Shown here piece after piece: positions 1 through 64,000 of a stretch of 64,000 nt of DNA. Under the pieces are notes generated by a model that ran no database searches, was not told the DNA's origin, and saw nothing but the letters and a program-made list of their open reading frames with translations. The stretch is from Truepera sp. (GTDB taxonomy: Bacteria > Deinococcota > Deinococci > Deinococcales > Trueperaceae). A program made the position numbers and the translations under genes. The stretch lies in the NCBI GenBank assembly GCA_965218435.1, contig CBDCKW010000009.1, forward strand, positions 3,424,001 through 3,488,000. The letters are read 5' to 3'. Numbering within the stretch: the stretch's first letter is position 1; each line of letters begins with the position of its first letter.

Positions 1-240
1 GTCAAGGTCATAATCGGTCTGTAAACCGAGCCAAAACTGAGGTGACATGCCGAAGTAACGCGCCAAGCGTAGCGCCGTATCAGCCGTTACGGAACGTTTT
101 TTAAGCACGATCTCGTTTATCCGACGCGCACTTATACCTAAGCCGTTAGCAAGCTGATTCTGGCTGAGGTTCATGGGTTTAAGGAACTCTTCTAAAAGCA
201 CTTCGCCGGGGTGAACCGGGGCAAGTTTGTCTACCATCAT
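1..240 (-). CDS. higA: HigA-family antitoxin (HTH), 3' end runs off window
   Basis: Manual translation MMVDKLAPVHPGEVLLEEFLKPMNLSQNQLANGLGISARRINEIVLKKRSVTADTALRLARYFGMSPQFWLGLQTDYDLD; HPGE.L and TADTALRL motifs; downstream of higB. Confidence 0.93.
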   Translation of the reverse strand, partial: MMVDKLAPVHPGEVLLEEFLKPMNLSQNQLANGLGISARRINEIVLKKRSVTADTALRLARYFGMSPQFWLGLQTDYDLD

Positions 241-253
241 GATCTCCTCTCAC

Positions 254-535
254 TTAGTGGTAATCAATGATCTCTACGTCAGCAGCGTCGCCGTCATCCC
301 AAACAAAGCAAATACGCCACTGCTTATTGATACGGATGCTGTGTTGCCCCGCACGGACGCCTTGAAGTTTTTCAAGACGGTTAGCAGGAGGTACCCGCAG
401 GTCAGTCAAAGTCTTAGCGTTGCTGAGCATTCGCAGTTTGCGTAAAGCGAGCTGCTGAATCTCGGAAGGGAGCTTACGAGAACGTTGCCGGTGATAAATC
501 TTCTCTGCTTCTTTACTCTTAAAAGATTTGATCAC
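254..535 (-). CDS. higB: HigB/RelE-family (plasmid maintenance killer) toxin
   Basis: IKSF start, PPANRLEKL.G.R.GQHSIRINKQWRICF.W, ends IIDYH; GTG start at 535 chosen over longer ORF. Confidence 0.92.
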   Translation of the reverse strand: MIKSFKSKEAEKIYHRQRSRKLPSEIQQLALRKLRMLSNAKTLTDLRVPPANRLEKLQGVRAGQHSIRINKQWRICFVWDDGDAADVEIIDYH

Positions 536-683
536 ACAAAAGATTATAACGTATAACGTTAAACGCCACATGTAACTTAAACGGGTAAGGAAAGTGTCTG
601 ACAACCCGAGTCCGGAAGCGACGAAACTTCAGATGGATGGGCAACGCTGATTGGTTGGGAGAATTTGAATTACAATAGGCTTA

Positions 684-1403
684 ATGATAGACAAGGCTCA
701 CATTCTTAATGAATTAAAGCGAGTTACAGATTCTGGCAATGGCGTTGTGCCGGGACAGCAAAAGTTTTTTAATGAAACTGGAATAAAGCAGTCAGACTGG
801 TATGGAAAGTTTTGGGCAAGATGGAGCGACGCAGTTAAAGAAGCTGGCTATAGCCCAAACCAGCTTCAGAAGTCTTACAGTCATATATTTTTGCTTGAAA
901 ATTTGCTCGCACTTACCCGTGAGTTGGGACAGTTCCCAACCAGAGGTGATTTGCGACTTAAAGCAAAAACTGATTCCAGTTTCCCCAGTCACAACACTTT
1001 TGGCAATCTAGGCAGCAAGAAAGAAATAATTCGTAAACTGATTGAGTTCTGCGAACAGCACGGCAACCTTGAAGACGTGGCAGAAATCTGCAAACCTTTA
1101 GTTTCTGTGGCGGAACCTAGACAGAGCGTTCAAGAAATTTCAGAAGACTTTGGTTACGTTTACCTGATGAAATCAGGCCGCTTCTACAAAATTGGCAAAA
1201 GTAGTTCAGTAGGGAGAAGGCATTACGAATTATCTATACAGCTTCCCGAAAAACTTTCTGTTGTACACAAGCTCATAACGGATGACCCTTCAGGAATCGA
1301 GTCCTATTGGCACAAGCGTTTTGAAAGTAAACGGAAGAACGGTGAGTGGTTTGAGCTTTCCCAACAGGATATCAAAGCATTTAAGCGCCGTAAATTCATG
1401 TAG
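684..1403 (+). CDS. GIY-YIG (T5orf172/Mug113-like) nuclease-domain protein with N-terminal helical repeats
   Basis: GYVYLMKSGRFYKIGKS...IESYWHKRF...GEWFEL; FWARWSDAVKEAG repeat-like N-terminus; AT-rich. Confidence 0.75.
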   Translation: MIDKAHILNELKRVTDSGNGVVPGQQKFFNETGIKQSDWYGKFWARWSDAVKEAGYSPNQLQKSYSHIFLLENLLALTRELGQFPTRGDLRLKAKTDSSFPSHNTFGNLGSKKEIIRKLIEFCEQHGNLEDVAEICKPLVSVAEPRQSVQEISEDFGYVYLMKSGRFYKIGKSSSVGRRHYELSIQLPEKLSVVHKLITDDPSGIESYWHKRFESKRKNGEWFELSQQDIKAFKRRKFM

Positions 1404-1445
1404 AAGGTTGGCTCTCAATCTATCCTGAAAGCAATTTGGTCTTGC

Positions 1446-2339
1446 TCATTCTCCGCGCCGCTGCATCACCAGAGACACCGCGACGAGCACTATCGAAACC
1501 AAAATCATCAACGCCGACACCGCGTTGATTTCCGGCGGCACGCGCTGCTTTAAGAGCCCGTAAACAAAGAGCGGCAGCGTCGTCGTCCCAACGCCCGCCG
1601 TAAAAAAGGTCACCACGAAGTCGTCTAAAGAAATCGTAAAGGCTAAGAGTGCGCCGCCTAAAATCCCCGGTACGAGCGCCGGAAAGGTGATGTGCCAGAA
1701 GGTTTGGAGGTGATTGGCACCGAGGTCTCGAGCGGCTTCCTCGAGCGTTCCGTCCATTGTTGCCAGCCGCGCCCGCACCACGACGGCGACGTAGGCGATG
1801 TTAAAGGCGATGTGTGCGATGATGATGGTGGCAAAGCCGCTCACCAGCCGTACCCCGAACAGGTTTTGCACGAGCGCAAAAAAGGTGTTGAAAAAGACTG
1901 CGAGCGCCACCCCTTGCGTGATGTCGGGAATGATTACCGGCAGGTAAAAAAGTGCGTCGAACACCCGTTTACCGGGAAAGTCGCCGCGCGCCACGGCGAG
2001 CGCAAACAGCGTCCCGATGATTGTAGACATTACCGTCGAGATAGCCCCGACAATGAGCGAATTACGGACGGCGTTTAAGAGCTGCGCCGACTGAAAGCTG
2101 AGCCCGTCCGCGCCGCCGCCCAATAAGTTTTGATACCACCGCAGGGTAAAGCCGCGCCACACCGAGATAGACTCGGCGTTGTTAAACGAGTAGACGACCA
2201 AAACCAGAATCGGCACCCAAAGAAAGATGTAGGTCAACATAGGAATCAACCACAATCCGAAACGTCCGACCCGGCGTACAGAGAGGTCTCTCGACAATTT
2301 GCCTTGATTGAGGTCGGTCGCTTTGGCCGCTTTGGTCAC
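1446..2339 (-). CDS. potC: Spermidine/putrescine ABC transporter permease (PotC-like)
   Basis: LEEAARDLGA EAA loop, FTISLDDFVVTFF, PEINAVS; GTG start inferred just after the potB stop. Confidence 0.88.
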   Translation of the reverse strand: MTKAAKATDLNQGKLSRDLSVRRVGRFGLWLIPMLTYIFLWVPILVLVVYSFNNAESISVWRGFTLRWYQNLLGGGADGLSFQSAQLLNAVRNSLIVGAISTVMSTIIGTLFALAVARGDFPGKRVFDALFYLPVIIPDITQGVALAVFFNTFFALVQNLFGVRLVSGFATIIIAHIAFNIAYVAVVVRARLATMDGTLEEAARDLGANHLQTFWHITFPALVPGILGGALLAFTISLDDFVVTFFTAGVGTTTLPLFVYGLLKQRVPPEINAVSALMILVSIVLVAVSLVMQRRGE

Positions 2340-2340
2340 C

Positions 2341-3192
2341 TTAGTCCCGCCGTTCGCCGTAGCGCGTATAGACCAAAAGACCAATCATCACGACGAGCAT
2401 CAAGACAACTGAGATGGCTGAACCGAGCGGGATGTTGCCGCGTCCGCGAAACTGGCCTTGAATGAGGTTGCCGATCATCAACCCGTGGGTGCCGCCCAAC
2501 AGGTCAGGCGTGACAAATGAGCCGATCGCCGGGATGAAGACGAGCACCGACCCCGCGACGATACCGGGCATCGTTAGAGGCACAATGATACGCCAGAACG
2601 CCTGAAAGTCGTTCGCGCCCAAGTCTCCGGCGGCCTCGACAAAGCGAAAATCGAGGCGTTCGGCGGCGGCGTAAATCGGCAAGACCATAAACGGCACAAA
2701 TCCGTAGACGAGCCCGAGCATCACCGCAAATTGGGTGTTGAGCATGGTCAGCGGTTCGGAAATGACGCCGAGGCTTAAAAAGAGCGCATTTAGCGGGCCT
2801 TCGCGCCCCAAAATGGTTTGCAGTGCGTAGGTGCGAACTAAAAAGTTTGTCCAAAAAGGTAAGAGAATCAAAAAGAGCAGAAACTGCCGAGTTCTTGGAT
2901 TTGGGCGTGTACTGATAAAAAACGCGACGGGAAACCCAAGGAGCAAGCAGAGCAGCGTCGTAAAAAGAGAAAAGTAGAGTGTCCGCCAGATAACCGGCCA
3001 AAAGACGTCAAAGGTGCGGGTGTAGTTTTCCAGCGTGACCGGGGCGACGGGTGCGCCTCCGGTGCCCCGGGTAAAAAAGCTCGAGACCAGCACGAACACC
3101 AGCGGGACCAGAAAAAAGATGATCAGCCAAAAAAGACCGGGGAGCGCGAGGAGAAAGCTCGAGCCGCGTCCGGTTTTTGTTCCTCTGGCCAC
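2341..3192 (-). CDS. potB: Spermidine/putrescine ABC transporter permease (PotB-like)
   Basis: LPFWTNFLVRTYA, PFMVLPIY, EAAGDLGA, TPDLLGG; GTG start after SD inferred. Confidence 0.88.
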   Translation of the reverse strand: MARGTKTGRGSSFLLALPGLFWLIIFFLVPLVFVLVSSFFTRGTGGAPVAPVTLENYTRTFDVFWPVIWRTLYFSLFTTLLCLLLGFPVAFFISTRPNPRTRQFLLFLILLPFWTNFLVRTYALQTILGREGPLNALFLSLGVISEPLTMLNTQFAVMLGLVYGFVPFMVLPIYAAAERLDFRFVEAAGDLGANDFQAFWRIIVPLTMPGIVAGSVLVFIPAIGSFVTPDLLGGTHGLMIGNLIQGQFRGRGNIPLGSAISVVLMLVVMIGLLVYTRYGERRD

Positions 3193-3269
3193 ACCTACTC
3201 CCAACACATCGAAGAGGTCCACGCCGAAGCGTTGCGCCAGCATACCGCAAGTGGTCTGTAAAGGGTGCG

Positions 3270-3902
3270 CTAAGGGGATTTTTGGAGGCGCTGCGCTCGT
3301 AGTGCGTCAATCAGTGGGCGCAGCGCGTCGGTTCTAAGTTTGAGTGCCGCGCGGTTGACCACAAACCGGGCCGAAGAGTGGAGGATGACCTCGAGCTCTT
3401 CTAAATCGTTCGCCCGTAAGGTGCTGCCGGTCTCGACAATATCTACTACGGCGTCGGCCAATCCTGCCAGACACGCCAGCTCGACGTTGCCTGCCAGCTT
3501 AATCACTTCCGCGCTGAGGCCACGCTGCCGCAGATAATCACGAGTCGTACGCGGATACTTTGAGGCAATCCGCCGCACCGGGCCACGCGCACCCACGGGC
3601 CGAATAAGTGACAAACGGCAGCGAGCAAAACCCAAATCTACGGGCTCGTAGACGCTGCGGCCCGACTCTAGGAGCACATCTTTGCCGACAATCCCTGCGT
3701 CCGCCACGCCCAAATCTACATAGGTCGGCACGTCGGTGTTGCGCATCTCGATGATGTGAGCGCCGCCCGCGTCGTACTGTAGAGCTCGAGTACCGGGTGG
3801 GTCTCTAAGCTCGAGCCCGGCTGCCCGGAGCAGCGCCAAACTCTGCTGCATCACGCGCCCTTTGGGGAGGGCCAAGGTAAGTGTGACGCCTGACTTAAGC
3901 AC
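3270..3902 (-). CDS. hisG: ATP phosphoribosyltransferase, short form
   Basis: [42 protein letters not shown]; about 210 aa; next to hisZ. Confidence 0.95.
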
Positions 3903-5055
3903 GTTCGAGTCCTAATAATTCGCTCAGCCCTTCAAATTCGGGGCGTTCAGAGGTGAGGGGCTCGAGGTGACCTTCCAGCAATAGATAGGGAATCCCCCTA
4001 GCCCGCGCGTGAGCTCGCAGCTCGTTTACATCATCGGTCAAGGCCCGCTCGACGCGGTAACCCGCCGTCCGTAAACGTCGCGCCAGGTCGTCATCTAAAC
4101 TTACAGCAATTGGCGGTGCGTCGCCGGTGACACCGGGCAGGGCCGATAAAAGGCGCTCCAAACCAATCGCAAACCCCGCCGCAAAGGGCAACAGCGCCCC
4201 GTCGTAACGGCCCCCGCCGAGGAGCGGTTGCCCGAAGTCAAAGGTGTACGCGCGAAAAGTGACGCCCGTGTAGTACGACAGCCGCCGCGCCATGCCGAGG
4301 TCTAAGAGGAGTTCGCTGCTATCTTCAAACTCGGTTAGGACGGCCTCTAAGTGGTCACAAGCCGCTGCCGTCTCCGGCCACGGCGCGAGCCGCCGCGCCT
4401 CGTCCAGGACGCGCACACCGCCGTAAAGGTCAGGAACACTGAGGAGCGCCTTTTCCAAGTCGGGGGCTAAGGCAAGCGGGTCCAAGAGTGCTCGTAACGT
4501 CGCCGGGTCTTTGCGGTCAACCGCGTCAGCAGCCATATTCTGCACGGCAACCGGCAGTTCAGCAAGCTTAAACAGCTGCCGGACAAAGCCTGGATTGCCC
4601 ACTTCGACGCGGGGCGCTAGGCCCACGGCCCGCACCGCTTCACGCGCCAGATGAATCAGTTCAGCGTCGGCGCGGACCCCGCTGACGCCGATAAGCTCGA
4701 GCCCGACCTGCGTAAACTCCCGCGTCCGGGCGATGTCCGGGACGACCGTGCGCCAGAGCCCGCCGCTATATTGCAACCGCAAAGGGCCTTGCTGCTCAGC
4801 TTGGTTAAACCGCACCAGTTTAGCTAAAGCGTAGGTATAGTCCGAACGCAGCGCCAGAAGCTCACCCTCCGGCCCCGTCAGTTTGAATGAACGTTCTGCA
4901 ACTGGATGACGGGGGTCAAAGCGTTCCAATACCGGTACCGCGACGTGTTCGTAGCCCCAGCTCGAGAACAGCGCCCGCAGCGTCCCGACGGCCCGGACCC
5001 GCGCCGCACTTTCAGACGCGTGCGCGTAGCGGGTACCTTCGGGGGGAGTGCTCAC
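3895..5055 (-). CDS. hisZ: ATP phosphoribosyltransferase regulatory subunit
   Basis: [41 protein letters not shown]; overlaps hisG. Confidence 0.92.
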
Positions 5056-5274
5056 GTTTTTAAGCGTACCGCGCCCTTTGCAGGTAAGGCTAGCATTTTT
5101 GGAGTTTGGCGCTTACTATAACGGCCTTCCACTTATTGCTCGAGGACGGCATTAATCTAGTGCGAGTGTTCGACGGACGACAAAACATTAGACGCGAATT
5201 TGGAGAATACCGAAACTTCTTCGCTATTCGAGCACAGCAGACTAAAGATTGCAAAGCAGTAAACTCTAATAATA

Positions 5275-5775
5275 ATGGACTACATTTTCATTCATGGTGC
5301 TCCTGGAAGCGGTAAGTCATCTCTAGCTTGGGCACTGCAAGCAAAACTGGAAAGTCCCTGCTTTGAGTTTGGTTGGATTCCAGAATTCCGGATTAAACGA
5401 AACAGTACGATCAGCTATGAAGAGGAAGAAAATCTTGCCTTTGAAAATCTTACATTAGTCATTAAAAACTATGTCCAGCACGGCTTTAGTAATATCTTAG
5501 TGACTGATCTACGAGACCATATTGTCAAACAGCTACCGACGCACTTCAGCTATCATCAATACGTCCTGGTCACACTATATTCAGATGATGAGCAGGCATT
5601 AAAAGCTAGAGTGTTGGATGAATCGCGCTCTAGCAGTTACAGAGATTGGCAAGAGGCGGTGGCGCTAAACACTGAGATTACCAACCGTCCACTCATGAAG
5701 CACGAAGTCAGGCTCGCTAGCGATCAGACCATTGAGGAACTGACTGCAAAAGTGATAGCACTTGTCAGCAACTAG
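5275..5775 (+). CDS. P-loop (AAA_33/nucleotide kinase-like) protein
   Basis: Walker A GAPGSGKS at N-terminus; AT-richer than flanks. Confidence 0.7.
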   Translation: MDYIFIHGAPGSGKSSLAWALQAKLESPCFEFGWIPEFRIKRNSTISYEEEENLAFENLTLVIKNYVQHGFSNILVTDLRDHIVKQLPTHFSYHQYVLVTLYSDDEQALKARVLDESRSSSYRDWQEAVALNTEITNRPLMKHEVRLASDQTIEELTAKVIALVSN

Positions 5776-5968
5776 CTGGAACCCCTTTCCTGGGAAGTTC
5801 CGAAATCTGGCGCGTCAGAGGCTTAAGATATCTACTCGAGCCCCTCTGCAAGTAGCAAACGCCTTTCGGCAAAACTCCTTCAACTGGGAACAATTATATT
5901 CTCAAGCGTAACGCACACCCTCCATAGCGGCTAGCACCAGGCCACCCATAACCCTTACATTAGAAGAC

Positions 5969-6913
5969 GTGAGCGTCCTACGACCTTTTGCAGAGACCGA
6001 CTACCCCGCTTTTACCGCGCTCTATAACCGCTGCCGTCCCGAAGCGCCGGAGAGTGAAACGTCAATAAGGGCGTTTGACAACGCCTATGCTGACGACGAA
6101 CTGCTCAATCTTGTTGCTTTAGAAGGTGACAAACTCGTCGGCGCGGTCTGGGCGCACCGTGATCAGGCGGGCGAGAGGCAGGTGCGGCTCGACATGCTCG
6201 CTGAGCCCATCATGCCCCTTGCCGAAACGCTCTACCGGGTGGCGCTGGAAAAGCTCGAGCCTTACCATCCCTCAGCCCTGATTGTGCGAGTACGCGAAAA
6301 CTGGACGGACTGGCTGGACTTTTATGACGGCAAAGGTTTTGTTGAACTCGAGCGGATGTGGGAGTCTCGGCTCGAGCTCGCTACCTTCAGCCCCGAAAGA
6401 TTTAAGGAAGCTGCAGCACGTATAGCCGACTCGGGCATCACCCTCGGTACCCTTGCCGACTTGCCCGATACGACCGCAACGCAGCGGCGCTTGTACGGAA
6501 CAATCATCCAACTTCTCAGCGACGTGCCTTTCTATGAACCTCTCAATATCTGGCCTTTTGAGCTATGGCAAAAACGGTTTTGGAGGAATCCGGCACGCCG
6601 CCCTGAAAGCTTCTTTTTGGCGTTTGACGGCAACGATACCGTCGGGGTAAGTGAGTTGCGAACTGCTTCTCGCCCCGGTTGGCTCAGCACCGGCCTTACC
6701 GGAGTTAAACGCACACATCGTCGGCAAGGCGTCGCGCTAGCCCTCAAGGTTCGGGCCGCGCAGTACGCGCAAGCTGCCGGATTCGAGATCATTTCAACGC
6801 AAAACCACACGACGAACCGCGCCATGCTCTCTATTAACGAAGCATTAGGCTTCGTCAAAGAACCCGCGTGGATACGTCTTAAGAAAACTTTTGAGATAGC
6901 GAAAGCAGATTAG
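5969..6913 (+). CDS. Tandem GNAT acetyltransferase
   Basis: LTGVKRTHRRQGVALALK, N...NRAMLSINEALGF. Confidence 0.85.
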   Translation: MSVLRPFAETDYPAFTALYNRCRPEAPESETSIRAFDNAYADDELLNLVALEGDKLVGAVWAHRDQAGERQVRLDMLAEPIMPLAETLYRVALEKLEPYHPSALIVRVRENWTDWLDFYDGKGFVELERMWESRLELATFSPERFKEAAARIADSGITLGTLADLPDTTATQRRLYGTIIQLLSDVPFYEPLNIWPFELWQKRFWRNPARRPESFFLAFDGNDTVGVSELRTASRPGWLSTGLTGVKRTHRRQGVALALKVRAAQYAQAAGFEIISTQNHTTNRAMLSINEALGFVKEPAWIRLKKTFEIAKAD

Positions 6914-6916
6914 CCT

Positions 6917-7264
6917 CTAACCGAGCGGCGCAGGCCCGTCCCACCCGGCCAAGATATGCACGTGCGTATGAAACACCTCTTGCCCCGCCCCCGGCCCGAC
7001 ATTCACGACCAGCCGGTAGTCCCCTAACCCGTTTGCCCTCGCTGTTTTGACTGCCGCCTCAAAAAGTGCGCCTACGTCATCAGCGCCTTGTGCGTCTAAC
7101 ATCTCGTCCAGGCGCGGGCTGGGTGTTTTAGGAATGACCAACAGGTGAACGGGCGCTTTGGGCGCGACGTCCTTGATGGCGATAAAGTCGTCATCTTCGT
7201 AGACGCGTTCGGCTGGGATGTCGCCGTCAATGATCTTCTCAAAGATACCCTTTTCTTCACGCAT
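6917..7264 (-). CDS. HIT-family nucleotide hydrolase (HinT-like)
   Basis: IFEKII.G.IPA..VYED, GQEVFHTHVHIL histidine triad. Confidence 0.92.
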   Translation of the reverse strand: MREEKGIFEKIIDGDIPAERVYEDDDFIAIKDVAPKAPVHLLVIPKTPSPRLDEMLDAQGADDVGALFEAAVKTARANGLGDYRLVVNVGPGAGQEVFHTHVHILAGWDGPAPLG

Positions 7265-7304
7265 AAAAACCTCGTCTCGGCTTTATTCTACAAATTATGA
7301 CAAC

Positions 7305-7940
7305 TCAAAAAGAAACGTTAGCCCAGGCTTTGTAGGTGTCAGAAGAAAAGACGAGCGTGCCGCTGGTGGCACTTTGAGAGACCTCGAGTGCAATCAAGCA
7401 GGTCAGTGACCCATTTCTAAGCACCGTTTGTTGGTCACACCCTCGGTATTCGGGAACAAAAGTATTATCGTAGGTTGCGCCGTCACTTTCAAACTTGAAG
7501 TCATACACGTCAACCCCGACGCCCCTAGCCCAACGGCTTGCCAGCGTAACCTCAAAAAGCCGAGACGTGACGCCGTTTTGTGCTGCGGCTTTGTCACCCC
7601 TCGAGATAGCCCAACTCTGCTTGACCTCGAGCTGAGCGTGCGGAAGCACCTGATTTAAGACTGGAGCCACGTGGCGATTGTCTTGACCAAAACCGATCAG
7701 GAGCCCAAGAGCTATGGAGATATAAGCCGGAATAGCCAGCTTACGATTAAAGCTCGAGCGGTCTGCAGAAGCTGCGGCGAGTAAAAAGACGTAACCGGTC
7801 ATCAAAAGCAAGTAGGTGATGCCCTGCACATCGTCTTGCGAGCGAAACGCCCCAAACGCGCTCAAAGCTAAAATGATAGGCGTCGCGTAACGCCAAGCGG
7901 TCGCTAAAAACCAGCGGAGCGGCCTCGCTACGTAAACCAT
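7305..7940 (-). CDS. Membrane protein with C-terminal DUF4352-like Ig fold
   Basis: Three hydrophobic N-terminal segments; beta-rich C-terminus; TATAGT -10 element 7 nt upstream of ATG. Confidence 0.5.
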   Translation of the reverse strand: MVYVARPLRWFLATAWRYATPIILALSAFGAFRSQDDVQGITYLLLMTGYVFLLAAASADRSSFNRKLAIPAYISIALGLLIGFGQDNRHVAPVLNQVLPHAQLEVKQSWAISRGDKAAAQNGVTSRLFEVTLASRWARGVGVDVYDFKFESDGATYDNTFVPEYRGCDQQTVLRNGSLTCLIALEVSQSATSGTLVFSSDTYKAWANVSF

Positions 7941-7960
7941 TCTTAAGACTATACCCTTAG

Positions 7961-9052
7961 TTAGCCTTGGCTGCCGTTCAGCACGAGGTTATCGCGGTGA
8001 ATCACCTCATCGTAATCTTTGCTTCCGAGCAACTCGGCAATCTCACGGGTGTGTTTGCCCTGAATTTTAGCGAGGGCGTCGCTCGAGTAATTGCTCAATC
8101 CCCGCGCGACCCGCTCCCCGGCGTGCGTCACGGCTACGGCGTCACCAAAAGAAAAGCTGCCGGTGACGCCGATGATGCCTTTGGGAAGGAGGCTCCGGCC
8201 GGTCTGCAACGCCCGAAACGCGCCCGCATCAACCTCGAGACTCCCCTTCGTCCGCTGCTGCGCCAGCCAGCTTTTACGTGAGGGCGTGTGCGCTCTGGCT
8301 AAAAAGCGGGTCCCACGGACTTCGCCGCGGGCGAGGGCCTCGAGCCCTGCCCCGCCACCCCCGATAATGAGCGTTTCCGTCCCGGCGGCCGTAGCGAGCG
8401 CAGCGGCGCGAAGTTTGGTGACCATGCCGCCTGTCCCGCGCGATGTTCCGGCGTTACCGGCGAGGTGCTGCACGTTTGCTACGTCCTCGACCAACGCAAG
8501 CCGTTTTGCCGCCGGGTTATGGCGTGGGTCGCTGTCATAAAGCCCGTCTACATCGGTCAGGATGACGAGCGCGTCCGCGCCGACGAGGTGCGACGCCCAC
8601 GCGGAGAGGCTGTCGTTGTCGCCAAAGCGGATTTCGCTCGTGGCGACCGAGTCGTTTTCGTTGATAATCGGGAGTGCGCCCAATTTGAGAGACGCCTCGA
8701 GCGCGTTTTTTGCGTTCACGTAGCGTTCGCGGTCTTGGATGTCGGCGGCGGTGAGTAAAAGTTGCGCGACCGGTGTGGGCGCGACAGCGCGCGCCCACTC
8801 GAGCATTAGGAGCGTTTGACCTACGGCGGCAGCAGCTTGCTTTTCGGGCAGCGTCAGCGGCAGCGACACCCCGAGCTGTTCCCGCCCCGCTGCGCCTGCA
8901 CCCGATGAGACCAATACGACTTTACATTTCAGTTCGGTTTGTAAGACGCCGAGGCCGCGTGCGAGTGCCCACAAGAGCGGCGGATAGATACGCCCGCCCG
9001 CGTCGGTTAAGCTGCTCGTCCCGACCTTGACGACGACGCGTTGCCATTTCAT
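7961..9052 (-). CDS. proB: Glutamate 5-kinase with PUA domain
   Basis: VVVKVGTSSLT, KQAAAAVGQ, INENDSV, FGDNDSL, GTGGMVTKL, IHRDNLV. Confidence 0.97.
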   Translation of the reverse strand: MKWQRVVVKVGTSSLTDAGGRIYPPLLWALARGLGVLQTELKCKVVLVSSGAGAAGREQLGVSLPLTLPEKQAAAAVGQTLLMLEWARAVAPTPVAQLLLTAADIQDRERYVNAKNALEASLKLGALPIINENDSVATSEIRFGDNDSLSAWASHLVGADALVILTDVDGLYDSDPRHNPAAKRLALVEDVANVQHLAGNAGTSRGTGGMVTKLRAAALATAAGTETLIIGGGGAGLEALARGEVRGTRFLARAHTPSRKSWLAQQRTKGSLEVDAGAFRALQTGRSLLPKGIIGVTGSFSFGDAVAVTHAGERVARGLSNYSSDALAKIQGKHTREIAELLGSKDYDEVIHRDNLVLNGSQG

Positions 9053-9573
9053 CTAGCTACCTTTTTCTCGTAAAGAGCAGCGTCAAACTGCCCAACCCTG
9101 CGCTCGCCAACGTAGATAAACCCGTGTTGTTCGTAAAATGCCCGTACTTTGGGGCGCTCTGCGGCAGTATCGAGCCGCACGTAGCGTTTGCCCTGTTCAA
9201 GGGCTCTGTCTAACGCAAACGCCAACATCTGCGCCGCCATACCCTTGCCCTGTACTTTAGGAATAACCGCTAGTTTATGAACGAAGAGAGACTCATCCAT
9301 TGGCGTGTCCGGCCAGAACATCGGGTCTTCAGCGACTAAAACCATACACGCGACAGCTTCGCCCTCCCAACATCCCACGACCATCTCGGCATCCGGGTAA
9401 GCCTCCAGGAGTGCGTCGGGCGTGAGTTCGCTCTGTAACCACAAAGGTTGGCCCCGCGCCTCGAGCGCCCTCGCTGCTATTTGCAGCACTTCAGAGAGCT
9501 GAGAACGTTCGGCTTCGGTAACGACTTTAATCTCAAACGAATGGCTGACAAGTTGCGAGGTCTCATCACGCAT
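9049..9573 (-). CDS. GNAT acetyltransferase
   Basis: VHKLAV.P..QGKG, VRLDT....PKVRAFYEQHGF; start inferred. Confidence 0.82.
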   Translation of the reverse strand: MRDETSQLVSHSFEIKVVTEAERSQLSEVLQIAARALEARGQPLWLQSELTPDALLEAYPDAEMVVGCWEGEAVACMVLVAEDPMFWPDTPMDESLFVHKLAVIPKVQGKGMAAQMLAFALDRALEQGKRYVRLDTAAERPKVRAFYEQHGFIYVGERRVGQFDAALYEKKVAR

Positions 9574-9823
9574 CGGCGTAGTGCAAAAACGCTTCAGGGA
9601 TGACACTTTTATCTACATAAAGCACATCACCCTCATGCTTGGCGCGGCCCTCACGCTCGAGCGCCTTCAAACTCGCCTGCACCTTGCCCTGCACCTGCCG
9701 TAAAAACGCTGTGCTCCAGTCGGCTTCACCGGGGCGCACGGTCTCCAAAAACGCCCGCTGAAAGCTGGGTAACTCGTCTAGCGGGATACGGGTCTCGAGC
9801 TTTTGCCAATCAATCCAGTCCAT
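9566..9823 (-). CDS. Hypothetical protein
   Basis: 85-aa ORF overlapping the downstream GNAT gene in the same orientation. Confidence 0.6.
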   Translation of the reverse strand: MDWIDWQKLETRIPLDELPSFQRAFLETVRPGEADWSTAFLRQVQGKVQASLKALEREGRAKHEGDVLYVDKSVIPEAFLHYADA

Positions 9824-9923
9824 AAGATTATGTTACTCGGACGAGAGAGGTTTGGCTCGGGCTAAAACCTGCGAGATGCTAAACTGACCTTCTGGGCACC
9901 CGCTCAGCTGGAGAGGTGTTGTT

Positions 9924-10946
9924 ATGCGTGTAGGCATCGTCGGAGCCACCGGAGCCGTGGGACAGGAGTTTTTAAGCCTGTTCGCAGAACGCTATTTTCC
10001 TTTTACGGAGCTGACGCTCTTTGCGTCGGCACGTTCGGCAGGGAAGACGCTCACCTATGGCGACAAGACGTACACGCTTAAAGCTCTACCCGAAGACGGC
10101 AACTTAGACGTTGACTTGGTGTTTTCGTCGGCGGGCGGGAGCATCTCGAAGGCGAATGCGTGGCGTTGGGCGGAGCACGGGGCGGTTGTCGTTGACAACA
10201 CCTCGGCGTGGCGGATGGATGAGCGTGTGCCGCTGGTCATTCCTGAAATTAACGGTGAGGCGGCCCTCGGACATCAGGGCATCGTCGCCAATCCGAACTG
10301 CTCGACCATCGTCGCATTGATGGCGCTTGCGCCCTTGCACCGCGCGTTCGGCCTCAGACGGGCGACGGTGGCGACGTATCAAGCGGTGTCGGGTGCAGGC
10401 GCGGCGGGGATTGCCGAGCTGCAAAACCAGACGCAAGCGGTCCTTGTCGGTGAGGAGCCCGTTCCGCAAAAGTTCGTGCATCCGGTAGCGTTTAACCTCT
10501 TCAGTCACGACTCGGACATTGGGGACGACGGCTACAACGTTGAAGAGCGGAAATTGACCTTAGAGTCTCGCAAAATCTTGAGCGTCCCCGAACTTGCCAT
10601 CAGCGCAACGTGTGTCCGCGTCCCGGTCTTTCGTGCCCACAGTGAGGCCATTCACGCCGAGTTTGACCGGGCCGTTTCGGTAACAGAGGCGCTCGAGGTC
10701 TTAGCCTCCGCCGAAGGCGTCCGCATCGTAGACGACCGCGCCGCCAATCATTTTCCGATGCCTTTAGAGGCCAGCGGCCAAGATGACGTACTCGTCGGCC
10801 GCGTCCGCGAAGATGTTTCGCTACCGGGGGCGCTGGCGTTTTTCGTTTCGGGTGACCAAATCCGTAAAGGGGCGGCCCTTAACGCGGTGCAGATCGGTGA
10901 ATATCTCATTCGGCGCGGCGCAGTCGCTGAGGCTACGCGCTCCTGA
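9924..10946 (+). CDS. asd: Aspartate-semialdehyde dehydrogenase
   Basis: GIVGATGAVG, VVDNTSAWRM, ANPNCST, ATCVRVPVFRAHSE, DQIRKGAALNAVQI. Confidence 0.97.
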   Translation: MRVGIVGATGAVGQEFLSLFAERYFPFTELTLFASARSAGKTLTYGDKTYTLKALPEDGNLDVDLVFSSAGGSISKANAWRWAEHGAVVVDNTSAWRMDERVPLVIPEINGEAALGHQGIVANPNCSTIVALMALAPLHRAFGLRRATVATYQAVSGAGAAGIAELQNQTQAVLVGEEPVPQKFVHPVAFNLFSHDSDIGDDGYNVEERKLTLESRKILSVPELAISATCVRVPVFRAHSEAIHAEFDRAVSVTEALEVLASAEGVRIVDDRAANHFPMPLEASGQDDVLVGRVREDVSLPGALAFFVSGDQIRKGAALNAVQIGEYLIRRGAVAEATRS

Positions 10947-11066
10947 GAGAAGAAATCAGAATATAGAAGCTGGTTAGCTTGAGGAGCTATCACGTCTCAC
11001 GCAACTTCAAGGAGCGAAAGTTATCAACCCGGCTGAGCTGCCTGAAAACACGGCCTCCCGTTCACG

Positions 11067-11096
11067 CTGACTTAGGTCAAACTGACTTAGGTCAAA
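11067..11096. repeat. Perfect 15-bp tandem duplication CTGACTTAGGTCAAA x2; each unit contains a near-palindrome TGAC-N4-GTCA
   Basis: Read directly; ends 19 nt upstream of the VOC gene start. Confidence 0.9.
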
Positions 11097-11115
11097 CTTA
11101 GAGTGGGAGGTCACT

Positions 11116-11481
11116 ATGAGCTATATTACCGGACTCGATCATCTGCAACTAGCGATGCCCGCCGGCAAAGAGGCTGAAGCGCGGGCCTTTTACGGTGACC
11201 TGTTGGGGCTGGTAGAACTAGGGAAACCGCCCCAACTCGCCGGACGTGGCGGCTGCTGGTTTGCCCTCGGAACCCAGGCGCTGCATCTAGGTGTAGACAC
11301 GCCTTTTGTGCCCGCACGCAAAGCACACCCAGCGTTTACCGTTACAGATTTAGAGGCACTGAGAGCGCGGCTCGAGGTTGCCAATATCTCAACCCTAGAT
11401 GACTTTACGTTGCCGCACGTCCGCCGTTTTTACGCCGCCGACCCGTTTGGAAATCGGCTCGAGTTTGTAAGCAGGGTTTAG
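11116..11481 (+). CDS. VOC/glyoxalase-family protein
   Basis: LDHLQLAMP, FYG.LLGL.E, KAHPAF, DPFGNRLE; SD GGGAGG. Confidence 0.88.
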   Translation: MSYITGLDHLQLAMPAGKEAEARAFYGDLLGLVELGKPPQLAGRGGCWFALGTQALHLGVDTPFVPARKAHPAFTVTDLEALRARLEVANISTLDDFTLPHVRRFYAADPFGNRLEFVSRV

Positions 11482-11545
11482 ACTCGAGTGCTGTTTCGTA
11501 CTGACGGTTGCTTTTTTCTCACCTTGCTCGGGCCTAAGGTAACGT

Positions 11546-11734
11546 ATGAGTACCCAAAAATTAACCCGTTCACGTAGAGACCGCAGGATCGCCGGAGTTT
11601 GCGGCGGTTTGGCCGAATACTCCGGAATCGACGTCACGATTATCCGCATCTTGTTCGTCGTGTTCGCGCTCGCCGGCGGCCCCGGTTTACTCGTCTACCT
11701 CGTCCTCTGGGTGGTTTTGCCCAAGGGCAACTGA
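11546..11734 (+). CDS. pspC: PspC-domain protein
   Basis: L.RSR.DR.IAGVCGGLAEY..IDVTIIR, YLVLWVVLP. Confidence 0.9.
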   Translation: MSTQKLTRSRRDRRIAGVCGGLAEYSGIDVTIIRILFVVFALAGGPGLLVYLVLWVVLPKGN

Positions 11735-11740
11735 GCTGTG

Positions 11741-11765
11741 AAGCCGCCCCATCAGGCGGCTTTTT
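11741..11765 (+). terminator. Intrinsic terminator
   Basis: AAGCCGCC-N6-GGCGGCTT followed by a T-run, between convergent genes. Confidence 0.8.
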
Positions 11766-11777
11766 CACGACTCGCGC

Positions 11778-12407
11778 TTAGAGCTCAGCAGGTTTGCCCC
11801 ACTCGCCTTCGAAGACGATCTCTTTAAGAGGTTTCCGGATACGCGGCGCTTCTTCGCGTTCGCGCAGGCTCTCGGCTAGGGTGCTGCTGTCGGCAAGATA
11901 GCCGAGAGCGGTGACCGTCACAGGCTCGTAAGGGCTTGGAATCCCGAACACTTCTTTAACCTTTTCTTTGTCAAATCCCCCCATCGGGTGAACGTGCAGC
12001 CCGAGTTCGGTCGCTTGCAGGGACAAGTTGGCAAAGGCTAAACCGAGGTCGTGTTTGGCGGTAGGGTTTTCGCGGGCAGGTTTGTCGCCTTTTGCCGGAA
12101 ACATCGTGTCGGTAAGGCTGAGCAGCAAGACGGGAACCTGCTCAGTCCACGGTTTGTTGCCATCGGCTAAGCAGCTGTGAAGTTTGTTAAAACTCGGCTC
12201 GCCGTGACGTGCGATTAAAAATCGCCACGGTTGGACGTTTGCCGACGACGCTGCCCACCGCGCCGCCTCGAAGATGCGCTGCAGCTTCTCCTCTTCGACC
12301 GGCCTCATGCTAAACGCTCTCGGGCTCCAGCGTTGGCTCATCAGTTCGTGAATCAAATAGGTGGTCGGTGCGCGTCTATCTTTGGGCTTGGTTTCAGTTT
12401 GGCTCAT
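11778..12407 (-). CDS. Nitroreductase family protein
   Basis: RWSPRAF, EAARWAASS.N.QPWRF, HPMGGFD. Confidence 0.9.
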   Translation of the reverse strand: MSQTETKPKDRRAPTTYLIHELMSQRWSPRAFSMRPVEEEKLQRIFEAARWAASSANVQPWRFLIARHGEPSFNKLHSCLADGNKPWTEQVPVLLLSLTDTMFPAKGDKPARENPTAKHDLGLAFANLSLQATELGLHVHPMGGFDKEKVKEVFGIPSPYEPVTVTALGYLADSSTLAESLREREEAPRIRKPLKEIVFEGEWGKPAEL

Positions 12408-13300
12408 AAAAATCCCTTTTCATGGTGCGGCGTGACCTGGCGCAGCGCCGCTCCCTCAGCTTCAGTTAGTCCTACCAGGTGACGTGAGGCCCGCCAGAGC
12501 CGCGCCTGCACCTGCACGTCATAAGAACGTTTAGATGAACTAACGGCTTTTTTGTTGTCAAAATACTTGCCCGATACTCCGTTGACCTCGGGTGAGGTGG
12601 CGAGGTAGACAACCGTTTCAGCGCCCTCTGCGGGCGTCTTGAGAAAGGGCCGACCTACCCGGTACAAAGTTTTGAGGAAGAGTCCGTCACCGAAATTGCT
12701 GGCGACGCCGCCCGGATGCAGCGCGTTGACGGTTGCGGGCGTATCCGCTAAAAACCTCGAGAGCTGATAGCTAAACATGATGTTAGCGAGTTTGGCCTGC
12801 GCGTACGCCTTAAAGCCGCCGTAGTTTTTGCTGAGCATCAGGTCGTCAAAGTGAATCTTGCCGGTGTTTGACGCAGCCGACGCGACGTTGACAATGCGGG
12901 GCTCGGGACTCTCGAGTAGCGCCCCCATCAAGAGCTGCGTCAGCAAAAAGTAGTTGAGGTGGTCGAGCGCAAAGGTTTTTTCGTAACCGTCTACGGTTGT
13001 TTGGCGTTCTTGAAACAGTGCCCCGGCGTTGTTGACCAGAACGTCTAACTGACCGAACTGCGTCTTGACCTCCCCGGCAACGCGGCGAATCTCAGCGAGT
13101 GACGAGAGGTCGGCGGGAAAGTAGTGGAGGTCAGGGTTGCCGGTCTCTTGTTTCAGGGTCTCGGTGACCTGAGCGCCAGAGCCGGAGCCCCGCGAAACCA
13201 ACCCTACGCTTATCCCTTGCCGTGCGAGCGCCCGCGCCGTCTCGAGGCCGATCCCTGAGGAGGCCCCGGTGACGAGTGCGGTCTGTCGAGAATGTGTCAT
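12404..13300 (-). CDS. SDR oxidoreductase (retinol dehydrogenase-like)
   Basis: TGASSGIG, NNAG, YAQAK, HPG; start at 13300 follows a TAGAGT -10 element. Confidence 0.9.
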   Translation of the reverse strand: MTHSRQTALVTGASSGIGLETARALARQGISVGLVSRGSGSGAQVTETLKQETGNPDLHYFPADLSSLAEIRRVAGEVKTQFGQLDVLVNNAGALFQERQTTVDGYEKTFALDHLNYFLLTQLLMGALLESPEPRIVNVASAASNTGKIHFDDLMLSKNYGGFKAYAQAKLANIMFSYQLSRFLADTPATVNALHPGGVASNFGDGLFLKTLYRVGRPFLKTPAEGAETVVYLATSPEVNGVSGKYFDNKKAVSSSKRSYDVQVQARLWRASRHLVGLTEAEGAALRQVTPHHEKGFL

Positions 13301-13593
13301 AAGGGCTACTCTACGGTGCTTTGCACTCTTGTAAAGCATGTCGGCTTACGCACCGGCGGCGTGTTCGGAGGAGGTTTCGTGTGTGTGAATATCCTGAACA
13401 TGCGCCTCGCTTTGGCGTAGCCACGCCGACTTGTTAAATTTTAAGTAACCGCTCAGCTCCGAGTCTTTTCAGCTTTGCTTACATTTACTACGTCGTAGAG
13501 AGACATGTCGCCGTACGTCTGCTATACTCATAAAAATCTCACGTGGTTGGAGCCCTGACAGAAGTTTGTCCGGCCCAAACTTCTGCTGACTTT

Positions 13594-14871
13594 ATGATGC
13601 TGACCGTTTCCTTTTACCCCACCTTTTTCAGGCGCTTTTTGCTTCTGACCGTGCTTAGTGCGCTGATTTTGGCAGGGTGCAGGGGTGTGCAGGAGGCCGA
13701 GGGTGCGCTCACGCTGCAGATTGACGGGCGCGGCTCGAGCTACCTCGCTATTCAAGACGGTGCTATTCAAGACGGTTTAGGCGCGTGGCGACCCCTTACC
13801 CCCGGCGCTGACGCGCTGTCTAAGGTGACCCTGACAGACCCGCAGGGGCGTTACGGGGTCCTAAGTCTCTGTCTCGATACGGCGACGGGTAACTCGAGCA
13901 TCACGGTTCAGCACGGCGTCGTCGCCGACACGCCGGTCGTTTCGGCGACCTGTCTGGCCGATCCGGTAGGGGAGACGCTCAGCGTTTTAGCAAATGTCAG
14001 CGGGCTTTCACAGGGCGACTACGGCAACGTCTATCTGGGCTTTACGTCGGCGCTCTTAGACAGTGAGGCACCAACCTCTCGGCTCGAGCTTCCCGGTTCG
14101 CCCGAGGTCCGTTACGACTTGGTGGCGAGCCGTTACAAAGGTGAGGCGCGCGTTCCGAACCGTTTGGTGCTCGAGCCGGGACTCGCGCTTACGGCTGCAA
14201 ACGAGCTGAGCATTAATTTTGACGGCCCCTTTTCGTTCCAGCCTGAAGTGGCGCGGCTTTTGGTTGACGGGGTTCGCCCTGGCGAACTGCTCTCTGGCTC
14301 GGTCGAACTGCTCAGCGGCGGCACGGCGGCGCGGGTCGGCGAATATACCGGCGGCGACGCGCTTTTTTACACCCGTATTCCCGAACGTCTAGTGGGGCGC
14401 TTGGGCCGAGACGTAACGTTTCGCGCCGCCGTCCAGAGTTTTTCGTACAACGACCGCACCAAAGCGGGCTCGAGCCGTAGCCTCAGCCGCACCTTACTGA
14501 CTACGCCGAGAGAGCCTGCTCGGATAAGACTCCCTGATCCCCTCGAGCCACCTGAGCTGCGGCTTCTTGGAGCCCTCGAGTTCCGCCCTCAAGCAGGCTG
14601 GCGGCTGCATCCGGCAGGGCGGGGTGTGTACACGCAGTTTTACTCGCAGATTCAGGCCGGGCACACGGTCAGCTACCGCCTCAGCCAGAGTTCGGCGTGG
14701 CTTAAGGGGCGCGCCCCGAGGTACACGCTGCCCGACCTGAGCACGCTTCCCGACTGGCAGAGCGCGTGGAACCTGACGCGTGGTGAGGCGCTTTTTTGGG
14801 ACGTGTCGTTTACGCAAAAAACCGCCGTCAAAGAGCTGTTTGTCAACCGTTCGGGGGTGCTGACGCCGTAG
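13594..14871 (+). CDS. Hypothetical lipoprotein
   Basis: Hydrophobic signal with lipobox LAGC; beta-rich; contains a 15-bp duplication (AIQDG x2); start inferred. Confidence 0.65.
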   Translation: MMLTVSFYPTFFRRFLLLTVLSALILAGCRGVQEAEGALTLQIDGRGSSYLAIQDGAIQDGLGAWRPLTPGADALSKVTLTDPQGRYGVLSLCLDTATGNSSITVQHGVVADTPVVSATCLADPVGETLSVLANVSGLSQGDYGNVYLGFTSALLDSEAPTSRLELPGSPEVRYDLVASRYKGEARVPNRLVLEPGLALTAANELSINFDGPFSFQPEVARLLVDGVRPGELLSGSVELLSGGTAARVGEYTGGDALFYTRIPERLVGRLGRDVTFRAAVQSFSYNDRTKAGSSRSLSRTLLTTPREPARIRLPDPLEPPELRLLGALEFRPQAGWRLHPAGRGVYTQFYSQIQAGHTVSYRLSQSSAWLKGRAPRYTLPDLSTLPDWQSAWNLTRGEALFWDVSFTQKTAVKELFVNRSGVLTP

Positions 14872-15063
14872 GGATCAGTGTTGACCTTTTCAGTCGGGAC
14901 GTTTGCAGTGAGCCACGCGGAGGAAGTAAGCATCCAGCGTAGAGAACGTAGTCGGTGACCTATAAAAAACATCGTCTCTCACGCAAAATGTGATAACAAA
15001 GGCGAATCTCGGCACAGCTTGACCCAAGCTTTTGCGGTCATGCTCAGCTGAGCAGGAGGTGCT

Positions 15064-15885
15064 ATGGCTAAAGCCGAACACAAACTTGGCGCTGAGATTA
15101 CGGGCTATTACAACCATGGGCGCGAAGCAGCGCGCTTAGAAGGGGGTAAAAATCAGCTCGAGCGCCTCCGCACGCAAGAACTGCTCACTCGTTTTTTGCC
15201 CCCGGCCCCTGCTGTAATTCACGATGTCGGCGGCGGGGCCGGGGTTTATGCGTTTTGGTTGGCGGAGCGTGGGTACACGGTTAATCTGCTTGACGCGATG
15301 CCATTACACATTGAACAGGCTAGAGAAATTTCTGCATCACAAGCTCAGCCGCTCGAGTCCATCACTTTAGGCGACGCCCGCGCCTTACCTTTTGCTGATA
15401 GAAGCGCCGACGCGGTGCTCTTATTGGGACCGCTCTACCACTTGACCGAACAAAAAGACCGACTTACGGCGCTCCGCGAGGCGCACCGCGTTCTCAAACC
15501 GGGCGGGGCGGTGCTCGCGGTCAGCATCAACCGCTTCGCCTCGGCGTTCGACGCCCTTTTCGAGGGCTACTTGCACGACCCAGCGATTAGGGCCGTGATT
15601 GACCGCACGCTCACCGACGGGCAACACCGCAGCCCGGAAGGGAAGGGCTTTTTTACCACCGCTTTTTTCCACCGGCCCGAAGAGCTGCGCGGGGAGGTCG
15701 AAGCGGCGGGCTTTAGCACCGAAGCCCTCGTAGGGATTGAAGGTATCGCTTTGGGAGACTTTGAAGCGGCGTGGGCCGACCCCGAAGCGAGGGCGTGGGC
15801 GCTCAACGTTGCGCGGCTGCTCGAGGCTGAACCGACGCTCCTCGGGGTGAGTTCGCACGTGCTGGCGGTTGGACGTAAAACGTAA
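15064..15885 (+). CDS. Class I SAM-dependent methyltransferase
   Basis: DVGGGAG, GDARAL, LLLGPLYHL, RVLKPGG; SD AGGAGG. Confidence 0.88.
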   Translation: MAKAEHKLGAEITGYYNHGREAARLEGGKNQLERLRTQELLTRFLPPAPAVIHDVGGGAGVYAFWLAERGYTVNLLDAMPLHIEQAREISASQAQPLESITLGDARALPFADRSADAVLLLGPLYHLTEQKDRLTALREAHRVLKPGGAVLAVSINRFASAFDALFEGYLHDPAIRAVIDRTLTDGQHRSPEGKGFFTTAFFHRPEELRGEVEAAGFSTEALVGIEGIALGDFEAAWADPEARAWALNVARLLEAEPTLLGVSSHVLAVGRKT

Positions 15886-15932
15886 GGAGTATAACGGCGG
15901 CTGTAGATCAACCAGTCGTCTATACTCAGCTC

Positions 15933-16547
15933 ATGACGCCGAAATTATGGCTTATCCTCACTGCGCTGCTCGCGTTGCCCTTTAGCTTTGCCCAACGCCA
16001 AATGTTTGAAGCGTGTGCGCCTGCTGTAGGTAAAGTCGTGCTGAACGGTTCTCCTCATCCGGCTATCTCAGACCGAATGCGGACGATCTTTAGTGACGAC
16101 CAAGAAGCTCGTATGAAAGAGAATATTGATTGGGAAACCTTGAGCCGTAAAGATACTGAGCGCCGTGCCGAAGTGATGGGTTACCTTAAAAAGGGTCAGC
16201 TTACCACCGGGAACGATATGTATTACGCCGCCTTTATCTTTCAGCACGGGAACTGCCCGGAGCACTATCAGCTTGCCAACAAGCTTGCAGACAAGGCGAT
16301 TAAGCTTGGTTACAGCGACGCCCGCTGGATTTACGCCGCGACCCTCGACCGGTACCTGCTGAGCATCGGTAAAAAGCAGAAGTTCGGCACGCAGTACACT
16401 TCGGCTGACGGCTGCACGTACGTGCTCGAGCCCGTCAACCCGAAGACGACCGACGCGGAGCGGCAGCGTTTCGACGTACCACCGCTAGCGCAAGCGAAAG
16501 CCAGGGCAGCCGGATTCGGTGCGGACGGTTGCAAAGACAGCAACTAG
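15933..16547 (+). CDS. Exported hypothetical protein (DUF6624-like)
   Basis: Signal peptide; DQEAR, AAFIFQHG, DRYL...GKKQKFGTQ. Confidence 0.6.
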   Translation: MTPKLWLILTALLALPFSFAQRQMFEACAPAVGKVVLNGSPHPAISDRMRTIFSDDQEARMKENIDWETLSRKDTERRAEVMGYLKKGQLTTGNDMYYAAFIFQHGNCPEHYQLANKLADKAIKLGYSDARWIYAATLDRYLLSIGKKQKFGTQYTSADGCTYVLEPVNPKTTDAERQRFDVPPLAQAKARAAGFGADGCKDSN

Positions 16548-16554
16548 CTTTTGT

Positions 16555-17388
16555 TTATAGCGTTTCAAACTCGAGCAGCAACCCTTCGACACGCTCGCAC
16601 AGAGGTTTTCCCAGCTCTTTAGGCGCACGCCGCAAAGAAAAGTAGAGCGCCCGCAGCGTGTGTTTGATGTTCATAAAACTCCCGTAGCCTGCATGCATCG
16701 CCAGCTCAGCGCACGCCTGTACCTGCTCCCGAAAGCTGTCCAACCACTCGAGGCGCTTAACCGGGGTAAGCTCCGTCCGTAACAGCGCGTTACTCATCGC
16801 TACAGCAATACGCTCATCTTCACCGTCTGTATATGCCCGGTCGCGTCCCATCAAACTCTGTAAACCTCCGAGCAGTGCTTTGACCTCCGCGCCGCTGAGT
16901 TCGTGACATGTTGCCAGGGTTCCTACTGCGTCCGCTGCGTGCGCCGCCGCGTGCAACCAACCGAGCAGCGCGTCGTAGCCGCGCAAGTCCTGCTCACCTT
17001 CTAGGTAACGCAGCAGGACCGGAACCAGCTGCTGAACTTCGTCCGTAGCCAAACAAGGCTCGTGCTGCTGCCTATCTAAAACAGCCCCAATTTGCAGCAG
17101 CGTAAAAGAGCGGACGAGTACGGTTTCGTCGTCAGCTTGGCCAAACTTGAAAAACAGATGGTTGTCATCCGAAAGCAGCCTCAGCACGCTGCGAACTTGC
17201 TCAGCAGAAAGTGCTTGGGTGATCCAGGTATAAAGTGCCGGGTAGACGAGTTCGTCCCGGATGTGTGGATCGGGATGCCCTAAATACTCGGGCTCGAGTA
17301 ACCGCCGGGTCAATTCCCAGACATCATCCGGCACGTTCAACGAGCCTTGAAGGTACTCGAGGCGCGCTTTTAAGGTTTCAGTAGACAT
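16555..17388 (-). CDS. DUF2785-family protein
   Basis: PDP.IRDEL, RSFTLL, DLRGY...GW.HAAAHAAD, GEDERI. Confidence 0.8.
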   Translation of the reverse strand: MSTETLKARLEYLQGSLNVPDDVWELTRRLLEPEYLGHPDPHIRDELVYPALYTWITQALSAEQVRSVLRLLSDDNHLFFKFGQADDETVLVRSFTLLQIGAVLDRQQHEPCLATDEVQQLVPVLLRYLEGEQDLRGYDALLGWLHAAAHAADAVGTLATCHELSGAEVKALLGGLQSLMGRDRAYTDGEDERIAVAMSNALLRTELTPVKRLEWLDSFREQVQACAELAMHAGYGSFMNIKHTLRALYFSLRRAPKELGKPLCERVEGLLLEFETL

Positions 17389-17405
17389 AGTAACCAGCTT
17401 ACAAG

Positions 17406-18392
17406 TTAGCGCGAGGTCAAAAGCCTGTCGCAAAGCGTCTCTGCAACATACGCCGAGGCCAGAAACCCACGTCCGGCAAGTCCCCCGGCAAACCAGAGTC
17501 CGGGCTGAAGCTCCTTCACAACCGGCAAGTTGTCGTCCGCTTTAACCCGAACACCGTGCCACACGCTCTTCAGAGACGCGCTTTTTAGGGCTGGAACGAA
17601 CCAACCGCCGGCCCGTTGCAACTGGGTCGGGGCACTCTCGTCTGTTTGGTCGGCTGGGCGGTGATTGCCTCCCAGATAAAATGTCTCCTCAACCTGAGCG
17701 CCGTACACGGCTCCAGCGAGTGGATAAGGGAGCGCCGGTTCGGGCTCCGGCAGCGCCAAACCGATGACCTCACCGGCGACGTGCTCAAGCCCCACTACCT
17801 TTTGCCCAAGTTCCATACCGGAGCCGCTACAAAGCACGACCGTGTGCGCGTCTAAGAAGCCCTGTCGGGTAAGGACCTCGAGCCCGTCATCCGTCCTGAC
17901 GATCTGCGTGACGTCGTAATGCTCGAGTACCCTCGCTCCCGCTTCACGTGCAGCCTGTGTCAGCGCAGCCAACCACAGCTGCGACCTCAGCCACCCGCCG
18001 GACGGTGCGACAAACCCGCCGAACGGCGCGTAAAATCCCATCGGCACCTCGTCCGCACCGAACCACGACACGCCGTCTCTTTTTCGCCACTGTTTTGCTT
18101 GTTTGGCGTTTGGTGCCACCCGCAACACGCCACTTTGCACGACGCCGGTCTCTAAACCTTGACGTTCTACCTCGCTGACCAGCGCCCACATCGCCTCGAG
18201 CGCCGAGCGGTCAAAGTCACTTGCCCTTGCACTCCGGCCCCGATAGGGGTTTAAGAGCGCCACCGGGACGCTTGACGCCCCTTCAGTTTGGCCGATTCGT
18301 CCACGCTCGAGCAGCGTCACCGCCGCGCCGCGCTTGGCTAAGGTATACGCCAGCGTGCAGCCCATCACGCCACCCCCGATGATCACGATCAC
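17406..18392 (-). CDS. FAD-dependent oxidoreductase (MnmC C-terminal-like / DAO family)
   Basis: IIGGGVMG, GASSVPVALLNP, GLAGRGFL; overlaps the stop of the mnmD-like gene. Confidence 0.78.
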   Translation of the reverse strand: MIVIIGGGVMGCTLAYTLAKRGAAVTLLERGRIGQTEGASSVPVALLNPYRGRSARASDFDRSALEAMWALVSEVERQGLETGVVQSGVLRVAPNAKQAKQWRKRDGVSWFGADEVPMGFYAPFGGFVAPSGGWLRSQLWLAALTQAAREAGARVLEHYDVTQIVRTDDGLEVLTRQGFLDAHTVVLCSGSGMELGQKVVGLEHVAGEVIGLALPEPEPALPYPLAGAVYGAQVEETFYLGGNHRPADQTDESAPTQLQRAGGWFVPALKSASLKSVWHGVRVKADDNLPVVKELQPGLWFAGGLAGRGFLASAYVAETLCDRLLTSR

Positions 18393-19081
18393 AAGTTGAT
18401 GTCCGCCGGTTTTTGCGCGAACAACACCTCGCGTTTGCCCCCAACTGGTCCGGGCCGCTTGGTTACGGTGAGGCCGAGCGCCGCAAGTCGCCGCCGTACC
18501 GCGCCCTGCACGCAGTAGCTGACGAGCGTGCCCCCTGGCTCAAGTGCTGAAGTCAGCCTTTCTAAAAAGCTTTCCGTCCACAACTCCGGGTTGACAGCGG
18601 GGCTAAAGGCGTCGTGGTAGACGCTGTTAAACGCTTTTGCGGGCAGGGTTTGCGCCGTCGCCTCGCCGAGTAAAAGTGTGAGTCTGACCTGTCCAGTTTC
18701 AAAAACGCAGGTACCGGAGGGTGTCAGGGTGCCTCGCCACGCTAGATACGCCTCGACGAATTCGCTCTGCAATTTCTCGTACCCCAAGCTCCGAACGGTG
18801 GCGGCGTCTAACAGGGTATGCTCGAGCGCCGTGTAGTCAAGCCGCGCCGCCGGGTTTTCCAGGCACGCCGCTGCGGTCACAAAAAAGTTGAGGCCGGTAC
18901 CGAAACCGACCTCGAGCACCCGCACCGTTTCCCCCTCGGTCAACTTCCGGGCGACGCCGGAGCCCTCTAAAAACACGCTGCGCGCTTCGCTCAGCGCCCC
19001 CCGCTCCGAGGCGAAGGTCTGGGCGTAACGCTCGCTGTAGAGCGTCGCGCTCCCGTCCCCGGTCAGCTGCAATTTCGTCAC
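18389..19081 (-). CDS. mnmD: tRNA mnm5s2U34 methyltransferase (stand-alone MnmC N-terminal domain)
   Basis: TGDGS.TLYS, GAL.EA..VF, LEVGFGTGLN, DAFSP..NPELW, GP.GGKRE. Confidence 0.88.
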   Translation of the reverse strand: MTKLQLTGDGSATLYSERYAQTFASERGALSEARSVFLEGSGVARKLTEGETVRVLEVGFGTGLNFFVTAAACLENPAARLDYTALEHTLLDAATVRSLGYEKLQSEFVEAYLAWRGTLTPSGTCVFETGQVRLTLLLGEATAQTLPAKAFNSVYHDAFSPAVNPELWTESFLERLTSALEPGGTLVSYCVQGAVRRRLAALGLTVTKRPGPVGGKREVLFAQKPADINL

Positions 19082-19142
19082 CCGTCTACTCTACCGTGCC
19101 GGTTGAGACTGTTTTGCCGGGGCGTTGCGTTAAGCTAAACGC

Positions 19143-19937
19143 ATGATGGAGACCCTCCGAGGGGCGTGGGACACCACCCTCTCTTTTCTAACGCCCTACT
19201 ACCAACAGACGGTTGCATTCTTGCGTACTTTAGACCCGGTGGTGTGGTGGACGGTCGGGGGCGTGCTGCTCGTATCGTTCCTCCTTTGGCTCTTGCTGCG
19301 CCGCCGCGAACCCCGTAAAGACGGTCGCCCCGAGGTACTGCTCTCGCTTGGGACGGTCTCCGCGCCGGACGGTGAGGTCGCCGGGACCGAAGGCCGCCAC
19401 CTGCTGCGGCTGACGGTCAGCAACCTCAACACCTACGCCGTGCAGGTGCTGGAACTCGCCCTCAAAACGCCCGAGATGGACGTGCCGGTCACCGCTGAAG
19501 TCGCCGCCGTAGTGCCGCCGGAAGGCTCAGTGATGCTCGAGCAATCCTTGACCGGCGTGACCGGCGACGAGGGTCGCCTCAACTTGTACTTTTACACCGC
19601 TGGAAAAAGGCGTATCTACCGTTTGCAAGCGCCGTTTGCGCTCGAGCCGTGGAACAACCGCTATAAGATTTCGCCGCTCGACCAGAGTGTCACCCCGGCC
19701 AGGCAACTTGCGAGTGCCGGAGTCAGCCGCGTACAAGAACAGACGTGGCGCGAAGCGCGTGAGCAAGAACGCGCCGAAGTTGCAACGAGCAGTGCGCCGC
19801 GAGAAGCCGTATACGTCGTTCGTGAAAAGCCCCAGAAACGCCGTGAAGTCAGGGAGCGCCCTGCCGAGCTGCCCCGCACCCCTGAGCCGGTCGAAGCGCC
19901 CCACTACAGTGAAACCGTTTTTCCCGACGAGTTTTAG
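19143..19937 (+). CDS. Single-pass membrane hypothetical protein
   Basis: N-terminal TM followed by RRR; charged C-tail; TAAGCT -10 element 6 nt upstream. Confidence 0.65.
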   Translation: MMETLRGAWDTTLSFLTPYYQQTVAFLRTLDPVVWWTVGGVLLVSFLLWLLLRRREPRKDGRPEVLLSLGTVSAPDGEVAGTEGRHLLRLTVSNLNTYAVQVLELALKTPEMDVPVTAEVAAVVPPEGSVMLEQSLTGVTGDEGRLNLYFYTAGKRRIYRLQAPFALEPWNNRYKISPLDQSVTPARQLASAGVSRVQEQTWREAREQERAEVATSSAPREAVYVVREKPQKRREVRERPAELPRTPEPVEAPHYSETVFPDEF

Positions 19938-19955
19938 GGTATTACCGGTTATACT

Positions 19956-20777
19956 TTGCAGCTTGGGTGTAACGATTCTCTGCCGCTCCGCCTTTTGCTG
20001 GACGAAAACCGCGTTAAGCTCGATTTTCTCAAAGTCTCGAGCCTGGACGGGCTCCCGGAAGCCGTAGAAGCTGCCCTTAATTACCGCCCTGTGCTTATTC
20101 ACGTAGGGTTTGGCATCGGTGACACCACAGCCTCTTACGACGCGTTCGACTGGAACGGATTTAACCGCCTCGTGCAGCGTGCCGGGTCGCCTCACCTGGC
20201 GATGCACCTCGAGGCGTCCACACATAACTGGCGCGGCGACGATTTACGGGTTCAAAGCCGAGCTGAAATTCTCCAAATTACAGAACAGCTGGCCGCTTTG
20301 TGCAAGTTCTTGAAAGATAGGCTGGGGTGCCCCTTGCTTTTAGAAAATATGGACTACATGGGCACCGAGCTAAAACCGGGTTACGGCGTGTTCCTTACAA
20401 GCGTCGAACCTGCACTAATGTGGGATTTAGTTGGAAAAGAGGGGGTCGGCGTCTTGCTCGACTTGGCGCATCTGCGGGTTACGGCGTATCACCTCGGTTT
20501 GGACGTTTACGCGTTCGCTCGGTCGTTGCCCCTTCACGCAGTGCGCGAAATACATGTGAGCGGCCCCGCCTATATTGACGGTTTGGGACTTCGTGACGAT
20601 CATCAAGAATTAAGCGAAGCTGACTACGCGCTGCTCGAGTGGGCCTTGCCCCGGACAAACGCTGAGATTGTGACGCTCGAGTACCCGAAAGCCCGGACGG
20701 TCACAGCGTCTTTTGACGAGCAAGCTGCGGCGCTGAGGCGTCAGCTTAAGAGGCTTAACAAGATAGTTGACTTGTGA
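19956..20777 (+). CDS. DUF692-family (MNIO-like) TIM-barrel metalloenzyme
   Basis: PLLLENM, LLDLAH, LP...VREIHVSG, D.H, VTLEY. Confidence 0.78.
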   Translation: MQLGCNDSLPLRLLLDENRVKLDFLKVSSLDGLPEAVEAALNYRPVLIHVGFGIGDTTASYDAFDWNGFNRLVQRAGSPHLAMHLEASTHNWRGDDLRVQSRAEILQITEQLAALCKFLKDRLGCPLLLENMDYMGTELKPGYGVFLTSVEPALMWDLVGKEGVGVLLDLAHLRVTAYHLGLDVYAFARSLPLHAVREIHVSGPAYIDGLGLRDDHQELSEADYALLEWALPRTNAEIVTLEYPKARTVTASFDEQAAALRRQLKRLNKIVDL

Positions 20778-20834
20778 AGTGGCATAAGTAAGCGCCTGAA
20801 ATAATGCCTGCTAGGGCAGTCTGCATAGGGCGAC

Positions 20835-21689
20835 CTATTGATCTGTAGCCTTCGACTTTTTAATTAAGTGTAGAAAAGCGTGAATTGTGGAAAGGTAATA
20901 GTAAAACAGCCATGAATACCAAATCCTTTTGTCGTAGTCAATCTTTTGTTTATCGTTGTGATGTCTAATGCCAAAATTATTGGCAATATTAAATAGATCG
21001 TTTTCGTCTTGGGATAGCATGACCATTTTTAGTTGCGGTCTGAGGAATTCTAGAACATCAGCCAAGTCCCTGATGGCATTTTTTCTATCTTCAAAGGTAG
21101 CTCTCGCTCGTCGGAAATTAAAAACGGCAGCCTTCACTTTGGATTCTACATTTTCAGGGTCGTAATTAGGGAGATCAGCACTTAAAATAACTTCATAGCC
21201 CTCTTGTGGAGCTTCTAAAATCTCTCCATCGGCACTTAAATCGAACCCATACCGATAACTCTCCAAAACTGCGTTGATAGCATTTCTAAACTCTACTTGT
21301 CCCTCGATTTTGTTGAAGACTTTATAGTGCCATCCGCAATCGTTATAGCTGTGGTAGTCCCCGTTAATAGGCTTAGATACATAGTCATAAAGAAATTCAA
21401 TCACATCGAATAGATCATCTTCTGAATAACCTAAGGCTTTATCTTGTACGGGCCAAAGGTTCTCTTTCCGTAGGTTGGTCATTATTGCCGACTCGATATC
21501 TTCACCTAGAGAACCAGGCACATAGTCCATATCTACACACCAAAAGCCAAAAGCTTGTTGAAAGTAGCCTTCCGAATCTAATTTTAGATAGGCGCTTTTG
21601 AATAATTTAAGAATTATTGGGAGTTCAAAGCCTTCGCTGTAAGGGTTCTTACCTGTACGAACAGAGTAATAAGCATTCTTTCTGGACAT
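20835..21689 (-). CDS. Hypothetical AT-rich protein, Abi/AbiJ-like putative defence protein
   Basis: DDLFDVIEFLY, F...IN..L, C-terminal IANNFGIRH; markedly lower GC. Confidence 0.5.
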   Translation of the reverse strand: MSRKNAYYSVRTGKNPYSEGFELPIILKLFKSAYLKLDSEGYFQQAFGFWCVDMDYVPGSLGEDIESAIMTNLRKENLWPVQDKALGYSEDDLFDVIEFLYDYVSKPINGDYHSYNDCGWHYKVFNKIEGQVEFRNAINAVLESYRYGFDLSADGEILEAPQEGYEVILSADLPNYDPENVESKVKAAVFNFRRARATFEDRKNAIRDLADVLEFLRPQLKMVMLSQDENDLFNIANNFGIRHHNDKQKIDYDKRIWYSWLFYYYLSTIHAFLHLIKKSKATDQ

Positions 21690-21715
21690 TTTATTTTAGT
21701 ACCCACTGCGCTTTT

Positions 21716-22093
21716 TTAGGCCCGAATCGTCGTAACGCTGTATTCACTAAACCGCCTATCCCTTGTGACCAGTGTGAGATTTTCAAACTTTGCCTGAGCA
21801 ATCAGGAGCCGGTCGAACGGATCGGCGTGGTGCTGTGGCAGCGTTTCCACTGCCAAGGCGTGTTCGGTACTGATTGACAGTGGCGTGAAACGGTAGCGTT
21901 TAAGGCCGTTCTGGTAGTCGCCCCTTAGCTCGAGCTTGTTGAGGCTGCGCTTGATGGCAATTTCCCACGCTGTTACAGCACTGACAAACACCTCATTCTG
22001 ACCGTCAGCTATGGCGTCGCGGGCTTGTTGTGAAAGCGTCGGGTTGTTGTCGAATACCCAGATTAGCGTGTGGGTGTCAAGTAAGAGGTTCAT
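21716..22093 (-). CDS. vapC: VapC PIN-domain toxin
   Basis: LLLDTHTLIW, VSAVTAWEIAIK, HHADPFDRLLIAQA, LVTRD. Confidence 0.93.
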   Translation of the reverse strand: MNLLLDTHTLIWVFDNNPTLSQQARDAIADGQNEVFVSAVTAWEIAIKRSLNKLELRGDYQNGLKRYRFTPLSISTEHALAVETLPQHHADPFDRLLIAQAKFENLTLVTRDRRFSEYSVTTIRA

Positions 22094-22334
22094 CAGAGGT
22101 GCCGGTAAAGGCGTCCATCAGTTCTGGGGGCAACTCGTCGAAGTCGTCGGCTATTTTCACTTCACCTTTCCAGATACGCACGTTCATATCGCGAGGGCTG
22201 GTGTCGCGCTCATAGGGAATGAGCTTGACCAGCGGCTTACCATGTTTGCTGATCACTACCTCTTCCCCGGCTAGTGCTTTTTCAATCAGTAGCGACAGGT
22301 GAGCTTTGGCTTCGGCTACGTTTGTGGTTCGCAT
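22077..22334 (-). CDS. Phd/YefM-family antitoxin
   Basis: NVAEAKAHLS.LI..A..GEEVVI.KHGKP, DDFDELP; overlaps vapC. Confidence 0.92.
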   Translation of the reverse strand: MRTTNVAEAKAHLSLLIEKALAGEEVVISKHGKPLVKLIPYERDTSPRDMNVRIWKGEVKIADDFDELPPELMDAFTGTSDEPLT

Positions 22335-22513
22335 CTCCCTAATACCTCACTTCATCAATTAGTATGGTCATAGTTGGTCAGAATAGCAAGTAAGATATAG
22401 ACACGGTCAGACTTTACAGCGGATGAAAAAGAACAAAGCGCACTTAGCGGGCTTTTAACCCCTTACATTCCTCTTTTCTATGTCAAGCATCAGACTTACG
22501 ATTTTGTTTCGCT

Positions 22514-22846
22514 CTAGCGTGTATCGCCCTCGCCGTAAAGTGTCCCCTGCGCTTGCCTCGAGGCCAACTTCTCCAAGTTTGCCGCCGCTACCTCGTCCAA
22601 ACTCAGCCCCAGCTCGGTACAAATTTGCGCCAGATACCAGAGCACGTCGCCGAGTTCACCTTTAAGGGCGTCCCGCTCAGCGTCGCCGATGACGCCGCCC
22701 TTGTCCCGAAAGATTTTTTTGATCTTGCCTGCGACTTCGCCTGCTTCGTTAGCTAAGCCGAGGGTCGGGTAGACGATGGGATGGTCGGTATGAATCAGGC
22801 TCCAGGTGCTTCTCGAGGCTCGTTGGTAACGCTCCAGGTCGCTCAT
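22514..22846 (-). CDS. MazG-like NTP pyrophosphohydrolase
   Basis: LGLANEAGEVA.K.KK..RD, ELGDVLWY, NLEKL.SR. Confidence 0.9.
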   Translation of the reverse strand: MSDLERYQRASRSTWSLIHTDHPIVYPTLGLANEAGEVAGKIKKIFRDKGGVIGDAERDALKGELGDVLWYLAQICTELGLSLDEVAAANLEKLASRQAQGTLYGEGDTR

Positions 22847-22856
22847 AAGCTCTACT

Positions 22857-23711
22857 CTATCCGGACTTTAAGTGCTCGAGCACCGTCAGACTTCCCGACT
22901 TGCTGATATGTAACTGGTGCGGCCCGAGGGGCACATTAGCATCTTTAGGGTAAACGGTAACGTTTAGCTCGTCAGCTCTGGCTCCTTGCCAAGCTTCTCC
23001 TCGTCGGCGTGTCATCTCCTCGCTGTAACGCGCCACTTCGCTACGAAAGAGCACCATATCTAAACCACCCAAGCCAACGCCTTTCAAACAGCCATCTTTG
23101 GGCTCCAAGCTGACCAAAACACATTGGTGCGTTTCAACTCCCAAATGTAGGGGCACGACGATTTTGCCGCCGGGAGCGAGTTGTTCGGGCCAAGCTGCTG
23201 GAATATCGGGTAAGCCGACTGTAGCGACAATCCGGTCATACGGTGCGTGAGGCGGGTAACCGAGTGCGCCGTCACCGCAGATGACTTCGACCCGTTCAAA
23301 ACCTATAGCGGCGAGCTGTCTATGCGCCTTTTCGACAAGAAAATCTTCCACATCAACCGTAACGACGTGCCCGTGTTCACCTACAAGATGGGCCAGCAGC
23401 GCCGCGTTGTAGCCGCTGCCCGCCCCGATCTCTAAAACCTGCATCCCAGGTTTGACGTCAAAACCTTCTAACATCATAGCGACGGCGATGGGTTGAGAGA
23501 CGGTCGAACAGGTTTCCGGTGTTGTGTCAGGGTCAACCATCGCGCCTTCCGTACCTCGGTAAGCGTCTTCAGGGTTTCGCCACGGGATAAAGAGGTGACG
23601 CGGCACGCTCCTAAGCGCCGCTTCAACCGCGCCGCTTTTGACGTATCCCTGAGCTTTAAGCTCCGTAACAAGCCCGTCTCTTAAAGCTTGTGTTTCCGCG
23701 TTATCCTCCAC
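22857..23711 (-). CDS. pcm: Protein-L-isoaspartate O-methyltransferase-like
   Basis: VPRHLF, STVSQP, VLEIGAGSGYNAALLA, GDG..G....APYDRI. Confidence 0.8.
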   Translation of the reverse strand: MEDNAETQALRDGLVTELKAQGYVKSGAVEAALRSVPRHLFIPWRNPEDAYRGTEGAMVDPDTTPETCSTVSQPIAVAMMLEGFDVKPGMQVLEIGAGSGYNAALLAHLVGEHGHVVTVDVEDFLVEKAHRQLAAIGFERVEVICGDGALGYPPHAPYDRIVATVGLPDIPAAWPEQLAPGGKIVVPLHLGVETHQCVLVSLEPKDGCLKGVGLGGLDMVLFRSEVARYSEEMTRRRGEAWQGARADELNVTVYPKDANVPLGPHQLHISKSGSLTVLEHLKSG

Positions 23712-23792
23712 GCCGTGATGGTAGCGTAAACGTTAGTCTAAAAACCGTCAGGAGGCTGACATGAGACAGATTTACCTGAGACAAGGCCCGGC

Positions 23793-24911
23793 ATGAAGTT
23801 AGAGCGTATCGAACTGCGCGAGGTCACGGCGCGTCTTAAATTTCGTTTTGAAACGAGTTTCGGCGTCGAACAAGAGTTGCGTAAGGTGCTTTTAACACTT
23901 CACACTGAGGGCGTGGAAGGCTACGGCGAGGCGACGAGCGGCATCTTTCCCGGTTACTCGTATGAAACGAACGAGACCGTGTGGGATACGCTTAAACATC
24001 ACATCATCCCGCTGGTTTTGGACAAAGAGTTTGCGACCCCCACCCAACTTCTAGCGGCGCTAGGGCCCGTTCGGGGGCATAACATGGCGGTAGCAACGCT
24101 CGAGACCGCCTTTTGGGACGCGTCGGCCAAAGCTGCCGGGGTGCCGCTCTGGGTGCTGCTAGGTGGGTCACGCACCGAGCATCCGGTGGGCGCGTCGCTG
24201 GGGATTCAAGAGAGCGTTGAAAAGACGGTTGAAACGGCTCTCAAGCACGCCGACGAGGGCTACAAACGCCTCAAGTTCAAGATCAAACCGGGGTGGGATG
24301 TGCTGCCGCTTCGGGCTGTGCGGGAGGCGCTCCCCGAGATGCCGCTGACCGTAGACGCGAACAGCGCCTACCGCCTGACTGACGCCCGCGTCTTTCAACA
24401 ACTCGATGAATTGGGGCTCGAGTACATCGAACAACCGCTCGCCTACGACGACCTGATAGACCACGCGCAGCTCCAAAAACTCCTAGCGACGCCCATCTGT
24501 CTGGACGAATCCATTCACTCCCCCGAAGACGCCCGCAAAGGCTTACAACTCGGGTCGGGGCGCGTCATCAACATCAAAGTCGGGCGAGTACGCGGACATC
24601 TGGCGGCGCGGCGCACGCACGACGTCGCTTTATCGTTTGGTGCGCCGGTGTGGTGCGGCGGGATGTTGGAACTCGGCATCGGCCGCGCCCACAACCTGCA
24701 CCTCAGTTCACTGCCTGGATTTACGCTCCCCGGCGATACGGCGAGCGCGTCGCGTTACTGGGATGAGGACATCGTAGAGCCCGTTTTGGACGCCGTAGAC
24801 GGGATGCAGAAGATTCCGGACGGTCCCGGCCTCGGCGTGACGCTCCGACAAGGCTTGATTGATGAGCTGACCCTGCGGCATGAAGTGTTTTCAGCTGAGA
24901 CGGGCAGGTGA
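23793..24911 (+). CDS. menC: o-Succinylbenzoate synthase / N-acylamino acid racemase (enolase superfamily)
   Basis: FETSFG, KFKIKPGWD, VDAN, EQPL, LDES, WCGGMLE. Confidence 0.9.
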   Translation: MKLERIELREVTARLKFRFETSFGVEQELRKVLLTLHTEGVEGYGEATSGIFPGYSYETNETVWDTLKHHIIPLVLDKEFATPTQLLAALGPVRGHNMAVATLETAFWDASAKAAGVPLWVLLGGSRTEHPVGASLGIQESVEKTVETALKHADEGYKRLKFKIKPGWDVLPLRAVREALPEMPLTVDANSAYRLTDARVFQQLDELGLEYIEQPLAYDDLIDHAQLQKLLATPICLDESIHSPEDARKGLQLGSGRVINIKVGRVRGHLAARRTHDVALSFGAPVWCGGMLELGIGRAHNLHLSSLPGFTLPGDTASASRYWDEDIVEPVLDAVDGMQKIPDGPGLGVTLRQGLIDELTLRHEVFSAETGR

Positions 24912-25465
24912 AGCGCATCCTTCTCGTCGTCACGGGGCCGCCATGTGCTGGTAAAACAACGCTCGCCGCGCAGCTCGGCCTCGAGCTGTCTTTGCCCGTC
25001 ATTCACCGCGACGTCCTGAAAGAAATCTTGTTCGACGCCTTGGGGTCAAAAGATCGGGCTTGGTCACGGGACGTGGGTGGGGCGAGTTATGACCTGCTAT
25101 TCAGTTTTCTCGAGTCTCTCTTGCAAGCTGGCTATCCGTGTATCGCCGAAAGCAACTTTGAAATCGGACGGCCTAGTGTCCGGCTCAAAGGTCTTTGCGA
25201 AACCTACAACTTTACGCCTGTAGAAATCCTCTGTACCGCCGAAACCGAAGTGCTGCGCGAGCGTTATATTACGAGGTTGGATTCCGGTGCGCGGCATCAA
25301 GGCCATGTGGATCACCTCAACTTAGACGACATCAGCGCGCGGTGGGCAAATAATCAGCACGGCAGTTTGGAACTCGGCGGTCAGAGTATCCGGGTAGACA
25401 CCACTAAATTCGGCAACCCCGAGCAGGCCCTGCTGAGGCGTGAGTTACAAGACATATTAGAGTAG
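24908..25465 (+). CDS. P-loop kinase (AAA_33), paralog 1
   Basis: GPPCAGKTT; GTGA overlap with menC. Confidence 0.8.
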   Translation: MKRILLVVTGPPCAGKTTLAAQLGLELSLPVIHRDVLKEILFDALGSKDRAWSRDVGGASYDLLFSFLESLLQAGYPCIAESNFEIGRPSVRLKGLCETYNFTPVEILCTAETEVLRERYITRLDSGARHQGHVDHLNLDDISARWANNQHGSLELGGQSIRVDTTKFGNPEQALLRRELQDILE

Positions 25466-25558
25466 GCTATAGCGGTTGTGACATACCGGTAGGGCCAAGC
25501 GAAGGGTTTTTGATAGGGCTATCTCGGTTTTTGCTGCTATGCGTTACACTGCCTGAGG

Positions 25559-26119
25559 ATGAAGCGAATCCTAGTAGTAGTAACAGGGCCGCCGTGTGCC
25601 GGTAAGACGACCCTTGCGGCGCAGCTCGGTCATGAATTGTCGTTACCCGTCATTCACCGGGACGTTTTGAAAGAAGTTCTTTTCGACACGCTGGGGGTCA
25701 AAGACCGGGCTTGGTCGAGAGAAGTGGGCGGGGCCAGCTACGTCTTGCTCTTTAGTTTTCTCAAGTCTCTCTTAAGCGCCGGTTATCCCTGCATCGTTGA
25801 AACCAGTTTTGAGAGACGAGCTTCTAATAAGCTAAAGGCGCTCTGTGAAACGTACAATTTTGTTCCCGTAGAAATTCTCTGCACCTCCGACCTCGAGACG
25901 TTTCGTAAACGGTACAAAACTCGGCTTGAGTCCGGCGAACGGCACGCGGGGCATGTTGATCATCTCAACCTAGACGAAATTAGTGCAAGGTGGGTGAGCG
26001 GCGAGCGCGGCAGCTTAGAGCTCGGCGGTCAGAGTATTCAGGTAGATACCACCAACTTCGGCCAACTTGAGCGCGACGCGCTGACGAAGAAGTTGCGAAT
26101 CCTGACCGAGAGCCGCTAA
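25559..26119 (+). CDS. P-loop kinase (AAA_33), paralog 2
   Basis: Same motifs as the upstream gene (GPPCAGKTTLAAQLG, KDRAWSR, GHVDHLNLD). Confidence 0.8.
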   Translation: MKRILVVVTGPPCAGKTTLAAQLGHELSLPVIHRDVLKEVLFDTLGVKDRAWSREVGGASYVLLFSFLKSLLSAGYPCIVETSFERRASNKLKALCETYNFVPVEILCTSDLETFRKRYKTRLESGERHAGHVDHLNLDEISARWVSGERGSLELGGQSIQVDTTNFGQLERDALTKKLRILTESR

Positions 26120-26201
26120 AACGCGCTAACCGGGGGCATGGTCTGAAAACCTTTCACTCAACCTGACAAAACCCCGGTAGAGTAGAGCAAAGGAGTTTTT
26201 T

Positions 26202-27566
26202 ATGAATTGCCTGAGCCTTCGGTCTCTATTGCTGCTGTGCGTTACGCTATGTTTCGTGAGCGCCGCTGCCCAAACAAACACCGCCTCGACAACGACCCAA
26301 ACAGAGTTTGTCTTCGGTGACCCGTTGCCCGACGCGCCTGAACTCGCGCCGCGCGGCCCCTACAGCGTCGGCGTGCGGACGATACAAACCGTAAATCCCG
26401 ACCAGTTAGATGTTCTAGCCGTCACGCCGGAGGACCCGAATCCGCGTTATGACCGCCCACTGACCGTGGAGGTGTTTTACCCCGGCACGGTGCCGGAAGG
26501 TCAACAGGCGCTGACGACCTATAGGGACGTTTACGGTTTCGGCCCGAACAATCCCGAGCGCCCGAACACGCCGTTAACCTTTGCCGGACGCGCCCTGCGA
26601 GACGCCGCGCCGGACAAAGCTAAAGCGCCTTACCCGCTCGTGGTGCTCTCGCACGGGTATCCGGGCTCGAGGCTGATGATGACGTACTTGGCTGAGAACT
26701 TGGCCTCAAAAGGCTACGTCGTCGCGGCCATTGGGCATACCGACTCGACGTTTGACAAGGTGGGGGATTTCTCGAGCACCCTCATCAACCGAGCCAAAGA
26801 TCAGCTTTTTATGATTGACGAGATGGCTGGGCGAAGCCGGAGTGACGGCTTTTTAAGCGGACTGCTAGACGCACAAAATACCGCCATCATCGGCTATTCG
26901 ATGGGCGGTTACGGGGCGCTCAATGCGGGCGGCGCAGGCTACAGCGAAGCGGCGGCGGCGTTTCCGGGTTTACCGGAAGGGGCACTCGCGCCGCGCGTTA
27001 CCGGCAACTTCAAGCCTGACCCCCGGATCAAAGCGGTCGTTGCGTTTGCACCTTGGGGGGCAGAGGCCGCGCTAGGATTTATCGGGATTCCCAATCTGAG
27101 CTTTTTTGAACCGGACGGCCTCGCCGGGCTCCGCGTGCCGACGTTTTTCGTCGTCGGTAGTCAGGATGACGTGTCGGGCTACGAGGGCGGTGTCAAAAGC
27201 CTGTTTGAAGGTGCAGTCAACGCCGACAGATACATGCTCGTTTACGAAGATGCCCGCCACAACGTCGCACCGAACCCGCCGCCGGTAGACGCGCCGAACC
27301 TGGACGAATACTCGCGCTACGCCGAGTTCTCGTGGGACGCGCGGCGCATCAACAATATCAATCAGCACTTTGTCACGGCGTTTTTAGACGAGATGCTCAA
27401 GGGTAAAAAGACGGGCAAGTATTTAGAAATCATCCAAAACTCGAACGAAGGCGTGTGGGCACAGAATGACGACGGGAGTTTTGCACCGGAACACACCTAC
27501 TGGACCGGGTTTCAGGAGCGCACGGCGTTAGGGATGCAGTTTTATCACTCGGCTGCCAAAAAATAG
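26202..27566 (+). CDS. Secreted alpha/beta hydrolase (dienelactone hydrolase/PAF-AH-like)
   Basis: Signal peptide; SHGYPG, GYSMGG nucleophile elbow. Confidence 0.85.
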
Positions 27567-27567
27567 T

Positions 27568-28524
27568 TTACGGCAGTAAACCGGGTTTAAGCAGTCTGTG
27601 CAGCTGCGCATACGGTACCGTGACGGCAAACTTTCCCTGCACGTAAGGGCCGACAGCATAGGGCGCAAAGGTAAACTCGAGCCCCCTCGCTGTCAGATTA
27701 AACACGCCCAAATCGCGCGCTCTTAGCTTGACGCTACCGTCTAAAATCCAAGCGGCGCGGCGGGCACGAAGCTTTTTCGTCACCTCTCTGAGCAGCACCT
27801 TTTGATACGCCGTGTCTTTTCTAAAAAGGTTGTTGAACCCAAGCTGTTCTACCTCTCGACCCCTCTGGTAAAAGGTCAGGCTGCGGTACGCGGTGTTGGG
27901 GTGTGCTCCGCCGGTATCGTAAAAGCTCGTCTCGAGCAAGCTCAAGGTGTCGCCAGTCAAGAGGGTGGGCTTTACGGTACTTTCGTAGGTGTACGGGTAC
28001 GTCAGCTCACCTGCAGTAGCGAGGCGCTGCGCGTCCTGAACGAACGAGGTTACCGGAGCGTTGACAAAGTGCTCCAGTCTCCCGTTTAGCCGCCGCCAAG
28101 GGGAGATGAGCCAAAAGGGAGTCTCAGTGCGCGTTTCTAGAAACGGCCCTTGCGTCACATGGCGCACGGTATAAGAGGCGGCGAGCGCCAGCTTAAAAGG
28201 TGTTCCGTCCGCGACGGTGCCGGAAAATGCTTGGTTTTTTGTACGGAATCCGGGCAGTTGTCCTGTAAGACTCAGCCCACCTCCCGTTAAGCTGATGTCT
28301 CCGTTTTGCGTCCTCTTACCTTGCAGCGTCTGAGGTGGTGTACCCAGCAAGGTTCCGGTCGTTTGGGTAGGCGTAAGGGCCAGCTCGAGCTGAACTTGTT
28401 CTCCCCCAAGCGTGCCTGACAAAAGATAACGTGCGGGGACGACCTGCGCTAGCGCACAGCTGAACACCGTGCTTACGGCTGCAGCTGTGAAACAGCCGGT
28501 CAACCGGAAAAACTCTGACCGCAT
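27568..28524 (-). CDS. Exported DUF3298/RsiV-like protein
   Basis: Signal peptide; TGGAHPN, F.F.PYAVGPY..G. Confidence 0.75.
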   Translation of the reverse strand: MRSEFFRLTGCFTAAAVSTVFSCALAQVVPARYLLSGTLGGEQVQLELALTPTQTTGTLLGTPPQTLQGKRTQNGDISLTGGGLSLTGQLPGFRTKNQAFSGTVADGTPFKLALAASYTVRHVTQGPFLETRTETPFWLISPWRRLNGRLEHFVNAPVTSFVQDAQRLATAGELTYPYTYESTVKPTLLTGDTLSLLETSFYDTGGAHPNTAYRSLTFYQRGREVEQLGFNNLFRKDTAYQKVLLREVTKKLRARRAAWILDGSVKLRARDLGVFNLTARGLEFTFAPYAVGPYVQGKFAVTVPYAQLHRLLKPGLLP

Positions 28525-28682
28525 CCGCGCCTCCTAAGCCTTGTTTACTTTCTCAAAAAATCCACGTCTTAAAACGCTTACGCCAAGCTTAAAGCCTGTT
28601 ACACTCTCTTTAGCAACGTACCAGGTTTTAGAGGGTACGTCACCGGCGCTCAACCACCACCGTAACGACTGAAAGGGAAAAG

Positions 28683-29138
28683 ATGAACCGCATAGCACGT
28701 CACATACTACTCTGGGGAAGCCTATTGGGGCTTTTGGTGGGTTGTGGACAACTTCCCGGGGAGAACAGCAGCATCTCGGGAACGGTTCGCGCACCTACCG
28801 GCGGAGACGTTGCGGGGACACAAGTATTCGCTTGTTACGAAGATAATCCCAAGTGCGCCAGAATGGGCAGCGTAGAAGTCACGACGTCGGCGGTCTCTGC
28901 ACCGTACGAACTAAGTGGTTTACCTACAGGAAGCTATAGTATCTACGCCCTTAAAAAGTCAGTCGGTGAAACCTACGCAGGTTGGTACGCGCCCCCTACA
29001 AACGCCGGGGAGCGGACGCTCGTGACCCCACCTGCGGCGGATATTGATATTCAGCTACGCGCCTATACAGGAACGCTACCGGCTGATGTCTCAGAGACCG
29101 TCCGACGTCTCAGCGTTATGCCTTCGTCTGAAAAATAG
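28683..29138 (+). CDS. Hypothetical lipoprotein (carboxypeptidase-regulatory-like fold)
   Basis: Lipobox LVGC; ISGTV, L.GL.TGSY. Confidence 0.65.
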   Translation: MNRIARHILLWGSLLGLLVGCGQLPGENSSISGTVRAPTGGDVAGTQVFACYEDNPKCARMGSVEVTTSAVSAPYELSGLPTGSYSIYALKKSVGETYAGWYAPPTNAGERTLVTPPAADIDIQLRAYTGTLPADVSETVRRLSVMPSSEK

Positions 29139-29140
29139 AG

Positions 29141-29794
29141 CTATTTGGGCCGCGCCAGCGAAAAAACGCGTCCGAGGGTACTGTACTCACTTCGTCCGAG
29201 GCGGGCAATAGGACGCAGGCGTTCAGCGACGATCAAGCCGTCTTGACCGAGTAGGTCACGCTGCACCTGCATAGCGACCACTTGCCCCAACACCAGCGTC
29301 GAACCGGAGCCTGTGACCTCGACAAGTTGGGAAACGCGGCACTCTAAGGCAACCGGGGCCGCTGCCACACGGGGTGGGCGGATGAGGCTCGAGGCCGCCG
29401 CTGTCAACCCTGCTTCGGCAAACTCGTCAACGCCGTGTGCCCACGCCCCGGAGGTGTGGTTGAGCGCCTCGGCTAAAGGCTCGTCGGCTAGATTGACGAC
29501 GAACTCGCCGGTATCTCGGGCATTTTGTAGCGAATCTTTGGGTGAGCCGTCGGGTCTCTGACCGGGCGAAAACATCACCGTAAGCGGATGACTCGCCACC
29601 GCATTAAAAAACGAATACGGCGCGAGGTTCAAAACGCCTGCTTTTGAAACCGTGCTGACCCACGCAACCGGACGCGGGATAAGGGCGCTCGTCAGCAAAC
29701 CGTAAGCGTCTTTGCCCTCCAAGTCTGCCACCGTAAACGTTGCCGTATCTTCTACTGCCGTGTCTTTTACAGCCGTGTCTTTTACGTCAGGCAC
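29141..29794 (-). CDS. Flavin reductase-like FMN-binding protein
   Basis: PRPVAWVST, NLAPYSFFN, KDSLQNA..TGEFVVN, ARLG; N-terminal DTAV x3 repeat. Confidence 0.88.
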   Translation of the reverse strand: MPDVKDTAVKDTAVEDTATFTVADLEGKDAYGLLTSALIPRPVAWVSTVSKAGVLNLAPYSFFNAVASHPLTVMFSPGQRPDGSPKDSLQNARDTGEFVVNLADEPLAEALNHTSGAWAHGVDEFAEAGLTAAASSLIRPPRVAAAPVALECRVSQLVEVTGSGSTLVLGQVVAMQVQRDLLGQDGLIVAERLRPIARLGRSEYSTLGRVFSLARPK

Positions 29795-30419
29795 GCCGCG
29801 CCCCTTCGATAATCAGGTTGACCTCGGCTACTTCTTCTTGACTGACCGTATGACCCATTCCCGGATAGATACGCGCGTCTACCTTCGCGCCGAGTCCTTT
29901 GAGCACACCGGCTGACAGCATCACCCGCGCTTCGGGAATGTGCTCGTCCACGGCTCCACAACCTAAAAAGACCGGTGTGCCGCCCAGTGAACCCTGATAG
30001 TCGTACATTCCGCCATCCGGCCCGATAAGACCACCGGAAAGTGCAACTACGCCGCCGTAAATTGCGGGGTTACGAGCGGCAAACTCGAGGGCCAAACATG
30101 CACCCTGTGAAAACCCCATGAGCACGATGTTTTCGCGGGCAAACCCGGCTGACTCTAAGTCTGAAAGCGCGTCTTGCACCGCCTTAAGTGCTTGTGAAAG
30201 GTAAGGCTCGTTGTGCTCGAGGGGCTCTAAAAATGACTCGGGATACCAGGCGCTATGTTCAGCTTGCGGCGCGGCGTAGATGACGTTGTCGGTTTCTAAC
30301 ACGTCGGTCAGGCCGAGAATCCCGTCTGCCGAGTCGCCGCGTCCGTGCAGGAGCAGTACGGCAGCTCTCGCGGTTTCGGGTACGCCTGCAAAGGTGAGTT
30401 TGTGGCCGTCGTGCGCCAC
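29787..30419 (-). CDS. Phospholipase/carboxylesterase (MhqD-like)
   Basis: LLHGRG, WYP.SFL, GFSQGA, YPGMGH. Confidence 0.88.
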   Translation of the reverse strand: MAHDGHKLTFAGVPETARAAVLLLHGRGDSADGILGLTDVLETDNVIYAAPQAEHSAWYPESFLEPLEHNEPYLSQALKAVQDALSDLESAGFARENIVLMGFSQGACLALEFAARNPAIYGGVVALSGGLIGPDGGMYDYQGSLGGTPVFLGCGAVDEHIPEARVMLSAGVLKGLGAKVDARIYPGMGHTVSQEEVAEVNLIIEGARRA

Positions 30420-30490
30420 TACGCGCCTGCCAGCTTTTGGGAGAAATGGAGCTCGAGCGGGTCTTGATAGTTGAATGGGGTCATAGACAT
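30419..30490 (-). CDS. 23-aa ORF MSMTPFNYQDPLELHFSQKLAGA coupled to the esterase gene (leader peptide or gene relic)
   Basis: SD-like GAAAGG directly upstream of the first ATG and well spaced for the second; its TAG overlaps the esterase GTG by 1 nt. Confidence 0.4.
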   Translation of the reverse strand: MSMTPFNYQDPLELHFSQKLAGA

Positions 30491-30654
30491 CCTTTCAAAA
30501 AACTACCTTCAAAGATAGCTTATACGCGCACCTAAAACTGTGGGACGCCCACGAAAATGTCTGCTCGAGGGCTTTTAACCCAGTTTCGGCTCAGCGCGGC
30601 ATGTCACCAAGGCGTGCGACGGGTACGCCTCAGACAGCTTGCTAGACTAATTGC

Positions 30655-31992
30655 ATGACTACAGCCCTTGTCAACCCTCCGCGCATCACCGTGATCGGCG
30701 CTGGTATGGCCGGTTCCGACGCCGCTTTTGCCGCCGCCAACTTAGGCGTCCACGTTGACCTCTATGAGATGCGCCCAACGAAGACGACGCCCGCGCACCG
30801 CACCGGCAGCTTCGCCGAGCTGGTCTGCTCAAACTCGTTTGGGGGTGAGGGCGAAACGAACGCCAAGGGCCTGTTACAGCGCGAAATGCTCGCGGCGGGT
30901 GGCCTGGTAATGAGCACCGCGCACGCCACGCGGATTCCGGCAGGGGGCGCGCTCGCCGTTGACCGCGACGCGTTCGGGGAGAAGGTCACGGCGGCACTGA
31001 CCGAGCATCCGAACATCACCGTTCATAAAGAAGAGCTGACGCGGATTCCTGAAGGCATCGTCGTGATCGCGTCGGGGCCACTGACTTCGGACGCGTTGGC
31101 TGAACATTTACGTGAGGTTATCGGTGAGGACTTTCTGGGTTTTTACGACGCGGCGGCTCCGGTCATTGACGTGGATTCGGTAGATATGAAGGTTGCCTAC
31201 CGCAAGGGCCGCTACGGGCAGGCGGCGGATTATCTGAACTTGCCGTTTGATAAGGAGCAATATGAACGGTGGTACGAGGCGCTCACCAACGCACGGCAGC
31301 ACACGCCGCACGATTGGGAAAACTTGGAGTTCTTTGAAGGGTGTATGCCCATCGAAGAGATGGCGCGGCGCGGCGCGGACACGCCCCGCTTTGGGCCACT
31401 GAAACCGGTGGGGCTCGAGCATCCCTACACCGGCCAACGCTTTTACGCGGTGGCGCAGCTCCGACAAGAGGACGTGCGCGGGCAGATGTGGAGCTTGGTC
31501 GGGTTCCAAACCGGGCTCAAATGGGGCGATCAAAAGGAAGTCTTACAGCTGATTCCAGGCTTGGAAAATGTCGAGGTAGTGCGTTACGGCGTCATGCACC
31601 GTAATACCTATTTGAATGCACCAAAACTCCTGACGCCTGAACTGAACTTGCGTGAGCATCAGAACTTGTTTGTGGCGGGGGTGTTAGCTGGGACGGAAGG
31701 GTATCTCGAGTCCTCTGCCACAGGTTGGCTGGCCGGGAGTAATGCTGCGCGTAAGGCTCTCGGTTTAGAACTGCTGTTACCTCCGGAAACGACGATGCTG
31801 GGTGGGTTGGTGCGCTACCTGGTAACGGCGAACTCTGAGAACTTTCAGCCGATGAACGCGAATTGGGGGCTGGTACCGACGCTGCCGAAGCAGAAGCAGG
31901 AGGGGAAAAAGGAGCGGCGGATGCGGACGTTTGCGCGGGGGTGGGAGGATTTTCAGGAGTGGATAGACAAAGCAGTAGCCGTAGGAGTTTAA
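30655..31992 (+). CDS. trmFO: Folate/FAD-dependent tRNA m5U54 methyltransferase
   Basis: ELVCSNS, PAGGALAVDR, FYDAAAP, FEGCMPIE, RYGVMHRNTY, FQPMNAN. Confidence 0.96.
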   Translation: MTTALVNPPRITVIGAGMAGSDAAFAAANLGVHVDLYEMRPTKTTPAHRTGSFAELVCSNSFGGEGETNAKGLLQREMLAAGGLVMSTAHATRIPAGGALAVDRDAFGEKVTAALTEHPNITVHKEELTRIPEGIVVIASGPLTSDALAEHLREVIGEDFLGFYDAAAPVIDVDSVDMKVAYRKGRYGQAADYLNLPFDKEQYERWYEALTNARQHTPHDWENLEFFEGCMPIEEMARRGADTPRFGPLKPVGLEHPYTGQRFYAVAQLRQEDVRGQMWSLVGFQTGLKWGDQKEVLQLIPGLENVEVVRYGVMHRNTYLNAPKLLTPELNLREHQNLFVAGVLAGTEGYLESSATGWLAGSNAARKALGLELLLPPETTMLGGLVRYLVTANSENFQPMNANWGLVPTLPKQKQEGKKERRMRTFARGWEDFQEWIDKAVAVGV

Positions 31993-32060
31993 AAACATTT
32001 CCGAGAACTATTCTGAATTGAGCACTAGAATGGGCTTGCCTGATCTTCGGGGTCACTTCT

Positions 32061-32090
32061 GAGCGACGCACTTGTTGCGGTGCGTCGCTC
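32061..32090. terminator. 11-bp-stem hairpin between convergent trmFO and lipoprotein genes
   Basis: GAGCGACGCAC-N8-GTGCGTCGCTC. Confidence 0.7.
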
Positions 32091-32108
32091 TCCGGTTTCG
32101 GCGGGTCG

Positions 32109-33878
32109 TTAGAACCCTGGGGCTACAGGTTCGCTATTTCGATATGCTTCGAACTGCGGATTTCTATCGAACCACTCCGAACGTTTCTGATGCCAAAGGT
32201 TAATCAGACTGGTTCTGCTAACTGTAGACGTTGGATATTTGACTGTAAAGCATCCGGCAGGGAGATCAGCAACGTCCGAGTTAAGCCTATTGATATAGGT
32301 TTGATCGCTGCCTAAGTAGATGACAAGGTTGTTGCGGCAACCAGTTTCGTCAAAAGCATCCCACGATGAGGCATAAGTGGTATTGCCGTTTTTCTCGGTA
32401 TTAATATGACCACTATTTTCCTTCGTTATAAGAAAAACATTATCTTGCAGCGTAAGGCGACAACCTTTTCTAGCGTAGTAGGTAATTGTTCCATCATTCT
32501 TCTTCGTATCCTGATTCCACTTAAAAAGTTGATAGTGTCCAGGCGTGCCTTTAGTCGGGTCTACGTTGGACTCAGTTGCTGTACCGTGTTGCGGCCTGAG
32601 TGCCAGCAAGCTATTTTTGATAGTGAAGGGCACGTTCGCTTCTACAGCCGTAGTCCCTTTGCGGCAGGAGAAACCTGTATAGGCCCAGTCAACGAGAACA
32701 TTGTCCACCACACCGGCGTTAAAAAAGTCGCTTTCGACGGCATCATCACCCGCATGTCTGACATACGAGTCTCTTACCGTCCATCCGCTCGTATCCCTCT
32801 TGATAGCAAAGGCGTCCCCAGTTGTGCCTATAGCAACATTCTCAATTGTGGTATTTTTGCTACCACCAGCACTGAGGTCGCCGAAGTTTGGAACGCCAAC
32901 TAAGATGCCGTTTCGTGCGTGGAACGCCCCATCTTTTGAACATTTCGCTTTTTCTGCATCGGTTGCGTTAAGGTAGCTGCAATCCCAAACGGAGTTGTCC
33001 CCATTAGCAAGATTAGGCGCATAGAACCCACTGGAAAGACATAGATAACCCGCCGGATTTCCAACAATCTCTAGTCCTTGCACCCCACTAAATCTAGACC
33101 CCTTAGCGTTGACACCCGTTTTAGCAGGCTGTCCGGTCAGTTTTTTCCCGGTGTAGGTTTGATTCATCCAGTTCACTATGTTGGTTGAGCCGGTTAGACA
33201 TGATGCTCCGGTAGTCGTTGGTAAGGCATATATAACCTCGAGCGCAGGCTTACTACCAGGCGTTCCCTCGAACGACTCAGCGATGCGGCTGCCCGTGCCT
33301 TCAATCGCAAATGTGAGTGAATCAACTGCACCGTTGTTAATTAGCGGCTGAACCAGCGAGCTCAGGTCGGGCGACTTGACTTCGGGACTCTGAAGCGTCA
33401 TTGTCGTCTTCCATGACGGCACAGCCCAAGAGACGAATGTGTTGGTGAGGGAGCGTGAGGTGATGTCCTTGTTGGTTGTCTTAAAGGTATTCGACGTATA
33501 GCTGCTATGCATCCGAATTGACATCGTTGCAGAGCCGTTACTATCGGCTCTTGGCAAGAAATATAAGTTAGCCGACTTTATAACAGCACCTTTTGGAATA
33601 CCCAAGTTCGTAAATCTAACGCCGACAGCAGTGCTACCACTCGCGTTCGAACCGAGATCGAGGTCGGTGCTATCTAATACCATCGTGCCTGTACTCAACG
33701 TTTCTTCAGCATCGTCGGTGGCTATAGCTATTCTTTGCCACGCTGTTGAGTCTGCTTGGGAGGTAAGTTCAGGTTCCTGAATTCCTGGCGAAGTTTGAAG
33801 ACCGCTACTACACGCCGCTAAGATGAGAATCGCGGAGAATGCGGTGCCTAGAGTAGTTCCATCTTTACGCTTCAACAT
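32109..33878 (-). CDS. Surface lipoprotein: N-terminal beta-sandwich (DDAEE...GVRF..IPKGA.I) plus C-terminal right-handed beta-helix-like domain
   Basis: Lipobox LAAC; WTVRDSYVRHAGDDAVESD, VLVDWAYTGFSCR shared with the neighbouring paralog. Confidence 0.7.
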   Translation of the reverse strand: MLKRKDGTTLGTAFSAILILAACSSGLQTSPGIQEPELTSQADSTAWQRIAIATDDAEETLSTGTMVLDSTDLDLGSNASGSTAVGVRFTNLGIPKGAVIKSANLYFLPRADSNGSATMSIRMHSSYTSNTFKTTNKDITSRSLTNTFVSWAVPSWKTTMTLQSPEVKSPDLSSLVQPLINNGAVDSLTFAIEGTGSRIAESFEGTPGSKPALEVIYALPTTTGASCLTGSTNIVNWMNQTYTGKKLTGQPAKTGVNAKGSRFSGVQGLEIVGNPAGYLCLSSGFYAPNLANGDNSVWDCSYLNATDAEKAKCSKDGAFHARNGILVGVPNFGDLSAGGSKNTTIENVAIGTTGDAFAIKRDTSGWTVRDSYVRHAGDDAVESDFFNAGVVDNVLVDWAYTGFSCRKGTTAVEANVPFTIKNSLLALRPQHGTATESNVDPTKGTPGHYQLFKWNQDTKKNDGTITYYARKGCRLTLQDNVFLITKENSGHINTEKNGNTTYASSWDAFDETGCRNNLVIYLGSDQTYINRLNSDVADLPAGCFTVKYPTSTVSRTSLINLWHQKRSEWFDRNPQFEAYRNSEPVAPGF

Positions 33879-33988
33879 GTTTATCCTCTCAAGTACTCTC
33901 AGCCAAAAGTTATGGAAGACTTTGAGTCTGCTGTCAGCACAACCTGAACATAAGTGAGTGAAGATAAATCAAGCCAACTTGCTGTAGA

Positions 33989-34020
33989 AATCAAGAGGCA
34001 GTATATGCTGCCTCTTGATT
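33989..34020 (-). terminator. 13-bp-stem hairpin between the two lipoprotein genes
   Basis: AATCAAGAGGCAG-N6-CTGCCTCTTGATT. Confidence 0.75.
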
Positions 34021-34037
34021 AATCTCGAGTTTCACGT

Positions 34038-35657
34038 TTAGTTTACTCCTGGCTCCTTCAGGTTCTTGTAGGAGAAAATTTGTGAGTTTCCACTATGCCT
34101 ATCGAACCAAGCCGTGCGTTTCTGCTGCCAGAAGCTAGTTGCGGTAGACCCTTGCACAAGCTTGAAACAGTCTGAACCAAACCTGCTTCTCAAAGCTGCA
34201 AGCCTACTTGCGCTAGTCTTATTATTAGTGTTGTAGTCACCGCTACCTGTATAGACTAGAGTAACATTGCTACACTCGGTGACATAATCAGTTGGGCTCT
34301 GAGTTGATCTGAATACGTCATTGCTGAGTTGCATATAAAAAACGGTGTTTTTGAGACGTAGTTTACAATTGGGCTTGCTATCTTGCTCGAATTTGAACAT
34401 AAAGAGGTGGTTGGGGTTGTTTGGGTTTAACCCTCCAGAAGTACCCACCTGCTTCTTCAGTGCAATTAAGCTGTCCTGAACAGTCACAGTACCGGGAGGA
34501 TTTAGTGACGGATTGCTGTCTCCACGGCATGAAATGCCCATGTATGCCCAGTCCACTAAGACATCATCTATAAGACCATTGTACTTGGGATCGTTTTCTG
34601 CAAAGTCGTCGCCAGCATGTCGAACATACGAATCACGTATAGTCCAATTATTTGCGTTACCTCTATAGCTTTTGAAAGAGAAGGCGTCACCTGTTTGCTG
34701 TATAGCTATATTTTCGAGGATAACGCTGGGCGAATTTACGACTGTGACGGCGAAGTCATTATGATAACCAGGGTCTGCCCATTGGAGGTTATCACTCTCA
34801 CCAGTATCGAATTTTCCTCCCGAAAGGCACAAGTTGGACTTGTTGTCTTGCACGGTGAGAATTGATACGCCTCCATTAGAGTTTGGCCGCACAGTAAAAG
34901 TCTTGCCGGTTGCGCTGACTCGAGCATCAAGGTCTTTGCCTTGAACATAGTATTGTTTACCTGTTGGACTGATGTTATAGATATTGCTCGCGCCTTGTAG
35001 ACAAGAGGTAGAAGGAGGTGGGGGGACATCATAAGTCACAGTCAGCTTAGCAGCGTTGGCGCTGTTACCGTCATAAGAAGAAGCTTTGCGTTGACCAGAG
35101 CCTGCAATAATGAAGGCCATCGCGTTACCTGAAGCCCAGCTTGACTGATTGACCAGTTCTTGCACGACCGACCGAAAGTCAACCGTGCTGTAAGTGTTGC
35201 CACTTGTCCAAGCACCTGGCACCCAGTTGGTTACCGCTGTTGTTTTGGGGCGAGCACTGATCTGCGGATAGCTAGAAGTGAATTCGGGTGCGTTAGCTTC
35301 TTTGTCACCGCGAACAGTCAACGATGTTGACCTAGATGTGTTCGTAACGGCGACGAATTCAAGTTTAGCACCTGTAATGGTTGCACCTTTAGGAATGTTG
35401 ATACCGGTGAAACGAAGCCCTGTTTGTTGAGGTTCGGACTTCTCACCGAGGTCGAGAACTGTGCTGTCGCTATAATAAGGTCCGCTGGACTGCTCTTCTG
35501 CGTCACTAACGGCGTTAGGAACCGTTTTGGTAACTGTAGTAGCTTGGGTAGTCAAAGTAGGCTCTTTGTCTGGAGTATCAGTCTGAAGACCACTACTGCA
35601 CGCCGCTAGGAGAGCCAAAGTTGCCACCAATGAACTAAGTTTCAGCCAAGATTTCAT
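34038..35657 (-). CDS. Surface lipoprotein paralog (same two-domain architecture)
   Basis: Start MKSWLK after AGAAGGG; LAACSSGLQT; WTIRDSYVRHAGDDFAEND, VLVDWAYMGISCR. Confidence 0.72.
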   Translation of the reverse strand: MKSWLKLSSLVATLALLAACSSGLQTDTPDKEPTLTTQATTVTKTVPNAVSDAEEQSSGPYYSDSTVLDLGEKSEPQQTGLRFTGINIPKGATITGAKLEFVAVTNTSRSTSLTVRGDKEANAPEFTSSYPQISARPKTTAVTNWVPGAWTSGNTYSTVDFRSVVQELVNQSSWASGNAMAFIIAGSGQRKASSYDGNSANAAKLTVTYDVPPPPSTSCLQGASNIYNISPTGKQYYVQGKDLDARVSATGKTFTVRPNSNGGVSILTVQDNKSNLCLSGGKFDTGESDNLQWADPGYHNDFAVTVVNSPSVILENIAIQQTGDAFSFKSYRGNANNWTIRDSYVRHAGDDFAENDPKYNGLIDDVLVDWAYMGISCRGDSNPSLNPPGTVTVQDSLIALKKQVGTSGGLNPNNPNHLFMFKFEQDSKPNCKLRLKNTVFYMQLSNDVFRSTQSPTDYVTECSNVTLVYTGSGDYNTNNKTSASRLAALRSRFGSDCFKLVQGSTATSFWQQKRTAWFDRHSGNSQIFSYKNLKEPGVN

Positions 35658-35797
35658 ACTTTCCCTTCTACATTCTTGCCGTAACGCCTGCGGACAACGT
35701 TCGTTTGGCGCGGTTGAGCTGTGAATTGCAAAAACACGCCCCCGATCAGCATTCAAGCTGACCCCGTTAGCAACCTCCTTTTCTACTCAACGAAGCT

Positions 35798-35913
35798 AAG
35801 GTAACAAAGCGAAGTTACATAGTCGTTACTTACCAGCTGGCTGTAGCGCAACTAGTCAGGTAACAAAACGGTAATCACCGGGTAACGCTTTGTTAACGAA
35901 CACCTGCCAAACT
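35798..35913. promoter_or_regulatory. Divergent promoters with 11-bp-phased GTAAC direct repeats
   Basis: + strand GGTAAC/GGTAAT/GGTAAC/GTTAAC at 35859, 35870, 35881, 35892; - strand GTAAC (GTTAC on +) at 35825 and 35814; each array lies 10 nt from a TG-extended -10-like hexamer. Confidence 0.65.
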
Positions 35914-35949
35914 TGTAATCAGCTAGGACAATAAAGAAGGGGTGAACTG

Positions 35950-36102
35950 ATGAGCAAAATAGGTAGGGTTTTGCTAAGTATTTTACTCTTGACGAGCTTG
36001 GGGCTCTCCATGGCCGCAAATTCTAGCAGTTTAGGTGTGGGAAACGGTTCTAATGTACCTAAGCAAAGTCCGATCGTTTCGGTGTCTGCCAAAAGAAATT
36101 AG
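35950..36102 (+). CDS. 50-aa secreted peptide, putative signalling-peptide precursor
   Basis: MSKIGRVLLSILLLTSLGLSMAANSSSLGVGNGSNVPKQSPIVSVSAKRN; SD AAGAAGGGGTG; Sec-type signal; stop overlaps the regulator stop. Confidence 0.65.
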   Translation: MSKIGRVLLSILLLTSLGLSMAANSSSLGVGNGSNVPKQSPIVSVSAKRN

Positions 36103-37829
36103 ATATCGAGTTCTAGCCGGACTCGAGCACGCCTGCCCGCTGCGACACTGCGGCGAGGGTCTTCTGCCGGAAAACGCTGCGTCAGCTCTTCCCACAGTTC
36201 CAGGTCAAAAGGCATGATTTGCGCCAGTTCCCAGATAGCTTCTATATTTCCAGAGTCGGTGACAGCGGTATGAAGTTCGGCTTCTAACAGCCCTCTGAGA
36301 TGAACGATCTCCGGGGCGGTTGACTGCGGGAGCAGGGGACCTCGATACATCTTTATCGCGTCATAAAACTTTCCTTGGCCGAGATAAGTCTCGAGTTCGG
36401 CGACGTCCGACCATACGGATGACATAAGCCGGTACGGGCGCGAGCTTATCTCCACCCCTGCTTCTTTGCGTAGTCGGTGCAACTCGACTCTTAACGATGC
36501 TGTTTGTGATTCTCCGTAGAGTGCTTCACTTAAAGCCTCAGCGTCGTAACCGCTGGGCCGTAGCGCGAGTAAGGTCAGCAGTTCCAGACTGCGGCTTCTA
36601 ACCGTTATAGGGCTGCCTTGGAGATAGAGTTCAGCCCTGCCTAGTGTAAAAAGACGAAGTGAGCGGACGCTCGCAAGCGTAGCTTGTGATTCGCTAAAGG
36701 CTGCTCCGGCCAGTAAACGTATCCCTGTAAGGGTCAGTAAGGTTTTTGCATTGTCTATTGCGGCTCTGATAGATGTTCTGGCACTGTCGTTCTGAAAATC
36801 TAAGGGGTCGAGGTACAAAGCTGACTCTGTTGCCAATAAATTGTTTCTACCCTTGCCGGCAAAAAACTGGTGGGCGCTGAGGAGGTGCCCCACGGCTTCT
36901 TCAGAAGGCCATAGTGAGATGCCTAGGGCTAACCGAGCACGTTGCTGATGATATTCAGAGAGAGAATCCGTCACTGAAAGTGTTGCCTCAGCTTGTCTCT
37001 GCGCCTCTTCCGGCCGGTTCAGCGCATATAGCGCCCTTACATAACCGTGAGTCAGCCAAGACCTCAGAGCCCTGGGAGCTTGCGCAAGTTCCTGCTGGTA
37101 AACCCGTAAGGCGTCGTCATAACGTTCGGTCGCTTGATAAAGGTCTGCTAACGTTGATCTTAGTAGTGCTTTCTGCCGTGAATGAGCTGAGTTGCCCACC
37201 GCTTCGTCGGCTTTTATGAGTTCTTCCTCAAGCCCCTCAAGGCTACCGGTCAAGATTTGCAAGTAGGCTTGGAAGTTGACGATGATCAGCGTCAAGCCCG
37301 GATGCGCTGTTCTGTCCCTCGCAAACTGGAGCCACCCCAAAGCTTTTTTGAAGCTTCCCATATCCGTATAGGCGGTAGCAAGGGCGGCTGCATTTCTGGC
37401 TTCGGCGTAGACGTCGCCTACCTCTTCAGCGGCTATCAAAGAGGCTTGCAGTGCTCGCAAACGAGCCTGAGGATCGGCAGAAGCCAAGCCCAAATGATAC
37501 ATCGTGTGCGCAGTCGCGCGTAACTTGGTCGCCGCTACCGCCTTGCGGTAGTAACCTTCGTCATCCCCCTGGTAGGACTGCAACAGGCCCTCGAGCACGG
37601 TAAGGTCAGCTTTTTCGTCATCACTCACACTAGAAAGTGCGCGGGCAAGGTGTTGACGGGCAAGCATGCTCTGGTCGAGGTTGATAAGCGCCGCTACGAC
37701 ATAAAAAGTTACCCCTTCGGGCCAAGGGGCAGGCAGCTGTCTGCTGAACTCTATAACCTCTTGGTTGAGGCCCCGGGCAAAAAGTTGACGAATAGTTAGG
37801 TAAGCTTTTTGGTCAATAGGCTCTGACAC
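36099..37829 (-). CDS. Transcriptional regulator: TPR-like helical N-terminus plus C-terminal OmpR/SARP-type winged helix and BTAD-like segment
   Basis: LRLFTLGRAEL, SLELLTLLAL.P.G, LSEALYG, SLRVELHRLRK, SDVAEL, YRGPLLP. Confidence 0.75.
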   Translation of the reverse strand: MSEPIDQKAYLTIRQLFARGLNQEVIEFSRQLPAPWPEGVTFYVVAALINLDQSMLARQHLARALSSVSDDEKADLTVLEGLLQSYQGDDEGYYRKAVAATKLRATAHTMYHLGLASADPQARLRALQASLIAAEEVGDVYAEARNAAALATAYTDMGSFKKALGWLQFARDRTAHPGLTLIIVNFQAYLQILTGSLEGLEEELIKADEAVGNSAHSRQKALLRSTLADLYQATERYDDALRVYQQELAQAPRALRSWLTHGYVRALYALNRPEEAQRQAEATLSVTDSLSEYHQQRARLALGISLWPSEEAVGHLLSAHQFFAGKGRNNLLATESALYLDPLDFQNDSARTSIRAAIDNAKTLLTLTGIRLLAGAAFSESQATLASVRSLRLFTLGRAELYLQGSPITVRSRSLELLTLLALRPSGYDAEALSEALYGESQTASLRVELHRLRKEAGVEISSRPYRLMSSVWSDVAELETYLGQGKFYDAIKMYRGPLLPQSTAPEIVHLRGLLEAELHTAVTDSGNIEAIWELAQIMPFDLELWEELTQRFPAEDPRRSVAAGRRARVRLELDI

Positions 37830-37835
37830 GTAGTC

Positions 37836-38081
37836 TCACGCTCCTATATCGTCTGAAGCTAGCTCGGTGTGGCCCTCACCCAAGCTCAGCCGAGCGGCAT
37901 ATTCAGACGCCCTTGCAAGTTGACCAAGTAGCGTCGTTTTACCGTAACCGGACGGGGCTGGCAACACTAAAAGATTGGCGTCGGAGGCTCGGATAAGGCG
38001 GTCTAAAAGACTACTGTGCGCGATTTCAGCTTGAAGCGGGCGTAGCCACAAATCTGTGTGATTTTGTAAGCATTTGGTCAT
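37836..38081 (-). pseudogene. Truncated N-terminus of a MalT-like STAND ATPase regulator
   Basis: LLDRL...LLVLPAPSGYGKTTLL Walker A, then stop at 81 aa, 6 nt before the regulator start. Confidence 0.6.
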
Positions 38082-38278
38082 ATTCCCCCAATCCGTATGA
38101 TCACAGCTTAGCTAACTTTGTTGCTGCAAAGCAGTTAATTAAGCGTCACTCTAGCGCGGCGAACTTAAGGCTGACTGAAGACTAATTGCCTTTGCTAAAC
38201 AGCTGACGTAACAAGCTGCGTACAAGCGTGGTGCCTGATGAGGCGCAGCTACGTTAGACTTGGGGCCAGAGGTGGTTT

Positions 38279-39238
38279 ATGAAAATGTTGGTTACAGGCG
38301 CGGCAGGATTTATCGGCAGTCACCTAGCTGAGCGGTTAGCGCGGCGTGGCGATACGGTTGTCGGGATAGACAACTTTAACGATTACTACGACCCGGCGCG
38401 TAAACGCCGTAACGCCGAGGCGGTCAGGCAGGCTGGAGTAACAGTTATAGAAGCCGACATCAGGGACCGTGAAAAGATGATGGCGCTGTTTGAACACCAT
38501 CATTTCGACGCCGTAGCGCATATCGCAGCGATGGCGGGCGTGCGTAACTCGGTGGCGAATCCGGCACTCTATATAGACGTCAATCTGGGCGGGACGCAAG
38601 TCCTGATGGACGCCAGCCGCGAGTTCGGCGTGCAGAACTTCGTCTTCGCTTCAACGTCGTCTATTTACGGCGACACGCCGAACATCCCGTTCCAAGAGAC
38701 CGACCCATGCTTGCAGCCGCCGCAACCCTACGCCGCCGCCAAACGCGCCGCCGAACTCCTGGGCTTTACCTATCACAAGCTCTACGGCCTCAACTTTTCG
38801 GCCACGCGGTTTTTTACGGTTTACGGCCCCCGCGGACGGCCCGATATGATGCCGGGGCTCTTAGCCGAAAGCCTCTACTACGGCAAGATGATTCCGCTCT
38901 ATGAAGGCAATATGCGCCGCGACTGGACGTTTGTAGACGACATCGTGTCGGGCGTCGTGCTGGCGCTCGATAAGCCGCTCGGGTACGAGATTTTTAATAT
39001 CGGGCGCGGGGAGCCGCAACCCTTGGCTGACTTTATCGGGGCGATAGAGGCGGTGTCGGGCCGCAGGACGAGGCTCGAGCCCCAACCTAAACTCGCCGCC
39101 GACGTGTACGTCACCTACGCCGACATCGGCAAAGCGCGAAAACTTTTGGGCTTTGAACCCAAAGTCTCGATCCGTGAGGGTATCGAGCGGTTTTGGCGTT
39201 GGTACGAAGACGAGCAGCGTGAATTAACCCCCAGCTGA
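38279..39238 (+). CDS. NDP-sugar epimerase (UDP-glucuronate 4-epimerase-like)
   Basis: VTGAAGFIG, DNFNDYYDP..K, AAMAGVR.S, YAAAK, RFFTVYGP.GRPDM. Confidence 0.88.
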   Translation: MKMLVTGAAGFIGSHLAERLARRGDTVVGIDNFNDYYDPARKRRNAEAVRQAGVTVIEADIRDREKMMALFEHHHFDAVAHIAAMAGVRNSVANPALYIDVNLGGTQVLMDASREFGVQNFVFASTSSIYGDTPNIPFQETDPCLQPPQPYAAAKRAAELLGFTYHKLYGLNFSATRFFTVYGPRGRPDMMPGLLAESLYYGKMIPLYEGNMRRDWTFVDDIVSGVVLALDKPLGYEIFNIGRGEPQPLADFIGAIEAVSGRRTRLEPQPKLAADVYVTYADIGKARKLLGFEPKVSIREGIERFWRWYEDEQRELTPS

Positions 39239-39738
39239 TGCCAATTTCTGACTATATCAAAGATCTGCGTGTATCTATCGGTCACAAACCGCTGCTGACG
39301 CCCGGCGTAGACGCGATAATTCATAGTGACGCCGGACACCTGCTGCTCATCAAACGAAGTGACACCGGGCTCTGGGGCTTGCCGGGGGGACAACTCGATC
39401 CGCTCGAGCCCCCCGCCTTGGGTCTTATCCGTGAGGTTTTTGAAGAGACCGGACTAAAAGTTGTACCCGAGTCGCTGCTCGGCATTTTCGGCGGCAACGA
39501 CGCCTTTCATGTGCGTTATCCCAATGAGGACGAGGTTGACCCTATCGTGTCGCTGTTCGGTTGCCGCGTGGTTGGCGGAGAGTTGCGAAACCGTGACGGT
39601 GAAGCGACTGAAGTAAGGTTTTTTCCGCCGGACGACGTGCCGAGTGAGCTTACGTCCATCACAGGTTATTTGCTGAACTGCTTAGAACAAAATAGCCTTT
39701 TCGAGTGGGACGAACGCTGGCTGGATACGCTCAGCTGA
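39238..39738 (+). CDS. NUDIX hydrolase, paralog 1
   Basis: PGG....E......IREVFEETGL Nudix box. Confidence 0.88.
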   Translation: MPISDYIKDLRVSIGHKPLLTPGVDAIIHSDAGHLLLIKRSDTGLWGLPGGQLDPLEPPALGLIREVFEETGLKVVPESLLGIFGGNDAFHVRYPNEDEVDPIVSLFGCRVVGGELRNRDGEATEVRFFPPDDVPSELTSITGYLLNCLEQNSLFEWDERWLDTLS

Positions 39739-40226
39739 TGCCGATTTCTGAGTACCTTGAGGGACTCCGGGCACGGATTGGGCATGACTTGGTGCTCAAC
39801 CCTTCGGTTGCTGCCATCATCCGTGACGAAGCTGGAAACGTGCTTATTCATCAGCGTAGCGATAACCAAAAATGGGAAATTCCTGCTGGAGCCGTTGACC
39901 CTGATGAAGCGCCCGCGCAGGCCGTGGTGCGAGAAGTTTTTGAGGAGACGGGGCTCAAGGTTCGGCCGCTACATGTCGTTGGCGTATTTAGTGGAAACAC
40001 GGTCACGCATCCAAATGGCGATAAAACCCAGCCGCACTGCACCTTATTCGAGTGCGAAACCCTAGGTGGGACGCTCGAGGCCCGTGACGGTGAGGCTTTA
40101 GCCTTTAGGTACGTCTCTCCTGCTGAGGTGCCGAGGCAGTTTGACTCGCCGCCGAATATCTTTGAGGCCGACTTTACCGGAACATATTTCGCCTGGGATG
40201 AACGCTGGTTAGAGACGCTCGAGTAA
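39738..40226 (+). CDS. NUDIX hydrolase, paralog 2
   Basis: Start MPISEY overlaps the upstream TGA; VREVFEETGL; shared WDERWL C-terminus. Confidence 0.88.
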   Translation: MPISEYLEGLRARIGHDLVLNPSVAAIIRDEAGNVLIHQRSDNQKWEIPAGAVDPDEAPAQAVVREVFEETGLKVRPLHVVGVFSGNTVTHPNGDKTQPHCTLFECETLGGTLEARDGEALAFRYVSPAEVPRQFDSPPNIFEADFTGTYFAWDERWLETLE

Positions 40227-40446
40227 TCTCGAGGCTTTGCCCAAGGTGTCTATAAATAGATAGGCTACGCCGGACATAACAGATTTTCTAGCGAAACAGT
40301 TTATGAGGGTGACGAGCCTAAGTAACATATCAAATCTCAGTATGAGCTGCGCCGTGGCTGACCCTTCACGCCGTGCGTGCCGCAGAGTAAAAAAAGCCCC
40401 TCACCCCGAAGTTATCCCGAACCGCTACCCAAACCCCCTACTTGTG

Positions 40447-40455
40447 TGCTACACT
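40447..40455 (+). promoter_or_regulatory. Extended -10 promoter TGcTACACT
   Basis: 6 nt upstream of the 5' end of the structured element. Confidence 0.55.
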
Positions 40456-40461
40456 CAAATA

Positions 40462-40641
40462 AGACGAGTTGAAAGGGAGCGTGAAAGTTTCAAGACAGCC
40501 CTAAAGTGTGAGTAGACCAAGTGAAGCCAAGTTGGTTTCGGGAGGCGCAAACTCTCGCGTAAAGGTTGTGGAGAAGCAAAAGCCACAAAGGGACTGGATA
40601 CCAGGTAGAAACCTATAAAACTTGGCACAACCCCTTCGTCT
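40462..40641 (+). ncRNA. Candidate structured ncRNA / riboswitch-like leader, about 180 nt, family not recognised
   Basis: Paired ends AGACGA/TCGTCT and GTTG/CAAC; GCCAAGTT/AACTTGGC and GGTTTC/GAAACC close a junction of three hairpins. Confidence 0.55.
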
Positions 40642-40710
40642 GCCCTTGTTTTTCTACAATATACGAACTCATACCCGGTTTTTCAGGGTGTCGTCCGAGA
40701 ACGTATCGTT

Positions 40711-41442
40711 ATGGCAGGCTCATATCTAGCAGAGAGCCCGGTCGCGGAGAAATATCAGCCGCAGTACCGGGTGGTGCAAGTCGGCGCAGAACACGGTCAA
40801 AGTATTCACGAAGTGGTGTGTTACGCCAACAAATTTCCGGTAGGCACCAAAGGGTGCATCAGTCAGAACAATATTGAAGAGATTATTCGACGTTTTCCCG
40901 AGGGACAGTTTGTGGTTGTTACTGACACTGCTGAAGGGGAGAAGGTTGTCGGCCTGGCCCTCGCCATGAGGACAGCTTATCCGCCGTCGGCGCGGCCTCT
41001 AGGGTGGCTCGAGATGATCGGCGACCTCGGCTTTTCTAAGCATGACCCTAAAGGTGCATGGCTTTACGGGGTTGAAAAAGCGGTCCATCCTGACCACCAA
41101 GGGCGCGGCGTGGCGTCGGCACTCTATAAGGCGCAGTTCGCGCTTGCCGAGCAGCTCAAACTCAAGGGGATGTACGCGGGCGGGATGCTTAAAGGCTACG
41201 AAGCGTACCGTGACCGCTTGTCAGTCCGTGAATACGCGGGCCGGGTGATGCGCGGCGAGGTCTTCGACCCGACGGTGAGTATGCAGATGCGGCGCGGTTT
41301 CAGGCCCTGTACGGTGATTGAAAACTACGCCTGGGACCGGCAAGCTGACCACACCGGGATGCTGATCGTCTGGGAGCGGCCCGAGTTGGCGAGCCCGGAG
41401 CTGATTTCCGATAGCTTAGCCTTAACGCGTTTGCAGCGGTAA
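40711..41442 (+). CDS. GNAT-family acetyltransferase
   Basis: FPEGQFV, HDP.G.WLYG.E..VHPD..GRG, YAGRV..GE.FDPT. Confidence 0.8.
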   Translation: MAGSYLAESPVAEKYQPQYRVVQVGAEHGQSIHEVVCYANKFPVGTKGCISQNNIEEIIRRFPEGQFVVVTDTAEGEKVVGLALAMRTAYPPSARPLGWLEMIGDLGFSKHDPKGAWLYGVEKAVHPDHQGRGVASALYKAQFALAEQLKLKGMYAGGMLKGYEAYRDRLSVREYAGRVMRGEVFDPTVSMQMRRGFRPCTVIENYAWDRQADHTGMLIVWERPELASPELISDSLALTRLQR

Positions 41443-41468
41443 TAAGGAGCCACAGTGCAGGTTCTGGT

Positions 41469-42758
41469 ATGAACGTTTTAGTGCTCGGGGCAGGGATGGC
41501 AGGACTGGCGGCGGCTAGGGCGCTGCAAGACGCCGGTCAGCAGGTCAGCGTGTTAGAGGCCAAACACCGGCTCGGTGGTCGCGTCTATACCAATCACAAC
41601 TTTGCTGAAGTGCCCGTCGAGTTCGGCGCGGAGTTCATCCACGGTGAAGGGGCTGTAACGTGGGCGCTGGTACGTGAGCTGGGTTTAGAAACGGTCCACT
41701 GGAACAAACTGGACGATTCGTTGGTGAGGTTAGAGGACGGTGCGTGGCTGACGATGCAGGAAGCTAGAGCTGATTATCCCGACTTCGACCAGACCCGTTC
41801 GTGGAGCCTGCCCGACGTAGACGCGCTGCCCAGCGAAGACTGGGGGGGTTACCTCCGACGCATTGGCTTTAATCATCAGCAACTTCGTTACGCCGAACGC
41901 TCGTTTGCCAACGCGTGCGGCGAAGCAATGCGTTTTTTAAGCGCCGAGGCGGTGCTCGAGGGGCTCCGGGCTGAAGACGAAGGCGGCAGGGATTACCGGA
42001 TTCTGGGTGGGTATGACGCCCTCGTCAATGCTTTAGCTAAAGGTCTCGACATCTACAGTGATGATCCGGTCAATGAACTGATGTGGGGCGCAGATGGTGT
42101 GCGCGCTTTGACGCTCGGCGGTGAAGTTTACGAAGCGGACGCCGCCGTGATTACTGTACCGCTCGGCGTGCTCCAAGCCGACGCAATTCGCTTTTCCCCG
42201 GCACTTCCCGACAACAAACGCTCGGCGCTCTTGGGTCTGCGAATGGGGCCGGTGATTAAGCTTGTTTACAGCTTTGAGGACGCGCCGCTCGACCCTAGCA
42301 TCATGGCCGTGTACAGCCGCCTCAACCCGCCGATGTGGTGGTCGCCGTCTTATGGGTATAAGACCAACGCGCACGTCTGGACAGCGTTCGCTTCCGGAGA
42401 CTGGGCCGCCGAACTGCTCGCTTTGGGTGAAGAGGGGGCGCTTGAAGCGGGGCTCGAGTCCCTCCGTCAAGAGCTAGACAGCCCTGATTTAACCGCAAAG
42501 GCGGCGCGGCTCATCAACTGGCCTGATGACCCTTACGCACGTGGCGGCTATTCGTTCGTGTTGCCGGGACAGACGGGCGCACGCGAAAACCTAGCAGCGC
42601 CCACGCCACCACTTTTTTGGGCGGGCGAAGCGACGGCACCTGAACCCCAGGCCGCGACGGTTCACGGGGCGCTCTTAAGTGGGCGGCGGGCGGCAAGTGA
42701 AGTGCTGAACTACGAAAAAGCCGCGTCAGCTGCTGAGATGAAGTCAGAGGTAGCTTAG
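41469..42758 (+). CDS. Flavin-containing amine oxidase (MAO/PAO family)
   Basis: GAGMAGLAAA, EA..RLGGRV, GAEFIHG, TVPLGVL, W..DPYARGGYS, AGEAT, TVHGALLSGRRAA. Confidence 0.9.
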   Translation: MNVLVLGAGMAGLAAARALQDAGQQVSVLEAKHRLGGRVYTNHNFAEVPVEFGAEFIHGEGAVTWALVRELGLETVHWNKLDDSLVRLEDGAWLTMQEARADYPDFDQTRSWSLPDVDALPSEDWGGYLRRIGFNHQQLRYAERSFANACGEAMRFLSAEAVLEGLRAEDEGGRDYRILGGYDALVNALAKGLDIYSDDPVNELMWGADGVRALTLGGEVYEADAAVITVPLGVLQADAIRFSPALPDNKRSALLGLRMGPVIKLVYSFEDAPLDPSIMAVYSRLNPPMWWSPSYGYKTNAHVWTAFASGDWAAELLALGEEGALEAGLESLRQELDSPDLTAKAARLINWPDDPYARGGYSFVLPGQTGARENLAAPTPPLFWAGEATAPEPQAATVHGALLSGRRAASEVLNYEKAASAAEMKSEVA

Positions 42759-42762
42759 CTCT

Positions 42763-43503
42763 ATGAAAGCTGTCGGCCTCGTACAAGAAATTAATCTCTA
42801 CCCGGTGAAGTCGATGCGGGGCGTCTCTGTCGCCCACGCAGAACTCTACTGGTACGGCCTAAACGGTGACCGTAAGTACGCCTTTGTGCGTTCCGACGTG
42901 CGTTCGGGGTTTCCGTGGTTGACTGCGAGAGAGTTGCCCGACATTTTACGGTATAAACCCCGGTTTCTTACGCCGGACGAACCGATGACTTCGGACGTTG
43001 ACGTTTGCACACCTTCCGGGCAAGCTTTACCGCTCGAGTCAGGGCAGTTAGGGCAGTCCCTCACGTCTAGCTACGGTGCGCCTGTCTCGCTCTTGCATCT
43101 CAACCGGGGCACCTACGACTGTATGCCTGTTTCGCTCATCACTGACGCAACGTTTGCGAGTATTCAAAGCAGTTTGAATGAGCCTTTAGACCGCCGCCGC
43201 TTCCGGTCTAACCTCGTGATTCAAATAGATGCTGACACAGCTACCGGTGGAGAACCTGAAAAAGCGTGGCTCGGCGCGCTTCTTACGTTTGGCGAACGCC
43301 CGGATTCTGCACGTATAAATATCAACTACCAAATCAAGCGGTGCGTCACGGTCAACTTGGAGCCTGACAGTGGGGAGAATAGTCCCAAAGTTTTGAAAAC
43401 TGTTGCCGAAAACTTTCAAGCGTGTGCGGGCGTTTACGGCGCGGTCTCGAGGCCGGGAACGATTAAGCTTGGAGATACGGTTTATCTGGAGCATCATGCG
43501 TAA
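42763..43503 (+). CDS. MOSC-domain protein (YcbX/mARC-like)
   Basis: YPVKSMRG, GDR, RRFRSNLV, RC, GVYG.V..PG.I..GD. Confidence 0.88.
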   Translation: MKAVGLVQEINLYPVKSMRGVSVAHAELYWYGLNGDRKYAFVRSDVRSGFPWLTARELPDILRYKPRFLTPDEPMTSDVDVCTPSGQALPLESGQLGQSLTSSYGAPVSLLHLNRGTYDCMPVSLITDATFASIQSSLNEPLDRRRFRSNLVIQIDADTATGGEPEKAWLGALLTFGERPDSARININYQIKRCVTVNLEPDSGENSPKVLKTVAENFQACAGVYGAVSRPGTIKLGDTVYLEHHA

Positions 43504-43546
43504 AGCAGTCGCGGCAAAAGCCAACAGTTCAGCGAAAGAAGGTCCT

Positions 43547-44821
43547 ATGGTTACGCAGCATTTGTCCCCCGTCTGGTCACACCTGACCACCTTCGAGCCG
43601 GTCAGAGGCGAAGGTATTTACCTTTATGACGCAGCAGAGAACCGGCTGACCGACTTCACCTCGGGTATCGGCGTCACCAACGCGGGGCACGCGCACCCTC
43701 GAGTCGTCAAGGCGATTCAAGCGCAAGCTGAGGCGCTGATCTTTGCTCAGATCAACTGTGTGGTATCCCCTACAGCAGCTGAGCTGGCCGACCTCCTAGA
43801 CCGTATTACGCCCGAAACGGTGGACACCTTCTTTTTCTCCAACAGTGGCGCGGAAGCCGTCGAAGGCGCGGTCAAACTGGCGCGGCATGCGACCGGACGA
43901 AACAATCTCATCGTCTTTCAAGGCGGTTTTCACGGACGAACGGCGCAGGCGATGGCGATGACAACGGCGAAAACGGGCTACCGGCACCGTTACGGGCCAC
44001 TTCCGGCGGGCGTCTTCGCGGCACCGTTTCCTTATAACTATCAGTACGGTTGGAGTGAGGCGGAGACGGTAGACTTCTGCCTCAAACAGTTGGAGCTCGT
44101 GTTCAAAACCCAAACTGCCCCGGATGAAACAGCGGCGGTGTTCCTCGAGCCCGTCCTCGGTGAAGGCGGCTATGTTCCGGCTCCGGCAGCATTTTTGCAA
44201 GCTTTACGAGAAGTTTGCGACGCGCACGGTATCTTGCTCGTTTTGGACGAAGTGCAGACCGGCTTTGGACGTACCGGCAAGCTGTTCGCGTTTGAACACG
44301 CGGGCGTGACGCCGGACATCTTAGTGATGGCGAAGGGTCTAGGCGGCGGGTTGCCGATCAGTGCGGTGGGCGGGGGCCACGCCCTGATGGAACGTTGGGA
44401 GTCAGGGACGCACGGCGGGACTTACGGCGGTGGCAGCGCGGTAGTGCTGGCGGGTGCGAAAGCCAACGTAGAGGTAATTTTAGACGAACGGCTCGCTGAG
44501 AATGCAGCGGTGAGGGGCGAACAGCTGACTCGAGGTTTACGTGAGTTACAGCGGCGTTTTCCAGTGATCGGTGAGGTGCGCGGGCCGGGGCTGATGGTAG
44601 CGACGGAATTTACCGATACTCACGGACAGCCTGACAAAGAAACGTGCAAGCGGGTTCAAAAAGCGTGTTTAGCGTCAGGGTTGATGCTTTTAACGTGCGG
44701 CCCATTTGAAAACGTCATCCGCTGGATTCCGCCTTTGGTCGTAACCGAGGCGCAGATTGACGAGGCGTTGGGAACTTTTGCGGGGGCGCTCGAGGCCACT
44801 ACTCAACCTGTACCTGCTTAG
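43547..44821 (+). CDS. Class III aminotransferase (4-aminobutyrate aminotransferase-like)
   Basis: DFTSGIGV, NSGAEAVE, FHGRT, EPVLGEGGY, DEVQTGFGRTG, AKG; start MVTQHL. Confidence 0.9.
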   Translation: MVTQHLSPVWSHLTTFEPVRGEGIYLYDAAENRLTDFTSGIGVTNAGHAHPRVVKAIQAQAEALIFAQINCVVSPTAAELADLLDRITPETVDTFFFSNSGAEAVEGAVKLARHATGRNNLIVFQGGFHGRTAQAMAMTTAKTGYRHRYGPLPAGVFAAPFPYNYQYGWSEAETVDFCLKQLELVFKTQTAPDETAAVFLEPVLGEGGYVPAPAAFLQALREVCDAHGILLVLDEVQTGFGRTGKLFAFEHAGVTPDILVMAKGLGGGLPISAVGGGHALMERWESGTHGGTYGGGSAVVLAGAKANVEVILDERLAENAAVRGEQLTRGLRELQRRFPVIGEVRGPGLMVATEFTDTHGQPDKETCKRVQKACLASGLMLLTCGPFENVIRWIPPLVVTEAQIDEALGTFAGALEATTQPVPA

Positions 44822-44830
44822 GAGTGAGCT

Positions 44831-45196
44831 ATGATTCAAAAGATCAATTTAGCGGACAAATTTGCGTCGTTCAGCGATCAGTGGTCGCCTAGGGTTATCG
44901 GTGAAGTGAACGACGCGGCGGTTAAGTTAGCCAAACTTGAAGGCACCTTTGAGTGGCATCAGCACGCGCAAGAAGACGAGCTGTTTATGGTCGTCAAGGG
45001 TCAACTGGTTATCAAATTGCGCAATCAGGACGACATCATGCTGAACGAAGGTGAATGTGTGATCATTCCCAGGGGCGTCGAGCATCTTCCCGTTGCAGAA
45101 AAAGAAGCGCATGTACTTCTTTTTGAACCCAAAACAACGCTTAACACGGGCAATGTCGAGAGCGAACGCACCGTGCATGAATTAGAAAGGCTCTGA
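44831..45196 (+). CDS. Cupin-domain protein
   Basis: WSPR, F.WHQH..EDELF, PRGVEH.P. Confidence 0.85.
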   Translation: MIQKINLADKFASFSDQWSPRVIGEVNDAAVKLAKLEGTFEWHQHAQEDELFMVVKGQLVIKLRNQDDIMLNEGECVIIPRGVEHLPVAEKEAHVLLFEPKTTLNTGNVESERTVHELERL

Positions 45197-46542
45197 TGGC
45201 TGTCATCAGTCTCAAAACTGACATCCCCGGCCCGAAATCTTTGGCACTCGTCGCCCGCCGCGAAACTTCGACGCCGAGGGGCGCAGCCAAGCTGACACCG
45301 CTCGCCTTTACGCACGCGCGAGGCGCGGCTATCACAGACGCTGACGGCAACACGCTCTTAGACTTCGCGGGCGGCATCGGGATGCTGGCCGTCGGGCACA
45401 ACCACCCCCAGGTCGTCGCTGCGATCAAAGCCCAAGCCGATCAACTCATCCACCCGTGCGCCATTGTCGGAAGTTATGAGCCTTATGTCGCGCTGGCCGA
45501 AAAACTGACTGAGATTGTGCCTATCTCCGGCGCAAAGAAGGCGATTTTACTCAATAGTGGTGCGGAAGCTGTTGAAACCGCCGTAAAAATCGCCAGAGCA
45601 CACACCGGACGTGCTGGCATCGTCGTCTTTGAGGGTGCGTATCACGGACGCACCAACTTGACCCTCGCCATGACGAGCAAATACGGGCTTTTCAAAAAGG
45701 GCTTTGGGCCGTTTGCGCCGGAAGTGTACCGGTTGCCCTTTCCAAACGTCTACCGCCGCCCTGCAGGAATGAGTGAAGATTCGTTCTTAAATTACGCCGT
45801 CGGTGAGCTCGAGCACGCCATGACCGCGCAGATTGACCCTTCCGCGATTGCGGCGTTTGTGCTCGAGCCCGTTCAGGGTGAAGGCGGCTTTGTGCCGATT
45901 TCAGGGCGGTTTTACCGGCGTATCCGCGAACTCTGCGACGCGCACGGTATCGTCTTGGTCGCTGATGAGATTCAGTGCGGGATGGGACGTACCGGCAAGC
46001 TGTTCGCCTCGGAGCATTACGGCGTCGAGCCCGACCTCATCACGGCAGCGAAGTCGCTCGCCGCAGGGATGCCGATTTCAGCGGTCGTCGGCAAGGCGGA
46101 CATTATGGACGCGCCGCATCCGGGGGGCTTGGGCGGAACCTACAGCGGCAACCCGCTCGCGTGTGCGGCGGCGTTGGCGGCGGTAGACATCATCTCCGAC
46201 CCGGATTTTCTAGCTCGAGCAACCGAACTCGGGGAGCAGCTCGAGACCCACCTCAAAGCCTTTCAACGTGAGTTTCCAGCGATTGCCGACGTACGCGGAC
46301 TGGGGCCGATGTTGGCGCTCGAGTTCGCTCAAGATGGTGTTCCTGACCCGGAGACAACGGCGAACGTCATCGGTGAGGCGTTAAAACGCGGTTTGATTGT
46401 CTTACGCGCCGGGTTGTACAGCAACTGTTTGCGCTTTTTGCCGCCGCTGAATTTGACGGACGCTGAGCTGGACGAAGGTATGGATGTGCTGTACGAGGCG
46501 CTCACTGCGGTGTTGGCTCGAGAGGTCGTTGCCGGTGACTGA
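45196..46542 (+). CDS. gabT: 4-Aminobutyrate/5-aminovalerate aminotransferase
   Basis: DFAGGIG, NSGAEAVE, KKGFGPF.PEVYR, EPVQGEGGF, AKSLAAGMP, GGLGGTY.GNP. Confidence 0.88.
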   Translation: MAVISLKTDIPGPKSLALVARRETSTPRGAAKLTPLAFTHARGAAITDADGNTLLDFAGGIGMLAVGHNHPQVVAAIKAQADQLIHPCAIVGSYEPYVALAEKLTEIVPISGAKKAILLNSGAEAVETAVKIARAHTGRAGIVVFEGAYHGRTNLTLAMTSKYGLFKKGFGPFAPEVYRLPFPNVYRRPAGMSEDSFLNYAVGELEHAMTAQIDPSAIAAFVLEPVQGEGGFVPISGRFYRRIRELCDAHGIVLVADEIQCGMGRTGKLFASEHYGVEPDLITAAKSLAAGMPISAVVGKADIMDAPHPGGLGGTYSGNPLACAAALAAVDIISDPDFLARATELGEQLETHLKAFQREFPAIADVRGLGPMLALEFAQDGVPDPETTANVIGEALKRGLIVLRAGLYSNCLRFLPPLNLTDAELDEGMDVLYEALTAVLAREVVAGD

Positions 46543-47983
46543 ATTTGCACAAGCTGACTTTAAGCAGCTCATCGGCGGGTCGTGGACGGGTGCGTACGGC
46601 GACGGCACTTGGGATTTGCTCGACCCGGCGACTGAAAAATGTATCCAACAGGTGCCGTTCGGGGGCAAAGCCGACGCTGAGGCTGCCGTAAACGCGGCAG
46701 CTGAAGCGTTTACAGCCTGGTCACGCAAAACACCTTACGAACGCGGCGCGGTCTTAATGCAGGCGGCGGCGTGGCTTCGTCCCCTTGCCGATGACCTAGC
46801 CCGTATCACCACCGAAGAATCGGGGAAACCGCTGGCTGAGTCGAAAGCAGAATGGGTGAGCGCGTGCGGGTATCTCGAGTGGTTCGCCGCTGAAGGCGTC
46901 CGCGCGTATGGGCGCGTGATTCCAGCTCGAGTGGCGACGCGGCGCATCGAAGTGATTTACCAACCGCTCGGTGTGGTCGGGACGATTACGGCGTGGAACT
47001 TTCCGGTCTATAACCTCGTGCGGAGCTGGGCGTCGGCGCTCGCGGCGGGCTGCACGGTGGTCGGGCGGCCTTCGGAGTACACGCCGCGTTCGGGGATGCT
47101 GTTGGCGCGTGCTTTGGTCGAGGGCGGCGCACCGGCAGGCGTGATCAACGTCGTCAACGGTGACCCGGCTGAGGTTGCAGGCGTAATGATGCAAGACGCG
47201 CGGGTTCGCAAAGTCGCGTTTACCGGCAGTCCGCGCGTCGGCAAACTGCTGATGGACCAAGCGAGCGAGACGGTGACGCGGTTGTCGCTCGAGCTTGGCG
47301 GCAACGCGCCGGTCTTGGTCTTTGACGATGTAGACATAGAGCAAGCCGCCAAACTGTCCGTAACCTGGAAGACGCGCAACTGCGGGCAGGTTTGTGTGTC
47401 ACCGCAGCGGTTTTATGTCCATGAAGGTATCTACGAAGCGTTTGCGAAACGGGCGAAGGAGCACATGGCGGCGCTTAAGGTTGGGCATGGGCTAGACGAA
47501 GGAACACAGGTTGGGCCGCTGATTAACCAAACGCAACTCGAGCGGGTGGAAGATTTAGTCTCGAGGAGTATAGACGCTGGCGCGAAGCTCGAGACCGGCG
47601 GCCTCCGCAAAGAGGGCCAAGGTTACTTCTACGAACCGACGGTACTGAGCCACGTTGCACCCGGTATCCCTGCGCACAACGAAGAGATTTTTGGCCCGGT
47701 GATGCCTTTAATCTCCTTCGGCAGCACAGATGAAGCCCTGAAACTGGCGAACAGCACCGAGTATGGTCTGGCTGCGTTTGTCCTGACAAATGACCTCAAT
47801 ACCAGTATTTTGGTGAGTGAAGGGCTCCAAGCTGGCATGGTCTGTATCAATGATTGGCTGCCCGCGACGCCCGAAGCGCCTTTCGGCGGCGTCAAAGGGA
47901 GCGGGTTTGGCCGTGAAACCGGGAGTGAAGGATTGCTGGAATACCTCGAGACCAAAACTATCTTTACCGGCGGGGTGGTGTAA
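46535..47983 (+). CDS. gabD: NAD(P)-dependent succinate-semialdehyde dehydrogenase-like aldehyde dehydrogenase
   Basis: WNFP, FTGS..VGK.LM, SLELGGNAP, RNCGQVC, EEIFGP, PFGGVKGSG.GRE; GTG start inferred. Confidence 0.85.
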   Translation: MTEFAQADFKQLIGGSWTGAYGDGTWDLLDPATEKCIQQVPFGGKADAEAAVNAAAEAFTAWSRKTPYERGAVLMQAAAWLRPLADDLARITTEESGKPLAESKAEWVSACGYLEWFAAEGVRAYGRVIPARVATRRIEVIYQPLGVVGTITAWNFPVYNLVRSWASALAAGCTVVGRPSEYTPRSGMLLARALVEGGAPAGVINVVNGDPAEVAGVMMQDARVRKVAFTGSPRVGKLLMDQASETVTRLSLELGGNAPVLVFDDVDIEQAAKLSVTWKTRNCGQVCVSPQRFYVHEGIYEAFAKRAKEHMAALKVGHGLDEGTQVGPLINQTQLERVEDLVSRSIDAGAKLETGGLRKEGQGYFYEPTVLSHVAPGIPAHNEEIFGPVMPLISFGSTDEALKLANSTEYGLAAFVLTNDLNTSILVSEGLQAGMVCINDWLPATPEAPFGGVKGSGFGRETGSEGLLEYLETKTIFTGGVV

Positions 47984-48023
47984 CCATACAAAAAGGCTAG
48001 GCGTCCATCCGGTAAACTCGCGC

Positions 48024-48983
48024 ATGAGCGTTTTACTTTTAGGCTTTGGCGAAGACAACTTTAACGACGAACAAAAAGCGGCGATTCGTGAGGCGGCAGG
48101 GGGGCTCGAGCCGTTTTACAGCACCGACAAAGCCGAGATAGAGGGGCGGCTTGACGACATCGAAGTAGCCGCAGGAAGTTTTCCTCGAGACCTGATGGCG
48201 CGGGCGTCCAACCTGAGATGGTATCAGCAGTGGGGCGCGGGCGCGGATTGGCTCTTAAAATATCCTGAGCTGACCCAAAAAGACTTCACGCTGACCAACG
48301 TTTCGGGCATTCACGAAATCCCTATCGGTGAGCAGATTATGGCGTATCTGCTGATGTTTGCTCGCGGCTTTCCCCAAATGATGCGGGCACAGCTGGCGAC
48401 AACTTGGGCTCAGAACGAGAGTAAAACCTTTGAACTCGCTGAAAAAACGATGCTGGTTTTGGGCACAGGGGCCATCGGCACGTACACTGCGAAACTTGCT
48501 GAAGCGTTTGGTATCAAGGTTGTCGGTGTACGGCGCAACCCAGGAAAGCAAGTTGAACATATCAGTGAAATGGTCGCACTAGATGATCTGCACACGGCAC
48601 TACCTGACGCGGATTTTATCGTCCTGACGTTGCCACTGACCAACGACACGCGCCACCTCATCGGTGAGGCCGAACTGCAGGCGATGAAACCCACGGCGAT
48701 TTTAGTCAACATCGGGCGCGGTGGGCTGATTGACGAATTTGCGTTGGTGCAGGCGCTTCAAGAGGGCAGGCTAGCCGGGGCCGGGTTAGATGTGTTTGAA
48801 ACGGAGCCTTTGCCCAAAGATTCGCCGCTATGGACGATGGAAAACGTCATTATCACGCCGCATATGGCGGGGAATACACCGCACTATGACGAGCGGGCCT
48901 TGGAGATTTTTCTCGAGAATTTGCGCCGCTATACCGCGGGCGAATCGCTGACGCACGTGGTAGACAAGCAAGCCGGCTACTGA
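48024..48983 (+). CDS. D-2-hydroxyacid dehydrogenase
   Basis: GTGAIG, LPLT.DT, VNIGRG, LDVFETEPLP, TPH; start MSVLLL. Confidence 0.9.
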   Translation: MSVLLLGFGEDNFNDEQKAAIREAAGGLEPFYSTDKAEIEGRLDDIEVAAGSFPRDLMARASNLRWYQQWGAGADWLLKYPELTQKDFTLTNVSGIHEIPIGEQIMAYLLMFARGFPQMMRAQLATTWAQNESKTFELAEKTMLVLGTGAIGTYTAKLAEAFGIKVVGVRRNPGKQVEHISEMVALDDLHTALPDADFIVLTLPLTNDTRHLIGEAELQAMKPTAILVNIGRGGLIDEFALVQALQEGRLAGAGLDVFETEPLPKDSPLWTMENVIITPHMAGNTPHYDERALEIFLENLRRYTAGESLTHVVDKQAGY

Positions 48984-49077
48984 GGTTGATACGCCTTAAA
49001 TCCGCTCGAGGCAGTTGCAGCGTGCCAGGTAGAGGAAGTAAGACTTCAGAACAAGGAATCTAGAAGTTGTTCGTGTC

Positions 49078-49524
49078 TCAACCGGAAAGCTTTGCTGTGA
49101 TGACTTCTTTGAGCTGCGCCATCAGCTCCGCGTCCCGCTCAGGGTCAAACTGTGGGGCATTCTCGCGGTTGTAAAAGGCTGGTGGGCCACACCGCAATTT
49201 TTCGGGCTCACTGTCATATCTCGGGGTAATGTGCGCGTGCAGCGCGGCGTCGCTGTTGCCAAAAATCGAATAGTTGATCCTAGCTGCGCCGGTCACCTCT
49301 AGGAGCGCGTCACCGACGAGGGCCATGTCGAGCAAAAAGCGGGTGCGGTCGGGCGTATCCAGTGCGTTCAGATCAGCTACCACCGGGTCGGGGAGCAGCA
49401 GCGAATAGCCGCGTAAAAACTGCGTATCGCCCAAAACAGCCCAACCCGAAGGCATACGGCAGATGAGGGTCGGATTCTTGCCCTCTCTAGTCTGTTCAAC
49501 ACGTTCATGAATAAGTGTTGTCAT
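49078..49524 (-). CDS. HIT-like (diadenosine tetraphosphate hydrolase-like) protein
   Basis: GD.QFLRGYSLL, RINYSIFGN...LHAHI.PRY. Confidence 0.75.
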   Translation of the reverse strand: MTTLIHERVEQTREGKNPTLICRMPSGWAVLGDTQFLRGYSLLLPDPVVADLNALDTPDRTRFLLDMALVGDALLEVTGAARINYSIFGNSDAALHAHITPRYDSEPEKLRCGPPAFYNRENAPQFDPERDAELMAQLKEVITAKLSG

Positions 49525-49546
49525 CTGCTCCTCCCAGCTCTGCAAA

Positions 49547-50281
49547 CTATACCGAAATATACGTCCCTTCGTCCTCACCCTGGCAGATACGCGCCGCCGC
49601 GCCGGACTCAAGAATGTCGAACACGTGCAGCGGTAAGTTGTGTTCTTTTGCCAGAATAAACGCCGCCGGGTCCATCACCCGCAGGTCGCGCCTGATGACT
49701 TCAGCAAAGGTGAGAGCTGAAAAGAACTCGGCGTCGGGGTCGCGGTTCGGATCACGGTCGTAAACTCCTTTGACGCCACTTTTGGCGACGAGGAGCGCGT
49801 CACAGTCGGTCTCGAGCGCCCGCTGTACAGACGGGTAATCGGTGGTGACATACGGCTGACCGTTGCCGCCTGCGAAAATGACCAGATACCCTTTATCGAG
49901 ATGTTGAAGGGCTTTGAGGCGGATGTAGGGCTCGGCAACGCTCGAGATTGTCATCGCCGTCATCACCCGCACCTCCCGGTCGGTACGGTTTTGCAGTGCA
50001 TTTTTCAGTGCGCCGCGGAGCATCAGGCCGTTAATCACCGTGCCCAACATCCCGATGTTGTCGGCCTCGGTGCGTTCGACACCCCAACGTTCGGCGGTAC
50101 TGCCGCGCAAAATGTTGCCGCCCCCGATGACCACGCCGACCTCGAGCCCCAAAGCTACCAGCGACAAAACCTCAGTAACGAGGTGCTCCAACCTTTCGCC
50201 ACTAAAGCCGAACCCGCTTTCATCTGCCAACGCGCCGCCACTGAGTTTAAGCATCACCCGGTTGTACTTCACCCTGTTCAT
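49547..50281 (-). CDS. pyrH: UMP kinase (PyrH paralog)
   Basis: KLSG, VIGGGNI.RG, D.IGMLGT.IN, GG.G.PY.TTD, GVYD.DP, VMD. Confidence 0.85.
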   Translation of the reverse strand: MNRVKYNRVMLKLSGGALADESGFGFSGERLEHLVTEVLSLVALGLEVGVVIGGGNILRGSTAERWGVERTEADNIGMLGTVINGLMLRGALKNALQNRTDREVRVMTAMTISSVAEPYIRLKALQHLDKGYLVIFAGGNGQPYVTTDYPSVQRALETDCDALLVAKSGVKGVYDRDPNRDPDAEFFSALTFAEVIRRDLRVMDPAAFILAKEHNLPLHVFDILESGAAARICQGEDEGTYISV

Positions 50282-50297
50282 AAAAACTGGCCCCCAT

Positions 50298-50322
50298 AAA
50301 AAAAGACGCCGTAAAAGCGTCT
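50298..50322 (-). terminator. Terminator-like hairpin 16 nt upstream of the pyrH start
   Basis: Minus strand AGACGC-N7-GCGTCT followed by a T-run. Confidence 0.6.
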
Positions 50323-50349
50323 AGGATCACTTCAACTTGGTCAAGCTGT

Positions 50350-50715
50350 TCATATGCTCGCCCCCGAACCATAACGTGCCGCGCGTACCCGCTGCACGAC
50401 GGCTTCCGGGTCTCTTACGTCTACGACGATACGGGTATAAGGCAAATCCTCGAGTTCAAAGACGACACTTCGGCCCGTAAAGTGAACGCACCAAAACTCG
50501 CGCGTACCTTGCCAGACATAGGTGCCTGCTTGAATGAGGCCGGGAATGCTGGTGCCGGGGAGCCGAAGTCCTTTGGGGCGGGTTACGGTTGGGTCGGCGT
50601 AAATGCTGCGGATGCCCGCAATAGGAAAGGTAAGGTTGCCTTTAAGCGACCAGAGAATATCTAAACCGGTCAGCTCGAGCCTCACATAATTTGGGCTTAC
50701 CATCACCTCGACCAT
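50350..50715 (-). CDS. Hypothetical (bacterial PH-like) protein
   Basis: GLRLPGT.IPG...AGTY......EFW; TATACT -10 element 7 nt upstream. Confidence 0.65.
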   Translation of the reverse strand: MVEVMVSPNYVRLELTGLDILWSLKGNLTFPIAGIRSIYADPTVTRPKGLRLPGTSIPGLIQAGTYVWQGTREFWCVHFTGRSVVFELEDLPYTRIVVDVRDPEAVVQRVRAARYGSGASI

Positions 50716-50755
50716 GCCTAAGAGTATAGCTGCTAAACAAGTAGGGCCAGAGAGA

Positions 50756-50785
50756 TTGACAAATATAAATATATTGATGTAGAGT
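50756..50785 (+). promoter_or_regulatory. Sigma70-type promoter with AT-rich ArsR-operator-like spacer; leaderless arsR
   Basis: TTGACA-18-TAGAGT, 6 nt before ATG; spacer AATATAAATATATTGATG. Confidence 0.7.
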
Positions 50786-50791
50786 CGCTAC

Positions 50792-51106
50792 ATGGATGAG
50801 TTCTCGAGCCAACTTAAAGCTTTAGCCGACCCGGTGCGACTAGCGATTCTCGAGTTTTTGCTCGATCCTATCCCAACGTGTTGTGTTCAGGAAGAGGGCG
50901 TGTGTGCCTGCGACTTTGAAAATGTTCTCAGTCTTTCGCAGCCCACCGTCAGCCATCACATGAAAATCCTCGTGCAAGCCGGGTTTGTTCGCCCTAAAAA
51001 ACGTGGGCGCTGGGTCTACTATCACCTCAATCCGGTTGCCTTTGAAAAGGTCCGTGAAAAGCTGACCCCGTTCGCCCACGCGCCGCAGGAGGCTGCCCGT
51101 GTTTGA
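50792..51106 (+). CDS. arsR: ArsR/SmtB metalloregulator
   Basis: KALADPVRL.I, CC and CAC cysteines, LSQPTVSHHMK.L, KRGRWVYY. Confidence 0.88.
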   Translation: MDEFSSQLKALADPVRLAILEFLLDPIPTCCVQEEGVCACDFENVLSLSQPTVSHHMKILVQAGFVRPKKRGRWVYYHLNPVAFEKVREKLTPFAHAPQEAARV

Positions 51107-52229
51107 CGACCTGAAGCCGCTCGAGACCGTTCGACAAAAGGTAAGAGAGTATTACGGGGAGCGCCTTACCCATAACCGAGGCTGTTGTAGCGCCGAAGCC
51201 GACACAGAAAGTATTGGGTTGCTTGACATTCCCACTTATGGTTGTGGTACCCCGACCGACTTTGCCGCCCTAAAGCTGGGAGAAACGGTGCTCGATCTGG
51301 GCAGTGGCGCGGGCCTCGACGCGTTCCGGGCGGCAGAACGGGTAGGCGCTAGCGGTCACGTCATCGGGGTAGACATGACTCCGGCGATGCTGGAGCGCGC
51401 TCAAGCTGGGGCTGCGCAACTCGGCGTTACGAACGTCGAATTTTGTCACGGCTATATCGAAGCGTTACCGGTTGCTGCGGCGAGCGTTGACGCCATCTTG
51501 TCAAACTGCGTCATCAACCTCTCCGGCAACAAAAGCGCCGTGCTGCGCGAAGCCTACCGGGTACTCAAACCGGGCGGGCGGCTGGCGGTGAGCGACATCG
51601 TGCGTGTGGGCGAAGCTCCGGCCCAAACTTCGGACGAGGGCTGGTGCGCGTGCAGCGACGGCGCAGAAACGGTCTCCGACTACCGGGCACGGCTGCAAGC
51701 TGCTGGGTTTGCCGCTATCTCTTTTATGGGCAACCCTCCAACCGAAGGCACCTATAGCGCACAGCTTCAGGCCGTCAAACCTGCCATTCGTGACGCACTT
51801 CCGACTGACCGGCAGACCATCGAAACTGTGCTCCAGGAGGCTGACTTACCGACGGAAGGCGTAGAGGACACCGAACTGCTGGTTTTAGAAGAGGACGGTG
51901 CGATCGTCGGCGTCGTCGGCTTTGAACCTTATGGGGATGCGGCGCTGCTACGTTCGCTGGCGCTTAAACCGGCGTGGCGTGGTTTGGGTTTGTCACGGGC
52001 GCTGCTGGTCGCGGTATTTGACCGACTACGGGTCAAAGGCGTCACAACTGCTTATGGACTTACAACGACCATCCCGGACTTGCTCCTCGAGCTTGGTTTT
52101 GCCGAGATTGGCCGGGGCGAATTACCGGGAGCGTTGACGGATTCAGCGCAGCTGCAAGGGCCGCAAGCCTGTCCTGATACGGCTCGAGTTTTTCAACTAT
52201 CTCTTTTACCGGTGCTAGAAGGGAGGTGA
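51099..52229 (+). CDS. arsM: Fusion of arsenite S-adenosylmethyltransferase (ArsM) and ArsN2-like GNAT acetyltransferase
   Basis: CC, YGCGTP, LDLGSGAG.D, GVDMT, SNCVINLS, WCAC; then DLP.EG, LLRSLA, YGLTTT, CPDTA. Confidence 0.8.
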   Translation: MFDDLKPLETVRQKVREYYGERLTHNRGCCSAEADTESIGLLDIPTYGCGTPTDFAALKLGETVLDLGSGAGLDAFRAAERVGASGHVIGVDMTPAMLERAQAGAAQLGVTNVEFCHGYIEALPVAAASVDAILSNCVINLSGNKSAVLREAYRVLKPGGRLAVSDIVRVGEAPAQTSDEGWCACSDGAETVSDYRARLQAAGFAAISFMGNPPTEGTYSAQLQAVKPAIRDALPTDRQTIETVLQEADLPTEGVEDTELLVLEEDGAIVGVVGFEPYGDAALLRSLALKPAWRGLGLSRALLVAVFDRLRVKGVTTAYGLTTTIPDLLLELGFAEIGRGELPGALTDSAQLQGPQACPDTARVFQLSLLPVLEGR

Positions 52230-52233
52230 AACC

Positions 52234-52323
52234 ATGCAAGAAATTACTGTGCTAAACGGGTGCGACTGTGACGTTTGCGATTGCGACGAAGGCTGCAGCT
52301 GCGACGCGTGCGCCTGCTGCTAA
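52234..52323 (+). CDS. 29-aa Cys-rich metallothionein-like peptide
   Basis: MQEITVLNGCDCDVCDCDEGCSCDACACC (9 Cys); SD GGGAGGTG; last gene before the terminator. Confidence 0.75.
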   Translation: MQEITVLNGCDCDVCDCDEGCSCDACACC

Positions 52324-52340
52324 GGTATCTCAGCTAGTCT

Positions 52341-52386
52341 AAAAAGTCACGCGCTTACCTCAGAGCAGGTAAGCGCGTGGCCTTTT
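52341..52386. terminator. Bidirectional intrinsic terminator
   Basis: A-run, CACGCGCTTACCT-N6-AGGTAAGCGCGTG, T-run. Confidence 0.85.
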
Positions 52387-52400
52387 CTGCTCTAACGAAC

Positions 52401-53753
52401 CTAGACAAACGCGCTGTACCCCGTAATCGCCCTTCCTACTACCAGTGAATTGATCTCGTTCGTGCCTTCGTACGAATAGATCGCTTCGGTGTCAGAAAAG
52501 TAACGGGCGACGTGGTACTCCAACAAAATCCCTTTGCCGCCGTGCAGCTCACGGGCCAAGGCGACCGTTTCACGGCAGCGTTTGGCGGTAAAAACTTTGG
52601 CCAAAGACGCTTGCTCGTCGCGCATCGTGCCTGCGTCTTGGAGTTGCGAGAGCCGTAAACACAGCGTCTGCATCGCGGTGACGTTGCCGAGCATCTGTAC
52701 GAGTAAGTTTTGCACGAGCTGAAAACCGGCAATCGGTCGGCCGAACTGCTGGCGTTTTTGCGCGTAAGCCAACGACTTTTCATACGCGCCCATCGCGCAA
52801 CCGACCCCTTGCCACGCAACCCCGGCCCGGGTCGCGCGGAGCACGTCGGCGGTGGTGCGAAACGAGTTGGCATTTTGCAACCGGTCGCTTTCGGCTACGC
52901 GGCAGTCGGTCAGGGTGATGTGCCCGTTTTCCACGGCGCGTAAAGCGATTTTGCCCTGAATTTTTTCGACGCTAAACCCGGGCGTCTCTTTACGGACGAT
53001 AAAGCCTTTGACCTGGCCGTCAGCTTCGTCTTTGGCCCAGATAATCGTAAAGTCGCTAAAGGTCGAGTTGCCGATCCAGTATTTTTGGCCGTTTAAGACC
53101 CAGCTGTCCCCGTCACGGCGGCAGGTCGTCGTCATCCCTTGTGACACGGCTGAACCCACATCGGGCTCGGTCAAACCGAACGCCCCGATGACCTCGAAGT
53201 TACGCATTTTCGGCAGCCACTCACGTTTTTGCGCTTCGGAGCCGCCTAGATAAATTGACCACATTGCCAGACCTGAATGGACGCCGAAAAACGTTGTGGT
53301 CGAGACGTCAATCCGGGCCATCTCCATCCCGATAATGCCCTCTAAGACGCTCGCGTCGGGTCGCCGTTCGCCGTTATCGTCAAACAGGGCGCTGATAATG
53401 TCTAAATCTCTGAGCTTGCCGATCAGCTGACGCGGAAACTCGTCGCGTTGCCAGTATTCGTTGGCAATCGGCTCGACCTCTGTTTCCATAAAGTGCCGGA
53501 CTTTCAGCTGCACCTCGCGTTGCTCGGGGGTCAAGAGCGCAGCAATATCAAAAAAGTCGCCGTCAACTTCGGGCAGAACTTTGGGCTTTTTGGGCGCAGC
53601 GAGTTTTATCATCCCCTGCAAAGTGCGTTCGTCCATTGAAGACACCATGCTTAAAAGCTGATTTAGATCAACCTTTTCGGACAATTTGGCAACTTTAGCC
53701 ATGTCCACTTTGCTGGCTAACGCCATGATTTTGGTCATATCTTTGATTGCCAT
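52401..53753 (-). CDS. Acyl-CoA dehydrogenase (glutaryl-CoA DH/ACX4-like)
   Basis: [39 protein letters not shown]. Confidence 0.9.
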
Positions 53754-53755
53754 CT

Positions 53756-55657
53756 TTACCTCTCTTGTATCTCTAGAATACGCTCGGCGCTGCTACCGCT
53801 GCCGGATTCCGTACCATGCTTGACGTTTCGCTGAGTATCGTGCTCAAAAAGGCTCGAGATTTGCGCCTCAAAATGCTCGAGCACCTTGTTACGTTTAACC
53901 TTAAGCGTCGGGGTTAAAAGGTTGTTTTCGGGAGTCAAAGTGCCGGTTAAAAGGACTGCACGTTTGGCTTGTGACCATTCGGGTAAGGCGCGGTTGGCCT
54001 CTTGCACAGCGTATATCAGCTCGTCTTTGACCGTTTGAGGATCTTTTTCCGGTACTAAAAAGAGGAGCGCCGCGCAGTATTTTTCGCCTTCACCGACGAT
54101 AAGGGCGTGTTCGATCGAGGGGTGGGCCTCGAGCGCCTCCTCTAAGGGTTGCGGCATCACAAATTTGCCGGTTGAAAGCTTAAAAACATTTTTCGAGCGC
54201 CCGGTAATCTTGAGAAAGCCGTCTTCGGAGATTTCACCTAAGTCGCCGGTACGAAACCAGCCGTCGGGGTTGACTGCTTCGGCGGTCGCTTCAGGGTTTC
54301 CTAGATAACCACGCATCACCTGTGGGCCGCGCACGAGCAGTTCACCGCTTTTAGAGAACCTGGCTTCTGTCCCCGGCAACAGCTCACCGACCGTTCCGGG
54401 ATGGTTACGCTCCGGCCGGTTATAGGCGATAATCGGACTCGTTTCGGTCAGGCCGTACCCCTGTAAGACCGACACGCCCGCCGCTCCAAAGACCCGGACG
54501 AGTTCGGGGCGGAGCGCAGCCCCACCGACAATCACGAGCCCCAACCGTCCGCCCAGCGCCTCACGCCACCGGTCAAACACGAGTTTGGCGGCGGCGCGGT
54601 GCTGCGTGCTGTAAAGCGTGTTGCCAAGAAGCGTGCCCGTGTCACCGCCGGGTTCAAAACGCCGCGCGAGGGCGAGCGCCCAATCAAAAATCGGTTTTTG
54701 TACCCCGCTCAGCTCAGCCCCGGCTTTTAAGATGCCCTCAAACACCCGCTCTAAAACCCTCGGGACGGTCGCAAAGGTCGTCGGTTTAACCTCTCGCAAG
54801 TGGTCACGCACGCTATCCGGGGTCGTAAAATAAACTGCCGTGCCCCACGCCATATAGCCGTAGTGGAGCGTCCGGGCAAAGATGTGCGTCAGCGGCAAAA
54901 ACGACAGGGCCACCTCTTGCCCGCGTTTAAGCTGCGGAATCCCGGTAAAGGCGGCCATCACGTTTGACGAGATGTTTTCGTGCGTGAGCATCACGCCCTT
55001 AGGCGTGCCCGTGGTCCCGGAGGTGTAGATCACGGTGGCGAGGTCGTCTGCTTGAACGCTCCGGCGGAGGGCGCTCGCGGCGTCCGGCGACGTTTGCAAA
55101 AGTGACTCGCCCCGGCTCAGCAAGGTTGCAAAGGTGACGAACTCGAGTCCTTCAGGAGGCTGCGCCTTTTCAGAGTCATGGACGACGACGGTACGAACAG
55201 CAGTGTCTTCTAACAGCGGCGCAACAATCTCTAGTAGCTCAGCGTCCGAAACAACCACGGCCTCAGCTGCGGCGTCTTGCAAGATAAAGCGGATGGTATC
55301 GGCGTTTTGCGTCAGGTAGATCGGCACGCTGACCAGCCCCGCCATCAAGCAGGCCATATCCGGCAGGCAAAACGAGAGGTCGCTGTGGGTAAAAAAAGCG
55401 ACGTGCGTCCCTGCCGCTAGCCCCAAGTCGCGCAGGGCGAGGGCTAAGGCTTCGGCTTGGGCGCGGAAGTCTGTGCTCGAGACGCTCCGCCAACCTGTTT
55501 CGGTCGCCTCGTTAAACGCCTTCTCGTTGGGGTTATTGAGGCACGCTTCGTCTAACAGCGACGGGAGCGTCCGACCCAAAACGACCCGGCCGCTGGGGGC
55601 TGTATAGACGGGCTGAACAGACGGAGGCGTCGCCGCGTTGAGAGGGGCTACAGTCAT
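53756..55657 (-). CDS. Long-chain fatty acid-CoA ligase
   Basis: [39 protein letters not shown]. Confidence 0.92.
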
Positions 55658-55764
55658 GCTTGTCTCCTTTGGTTATCTCCTCGGACCAGGCGTGAGCACA
55701 AGTGTAGCGCAATTTCCCCCGGACAACTGTAGATCATCAGAGCTAAATACTCCTGAGCCGGGCG

Positions 55765-57030
55765 CTAGCGGCTCCAAAAGGGCATCTCGCCAGCGGCTAA
55801 AACGTTGGGTTTACCGGAGAGCGGGACAACGACGACTTTGGGACCGTCAGGGCTTTGCAGCGGCAGCACGAGGGCCGTGGAGTCCGGCGACCAGACCCGG
55901 TGACTGAGCGCGTACTGATCGAAAAAGGGTAAAAACTGGTCTACAAATAACGGTGTAGGGGTAAAGGGCAAGAGCAACCGGTCGTTGCCGGTTTTGACGT
56001 TGACGACCCTGAGCTCGAGCAGCGGAACTGCTTGGATGTTAGTAGCGTCCGGCGCTGCATCCGACTGAGCTGTATCCAACTGTGTGCTGGCAGTTCTCAA
56101 GCTCGGCGCACGTAATGATTGCGTCACCTGCCCGTCGTTTTGACGGCGCGGCGCGATATAGGCGAGATGTTTGCCATCCGGCGACCAAAAAAAGGCGATG
56201 GCGGTGGTGTTGACCAGCGGCGTCAGGTCGCCCGTTTGCGCGTCGAGCAGACGAACCGGGCCGTAGGGTAGCCTGACCGCAGCGGGCGGGTTCATGATGG
56301 CGAGCTGGTCGGCGGCGGGGCTCCACGAGAGGGCGGCGAGCCCTTCATAGGGGACTTCGCGGCGCAGCTTAGCATTTTTTTCGGTGTTGCCGCGCAGGAC
56401 GATGCGGGTAGTGCCGCTGTTCAGCTCGGCGTAAGCGAGGTAGCGCCCGCTGGGTGACAGCCCCGGCGCGTTAAAGAGTCCTGGCGTGCCGAGCGGTTGA
56501 CCGCTTCGTCCATTCAGCGTGTAAAAGGCGATTTCACTCCCCTCTAAAACGCCCGTGTGAACGAGCAGCTTCTGCGAGTCGCGGCTCCACTGCCAGTAGA
56601 GCGGGTTGCCCGACGTGACTTTTTGGGTATCTGCCGCACCGGAACCGGCGACCTGAAGCTCGAGCCCCCCCTCACCACTCGCCAAAAACCCGACTTTTTT
56701 ACCGTCCGGTGACCAGTAAAGGTAGATAGGCCCTGCCGGACCCTCATAAAGCGTTTGAGGTTTGGCTCCGGCGCGGTCTTTCACGGTAAAGACGCCGCCC
56801 CCCGTAGGCCCCGAGCCGATCACGGCCAGCTCATCACCTGTAGGTGACCACGCCGGAAACTGATAGCGGCGTGTCGGCGGCGTCAGCACGCGTTCACTTT
56901 TACCGTCCGGCGCGGCGGTAACGAGCTGACCCTGAGGGTTGATAAACGCGATACGCTGTGCCCCGGCAAAGCTGGCTACGGCGGCGCTGAGTATGACTAG
57001 ACCTAACGCTCGAGAAAATATGTTGTTCAT
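55765..57030 (-). CDS. Secreted TolB-like (PD40) beta-propeller protein
   Basis: Signal peptide; repeated WSP[DT]G motifs. Confidence 0.78.
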   Translation of the reverse strand: MNNIFSRALGLVILSAAVASFAGAQRIAFINPQGQLVTAAPDGKSERVLTPPTRRYQFPAWSPTGDELAVIGSGPTGGGVFTVKDRAGAKPQTLYEGPAGPIYLYWSPDGKKVGFLASGEGGLELQVAGSGAADTQKVTSGNPLYWQWSRDSQKLLVHTGVLEGSEIAFYTLNGRSGQPLGTPGLFNAPGLSPSGRYLAYAELNSGTTRIVLRGNTEKNAKLRREVPYEGLAALSWSPAADQLAIMNPPAAVRLPYGPVRLLDAQTGDLTPLVNTTAIAFFWSPDGKHLAYIAPRRQNDGQVTQSLRAPSLRTASTQLDTAQSDAAPDATNIQAVPLLELRVVNVKTGNDRLLLPFTPTPLFVDQFLPFFDQYALSHRVWSPDSTALVLPLQSPDGPKVVVVPLSGKPNVLAAGEMPFWSR

Positions 57031-57061
57031 ATACTAGAGTAGCAGCGCCTGGGCAAAGAAA

Positions 57062-57460
57062 CTAGGGGCTGGGGCTTAGGTCTCTGGGGCACAAGAGCAG
57101 TAGTTCGTCACTTACATAGAGAAGCGTTATTTGCCGGTTACTTTGTCTAAAGCGAAACACGGTCTTAATAACCTCCACGGGTTCATTTCCTAGCCGTAAC
57201 GTTACGATGTGCCACAGCTCTGAAATGCTACTCGAGTCAAGCAAATAAGGTCCAACGGCTTCCTTAAAGTCGAAAAAGTCTCTGTACCCATGCCGATAGC
57301 AAAATGCTTTTGGAAATTTTGCGCCGAGTTGCTTGGGACAAGGAGCCTGGACGACGCGCAGGCCGTAAGCAAAGTTAGTTTGAAAGGCCCGAAAGCTGTT
57401 TTCCTGTGCCCGAACAGCTACACAAAGAAGCAGGGCTAAAGTCAACCCAAGTTTTCTCAC
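57062..57460 (-). CDS. Exported hypothetical protein
   Basis: Signal peptide ending VRA-Q; TACAAT -10 element 7 nt upstream. Confidence 0.55.
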   Translation of the reverse strand: MRKLGLTLALLLCVAVRAQENSFRAFQTNFAYGLRVVQAPCPKQLGAKFPKAFCYRHGYRDFFDFKEAVGPYLLDSSSISELWHIVTLRLGNEPVEVIKTVFRFRQSNRQITLLYVSDELLLLCPRDLSPSP

Positions 57461-57479
57461 AACGCGGATTGTAGCCTTT

Positions 57480-58310
57480 TCAGGGCGCGTCTGCCAGCGG
57501 GTCGGGGTAGAGAAAAGTAAACCCCAGCGTATCTACCAGCGCCTCGCTACTCACAAGCTTGTAACCCTGCATATGCGGCTCTACAAAGTGCGGTGGGGCT
57601 AACCCCAGATGTTCGGTCTGCCGGGTATAGACCTCGCGCCGGGTCGGATGCTGCGGGGCGCACACATTCAAGGTTACGCCTTTGATACCTTGCTCGAGCA
57701 CTCCTACCACAGCCCTAACTACATCATCACGGTGAACCAGATTGACTCTAGCCTCGCCCCCGGAAACGTCCCTTCCGGCGAGGCGGCGGCCCGGTTGCCG
57801 GTCGTAACCGTAAAGCCCGGCAAGGCGGAGCATCACACCGTTTCTCTCCCGTAAAAGTTTTTCGGCAGCCAAAATAGCCCGCCCCGACGCGCTGATGCTG
57901 TTTTCAGCGTTGCCGCCTGCGTCGGCTTCGGTGACGGTGCAGCCCGAATCAGGGTAGACCGAGGTCGAGCCGGTCAAAATAATCTGCGTGCCCTCCGGCG
58001 TCTTTGCCAGAGCGGCAGCAATTTGCGCCGGGTAGCGCGTCTCGACGTCCGGTTTACGGCGTCCGGGCGGCAGCGTGATAATCAGCGTGTCAACGTCGAA
58101 AAATCCGTCGGTGTCACCCTCTGGGGTGGGGGAGAGCTCGAGCCTTTGCCCCCGAACCCCTGCGGCTGAGAGCGCCCCCAACTTGTCCGCGTGCGTGACT
58201 GAACCCCGGACAAAGCAGCCGCGCCGGACGAGTTCTGCGGCGAGTGGCAAACCCAACCAACCGCACCCCAGCACGCTGACGTTCATCTCTGATAGGTTGT
58301 TTTCAGACAC
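57480..58310 (-). CDS. NAD-dependent epimerase/SDR (YeeZ-like)
   Basis: GCGWLG.PLA, STSVY, LRLAGLYG..R.PG, VNLVHRDD. Confidence 0.85.
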   Translation of the reverse strand: MSENNLSEMNVSVLGCGWLGLPLAAELVRRGCFVRGSVTHADKLGALSAAGVRGQRLELSPTPEGDTDGFFDVDTLIITLPPGRRKPDVETRYPAQIAAALAKTPEGTQIILTGSTSVYPDSGCTVTEADAGGNAENSISASGRAILAAEKLLRERNGVMLRLAGLYGYDRQPGRRLAGRDVSGGEARVNLVHRDDVVRAVVGVLEQGIKGVTLNVCAPQHPTRREVYTRQTEHLGLAPPHFVEPHMQGYKLVSSEALVDTLGFTFLYPDPLADAP

Positions 58311-58327
58311 GCTCTTAATCTAACCGA

Positions 58328-59635
58328 TTACACCTCATCCGGCAATTCCTGCTCGAGCCGCCGCACCGAAGGGAGCAGGTAAGTCATGGCCGTCGTCACG
58401 ACGATCAGGGAACCTGTCATAACGGTCAGCAAGCCCATCCCGCGCCCTTCCCCCACGCCTAAGACTTGGCCGACCGACCCAGCTAAACCGCCACCGGGCA
58501 TAAGCAGCGGCCTGAACACAAACTCTGCTAGCGGCCCGACCAACAGGTAGGCAAAGGGCTCGCCAACGAAGGCTAAGGTTTGTTTCGTGGCAAACACCCG
58601 CCCTTGCACCTCAGGTGCGACCTTGCGCTGGAATAGGGCGCTGCCTGCTGCACCAGCTACCGCGAAGGAAAAGTAGAATACAAATAGCCCCGCAGCGATA
58701 AGTGCAGGAGAGGGTCTAAGCCCGACCAACACGATGCCGACGCCGCTTACCAGCAGAAAGCCGAGGTTGACCTTAATAAGACGGTTTGAAGGCCCCCACG
58801 TCGCCATAAAGAGGCCGCCCAACACCATGCCCGAGCCGCCTATAGACAGCACTACTCCCAGCACCTTGGAAGTTGCAAACGATAATATGAGGGGCGTTGT
58901 TAAGACCAACCCAAAGTTGTTGAGGAAGTTGTAAAGCATGTAGAACAGCTGGAGCTTAAAGAGGCCACGCCGACGGGTGAGGTAGCGCCAACCGGTCAGC
59001 AGGTCATGCCAGACAGTTCCTAGTTCCTCCGTCTTCTTCTCGAGCCGGGGAAAACGCACCAGCAGCAACGTTGCTAGGGCGACCGTGAAGGTTGCTAGGT
59101 CTACAGCAATGACCCCTTCCAGCCCCATTACAGCTAACAAGAAGCCCGCTGCTACCGGCGCGACCAGGCGGCCCGAGGCTCCGCTGAGCTGAACGAGACC
59201 GTTTGCACGACCGAGTAATGTTTTAGGTACAAGTAGACTCACGCTGGCGCTGTAGGCCGGACCCTGAAATACGTTTGCGACCGAGTTGAAGAGCGTAGTG
59301 AGGTAAACGTGCCAGACCTCGAGCCTTCCTGCTAAAAGTAAAACCAGGAGAAGTGCGGAACTGAGAGCGGCCACTGTATCGCTCAAGACCATCACGCGCC
59401 TGCGGCTGTACCGGTCAACGACGACCCCAGCAAAGGGCGAGAGCATGACAAAGGGCAGAACCTCGAACAGCACGGTGAGTGAAAATTGAGTGGCCGAACC
59501 GGTGCGCTCGAAGACCCACCAGGCCGCAGCGAACGCGGTCAGGCTCGAGCCGAGGGTAGACACGAATTGACCGGTCCACACGACCAAAAACGTGTTCCAG
59601 GTCGTTCCAGAAGTTACGCTTGTCGTCCTAGCCAC
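58328..59635 (-). CDS. MFS transporter (DHA3/macrolide-efflux-like)
   Basis: WTGQFVS.LGS.LT.FA, G..VDRY.RRRVM, QGRVFA. Confidence 0.88.
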   Translation of the reverse strand: MARTTSVTSGTTWNTFLVVWTGQFVSTLGSSLTAFAAAWWVFERTGSATQFSLTVLFEVLPFVMLSPFAGVVVDRYSRRRVMVLSDTVAALSSALLLVLLLAGRLEVWHVYLTTLFNSVANVFQGPAYSASVSLLVPKTLLGRANGLVQLSGASGRLVAPVAAGFLLAVMGLEGVIAVDLATFTVALATLLLVRFPRLEKKTEELGTVWHDLLTGWRYLTRRRGLFKLQLFYMLYNFLNNFGLVLTTPLILSFATSKVLGVVLSIGGSGMVLGGLFMATWGPSNRLIKVNLGFLLVSGVGIVLVGLRPSPALIAAGLFVFYFSFAVAGAAGSALFQRKVAPEVQGRVFATKQTLAFVGEPFAYLLVGPLAEFVFRPLLMPGGGLAGSVGQVLGVGEGRGMGLLTVMTGSLIVVTTAMTYLLPSVRRLEQELPDEV

Positions 59636-59681
59636 CTTGATAAAGCCTCATGGCTCAAGCATGTAGAGTAGGCTTATTCAA

Positions 59682-60356
59682 ATGGAACCCCAAGTTTTGA
59701 AAAAGACCTGGCACGTGGTTGAAGACGCCGATGCAGCGCAGGCGCTGACCGACCCGAAAGAGCAACGCTACTTACTGCCTTTTATCCGCGAGGAGCTGTC
59801 ATTGAGCGAGGCGGCGAGCCGCTTAGGGGTCAAACCCAACGCACTGCTCTACCATGTCAACAAGTTGCTGGGGCTAGGACTACTCGAGGTTGCTCAAATC
59901 CGGCGGCGTAAGGGGCGCGCGAGCAAGCTGTACAGGGCGAGCGCAGAGCGGTTTTTTATCCCCTTCTCGCTGACCCGAGCCGATACGGTGGAGAGCCTCT
60001 CTACGGAGACGAGCGTGCGGTCTGAGCGGGCGTTCCAACGAGATTTGATAGCTGCTGAAATAGGGGTCGGTGACGATTGGGGCGTCGCCATTTACGTCAT
60101 GGCAGATGGCAGTCTGAGCATCGACCTAATCGCCTCGCGAGAACACCCCACCGAAGACACGGCGTTTATCTTAAATGCCCACCACCCGGCGGTCTGGTCG
60201 AGTTGGCTCGAGCTAAACCTCGGCTTCGAGGAAGCGAAAGAGCTTCAGAGCGAACTTGTAGACTTGTGGAACCGGTACAAACAGCTGCGTAATCATGACG
60301 AGCCGAGCTACACGCTGCGCTTGGGGCTCGCTCCGGTCAAGGAAGCCGTTCCTTAA
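59682..60356 (+). CDS. Winged-helix (ArsR-like HTH) regulator divergent from the MFS gene
   Basis: SLSEAA..LGV....LLYHV.KL..LGLL, R.GRA.KLY. Confidence 0.75.
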   Translation: MEPQVLKKTWHVVEDADAAQALTDPKEQRYLLPFIREELSLSEAASRLGVKPNALLYHVNKLLGLGLLEVAQIRRRKGRASKLYRASAERFFIPFSLTRADTVESLSTETSVRSERAFQRDLIAAEIGVGDDWGVAIYVMADGSLSIDLIASREHPTEDTAFILNAHHPAVWSSWLELNLGFEEAKELQSELVDLWNRYKQLRNHDEPSYTLRLGLAPVKEAVP

Positions 60357-60422
60357 GCCTCAGCGACGATAAAAGTGCCAGCCGATGCGCCGTCCCACTA
60401 TCCCCAGGTGGCTGGACAGTAC

Positions 60423-60773
60423 TCAGCTGCGCCGCGCTTCGGTCTTGGCCGCTTTTTCGGCAAACTCGCGGGCGAAGTGCTTGATGTCCGACATCAGCTC
60501 GTCGTTGTTGGTGGCATTTTTGTAGGTGTCGGCGAGCGTCAGCAGTGTTTGAAAAAAGAAGTCGTTCATATCTTCGACGCTCATCTCTTTCGTCCACAGG
60601 TCAATGCGGAGCGAGTTGCGCTCCTGCGCGTCCCACAGGGCTAAGATCATCGCCCGGGCGTCTTGCGCACCGGGCAGCGGCGCGTCGGTGGCGCTCCAGC
60701 GGATGGTGTGGATGTCGTCATGGGCGTCACGTTGGACGCGAATATGAATGTCGGCAGAAGGGTTCTGACTCAT
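60423..60773 (-). CDS. gldC: GldC-family protein
   Basis: WSATD, AMILALWD, LRIDLWTKEM.V.DM..FFFQTL..LADTY..AT, FAEK. Confidence 0.8.
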   Translation of the reverse strand: MSQNPSADIHIRVQRDAHDDIHTIRWSATDAPLPGAQDARAMILALWDAQERNSLRIDLWTKEMSVEDMNDFFFQTLLTLADTYKNATNNDELMSDIKHFAREFAEKAAKTEARRS

Positions 60774-60826
60774 AAGCGCATCATACTAGGCCACCGTTTT
60801 TGAGCCTGTCTATTAGACTGAGCTGC

Positions 60827-62095
60827 ATGACCGCAGACGAAGCTGTCACGCTTTTGCACGGCGCGTTTCAGGTCGCGTTAGACGCAGCGAACCCGGCGCA
60901 TACGCTCCCTGAGTATCTGCCGCCGCCACCTCGAGGCCGGTTGGTGATCGTCGGTGCAGGTAAAGCGGCGGCGGGGATGGCTCGAGTAACGGAAGCGTTT
61001 TATAAGACACAGTATCCGAAAGTAGGGCTCGAGGGCCTTGTTATCACCCGTTACGGTCACCTCGATGTACAGGGTGCCCCAACTGGGCAGATTAGAGTCG
61101 TAGAGGCGTCGCACCCGGTGCCTGACGCGGCGGGCGTCGCGGCTACCGAACAGATTTTAGTGTTGGCTGAGGGTCTCGGCAAAGATGACCTGCTCGTGTG
61201 CCTGCTTTCGGGCGGCGGTTCGGCGCTCTTGTGTGCGCCGGACGGCGTGACGCTCTCCCAAAAGGCAGCGTTGACCGGGGCGTTGCTACGCTCCGGCGCG
61301 GATATTACCGAGATGAATACGGTAAGAAAGCATCTCTCGAGGGTCAAAGGGGGCGGACTGGCGCGGGCCGCGTTTCCTGCCAGGGTCGTATCTCTGATTG
61401 TCTCAGACGTTGCCGGTGACGACCTCAGCGTGATTGCGTCGGGGCCGACCGTACCCGACCCCAGCACCTTGGCTGAAGCTAGAGCGGTTTTAGAAAGGTA
61501 CGGGCTCGAGCCTCCCTCTCACCTCAGCAGCGCCTCTGAAACCCTCAAACCGGGTGACGCTATCTTTAAGCGAGTCCAAAACCACCTCATCGCTTCAGCG
61601 CAGGGGATGTTGGAGGCCACGGCCACGTTTTTTCGTGAGCACGGCGTAACACCGCTGATTTTAAGTGAATCGGTTACTGGCGAGGCGCGCGAGATTGCTA
61701 AAATGCACGCAGCCATCGCGCGGCAGGTGCGGATGCACGGGGAACCGCTCGAGCCGCCTTGTGTGCTGCTCTCCGGTGGTGAAACGACCGTGACGGTACG
61801 GGGCAACGGGCGGGGCGGGCGTAACTGTGAGTTTGCGCTGTCGTTGGCACTTGCGTTGGGCGGGCTCGAGAGAGTTTACGCGCTGGCTGCCGATACCGAC
61901 GGGATTGACGGCACCGAAGATGCTGCGGGCGCGCTCATCACGCCGCGAACTTTGTCTCTCGTAGGCCGCGCCGAAGCGCAACGTTACTTAGATGACAACG
62001 ATGCTTACAGCTTTTTTGAGCGGGCCGGTGGGCTTATCTGCACCGGCCCGACGCTGACGAACGTCAACGATGTGCGAGTAATTTTAGTGCTCTAA
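60827..62095 (+). CDS. Glycerate kinase type 2 (MOFRL/TtuD family)
   Basis: GAGKAA, HPVPD, LSGGGSAL, NTVRKHLS.VKGG, SGGETTV, GGRN.E, TDG.DG, TNVND. Confidence 0.92.
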   Translation: MTADEAVTLLHGAFQVALDAANPAHTLPEYLPPPPRGRLVIVGAGKAAAGMARVTEAFYKTQYPKVGLEGLVITRYGHLDVQGAPTGQIRVVEASHPVPDAAGVAATEQILVLAEGLGKDDLLVCLLSGGGSALLCAPDGVTLSQKAALTGALLRSGADITEMNTVRKHLSRVKGGGLARAAFPARVVSLIVSDVAGDDLSVIASGPTVPDPSTLAEARAVLERYGLEPPSHLSSASETLKPGDAIFKRVQNHLIASAQGMLEATATFFREHGVTPLILSESVTGEAREIAKMHAAIARQVRMHGEPLEPPCVLLSGGETTVTVRGNGRGGRNCEFALSLALALGGLERVYALAADTDGIDGTEDAAGALITPRTLSLVGRAEAQRYLDDNDAYSFFERAGGLICTGPTLTNVNDVRVILVL

Positions 62096-62986
62096 AGGGC
62101 TGACCCACGTTTCCAGCGTGTTCAGCAGTCTACTCGTTTCTTTGTGGTTACTCTTGACCAAAAAAGTAAGTGCAAAGAGGGCTGCGTACCAAGAAACGAC
62201 TGCTCGTTTTGTCTCGTCCAAATTATAAGCTCGGCAAAGTTCTTCGACATAATCAAGGTGCTCAGGGCCTACATCTAAGACAATCGCTGCTGCGGTCAGG
62301 CCGAGCGTCCACAGTGGGTCGCCGTAACACATCACGTCAAAATCAACGAGTCCGCTGAGGGTTCCGTTTTGAACGATGACATTTTTGATGGTGAGGTCGT
62401 CTAAAAAGCAGGTGGGCACGACCTGCTCGAGATAGCTTGCAAACATGTCCGTCAGGGCAAAAACACGGTTGCGCCAACAGGTTAGAGGGGGCTCGAGCTT
62501 GACCGGCAAATCTTTACGGGTTTCCGCTAAAACCAGGTCTCGCCAGGTCGTGAAAGGGGCGACCTCACCGATGGACGCGTAGCCAAAGCCAGCTCCTAAA
62601 GGCAACGTCGCTACAGTGCGCTGGTAACCGACAATCTGCTCAGCCAGACGCTTCTTTTGCATCAGGGTCATCGTGCTGAGTTCATAACGCAAATCGCATC
62701 CGGGCAGTTTGTCCAGCACCATATACGCCGCCGAGTAACGCGTTTTAGTCAAGTTTTGGACGACGAGGTTGGATACGGGGAGCCCGAGCCCGCGCAAGAC
62801 GGTAAGGTTGTGCGCCGTACCAGAAAAAACAGCTGAACTTGCGTTGGTCCGCACGATAAGCGCACGACCTGGCAAAGTGACCTCGTAGGAAACGCTGCTG
62901 TGTCCGAAGGTTAGATGGGTCACGGCTGCAGGTGTTTCAGCAAACGTTTCGGTGATAAGCTGCGTGACTTGTTCCGGGGTCATCAA
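62084..62986 (-). CDS. Aminoglycoside phosphotransferase-like kinase
   Basis: DDLTIKNVIV, GLVDFD...GDPL. Confidence 0.75.
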   Translation of the reverse strand: MMTPEQVTQLITETFAETPAAVTHLTFGHSSVSYEVTLPGRALIVRTNASSAVFSGTAHNLTVLRGLGLPVSNLVVQNLTKTRYSAAYMVLDKLPGCDLRYELSTMTLMQKKRLAEQIVGYQRTVATLPLGAGFGYASIGEVAPFTTWRDLVLAETRKDLPVKLEPPLTCWRNRVFALTDMFASYLEQVVPTCFLDDLTIKNVIVQNGTLSGLVDFDVMCYGDPLWTLGLTAAAIVLDVGPEHLDYVEELCRAYNLDETKRAVVSWYAALFALTFLVKSNHKETSRLLNTLETWVSPLEH

Positions 62987-62989
62987 CCC

Positions 62990-64000
62990 TTAGCCGACGC
63001 CCTCTTGGAGTTGCCGCACTGCGCTGGTCGCTCCCGGCGAAACAAGCGCCGTGATTTCGTCACCGGCCTCGAGCACCGTATCGGCCGTAACGACCCGCTC
63101 CGTCAGCGCCCGTTTGAGCGTGACCAAAATGCAGCCGTTGGGGAGCCCCAAAGCCCGCACCGCCTCACCGTCAAAGGGTGCGCCGGGTTGCACCGTCAGC
63201 GTGAGCAGGAGCGCACCTTCGTCGGACACAGGGATCGTATCTTCGGGGACGTCACGGTTGAGTTCGCGGGCCAAAAGCGCGTCGTAAACGGGCGGGACGC
63301 CGAACCCTTCAGCGACGATGTAGGCGCTGAAACACGCGAGCATGAGGGGGAGCATCTGCCCGTAATTCCCGGTCATTTCGACGATTAAAACCAGGCCCGT
63401 CAGAGGTGCCCGGACAACGCCGGTAAAAACAGCCGCCATCCCTACGACCGCGAGCGCCTCGGAGTCAATGCCGAGTTGTGGGAAGCTCAGGTGCGACACG
63501 TCCCCTAAACCCGTCCCGAGCAGCGCACCGAGCACCAAGAGCGGCGCAAAAATACCGCCGGGGGTACCGATGGCGTAGCTGCCGAGGGTCAGCACGTAGC
63601 GGAGCAGCAACAGCGGTACGATGGCAAGCAGCAGGGTATGACCCGCAAGTGTCTGCTCAATCAACCCGTCACCGGCGCTGATACTGCCCGGAAAAAAAAT
63701 TGCGATTACCCCGATGATGCCGCCGACGCCCGCAGCCGTCACGAGCGGGCTCCAGGGAAGCTTGGTTATCCCATCTAAGGTTAAAAGCAGCCCTTGGGTA
63801 AAGGCGACGCTGATCAGACCCGCAAGCACGCCGAGAACCGGGTAGAGGAAAAGCGTGCCGAGGGCGGGCGCGGCGTAAAACGGGATGTCGTAAACGGGTT
63901 GCTGACCGTTAGCAAAACGCGTCACCACGTCGGCGATGACCGAGGCGATGAGGGCCGCGCCGAAGACGTTCGGGGTAAAACCGCGCTGGATTTCCTCGAG
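62990..64000 (-). CDS. ClC H+/Cl- transporter with C-terminal TrkA-C domain (5' end outside window)
   Basis: GGIFAP, GMAA.F.GVVRAPLT...L..EMT, P.YD.LL; RCK-C-like tail; frame open to the window end. Confidence 0.88.
   Translation of the reverse strand, partial: LEEIQRGFTPNVFGAALIASVIADVVTRFANGQQPVYDIPFYAAPALGTLFLYPVLGVLAGLISVAFTQGLLLTLDGITKLPWSPLVTAAGVGGIIGVIAIFFPGSISAGDGLIEQTLAGHTLLLAIVPLLLLRYVLTLGSYAIGTPGGIFAPLLVLGALLGTGLGDVSHLSFPQLGIDSEALAVVGMAAVFTGVVRAPLTGLVLIVEMTGNYGQMLPLMLACFSAYIVAEGFGVPPVYDALLARELNRDVPEDTIPVSDEGALLLTLTVQPGAPFDGEAVRALGLPNGCILVTLKRALTERVVTADTVLEAGDEITALVSPGATSAVRQLQEGVG

Follow-up and report, generated by a model that had tools for sequence, protein, structure and literature searches.

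Does a 50-amino-acid (aa) open reading frame (ORF) in Truepera sp. encode a secreted signal that is sensed by the product of the adjoining 576-aa regulator gene? The question arose from an initial annotation of the window, that is, the whole stretch of 64,000 nucleotides that was analysed. The coordinates originally given for all ORFs of the block concerned (32109..38081) are confirmed, and its features are as follows (L numbers denote loci of relatives):

35950..36102, + strand: candidate propeptide, 50 aa, with a signal at residues 1-22 and a 28-aa tail (from sequence and orthologues)
35937..35944, + strand: Shine-Dalgarno-like AAGGGGTG of the peptide gene, similar in L031-L034
35859..35897, + strand: four direct repeats, GGTAAC, GGTAAT, GGTAAC and GTTAAC, with an 11-bp period; predicted regulator site of the peptide gene
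35908..35913, + strand: CAAACT, predicted -10 for the peptide gene, with the last repeat beginning 15 nt away
35798..35829, - strand: two GTAAC repeats with an 11-bp period and -10 TACCTT; lipoprotein B promoter, predicted to be activated by the regulator
35658..35792, - strand: conserved leader of lipoprotein B, ~130 nt, with a GTTGAG/CTCAAC closing stem
34038..35657, - strand: lipoprotein B, 539 aa, lipobox with Cys20, ATG start, AF2 pLDDT 88; predicted direct target
33989..34020: 13-bp perfect hairpin without a U-run, between lipoproteins B and A, read from the sequence
32109..33878, - strand: lipoprotein A, 589 aa, Cys23; paralogue of B, to which it is 33% identical
36099..37829, - strand: regulator, 576 aa, AF2 pLDDT 91; candidate peptide receptor and activator
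37836..38081, - strand: relic, 81 aa, of a MalT-like P-loop ATPase gene (NCBIfam MalT, E 5e-7)

The peptide gene is convergent with the regulator gene and overlaps it by 4 nt, as the initial annotation had stated. Its reading of the small ORF, with a Shine-Dalgarno sequence, a Sec-type signal and a tail of about 28 aa, also holds: AAGGGGTG is followed by a product whose n-region is basic and whose h-region is uncharged, with S-M-A ahead of the 28-aa tail, a signal called by rule (the n/h/c pattern). This pattern, including S-M-A, is kept in the orthologous peptides, whose ORFs lie at the same position in L031-L034, L117 and L118. The orthologues retain the signal and diverge in the tail (uncorrected pN/pS of 0.44 and 0.80, respectively, for five orthologues), and the tails are poorly conserved although the TPR region of the regulator is ~70% identical. 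In another clade, pN/pS of the signal is 0.06. At L035 the regulator and the target are intact and the peptide ORF is broken. Among the peptides of the family, tails can be as short as 10-11 residues, one clade has peptides with a D-x-G ending, and the mature motif is found in tandem, with three copies in L100 and two each in L101 and L116; tandem pheromone copies also occur in RRNPPA propeptides, according to the available text of PMC11343458.

A search for a small secreted ORF beside the regulator homologues, the absence of which had been named as a refutation of the circuit, did not refute it: a Shine-Dalgarno-led signal-peptide ORF was found within 800 bp of the homologue at 56 of 85 loci. 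As controls, 3 of 130 genes nearby, 18 of 2507 taken genome-wide and 0 of 15 loci where the SARP module is the sole shared part passed the same filter. The paired peptide lies upstream in 27 loci and downstream in 29, and never on both sides. Thus, pairing of peptide and regulator is far above chance, with counts that are not independent, because the loci are relatives of one another that were selected by score. The strict filter excludes 29 of the 85, and a loose one 19. Within other families of the phylum, the strict filter finds pairing at 13 of 39 loci, and the loose filter at 25 of 39 versus 9 of 48 controls; pairing is also present in named Thermus and Deinococcus records. No peptide was detected in one clade with ABC-type neighbours, and in another clade it lies 1.3-2.6 kb from the regulator. 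The regulator itself was found in 147 of 251 sampled Deinococcota genomes. A search of genome contigs with a single regulator sequence as the query confirmed no related locus. Co-variation of peptide and TPR, assessed by partial Mantel over 33 loci, gave a partial r of 0.32 for the mature part against the inner helices and 0.34 for the signal part, and so lacked specificity. A co-fold of TPR 1-390 with peptide 21-50, run without controls, scored 0.02 and is no evidence either way.

It could be argued that the low-GC block has produced the small ORF by chance, as an antisense or spurious reading frame, and indeed it matches no Pfam or NCBIfam family above cut-off and has no paralogue by tblastn. 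However, a spurious ORF would not be expected to have positional orthologues with a Shine-Dalgarno sequence and a signal, pN/pS values below 1 in that signal in two clades, or a strong enrichment over control genes. The orthologues and the enrichment effectively refute this reading, which we consider hardly credible.

The regulator consists of a TPR superhelix (residues ~5-364), a linker helix, an OmpR-type winged helix (391-474) and a BTAD-like helical domain (475-573). Homologues with 86-92% identity are 575-576 aa long, and the GTG start is therefore supported. When residues 1-365 are compared by VIA-align, the TPR fold matches MalT domain III (Z 24.9), Rap (Z 21.9), AimR (21.4) and NprR (19.3), which agrees with the TPR-like N-terminus seen at the outset; a eukaryotic TPR, at Z 24.1, is level with MalT domain III. 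Residues 359-576 match the SARP AfsR at Z 14.7 (VIA-align) and EmbR at Z 13.1. Consequently, the C-terminal winged helix that had been claimed is present, but the description was incomplete, since a BTAD-like domain accompanies it to give a whole SARP module. At the level of sequence profiles, Pfam TPR matches to the regulator are weak and below cut-off, Trans_reg_C is matched in 2 of 30 family members and BTAD in none of the 30, and the regulator's Atlas neighbours carry BTAD or YTH3_C. As to descent from RRNPP receptors, the family profile matches NprR with E 5e-4 in a set of hits to generic TPR proteins, and by fold MalT domain III and eukaryotic TPRs score no lower than the RRNPP receptors. 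Of 139 homologues, 100 retain Asn185 and 75 retain Asn146. Family lengths range from ~480 to 900 aa, with Thermus forms of ~490 aa and most relatives at 810-900 aa. These long forms carry an N-terminal domain that is absent from the 576-aa form; its start resembles a decayed P-loop, without Walker A and degenerate at best, and a profile comparison with MalT-like ATPases gives a probability of 1.6% and E 0.03.

The 81-aa ORF at 37836-38081 was considered as a regulator N-terminus reached by readthrough of an in-frame TGA. This was rejected because the homologues begin at GTG and because the ORF has its match in another gene, of ~1000 aa. That MalT-like ATPase gene is intact in L031 and L035 (1003-1016 aa), broken in L034 and absent in L032 and L033, and the ORF is a remnant of it, outside the circuit. 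The GC content of the block is lower than that of its flanks (49.5% versus 57%), as first reported; among 657 6-kb windows from the main contig, 0.3% have so low a value. A recent horizontal island is nevertheless not supported, because the synteny is common to relatives: L031-L035 have the same epimerase neighbour, and L032, L033 and L035 also the same trmFO neighbour.

The GTAAC-type repeats ahead of the peptide gene are conserved in orthologues, and direct repeats with an 11-bp period are found in 60 of 85 curated peptide promoters compared with ~17 in shuffles, with a peak at a period of 11 only. In three clades, 30/31, 5/5 and 4/5 of those promoters that have a repeat pair show the -10 at a fixed offset from it. 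The peptide -10 is TANNNT in four of five clade members with the repeat pair, the window's CAAACT being the exception. The geometry of the lipoprotein B promoter is the same in the window and L031-L035 (6/6). A classical SARP site is composed of 11-bp units over the -35, as given in the available text of PMC10972967. From their sequence, then, the repeats are predicted regulator operators, one array directed at the peptide gene and the other at lipoprotein B, which is the arrangement expected from the proposal that the peptide is autoinduced and switches on surface proteins. A wider GTAAC regulon was rejected: the full repeat and -10 pattern, a search pattern written from the two window sites themselves, occurs only at these two sites genome-wide, and the other lipoprotein paralogues in the genome are without it. 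A sigma-70 consensus scan gave nothing above chance.

Lipoprotein B contains a CBM-like beta-sandwich (DNRLRE-like, with a DNRLRE match below cut-off) that matches the CBM of chondroitinase 8wab at E 1.6e-5, and a right-handed beta-helix with the fold seen in polysaccharide lyases/hydrolases (Z 18.6 to alginate lyase 6kfn and 17.9 to Pel9A). Neither lipoprotein has a Pfam or NCBIfam family above cut-off. The leader of lipoprotein B has 27 pairs, 2 of them compensatory, and no match in an Rfam search. The initial annotation had the peptide gene share a divergent promoter region with both paralogous lipoproteins; their paralogy and the divergence of B are upheld, but A lies downstream of B, behind the hairpin, and has no GTAAC repeat pair of its own. 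The hairpin, which was not among the results of a terminator scan, may be a terminator or a processing site, and lipoprotein A would be co-regulated only if transcription passes through it. Five orthologous loci have a single lipoprotein gene at this site, which is the best match of B, and two of the five end inside or just past that gene. The surface lipoproteins are the output of the window's clade only. In other clades, genes near the pair include EAL/HD-GYP, radical-SAM and thiopeptide genes (EAL in all six scanned, HD domain in four, radical SAM in five, ABC in one); the thiopeptide cluster beside the pair has precursor ORFs of its own, and the Deinococcus peptide gene is the last of a radical-SAM operon. 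Thus, the peptide gene persists while the neighbouring outputs change between clades.

Taken together, these results suggest that the peptide and regulator genes probably form a two-gene signalling cassette, RRNPP-like in function, in which the TPR would be the sensor and the C-terminal SARP module the activator. The pairing, the SARP module and the extension to Thermus and Deinococcus support the original idea of an RRNPP-analogous system that would be built on an OmpR/SARP-type domain. In this model, the regulator would bind the GTAAC repeats over the -35 of the two divergent promoters and activate the peptide gene and lipoprotein B. Sec would export the 50-aa product, with cleavage after Ala22, and the tail might then be trimmed to ~8-12 residues that begin at the cleavage site. 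The peptide would accumulate outside the cytoplasm, re-enter through an Opp/Dpp-type ABC transporter (the genome has 16 family-5 solute-binding proteins), and bind the TPR groove to switch the regulator. The output would be a lyase-fold lipoprotein that binds glycans at the surface and could plausibly serve, at high density, in foraging on polysaccharides or in remodelling the matrix. Observations that weigh against the cassette are the broken peptide ORF of L035, the CAAACT -10, the divergent tails, the unspecific co-variation and the loci that fail the filters, to which is added the outer membrane, a hindrance to the exchange of 1-kDa peptides.

The sign and the reach of such a switch could differ from this model. 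Rap and AimR, the closest peptide-binding folds, are inhibited by their peptides, and by the same Phr/AimP logic the apo regulator would be active until the peptide accumulates and silences both its own gene and that of the lipoprotein. This sub-case of the cassette, with the opposite sign, is compatible with the lack of the long-form N-terminal domain in the 576-aa protein and with the retention of the target at the peptide-less L035. However, the Rgg/SHP-like layout with RiPP outputs usually means activation; we regard inhibition as rather improbable, and switching on, with positive feedback, as about twice as likely as switching off. In a second variant, the ligand would not leave the periplasm; the producing cell, or those right beside it, would take it up again, and it would serve as a timer or report on secretion, confinement or the state of the envelope. 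The diderm envelope, the hydrophilic tails and the lack of a dedicated exporter in the window's block make this worth considering, but the many divergent peptide variants, the tandem copies, and the bacteriocin-type cluster and c-di-GMP enzymes among the outputs are typical of population-level signalling. Such confinement is a tentative possibility, in an estimate that overlaps with that for the cassette, the biochemistry being the same and the ecology different.

A further alternative would have the regulator merely turn on the small protein, be it a secreted effector, a surface peptide or an RiPP precursor, with the TPR sensing another ligand, such as an oligosaccharide released by the lipoprotein. 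MalT domain III, the best TPR match, senses maltotriose, a glycan lyase fold is present in the target, the regulator is predicted to act on the peptide promoter as well, and in Deinococcus the peptide closes a radical-SAM operon. Yet the peptide is kept with unrelated outputs and gene geometries, it is missing where the SARP module alone is in common, the thiopeptide cluster has separate precursors, and tails of just 10-11 residues occur, so that this explanation appears unlikely.

The cassette could belong to an independently assembled peptide quorum-sensing language spread across the Deinococcota, with clade-specific Sec-exported pheromones and 11-bp operators, a TPR possibly taken from an ATPase-less MalT-like STAND regulator, and outputs in c-di-GMP turnover, RiPP/bacteriocin clusters and surface glycan lyases; we judge the case for this broader proposal to be evenly balanced. 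If true, it would mean cytoplasmic-receptor peptide signalling in diderm bacteria, and Thermus and Deinococcus would, through this second architecture, have a language between cells. Likely switches of silent thiopeptide and radical-SAM clusters would thereby be identified, and many orthogonal peptide/receptor/operator sets would become available, some of thermophilic origin. Cultured strains with homologues, in which the predicted operators, -10 boxes and peptides are open to direct testing, are T. thermophilus JL-18 (plasmid; TTJL18_RS11855, with a convergent ORF that is not annotated) and Deinococcus sp. KNUC1210 (plasmid; MF271_RS20585/20590). Literature searches on a TPR-SARP peptide circuit in Deinococcota found no paper on such a system, in keeping with the initial statement that no description was known in this lineage.

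How, then, does the cassette compare with known systems? Like the RRNPP(A) systems (Rap-Phr, NprR-NprX, PlcR-PapR, Rgg-SHP, AimR-AimP), it has a gene for a small candidate propeptide with a putative Sec-type signal adjoining that of a cytoplasmic TPR protein (fold matches of Z 19-22 to Rap, AimR and NprR), tandem pheromone copies, and local targets that include RiPP clusters. Unlike them, it resides in a diderm phylum, has 11-bp direct repeats as predicted operators, and uses a SARP module where RRNPP effectors are an XRE-type HTH or the Rap bundle. In the available text of PMC10075063, cytoplasmic TPR-receptor peptide signalling is described as a Bacillota trait, a propeptide of 10-100 aa and a receptor of 250-500 aa are required, and RRNPP_detector discards receptors with an N-terminal TPR. 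The 50-aa candidate propeptide, the TPRs and the adjacent genes fit this definition, but the 576-aa receptor is too long (Thermus forms of ~490 aa would fit), and its TPR (5-364) precedes the SARP module (391-573), the reverse of the RRNPP layout with the effector N-terminal and the TPR C-terminal. Thus, the cassette is RRNPP-like and yet falls outside RRNPP by receptor length and domain order, and a phylum-wide system would escape RRNPP detectors because of this architecture.

The other parts have relatives elsewhere. Like the SARP activators AfsR, EmbR and ActII-ORF4, the regulator has a winged helix followed by a BTAD-like domain and, as a sequence pattern, 11-bp repeat units over the -35 of its predicted targets. 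However, its module is C-terminal, behind the TPR, rather than N-terminal, and no secreted-peptide partner appears among the SARP features in the available text of PMC10972967. For the lipoproteins, both domains share the fold of right-handed beta-helix polysaccharide lyases/hydrolases with a CBM, but at 8-15% identity and with no Pfam family. With MalT-type STAND proteins, the regulator shares its closest TPR sensor, and the long forms an N-terminal domain that starts like a decayed P-loop; the P-loop NTPase with Walker A is lacking, the whole domain being absent from the 576-aa protein, and the output domain is SARP, whereas that of MalT is LuxR. On sequence grounds, the comparison points to a peptide-TPR pairing in Deinococcota that would have been built from parts other than those of the Gram-positive systems.

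The 50-aa candidate propeptide (a Sec-type signal at 1-22 and a 28-aa tail) converges on the 576-aa regulator, a TPR protein with a C-terminal SARP module, beside the paralogous surface lipoproteins A and B. The ORFs, with their coordinates and 4-nt overlap, agree with the initial annotation:

32109-33878, minus strand: lipoprotein A, ORF
34038-35657, minus strand: lipoprotein B, ORF
35814-35829, toward lipoprotein B: GTAAC array, two copies
35859-35897, toward the peptide gene: GTAAC array, four copies, 11-bp period
35950-36102, plus strand: peptide ORF, sharing 4 nt with the regulator
36099-37829, minus strand: regulator, ORF, sharing 4 nt with the peptide ORF

The lower GC of the block was also recovered (49.5% versus 57% in the flanks). 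The divergent promoter region that both lipoproteins were said to share with the peptide gene holds for B but not for A, which lies after B, past a 13-bp hairpin. An 81-aa ORF (37836-38081, minus strand) lies in frame with the regulator, with a TGA between them. That it belongs to the regulator is ruled out by the length of homologues with 86-92% identity (575-576 aa) and by the separate 1003-1016-aa MalT-like gene found at its position in relatives; it is consequently a relic, derived from a MalT-like ATPase regulator of ~1000 aa that in relatives is intact, IS-broken, or lost.

The pairing of a small secreted ORF with the regulator is a real feature. At four orthologous loci (L031-L034), whose regulators are 70-74% identical to that of the window and whose neighbours are common to both, a convergent ORF of 43-45 aa, likewise with SD and signal, occupies the same place; a fifth, L035, has a broken copy. 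Consistent adjacency to regulator homologues, proposed earlier as a test, was supported under a strict composition filter, which required 28-60 aa, an SD, a basic n-region, an uncharged hydrophobic stretch, and a hydrophilic tail. Such an ORF lay no more than 800 bp away at 56 of the 85 mutually related regulator loci, the hit at L037 being doubtful, with 29 downstream, 27 upstream, and none on both sides, versus 3/130 neighbouring genes and 18/2507 long ORFs of the main contig. These loci, all with 500 bp or more of flank on each side, were score-selected among 150 matches listed of ~350; nine metagenome loci were added along with the window and its paralogue, and eleven short-flank loci and L015 were left out. 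A loose filter gave 66/85 versus 21/130 neighbouring genes and, for other families, 25/39 versus 9/48 (strict filter, 13/39). In several misses, the ORF overlaps the regulator end or sits 1.3-2.6 kb off. No such ORF was found at some regulator loci, or anywhere in 15 loci sharing only the C-terminal module.

At L035 (6710-6850), the peptide ORF is frameshifted within the signal and stops 12 residues into the tail; the regulator, operators, and lipoprotein of this locus remain intact. The variant may be signal-negative, or the damage may in part stem from misassembly, as frameshifts occur at other loci of its assembly. One clade (L065, L084, L092, L109-L111, L127, L128) has a conserved, co-oriented 33-aa signal-peptide ORF 0.3-2.6 kb upstream of the regulator. 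The window's genome holds a second system (contig 9, 1753489-1756405), in which an 815-aa paralogue precedes a co-oriented signal-peptide ORF of 38 aa; this system has GCAAC-type repeats and, in relatives, an HD-domain gene next. At 3810221-3813727 of that contig, a 1006-aa regulator with a classical-SARP-like N-terminus is divergent from two small ORFs of secreted type, each led by an SD (50 and 84 aa); given this locus, the pairing may extend beyond the present regulator family.

By uncorrected codon comparisons, the window's clade has pN/pS 0.44 for the signal and 0.80 for the tail. A Deinococcus-like clade has 0.12 over the 14 residues past the signal, and a further clade 0.06 within the signal itself. 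In one large clade, the peptides terminate in [IL]A-D/G-x(7-10)-D-x-G; downstream-type clades carry the conserved part directly after the signal, with tails down to 10-11 residues. The window's mature signal is tentatively placed in the first 8-12 residues past Ala22. Three members of the [IL]A-D/G clade, the propeptides at L100, L101, and L116, have this mature motif in two or three tandem copies; masked stretches at L070 and L107 were listed with them. Tandem pheromones are known among RRNPPA propeptides, according to the accessible part of PMC11343458. In Thermus-like loci (L139, L145-L148, L151-L155, L160, L176, L179-L191), C-x3/4-C directly after the signal suggests disulfide-cyclised signals; many Thermus-like peptide ORFs run up to ~75 nt into the regulator's 3' end.

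Two opposed, conserved GTAAC arrays occupy the 290-bp peptide/lipoprotein B intergenic region, each followed by a -10 box 15 nt from the start of the last repeat; the peptide-side box, CAAACT, departs from consensus. Among 85 curated peptide promoters (a set distinct from the 85 loci, built from the strict hits after five ORFs had been discarded as wrong and 15 added by eye, without duplicates), 60 contain an exact 5-mer repeated at distance 11; shuffles give ~17, and other distances 8-29. TANNNT stands at a single fixed offset in 30/31, 5/5, and 4/5 promoters with a repeat pair in three clades, where 2, 3, and 2 promoters without the pair fall outside the counts. The repeats are clade-specific (TGAAGCG, GCAAC, GTAAC, TTAGC) and the recognition helix differs alongside, a descriptive match in which kin share labels. 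The classical SARP site consists of direct repeats in 11-bp units over the -35 (PMC10972967, accessible part). Genome-wide, the full repeat and -10 pattern, written post hoc, has no site beyond these two, and the regulon therefore looks local.

Lipoprotein B has a conserved structured leader (35658-35792, minus strand; no Rfam match), possibly a cis-regulatory RNA. Two other lipoprotein paralogues of contig 9 (1747836, minus, and 2667520, plus) have in common, in their upstream regions, a conserved ~120-nt leader unlike that of B; a further pair, near 2996600 and 309560, has a different short motif in common. The model of B (pLDDT 88) has a CBM-like sandwich and a right-handed beta-helix that resembles polysaccharide lyases in fold. 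A domain scan of 31 hand-picked proteins, nearly all peptide neighbours, gave 6 EAL, 4 HD-domain, 5 radical SAM, and 1 ABC. The peptide-regulator pair adjoins a thiopeptide-type cluster with separate precursors in Deinococcus sp. KNUC1210 and a radical-SAM/MFS operon in T. thermophilus JL-18. At L190 (NZ_CP092194.1), the cluster flanked by regulator and peptide is of radical-SAM/thiopeptide type and includes two precursor ORFs; the divergent promoter has two opposed 11-bp repeat pairs. The target side of L118 (4513-6630) encodes a 76-aa secreted ORF, a DUF5819 protein, and a membrane protein, resembling an Sdp-type antimicrobial peptide cluster.

In the AlphaFold2 model of the regulator (pLDDT 91), helical repeats span residues 5-364; a winged helix follows at 391-474 and a helical domain at 475-573. 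VIA-align scores the repeat region at Z 24.9 against MalT domain III (332 residues aligned at rmsd 4.2), with further matches to a eukaryotic TPR (Z 24.1), Rap of phage phi105 (21.9), AimR (21.4), and NprR (19.3); for residues 359-576, the matches are AfsR (Z 14.7, 194 residues aligned at rmsd 4.9) and EmbR (Z 13.1). Since MalT and RRNPP folds both match the repeat region, fold alone cannot choose between these kinships. The named homologues, from Truepera and Thermus, place the window in Deinococcota, with family names below that level tentative. Homologues occur in 117/128 genomes of the family and 147/251 sampled genomes of the phylum (the unpublished G090 counting as one genome in both and entering no other claim); the family profile retrieves 572 clusters at E <= 1e-30.

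What the sequence shows, as patterns or folds, is the pairing, the signal, the operators, the promoter geometry, and the domain folds. In the proposed mechanism, the peptide would be exported by Sec, trimmed, and re-imported, for which the genome's 16 family-5 solute-binding proteins are cited; it would then bind the TPR groove, where Asn146 (kept in 75/139 homologues) and Asn185 (100/139) are cited, and switch the SARP module. The peptide is probably the regulator's ligand, with activation favoured over inhibition. Counted against this mechanism are the weakly conserved tails, the peptide-less loci, a test of peptide/TPR co-variation that found none that was specific, and the outer membrane, which could keep the signal confined. 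The main rival, in which the peptide is simply an output and the TPR senses a sugar, is considered unlikely.

If the peptide is indeed the ligand, the working mode is like that of RRNPP systems; however, the regulator fails the length and domain-order features in the accessible part of PMC10075063 and consequently is not filed there. Most homologues have 810-900 aa, with an additional N-terminal domain that lacks Walker A and is possibly akin to STAND ATPases, its profile comparison with MalT-like ATPases giving a probability of 1.6% and E 0.03. The accessible part of PMC9765709 has nothing on MalT or other phyla, and no published description of this system was found in literature searches of openly accessible papers. 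Our verdict is that this is probably a new form of peptide signalling via a cytoplasmic TPR receptor, whose DNA-binding side is SARP-like, yet placed C-terminally.

Follow-up and report, generated by a model that had tools for sequence, protein, structure and literature searches.

Background

The question raised by this locus is whether the DNA ahead of a putative amine-catabolic operon in Truepera sp. encodes a structured RNA and, if so, what kind of RNA it is. A sequence-only reading of the window (the whole stretch of 64,000 nucleotides analysed here) had proposed an unrecognised RNA of about 180 nucleotides, with paired ends and a long inner helix closing a junction of three hairpins, acting either as a riboswitch or as a stand-alone non-coding RNA. 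The complementary pairs, the three hairpins, the two purine and two pyrimidine 5-mers and the -10 element that it listed are all present in the sequence, each in its place. Our comparison with homologues suggests that the leader is very probably a real cis-acting RNA with two states, and that its conserved structure is a different one from that junction.

Conservation and distribution of the leader

The promoter and the extent of the leader are as follows.

40447..40455, + strand: extended -10 element (TGn-TAnnnT type), matched by a regular expression in 63 of 63 elements, 27-32 nt before an invariant GGAG
40461..40713, + strand: whole leader RNA (predicted switch), from the predicted start to the start codon of the GNAT gene

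Transcription probably starts at about 40461, as placed from the -10 element; a sigma-70 scan, which requires a -35, did not call the extended -10 at 40447-55. The leader comprises about 250 bases. It is thus longer than the 180 nucleotides first proposed, as the conserved pairings extend to the start codon at 40711.

By blastn, 30 of 60 Trueperaceae genomes have the element and none of 40 others from the order does, which is conservation far beyond chance. We then have a covariance model of the element core, built from 30 sequences, and searches with strict filters that scored 25-38 candidates per genome, so that distant relatives can be missed; these recovered the element in 33/60 Trueperaceae genomes, as a single copy in each (one copy in the Truepera sp. 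source genome), and again in 0/40 others of the order. In a sample of the phylum, searched with the same filters, it was found in 8 of 12 Trueperaceae genomes and in none of 138 others. Beyond the phylum the scope is that of exact patterns and nine GNAT loci. An exact 19-base pattern had 60 matches over 185,579 species genomes, six of them without the 5' motif: one is a truncation at a contig start (41 bits with the model), and the other five, in other taxa and with the remainder of the element absent, are chance matches. A metagenome scan added 50 further loci; among the 49 listed, 45 run into a GNAT gene and four have at most 250 nt downstream. The leader RNA is apparently undescribed and, in the genomes searched, apparently restricted to one family, the Trueperaceae.

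The fold of the Truepera sp. leader taken by itself is marginal (z -1.93 with 8/200 shuffles as good for the 264 nt of 40447-40710; z -0.69 with 46/200 for the 196 nt of 40455-40650), and the case rests on the homologues. One genome, G035, has a degenerate copy (L161:10200-11041) in which the lower arm and T-loop segment are retained and the apical part is lost; it lies about 690 nt from the GNAT gene, with an AT-rich insert between.

Operon and genomic context

The genes downstream of the leader are the following.

40711..41442, + strand: GNAT-family acetyltransferase (PF00583), the first gene predicted to be regulated
41469..42758, + strand: flavin amine oxidase (PF01593)
42763..48983, + strand: rest of the operon, namely a MOSC protein, class-III aminotransferase, cupin, GABA transaminase, aldehyde dehydrogenase and 2-hydroxyacid dehydrogenase

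The GNAT gene lies directly 3' of 61 of the 63 distinct elements, the other two being at contig ends, and the flavin amine oxidase is the second gene at 56 of the 63 loci, the other seven having no more than 1166 nt downstream. Class-III aminotransferases, the GABA transaminase and the aldehyde dehydrogenase are often found further downstream; in Truepera sp. the ORF at 45196-46542 is over the cut-off for TIGR00700. The best solved relatives of the amine oxidase are LSD1/LSD2, spermine oxidase and N1-acetylpolyamine oxidase; the GNAT is not explained by any relative, solved or named. The genes 5' of the element vary, while the GNAT and the oxidase are constant. A divergent potB-like permease is upstream at 42 of 60 loci, and close by, annotated relatives have potD, potA (over the TIGR01187 cut-off), a GNAT paralogue and a C45 hydrolase, to which G008 adds a carbon-nitrogen hydrolase. 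From this gene content we infer a locus for polyamine uptake and breakdown. The proposal of a structured RNA ahead of an amine (polyamine) catabolic operon is thus supported by both conservation and context. In Truepera sp. the transport cluster lies about 42 kb further upstream, a little beyond the window, and the RNA has remained with the GNAT gene.

Several other features of the neighbourhood can be recorded here. The potD, potA, C45 hydrolase and paralogous GNAT genes at L168:8456-12451 (C9 3418455-3422450) form a second polyamine cluster without the element, whose potD appears to begin right after a -10 motif and may be leaderless. Two tandem NUDIX paralogues precede the promoter at 39238-40226 of the window, where most relatives have the divergent potB. 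On the minus strand, 32109-37829 holds a tandem pair of paralogous lipoprotein-like ORFs of 570-590 aa, preceded by a 576-aa ORF that by eye resembles a TPR-containing transcriptional activator.

A GNAT orthologue (best E < 1e-45) is present in 35 of the 60 Trueperaceae genomes. The RNA is present in 33 of these and missing from two, G012 and G046; in none of the 60 does it occur without the orthologue, and in G043 the element and the GNAT gene are at the ends of different contigs. The GNAT genes of G012 and G046 (L158:4731-5453 and L159:1455-2177) share another short conserved stretch before the start codon. Upstream of GNAT relatives from Chloroflexota and other phyla the element is absent (nine loci scanned with the model; 22 of 25 GNAT loci compared by eye). 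Several Anaerolineae homologues (L095-L101) share a different, highly conserved sequence about 230 nt upstream, with a GC-rich hairpin near the start; it is not matched by the covariance model and may be another regulatory element or reflect mere close kinship.

We also considered whether the operon could replace a missing panD, with CoA or pantothenate as the OFF ligand. No panD gene was found in Truepera sp. or among the 60 Trueperaceae genomes, and panC is found in only 1/60, so that there is no de novo pantothenate route to feed, and this beta-alanine/CoA idea was rejected. As most Deinococcus/Thermus-type relatives have both genes, the Trueperaceae look like pantothenate auxotrophs.

Two mutually exclusive folds

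The homologues keep two mutually exclusive sets of predicted base pairs, which we call fold A and fold B. The strands involved are these.

40462..40467, + strand: 5' strand of P1 (fold A), pairs with 40636-40641; extended by 40473-77 with 40632-36
40476..40486, + strand: invariant 5' motif with a T-loop-like GUGARA (invariant columns)
40487..40491, + strand: 5' strand of P2 (fold A), pairs with 40573-40577; alternatively a local hairpin with 40476-80
40494..40502, + strand: switch strand; in fold A 40495-500 with 40564-69 (P3), in fold B with 40685-92 near the AUG (B2)
40502..40513, + strand: second switch strand; in fold A with 40551-61 (P4), in fold B 40506-13 with 40667-74 (B1)
40517..40545, + strand: apical arm of fold A, with a CC/GG pair, a purine-rich internal loop and a hairpin that varies (40523-28/40534-39); 40539-44 pairs with 40552-57 in fold B
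40558..40577, + strand: closes the arm from the 3' side in fold A, and in fold B supplies the 5' half of B3, a long hairpin whose other half is 40649-65
40578..40631, + strand: variable, lineage-specific stem region, which holds the non-conserved helices of the sequence-only reading
40642..40674, + strand: pyrimidine-rich invading strands of fold B; candidate Rho loading site (a Rho gene is in the genome)
40673..40720, + strand: predicted expression platform, a hairpin up to or over the AUG, with no Shine-Dalgarno (strand-swap test 0/2000)

The helix that joins the ends of the element in fold A (P1, 40462-67/40636-41) had been proposed from the single sequence, and it is borne out by covariation across homologues. 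The P1 hexamer types match their own partner exactly in 31/42, 10/16 and 6/8 sequences. When traced over a tree of 60 GNAT proteins, one P1 pair switches back and forth between G-C and A-U, with seven parsimony steps on each side, and is paired in 57/60; this result is biased upwards because the 3' anchor was picked by the best cognate fit. The interior of the earlier model fared differently. The long inner helix (40526-33/40619-26) is specific to this genome, as just one of the 78 elements tested has anything equivalent, and the hairpin TTGTGG/CCACAA is found in 4 of 93, so the three-hairpin junction cannot be taken as the conserved structure. In its place fold A has an irregular arm in which 94.9-96.2% of cells are paired, against 29-55% with slid partners, and which has more two-sided cells (14 and 6) than shuffles do (4.5 and 2.0). 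Within it, the six P3 pairs are 100% paired, with variants to G-U only.

The 40476-86 motif is the main conserved block that pairing in both folds does not explain, which makes it a candidate recognition site; its GUGARA segment we take to be T-loop-like after the FMN and cobalamin riboswitches. Such a site might be read by a protein. The GNAT itself, or a polyamine-sensing factor, could bind fold A through the invariant motif and repress translation until released by polyamine. The shortness of the invariant 5' block would suit this, as would the single copy per genome, linked to one gene: in the loci scanned no copy lies before potD or the GNAT paralogue, and the four potD upstream regions that we compared by eye have no common motif. 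A single copy at one gene also fits the pattern of protein-bound autoregulatory leaders, and among the 109 ORFs scanned no dedicated regulator gene was seen beside the operon. Protein gating is a serious rival, which we nevertheless consider less likely than a small-molecule effector. The GNAT has no RNA-binding domain that we could find, and CsrA was not found in the Truepera sp. genome, so that a CsrA site is not supported. The two genomes with the GNAT gene but without the RNA (G012, G046) neither require nor exclude a protein.

In fold B the downstream pyrimidine strands are predicted to invade the arm. The long hairpin B3 takes in the partner of P1, and is also part of the minimum free energy structure of 40447-40710. 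Among the aligned pairs of fold B, which come from B1, the base of B3 and a short hairpin, 96% are paired, compared with 26-67% when slid; two-sided changes are not above those of shuffles (29 and 248 of 500). In strand-swap tests the cognate strands did better for P1 (4 of 2000), P2 (32) and B2, B3 and the AUG hairpin (0 each), with weak results for P4 (75/2000) and B1 (167/2000) and P3 too invariant to be assessed in this way; as the sequences are related, the pairing and swap counts are inflated and are not probabilities. Two local changes concern the switch strands: a G-to-A change in the L029/L061 clade, in the second switch strand, preserves both P4 and B1 pairing, and L094 has one A-U to G-C double change in B2. 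One-sided changes mostly yield G-U when read on the + strand, which favours an RNA over a DNA operator. Two further sequences depart from the common pattern. At L160:6824-6929 (G024) the same U-to-C change is found in both alternative partners against an unaltered switch strand, so that either fold contains an A-C mismatch, and L176:1342-1760 (G026) has another codon, probably UUG, in place of the conserved AUG, with the preceding hairpin kept.

Pairing of the Shine-Dalgarno type is found in one of 61 leaders, compared with 497 of 1169 long ORFs in the Truepera sp. genome. Two kinds of attenuator were considered and are not supported. The leader has no conserved short upstream frame that could serve as a uORF or leader peptide, since the spacings of the blocks fall in all three frames and the peptides from the conserved GTG differ; and in Truepera sp., where 40200-40800 was scanned, there are no terminator-like sites at which an intrinsic terminator could act.

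Predicted switching and the proposed mechanism

Equilibrium folding of truncated transcripts of the 61 full leaders suggests an order of events. P3 is dominant in 61/61 just after the arm has been made, in 53 before the pyrimidine tract, in 33 after the B1 partner and in 13 at the AUG. The constrained ensemble energies of the two folds are near-equal (means of -90.9 kcal/mol for A and -91.1 for B). Opening the AUG region from -6 to +12 costs 8.4 in fold A and 5.2 in fold B, with B lower in 54/61, because B2 engages one strand of the hairpin lying over the start; in Truepera sp. the cost barely differs (11.0 for A, 10.3 for B). When only B1 is enforced the AUG accessibilities are 0.31 and 0.35, with B higher in 38/61, and a clear difference between A and B requires an enforced B2, taken from each sequence's own best duplex.

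The leader thus lies 5' of a consistent set of genes, has a conserved structured 5' domain, and has a platform with an alternative, mutually exclusive fold, the last by comparative and computed evidence that is weak in Truepera sp. itself. We regard it as a strong riboswitch candidate in which both states are supported by comparison. Our preferred reading, to which we give a probability of roughly 0.45, is that it would act as a translational riboswitch-like switch, with a small-molecule effector that holds fold A (OFF) and so represses the operon. Fold A would be the irregular arm that folds early and leaves the hairpin over the AUG in place. Without the effector, the downstream strands would displace the arm to give fold B, the start codon would be freed and the operon would be ON; fold B would be the default unless the effector holds fold A. 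An early-folding domain held by an effector, set against a default downstream fold, is ordinary riboswitch logic. That the leader is transcribed and that its effector is a small molecule, as well as the identity of the effector, we infer.

If A is OFF and B the ON default, the effector should be a repressing signal. It would report that polyamine breakdown is not needed, and glutamine (as a sign of nitrogen sufficiency) or the pathway product GABA are the candidates that we favour. The repressing direction and the effector are the weakest step of the model. Catabolic genes are usually induced by their substrate, and for an operon of that kind an OFF switch is less to be expected. For that reason, and because the locus joins pot uptake to catabolism in one cluster, the same two-fold switch might work in the opposite sense, with spermidine, putrescine or an N-acetylpolyamine binding fold B, or speeding the displacement of A by B, to turn the operon ON. 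The near-equal energies mean that modest binding could tip the balance, and fold B has a multiway junction of its own. This is a serious rival that we find less likely, as fold B requires the entire leader and is mostly plain helix, while the loop-rich domain that folds first is A, the core of which is retained in the degenerate copy of G035. That the compact state which folds first would be the OFF state also argues against a simple scheme in which polyamine binds an aptamer and the operon is switched on. Most of the invariant bases can be put down to their having two partners, and so need not form a ligand pocket.

The OFF state may reach beyond the first gene. The pyrimidine strands at 40642-74 have an unpaired fraction of 0.45 in fold A and 0.16 in fold B, and with Rho present, Rho-dependent polarity on the tract exposed in fold A could spread OFF to the downstream genes. 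The greater exposure in A, the Rho gene and the weak AUG gating in Truepera sp. would equally suit a switch that acts mainly on transcription, through Rho loading in fold A, or on RNA decay, the AUG hairpin being incidental. This seems to us improbable, given that B2 and the AUG hairpin covary and persist across long insertions and that no intrinsic terminator was found. Under our preferred reading, polarity would add to translational control.

Comparison with known RNA families

As the sequence-only reading had supposed for the families that it named, the leader matches no Rfam family. A search with Rfam 15 gave no hits in the window at the gathering score. With E allowed up to 10, 40200-40760 and two homologues had none either, and a third homologue, L021, had a minus-strand hammerhead fragment (11 bits, E 8.9), which is at chance level. 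The families without a match include SAM-I, ldcC, lysine, FMN, T-box, c-di-AMP, 6S, SRP and raiA. For the cobalamin riboswitch, both a match to RF00174 and B12-related genes are lacking at the locus. A true cobalamin riboswitch, scoring above the Rfam cut-off, is found elsewhere in the genome (L116, C9:2215526-2215675), with a weaker partial one at C9:178645-178730.

The RNA might still be a stand-alone non-coding RNA, for example 6S-like, that adjoins the operon, or a cobalamin riboswitch that has drifted. Its ends pair, the Truepera sp. genome (rated 100% complete) has no Rfam 6S match, and the T-loop segment resembles by eye that of the genome's own cobalamin riboswitch. By eye, the apparent likeness to RF00174 comprises the T-loop-like GUGARA segment and an internal loop, rich in purines, that has CC/GG on its flanks; the helices are connected differently, however, no B12 genes lie downstream, and there is no model match either way. 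With 150 of 253 candidates scored, the cobalamin model is silent on the leader at E up to 10; the new model misses the cobalamin loci of the genome, and the Rfam cmscan is blank, so that covariance searches support neither a 6S RNA nor a cobalamin variant. No copy is found without a GNAT orthologue. Of the two roles first proposed, that of a riboswitch is the best reading, while a stand-alone RNA is not supported, because the downstream gene is invariant and the pairings reach the AUG, with no terminator; we regard the stand-alone and cobalamin explanations as very improbable.

In translational OFF riboswitches of the TPP, FMN, cobalamin and lysine types, a domain that folds early is in competition with a platform further downstream, by which the initiation site is hidden. 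The Trueperaceae leader is like these in setting a 5', early-folding domain against a downstream platform. It differs in having no Rfam match and no Shine-Dalgarno and in preceding catabolic genes, and its whole arm appears to refold, rather than one switching strand.

Among RNAs of polyamine genes, the spermidine riboswitch is described in PMC10853860 as a SAM-I variant that acts as an OFF switch by transcription termination on biosynthetic genes, and the ldcC motif in PMC5737381 as a SAM-I variant with a polyamine gene context. As far as these descriptions go, the Trueperaceae RNA shares the polyamine gene context and, under our preferred reading, the OFF logic, but it matches neither SAM-I nor ldcC, lacks a terminator and precedes acetyltransferase and oxidase genes. 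PMC8632094 describes the potE motif of Veillonella, before an antiporter and with no obvious expression platform, and the odc1 motif, a uORF-type element before ornithine decarboxylase. Both are, like ours, candidate RNA elements ahead of polyamine genes, and these descriptions set them apart from it. In openly searchable full texts we found no paper that combines Trueperaceae with riboswitch, and nothing on the element in literature listings; the main texts of PMC11109978 and bioRxiv 10.64898/2026.10.21.760802 mention no Truepera, Deinococcus or polyamines, and their supplements could list the motif.

Significance

New riboswitch classes are rare finds. We give an even chance to the view that the Trueperaceae leader is one, with a fold of its own and the first over polyamine breakdown, which would directly sense a polyamine or an amine/nitrogen metabolite, refold the whole leader and gate a start without a Shine-Dalgarno. 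Its narrow range, one family in the genomes searched, limits its general impact. As described in PMC10853860, the validated polyamine riboswitch shuts off biosynthesis; the Trueperaceae RNA differs in architecture and would lie on the breakdown side. If our reading is right, this would be a case of RNA control of a start site that has no Shine-Dalgarno.

The finding also bears on the enzymes of the family. Mammals pair SSAT with N1-acetylpolyamine oxidase, and in the Trueperaceae the GNAT gene adjoins a flavin oxidase related to spermine and N1-acetylpolyamine oxidases, an analogy that extends to the enzymes only, with low identity and putative substrates. The locus thereby points to a putative bacterial acetyltransferase-oxidase route of polyamine breakdown.
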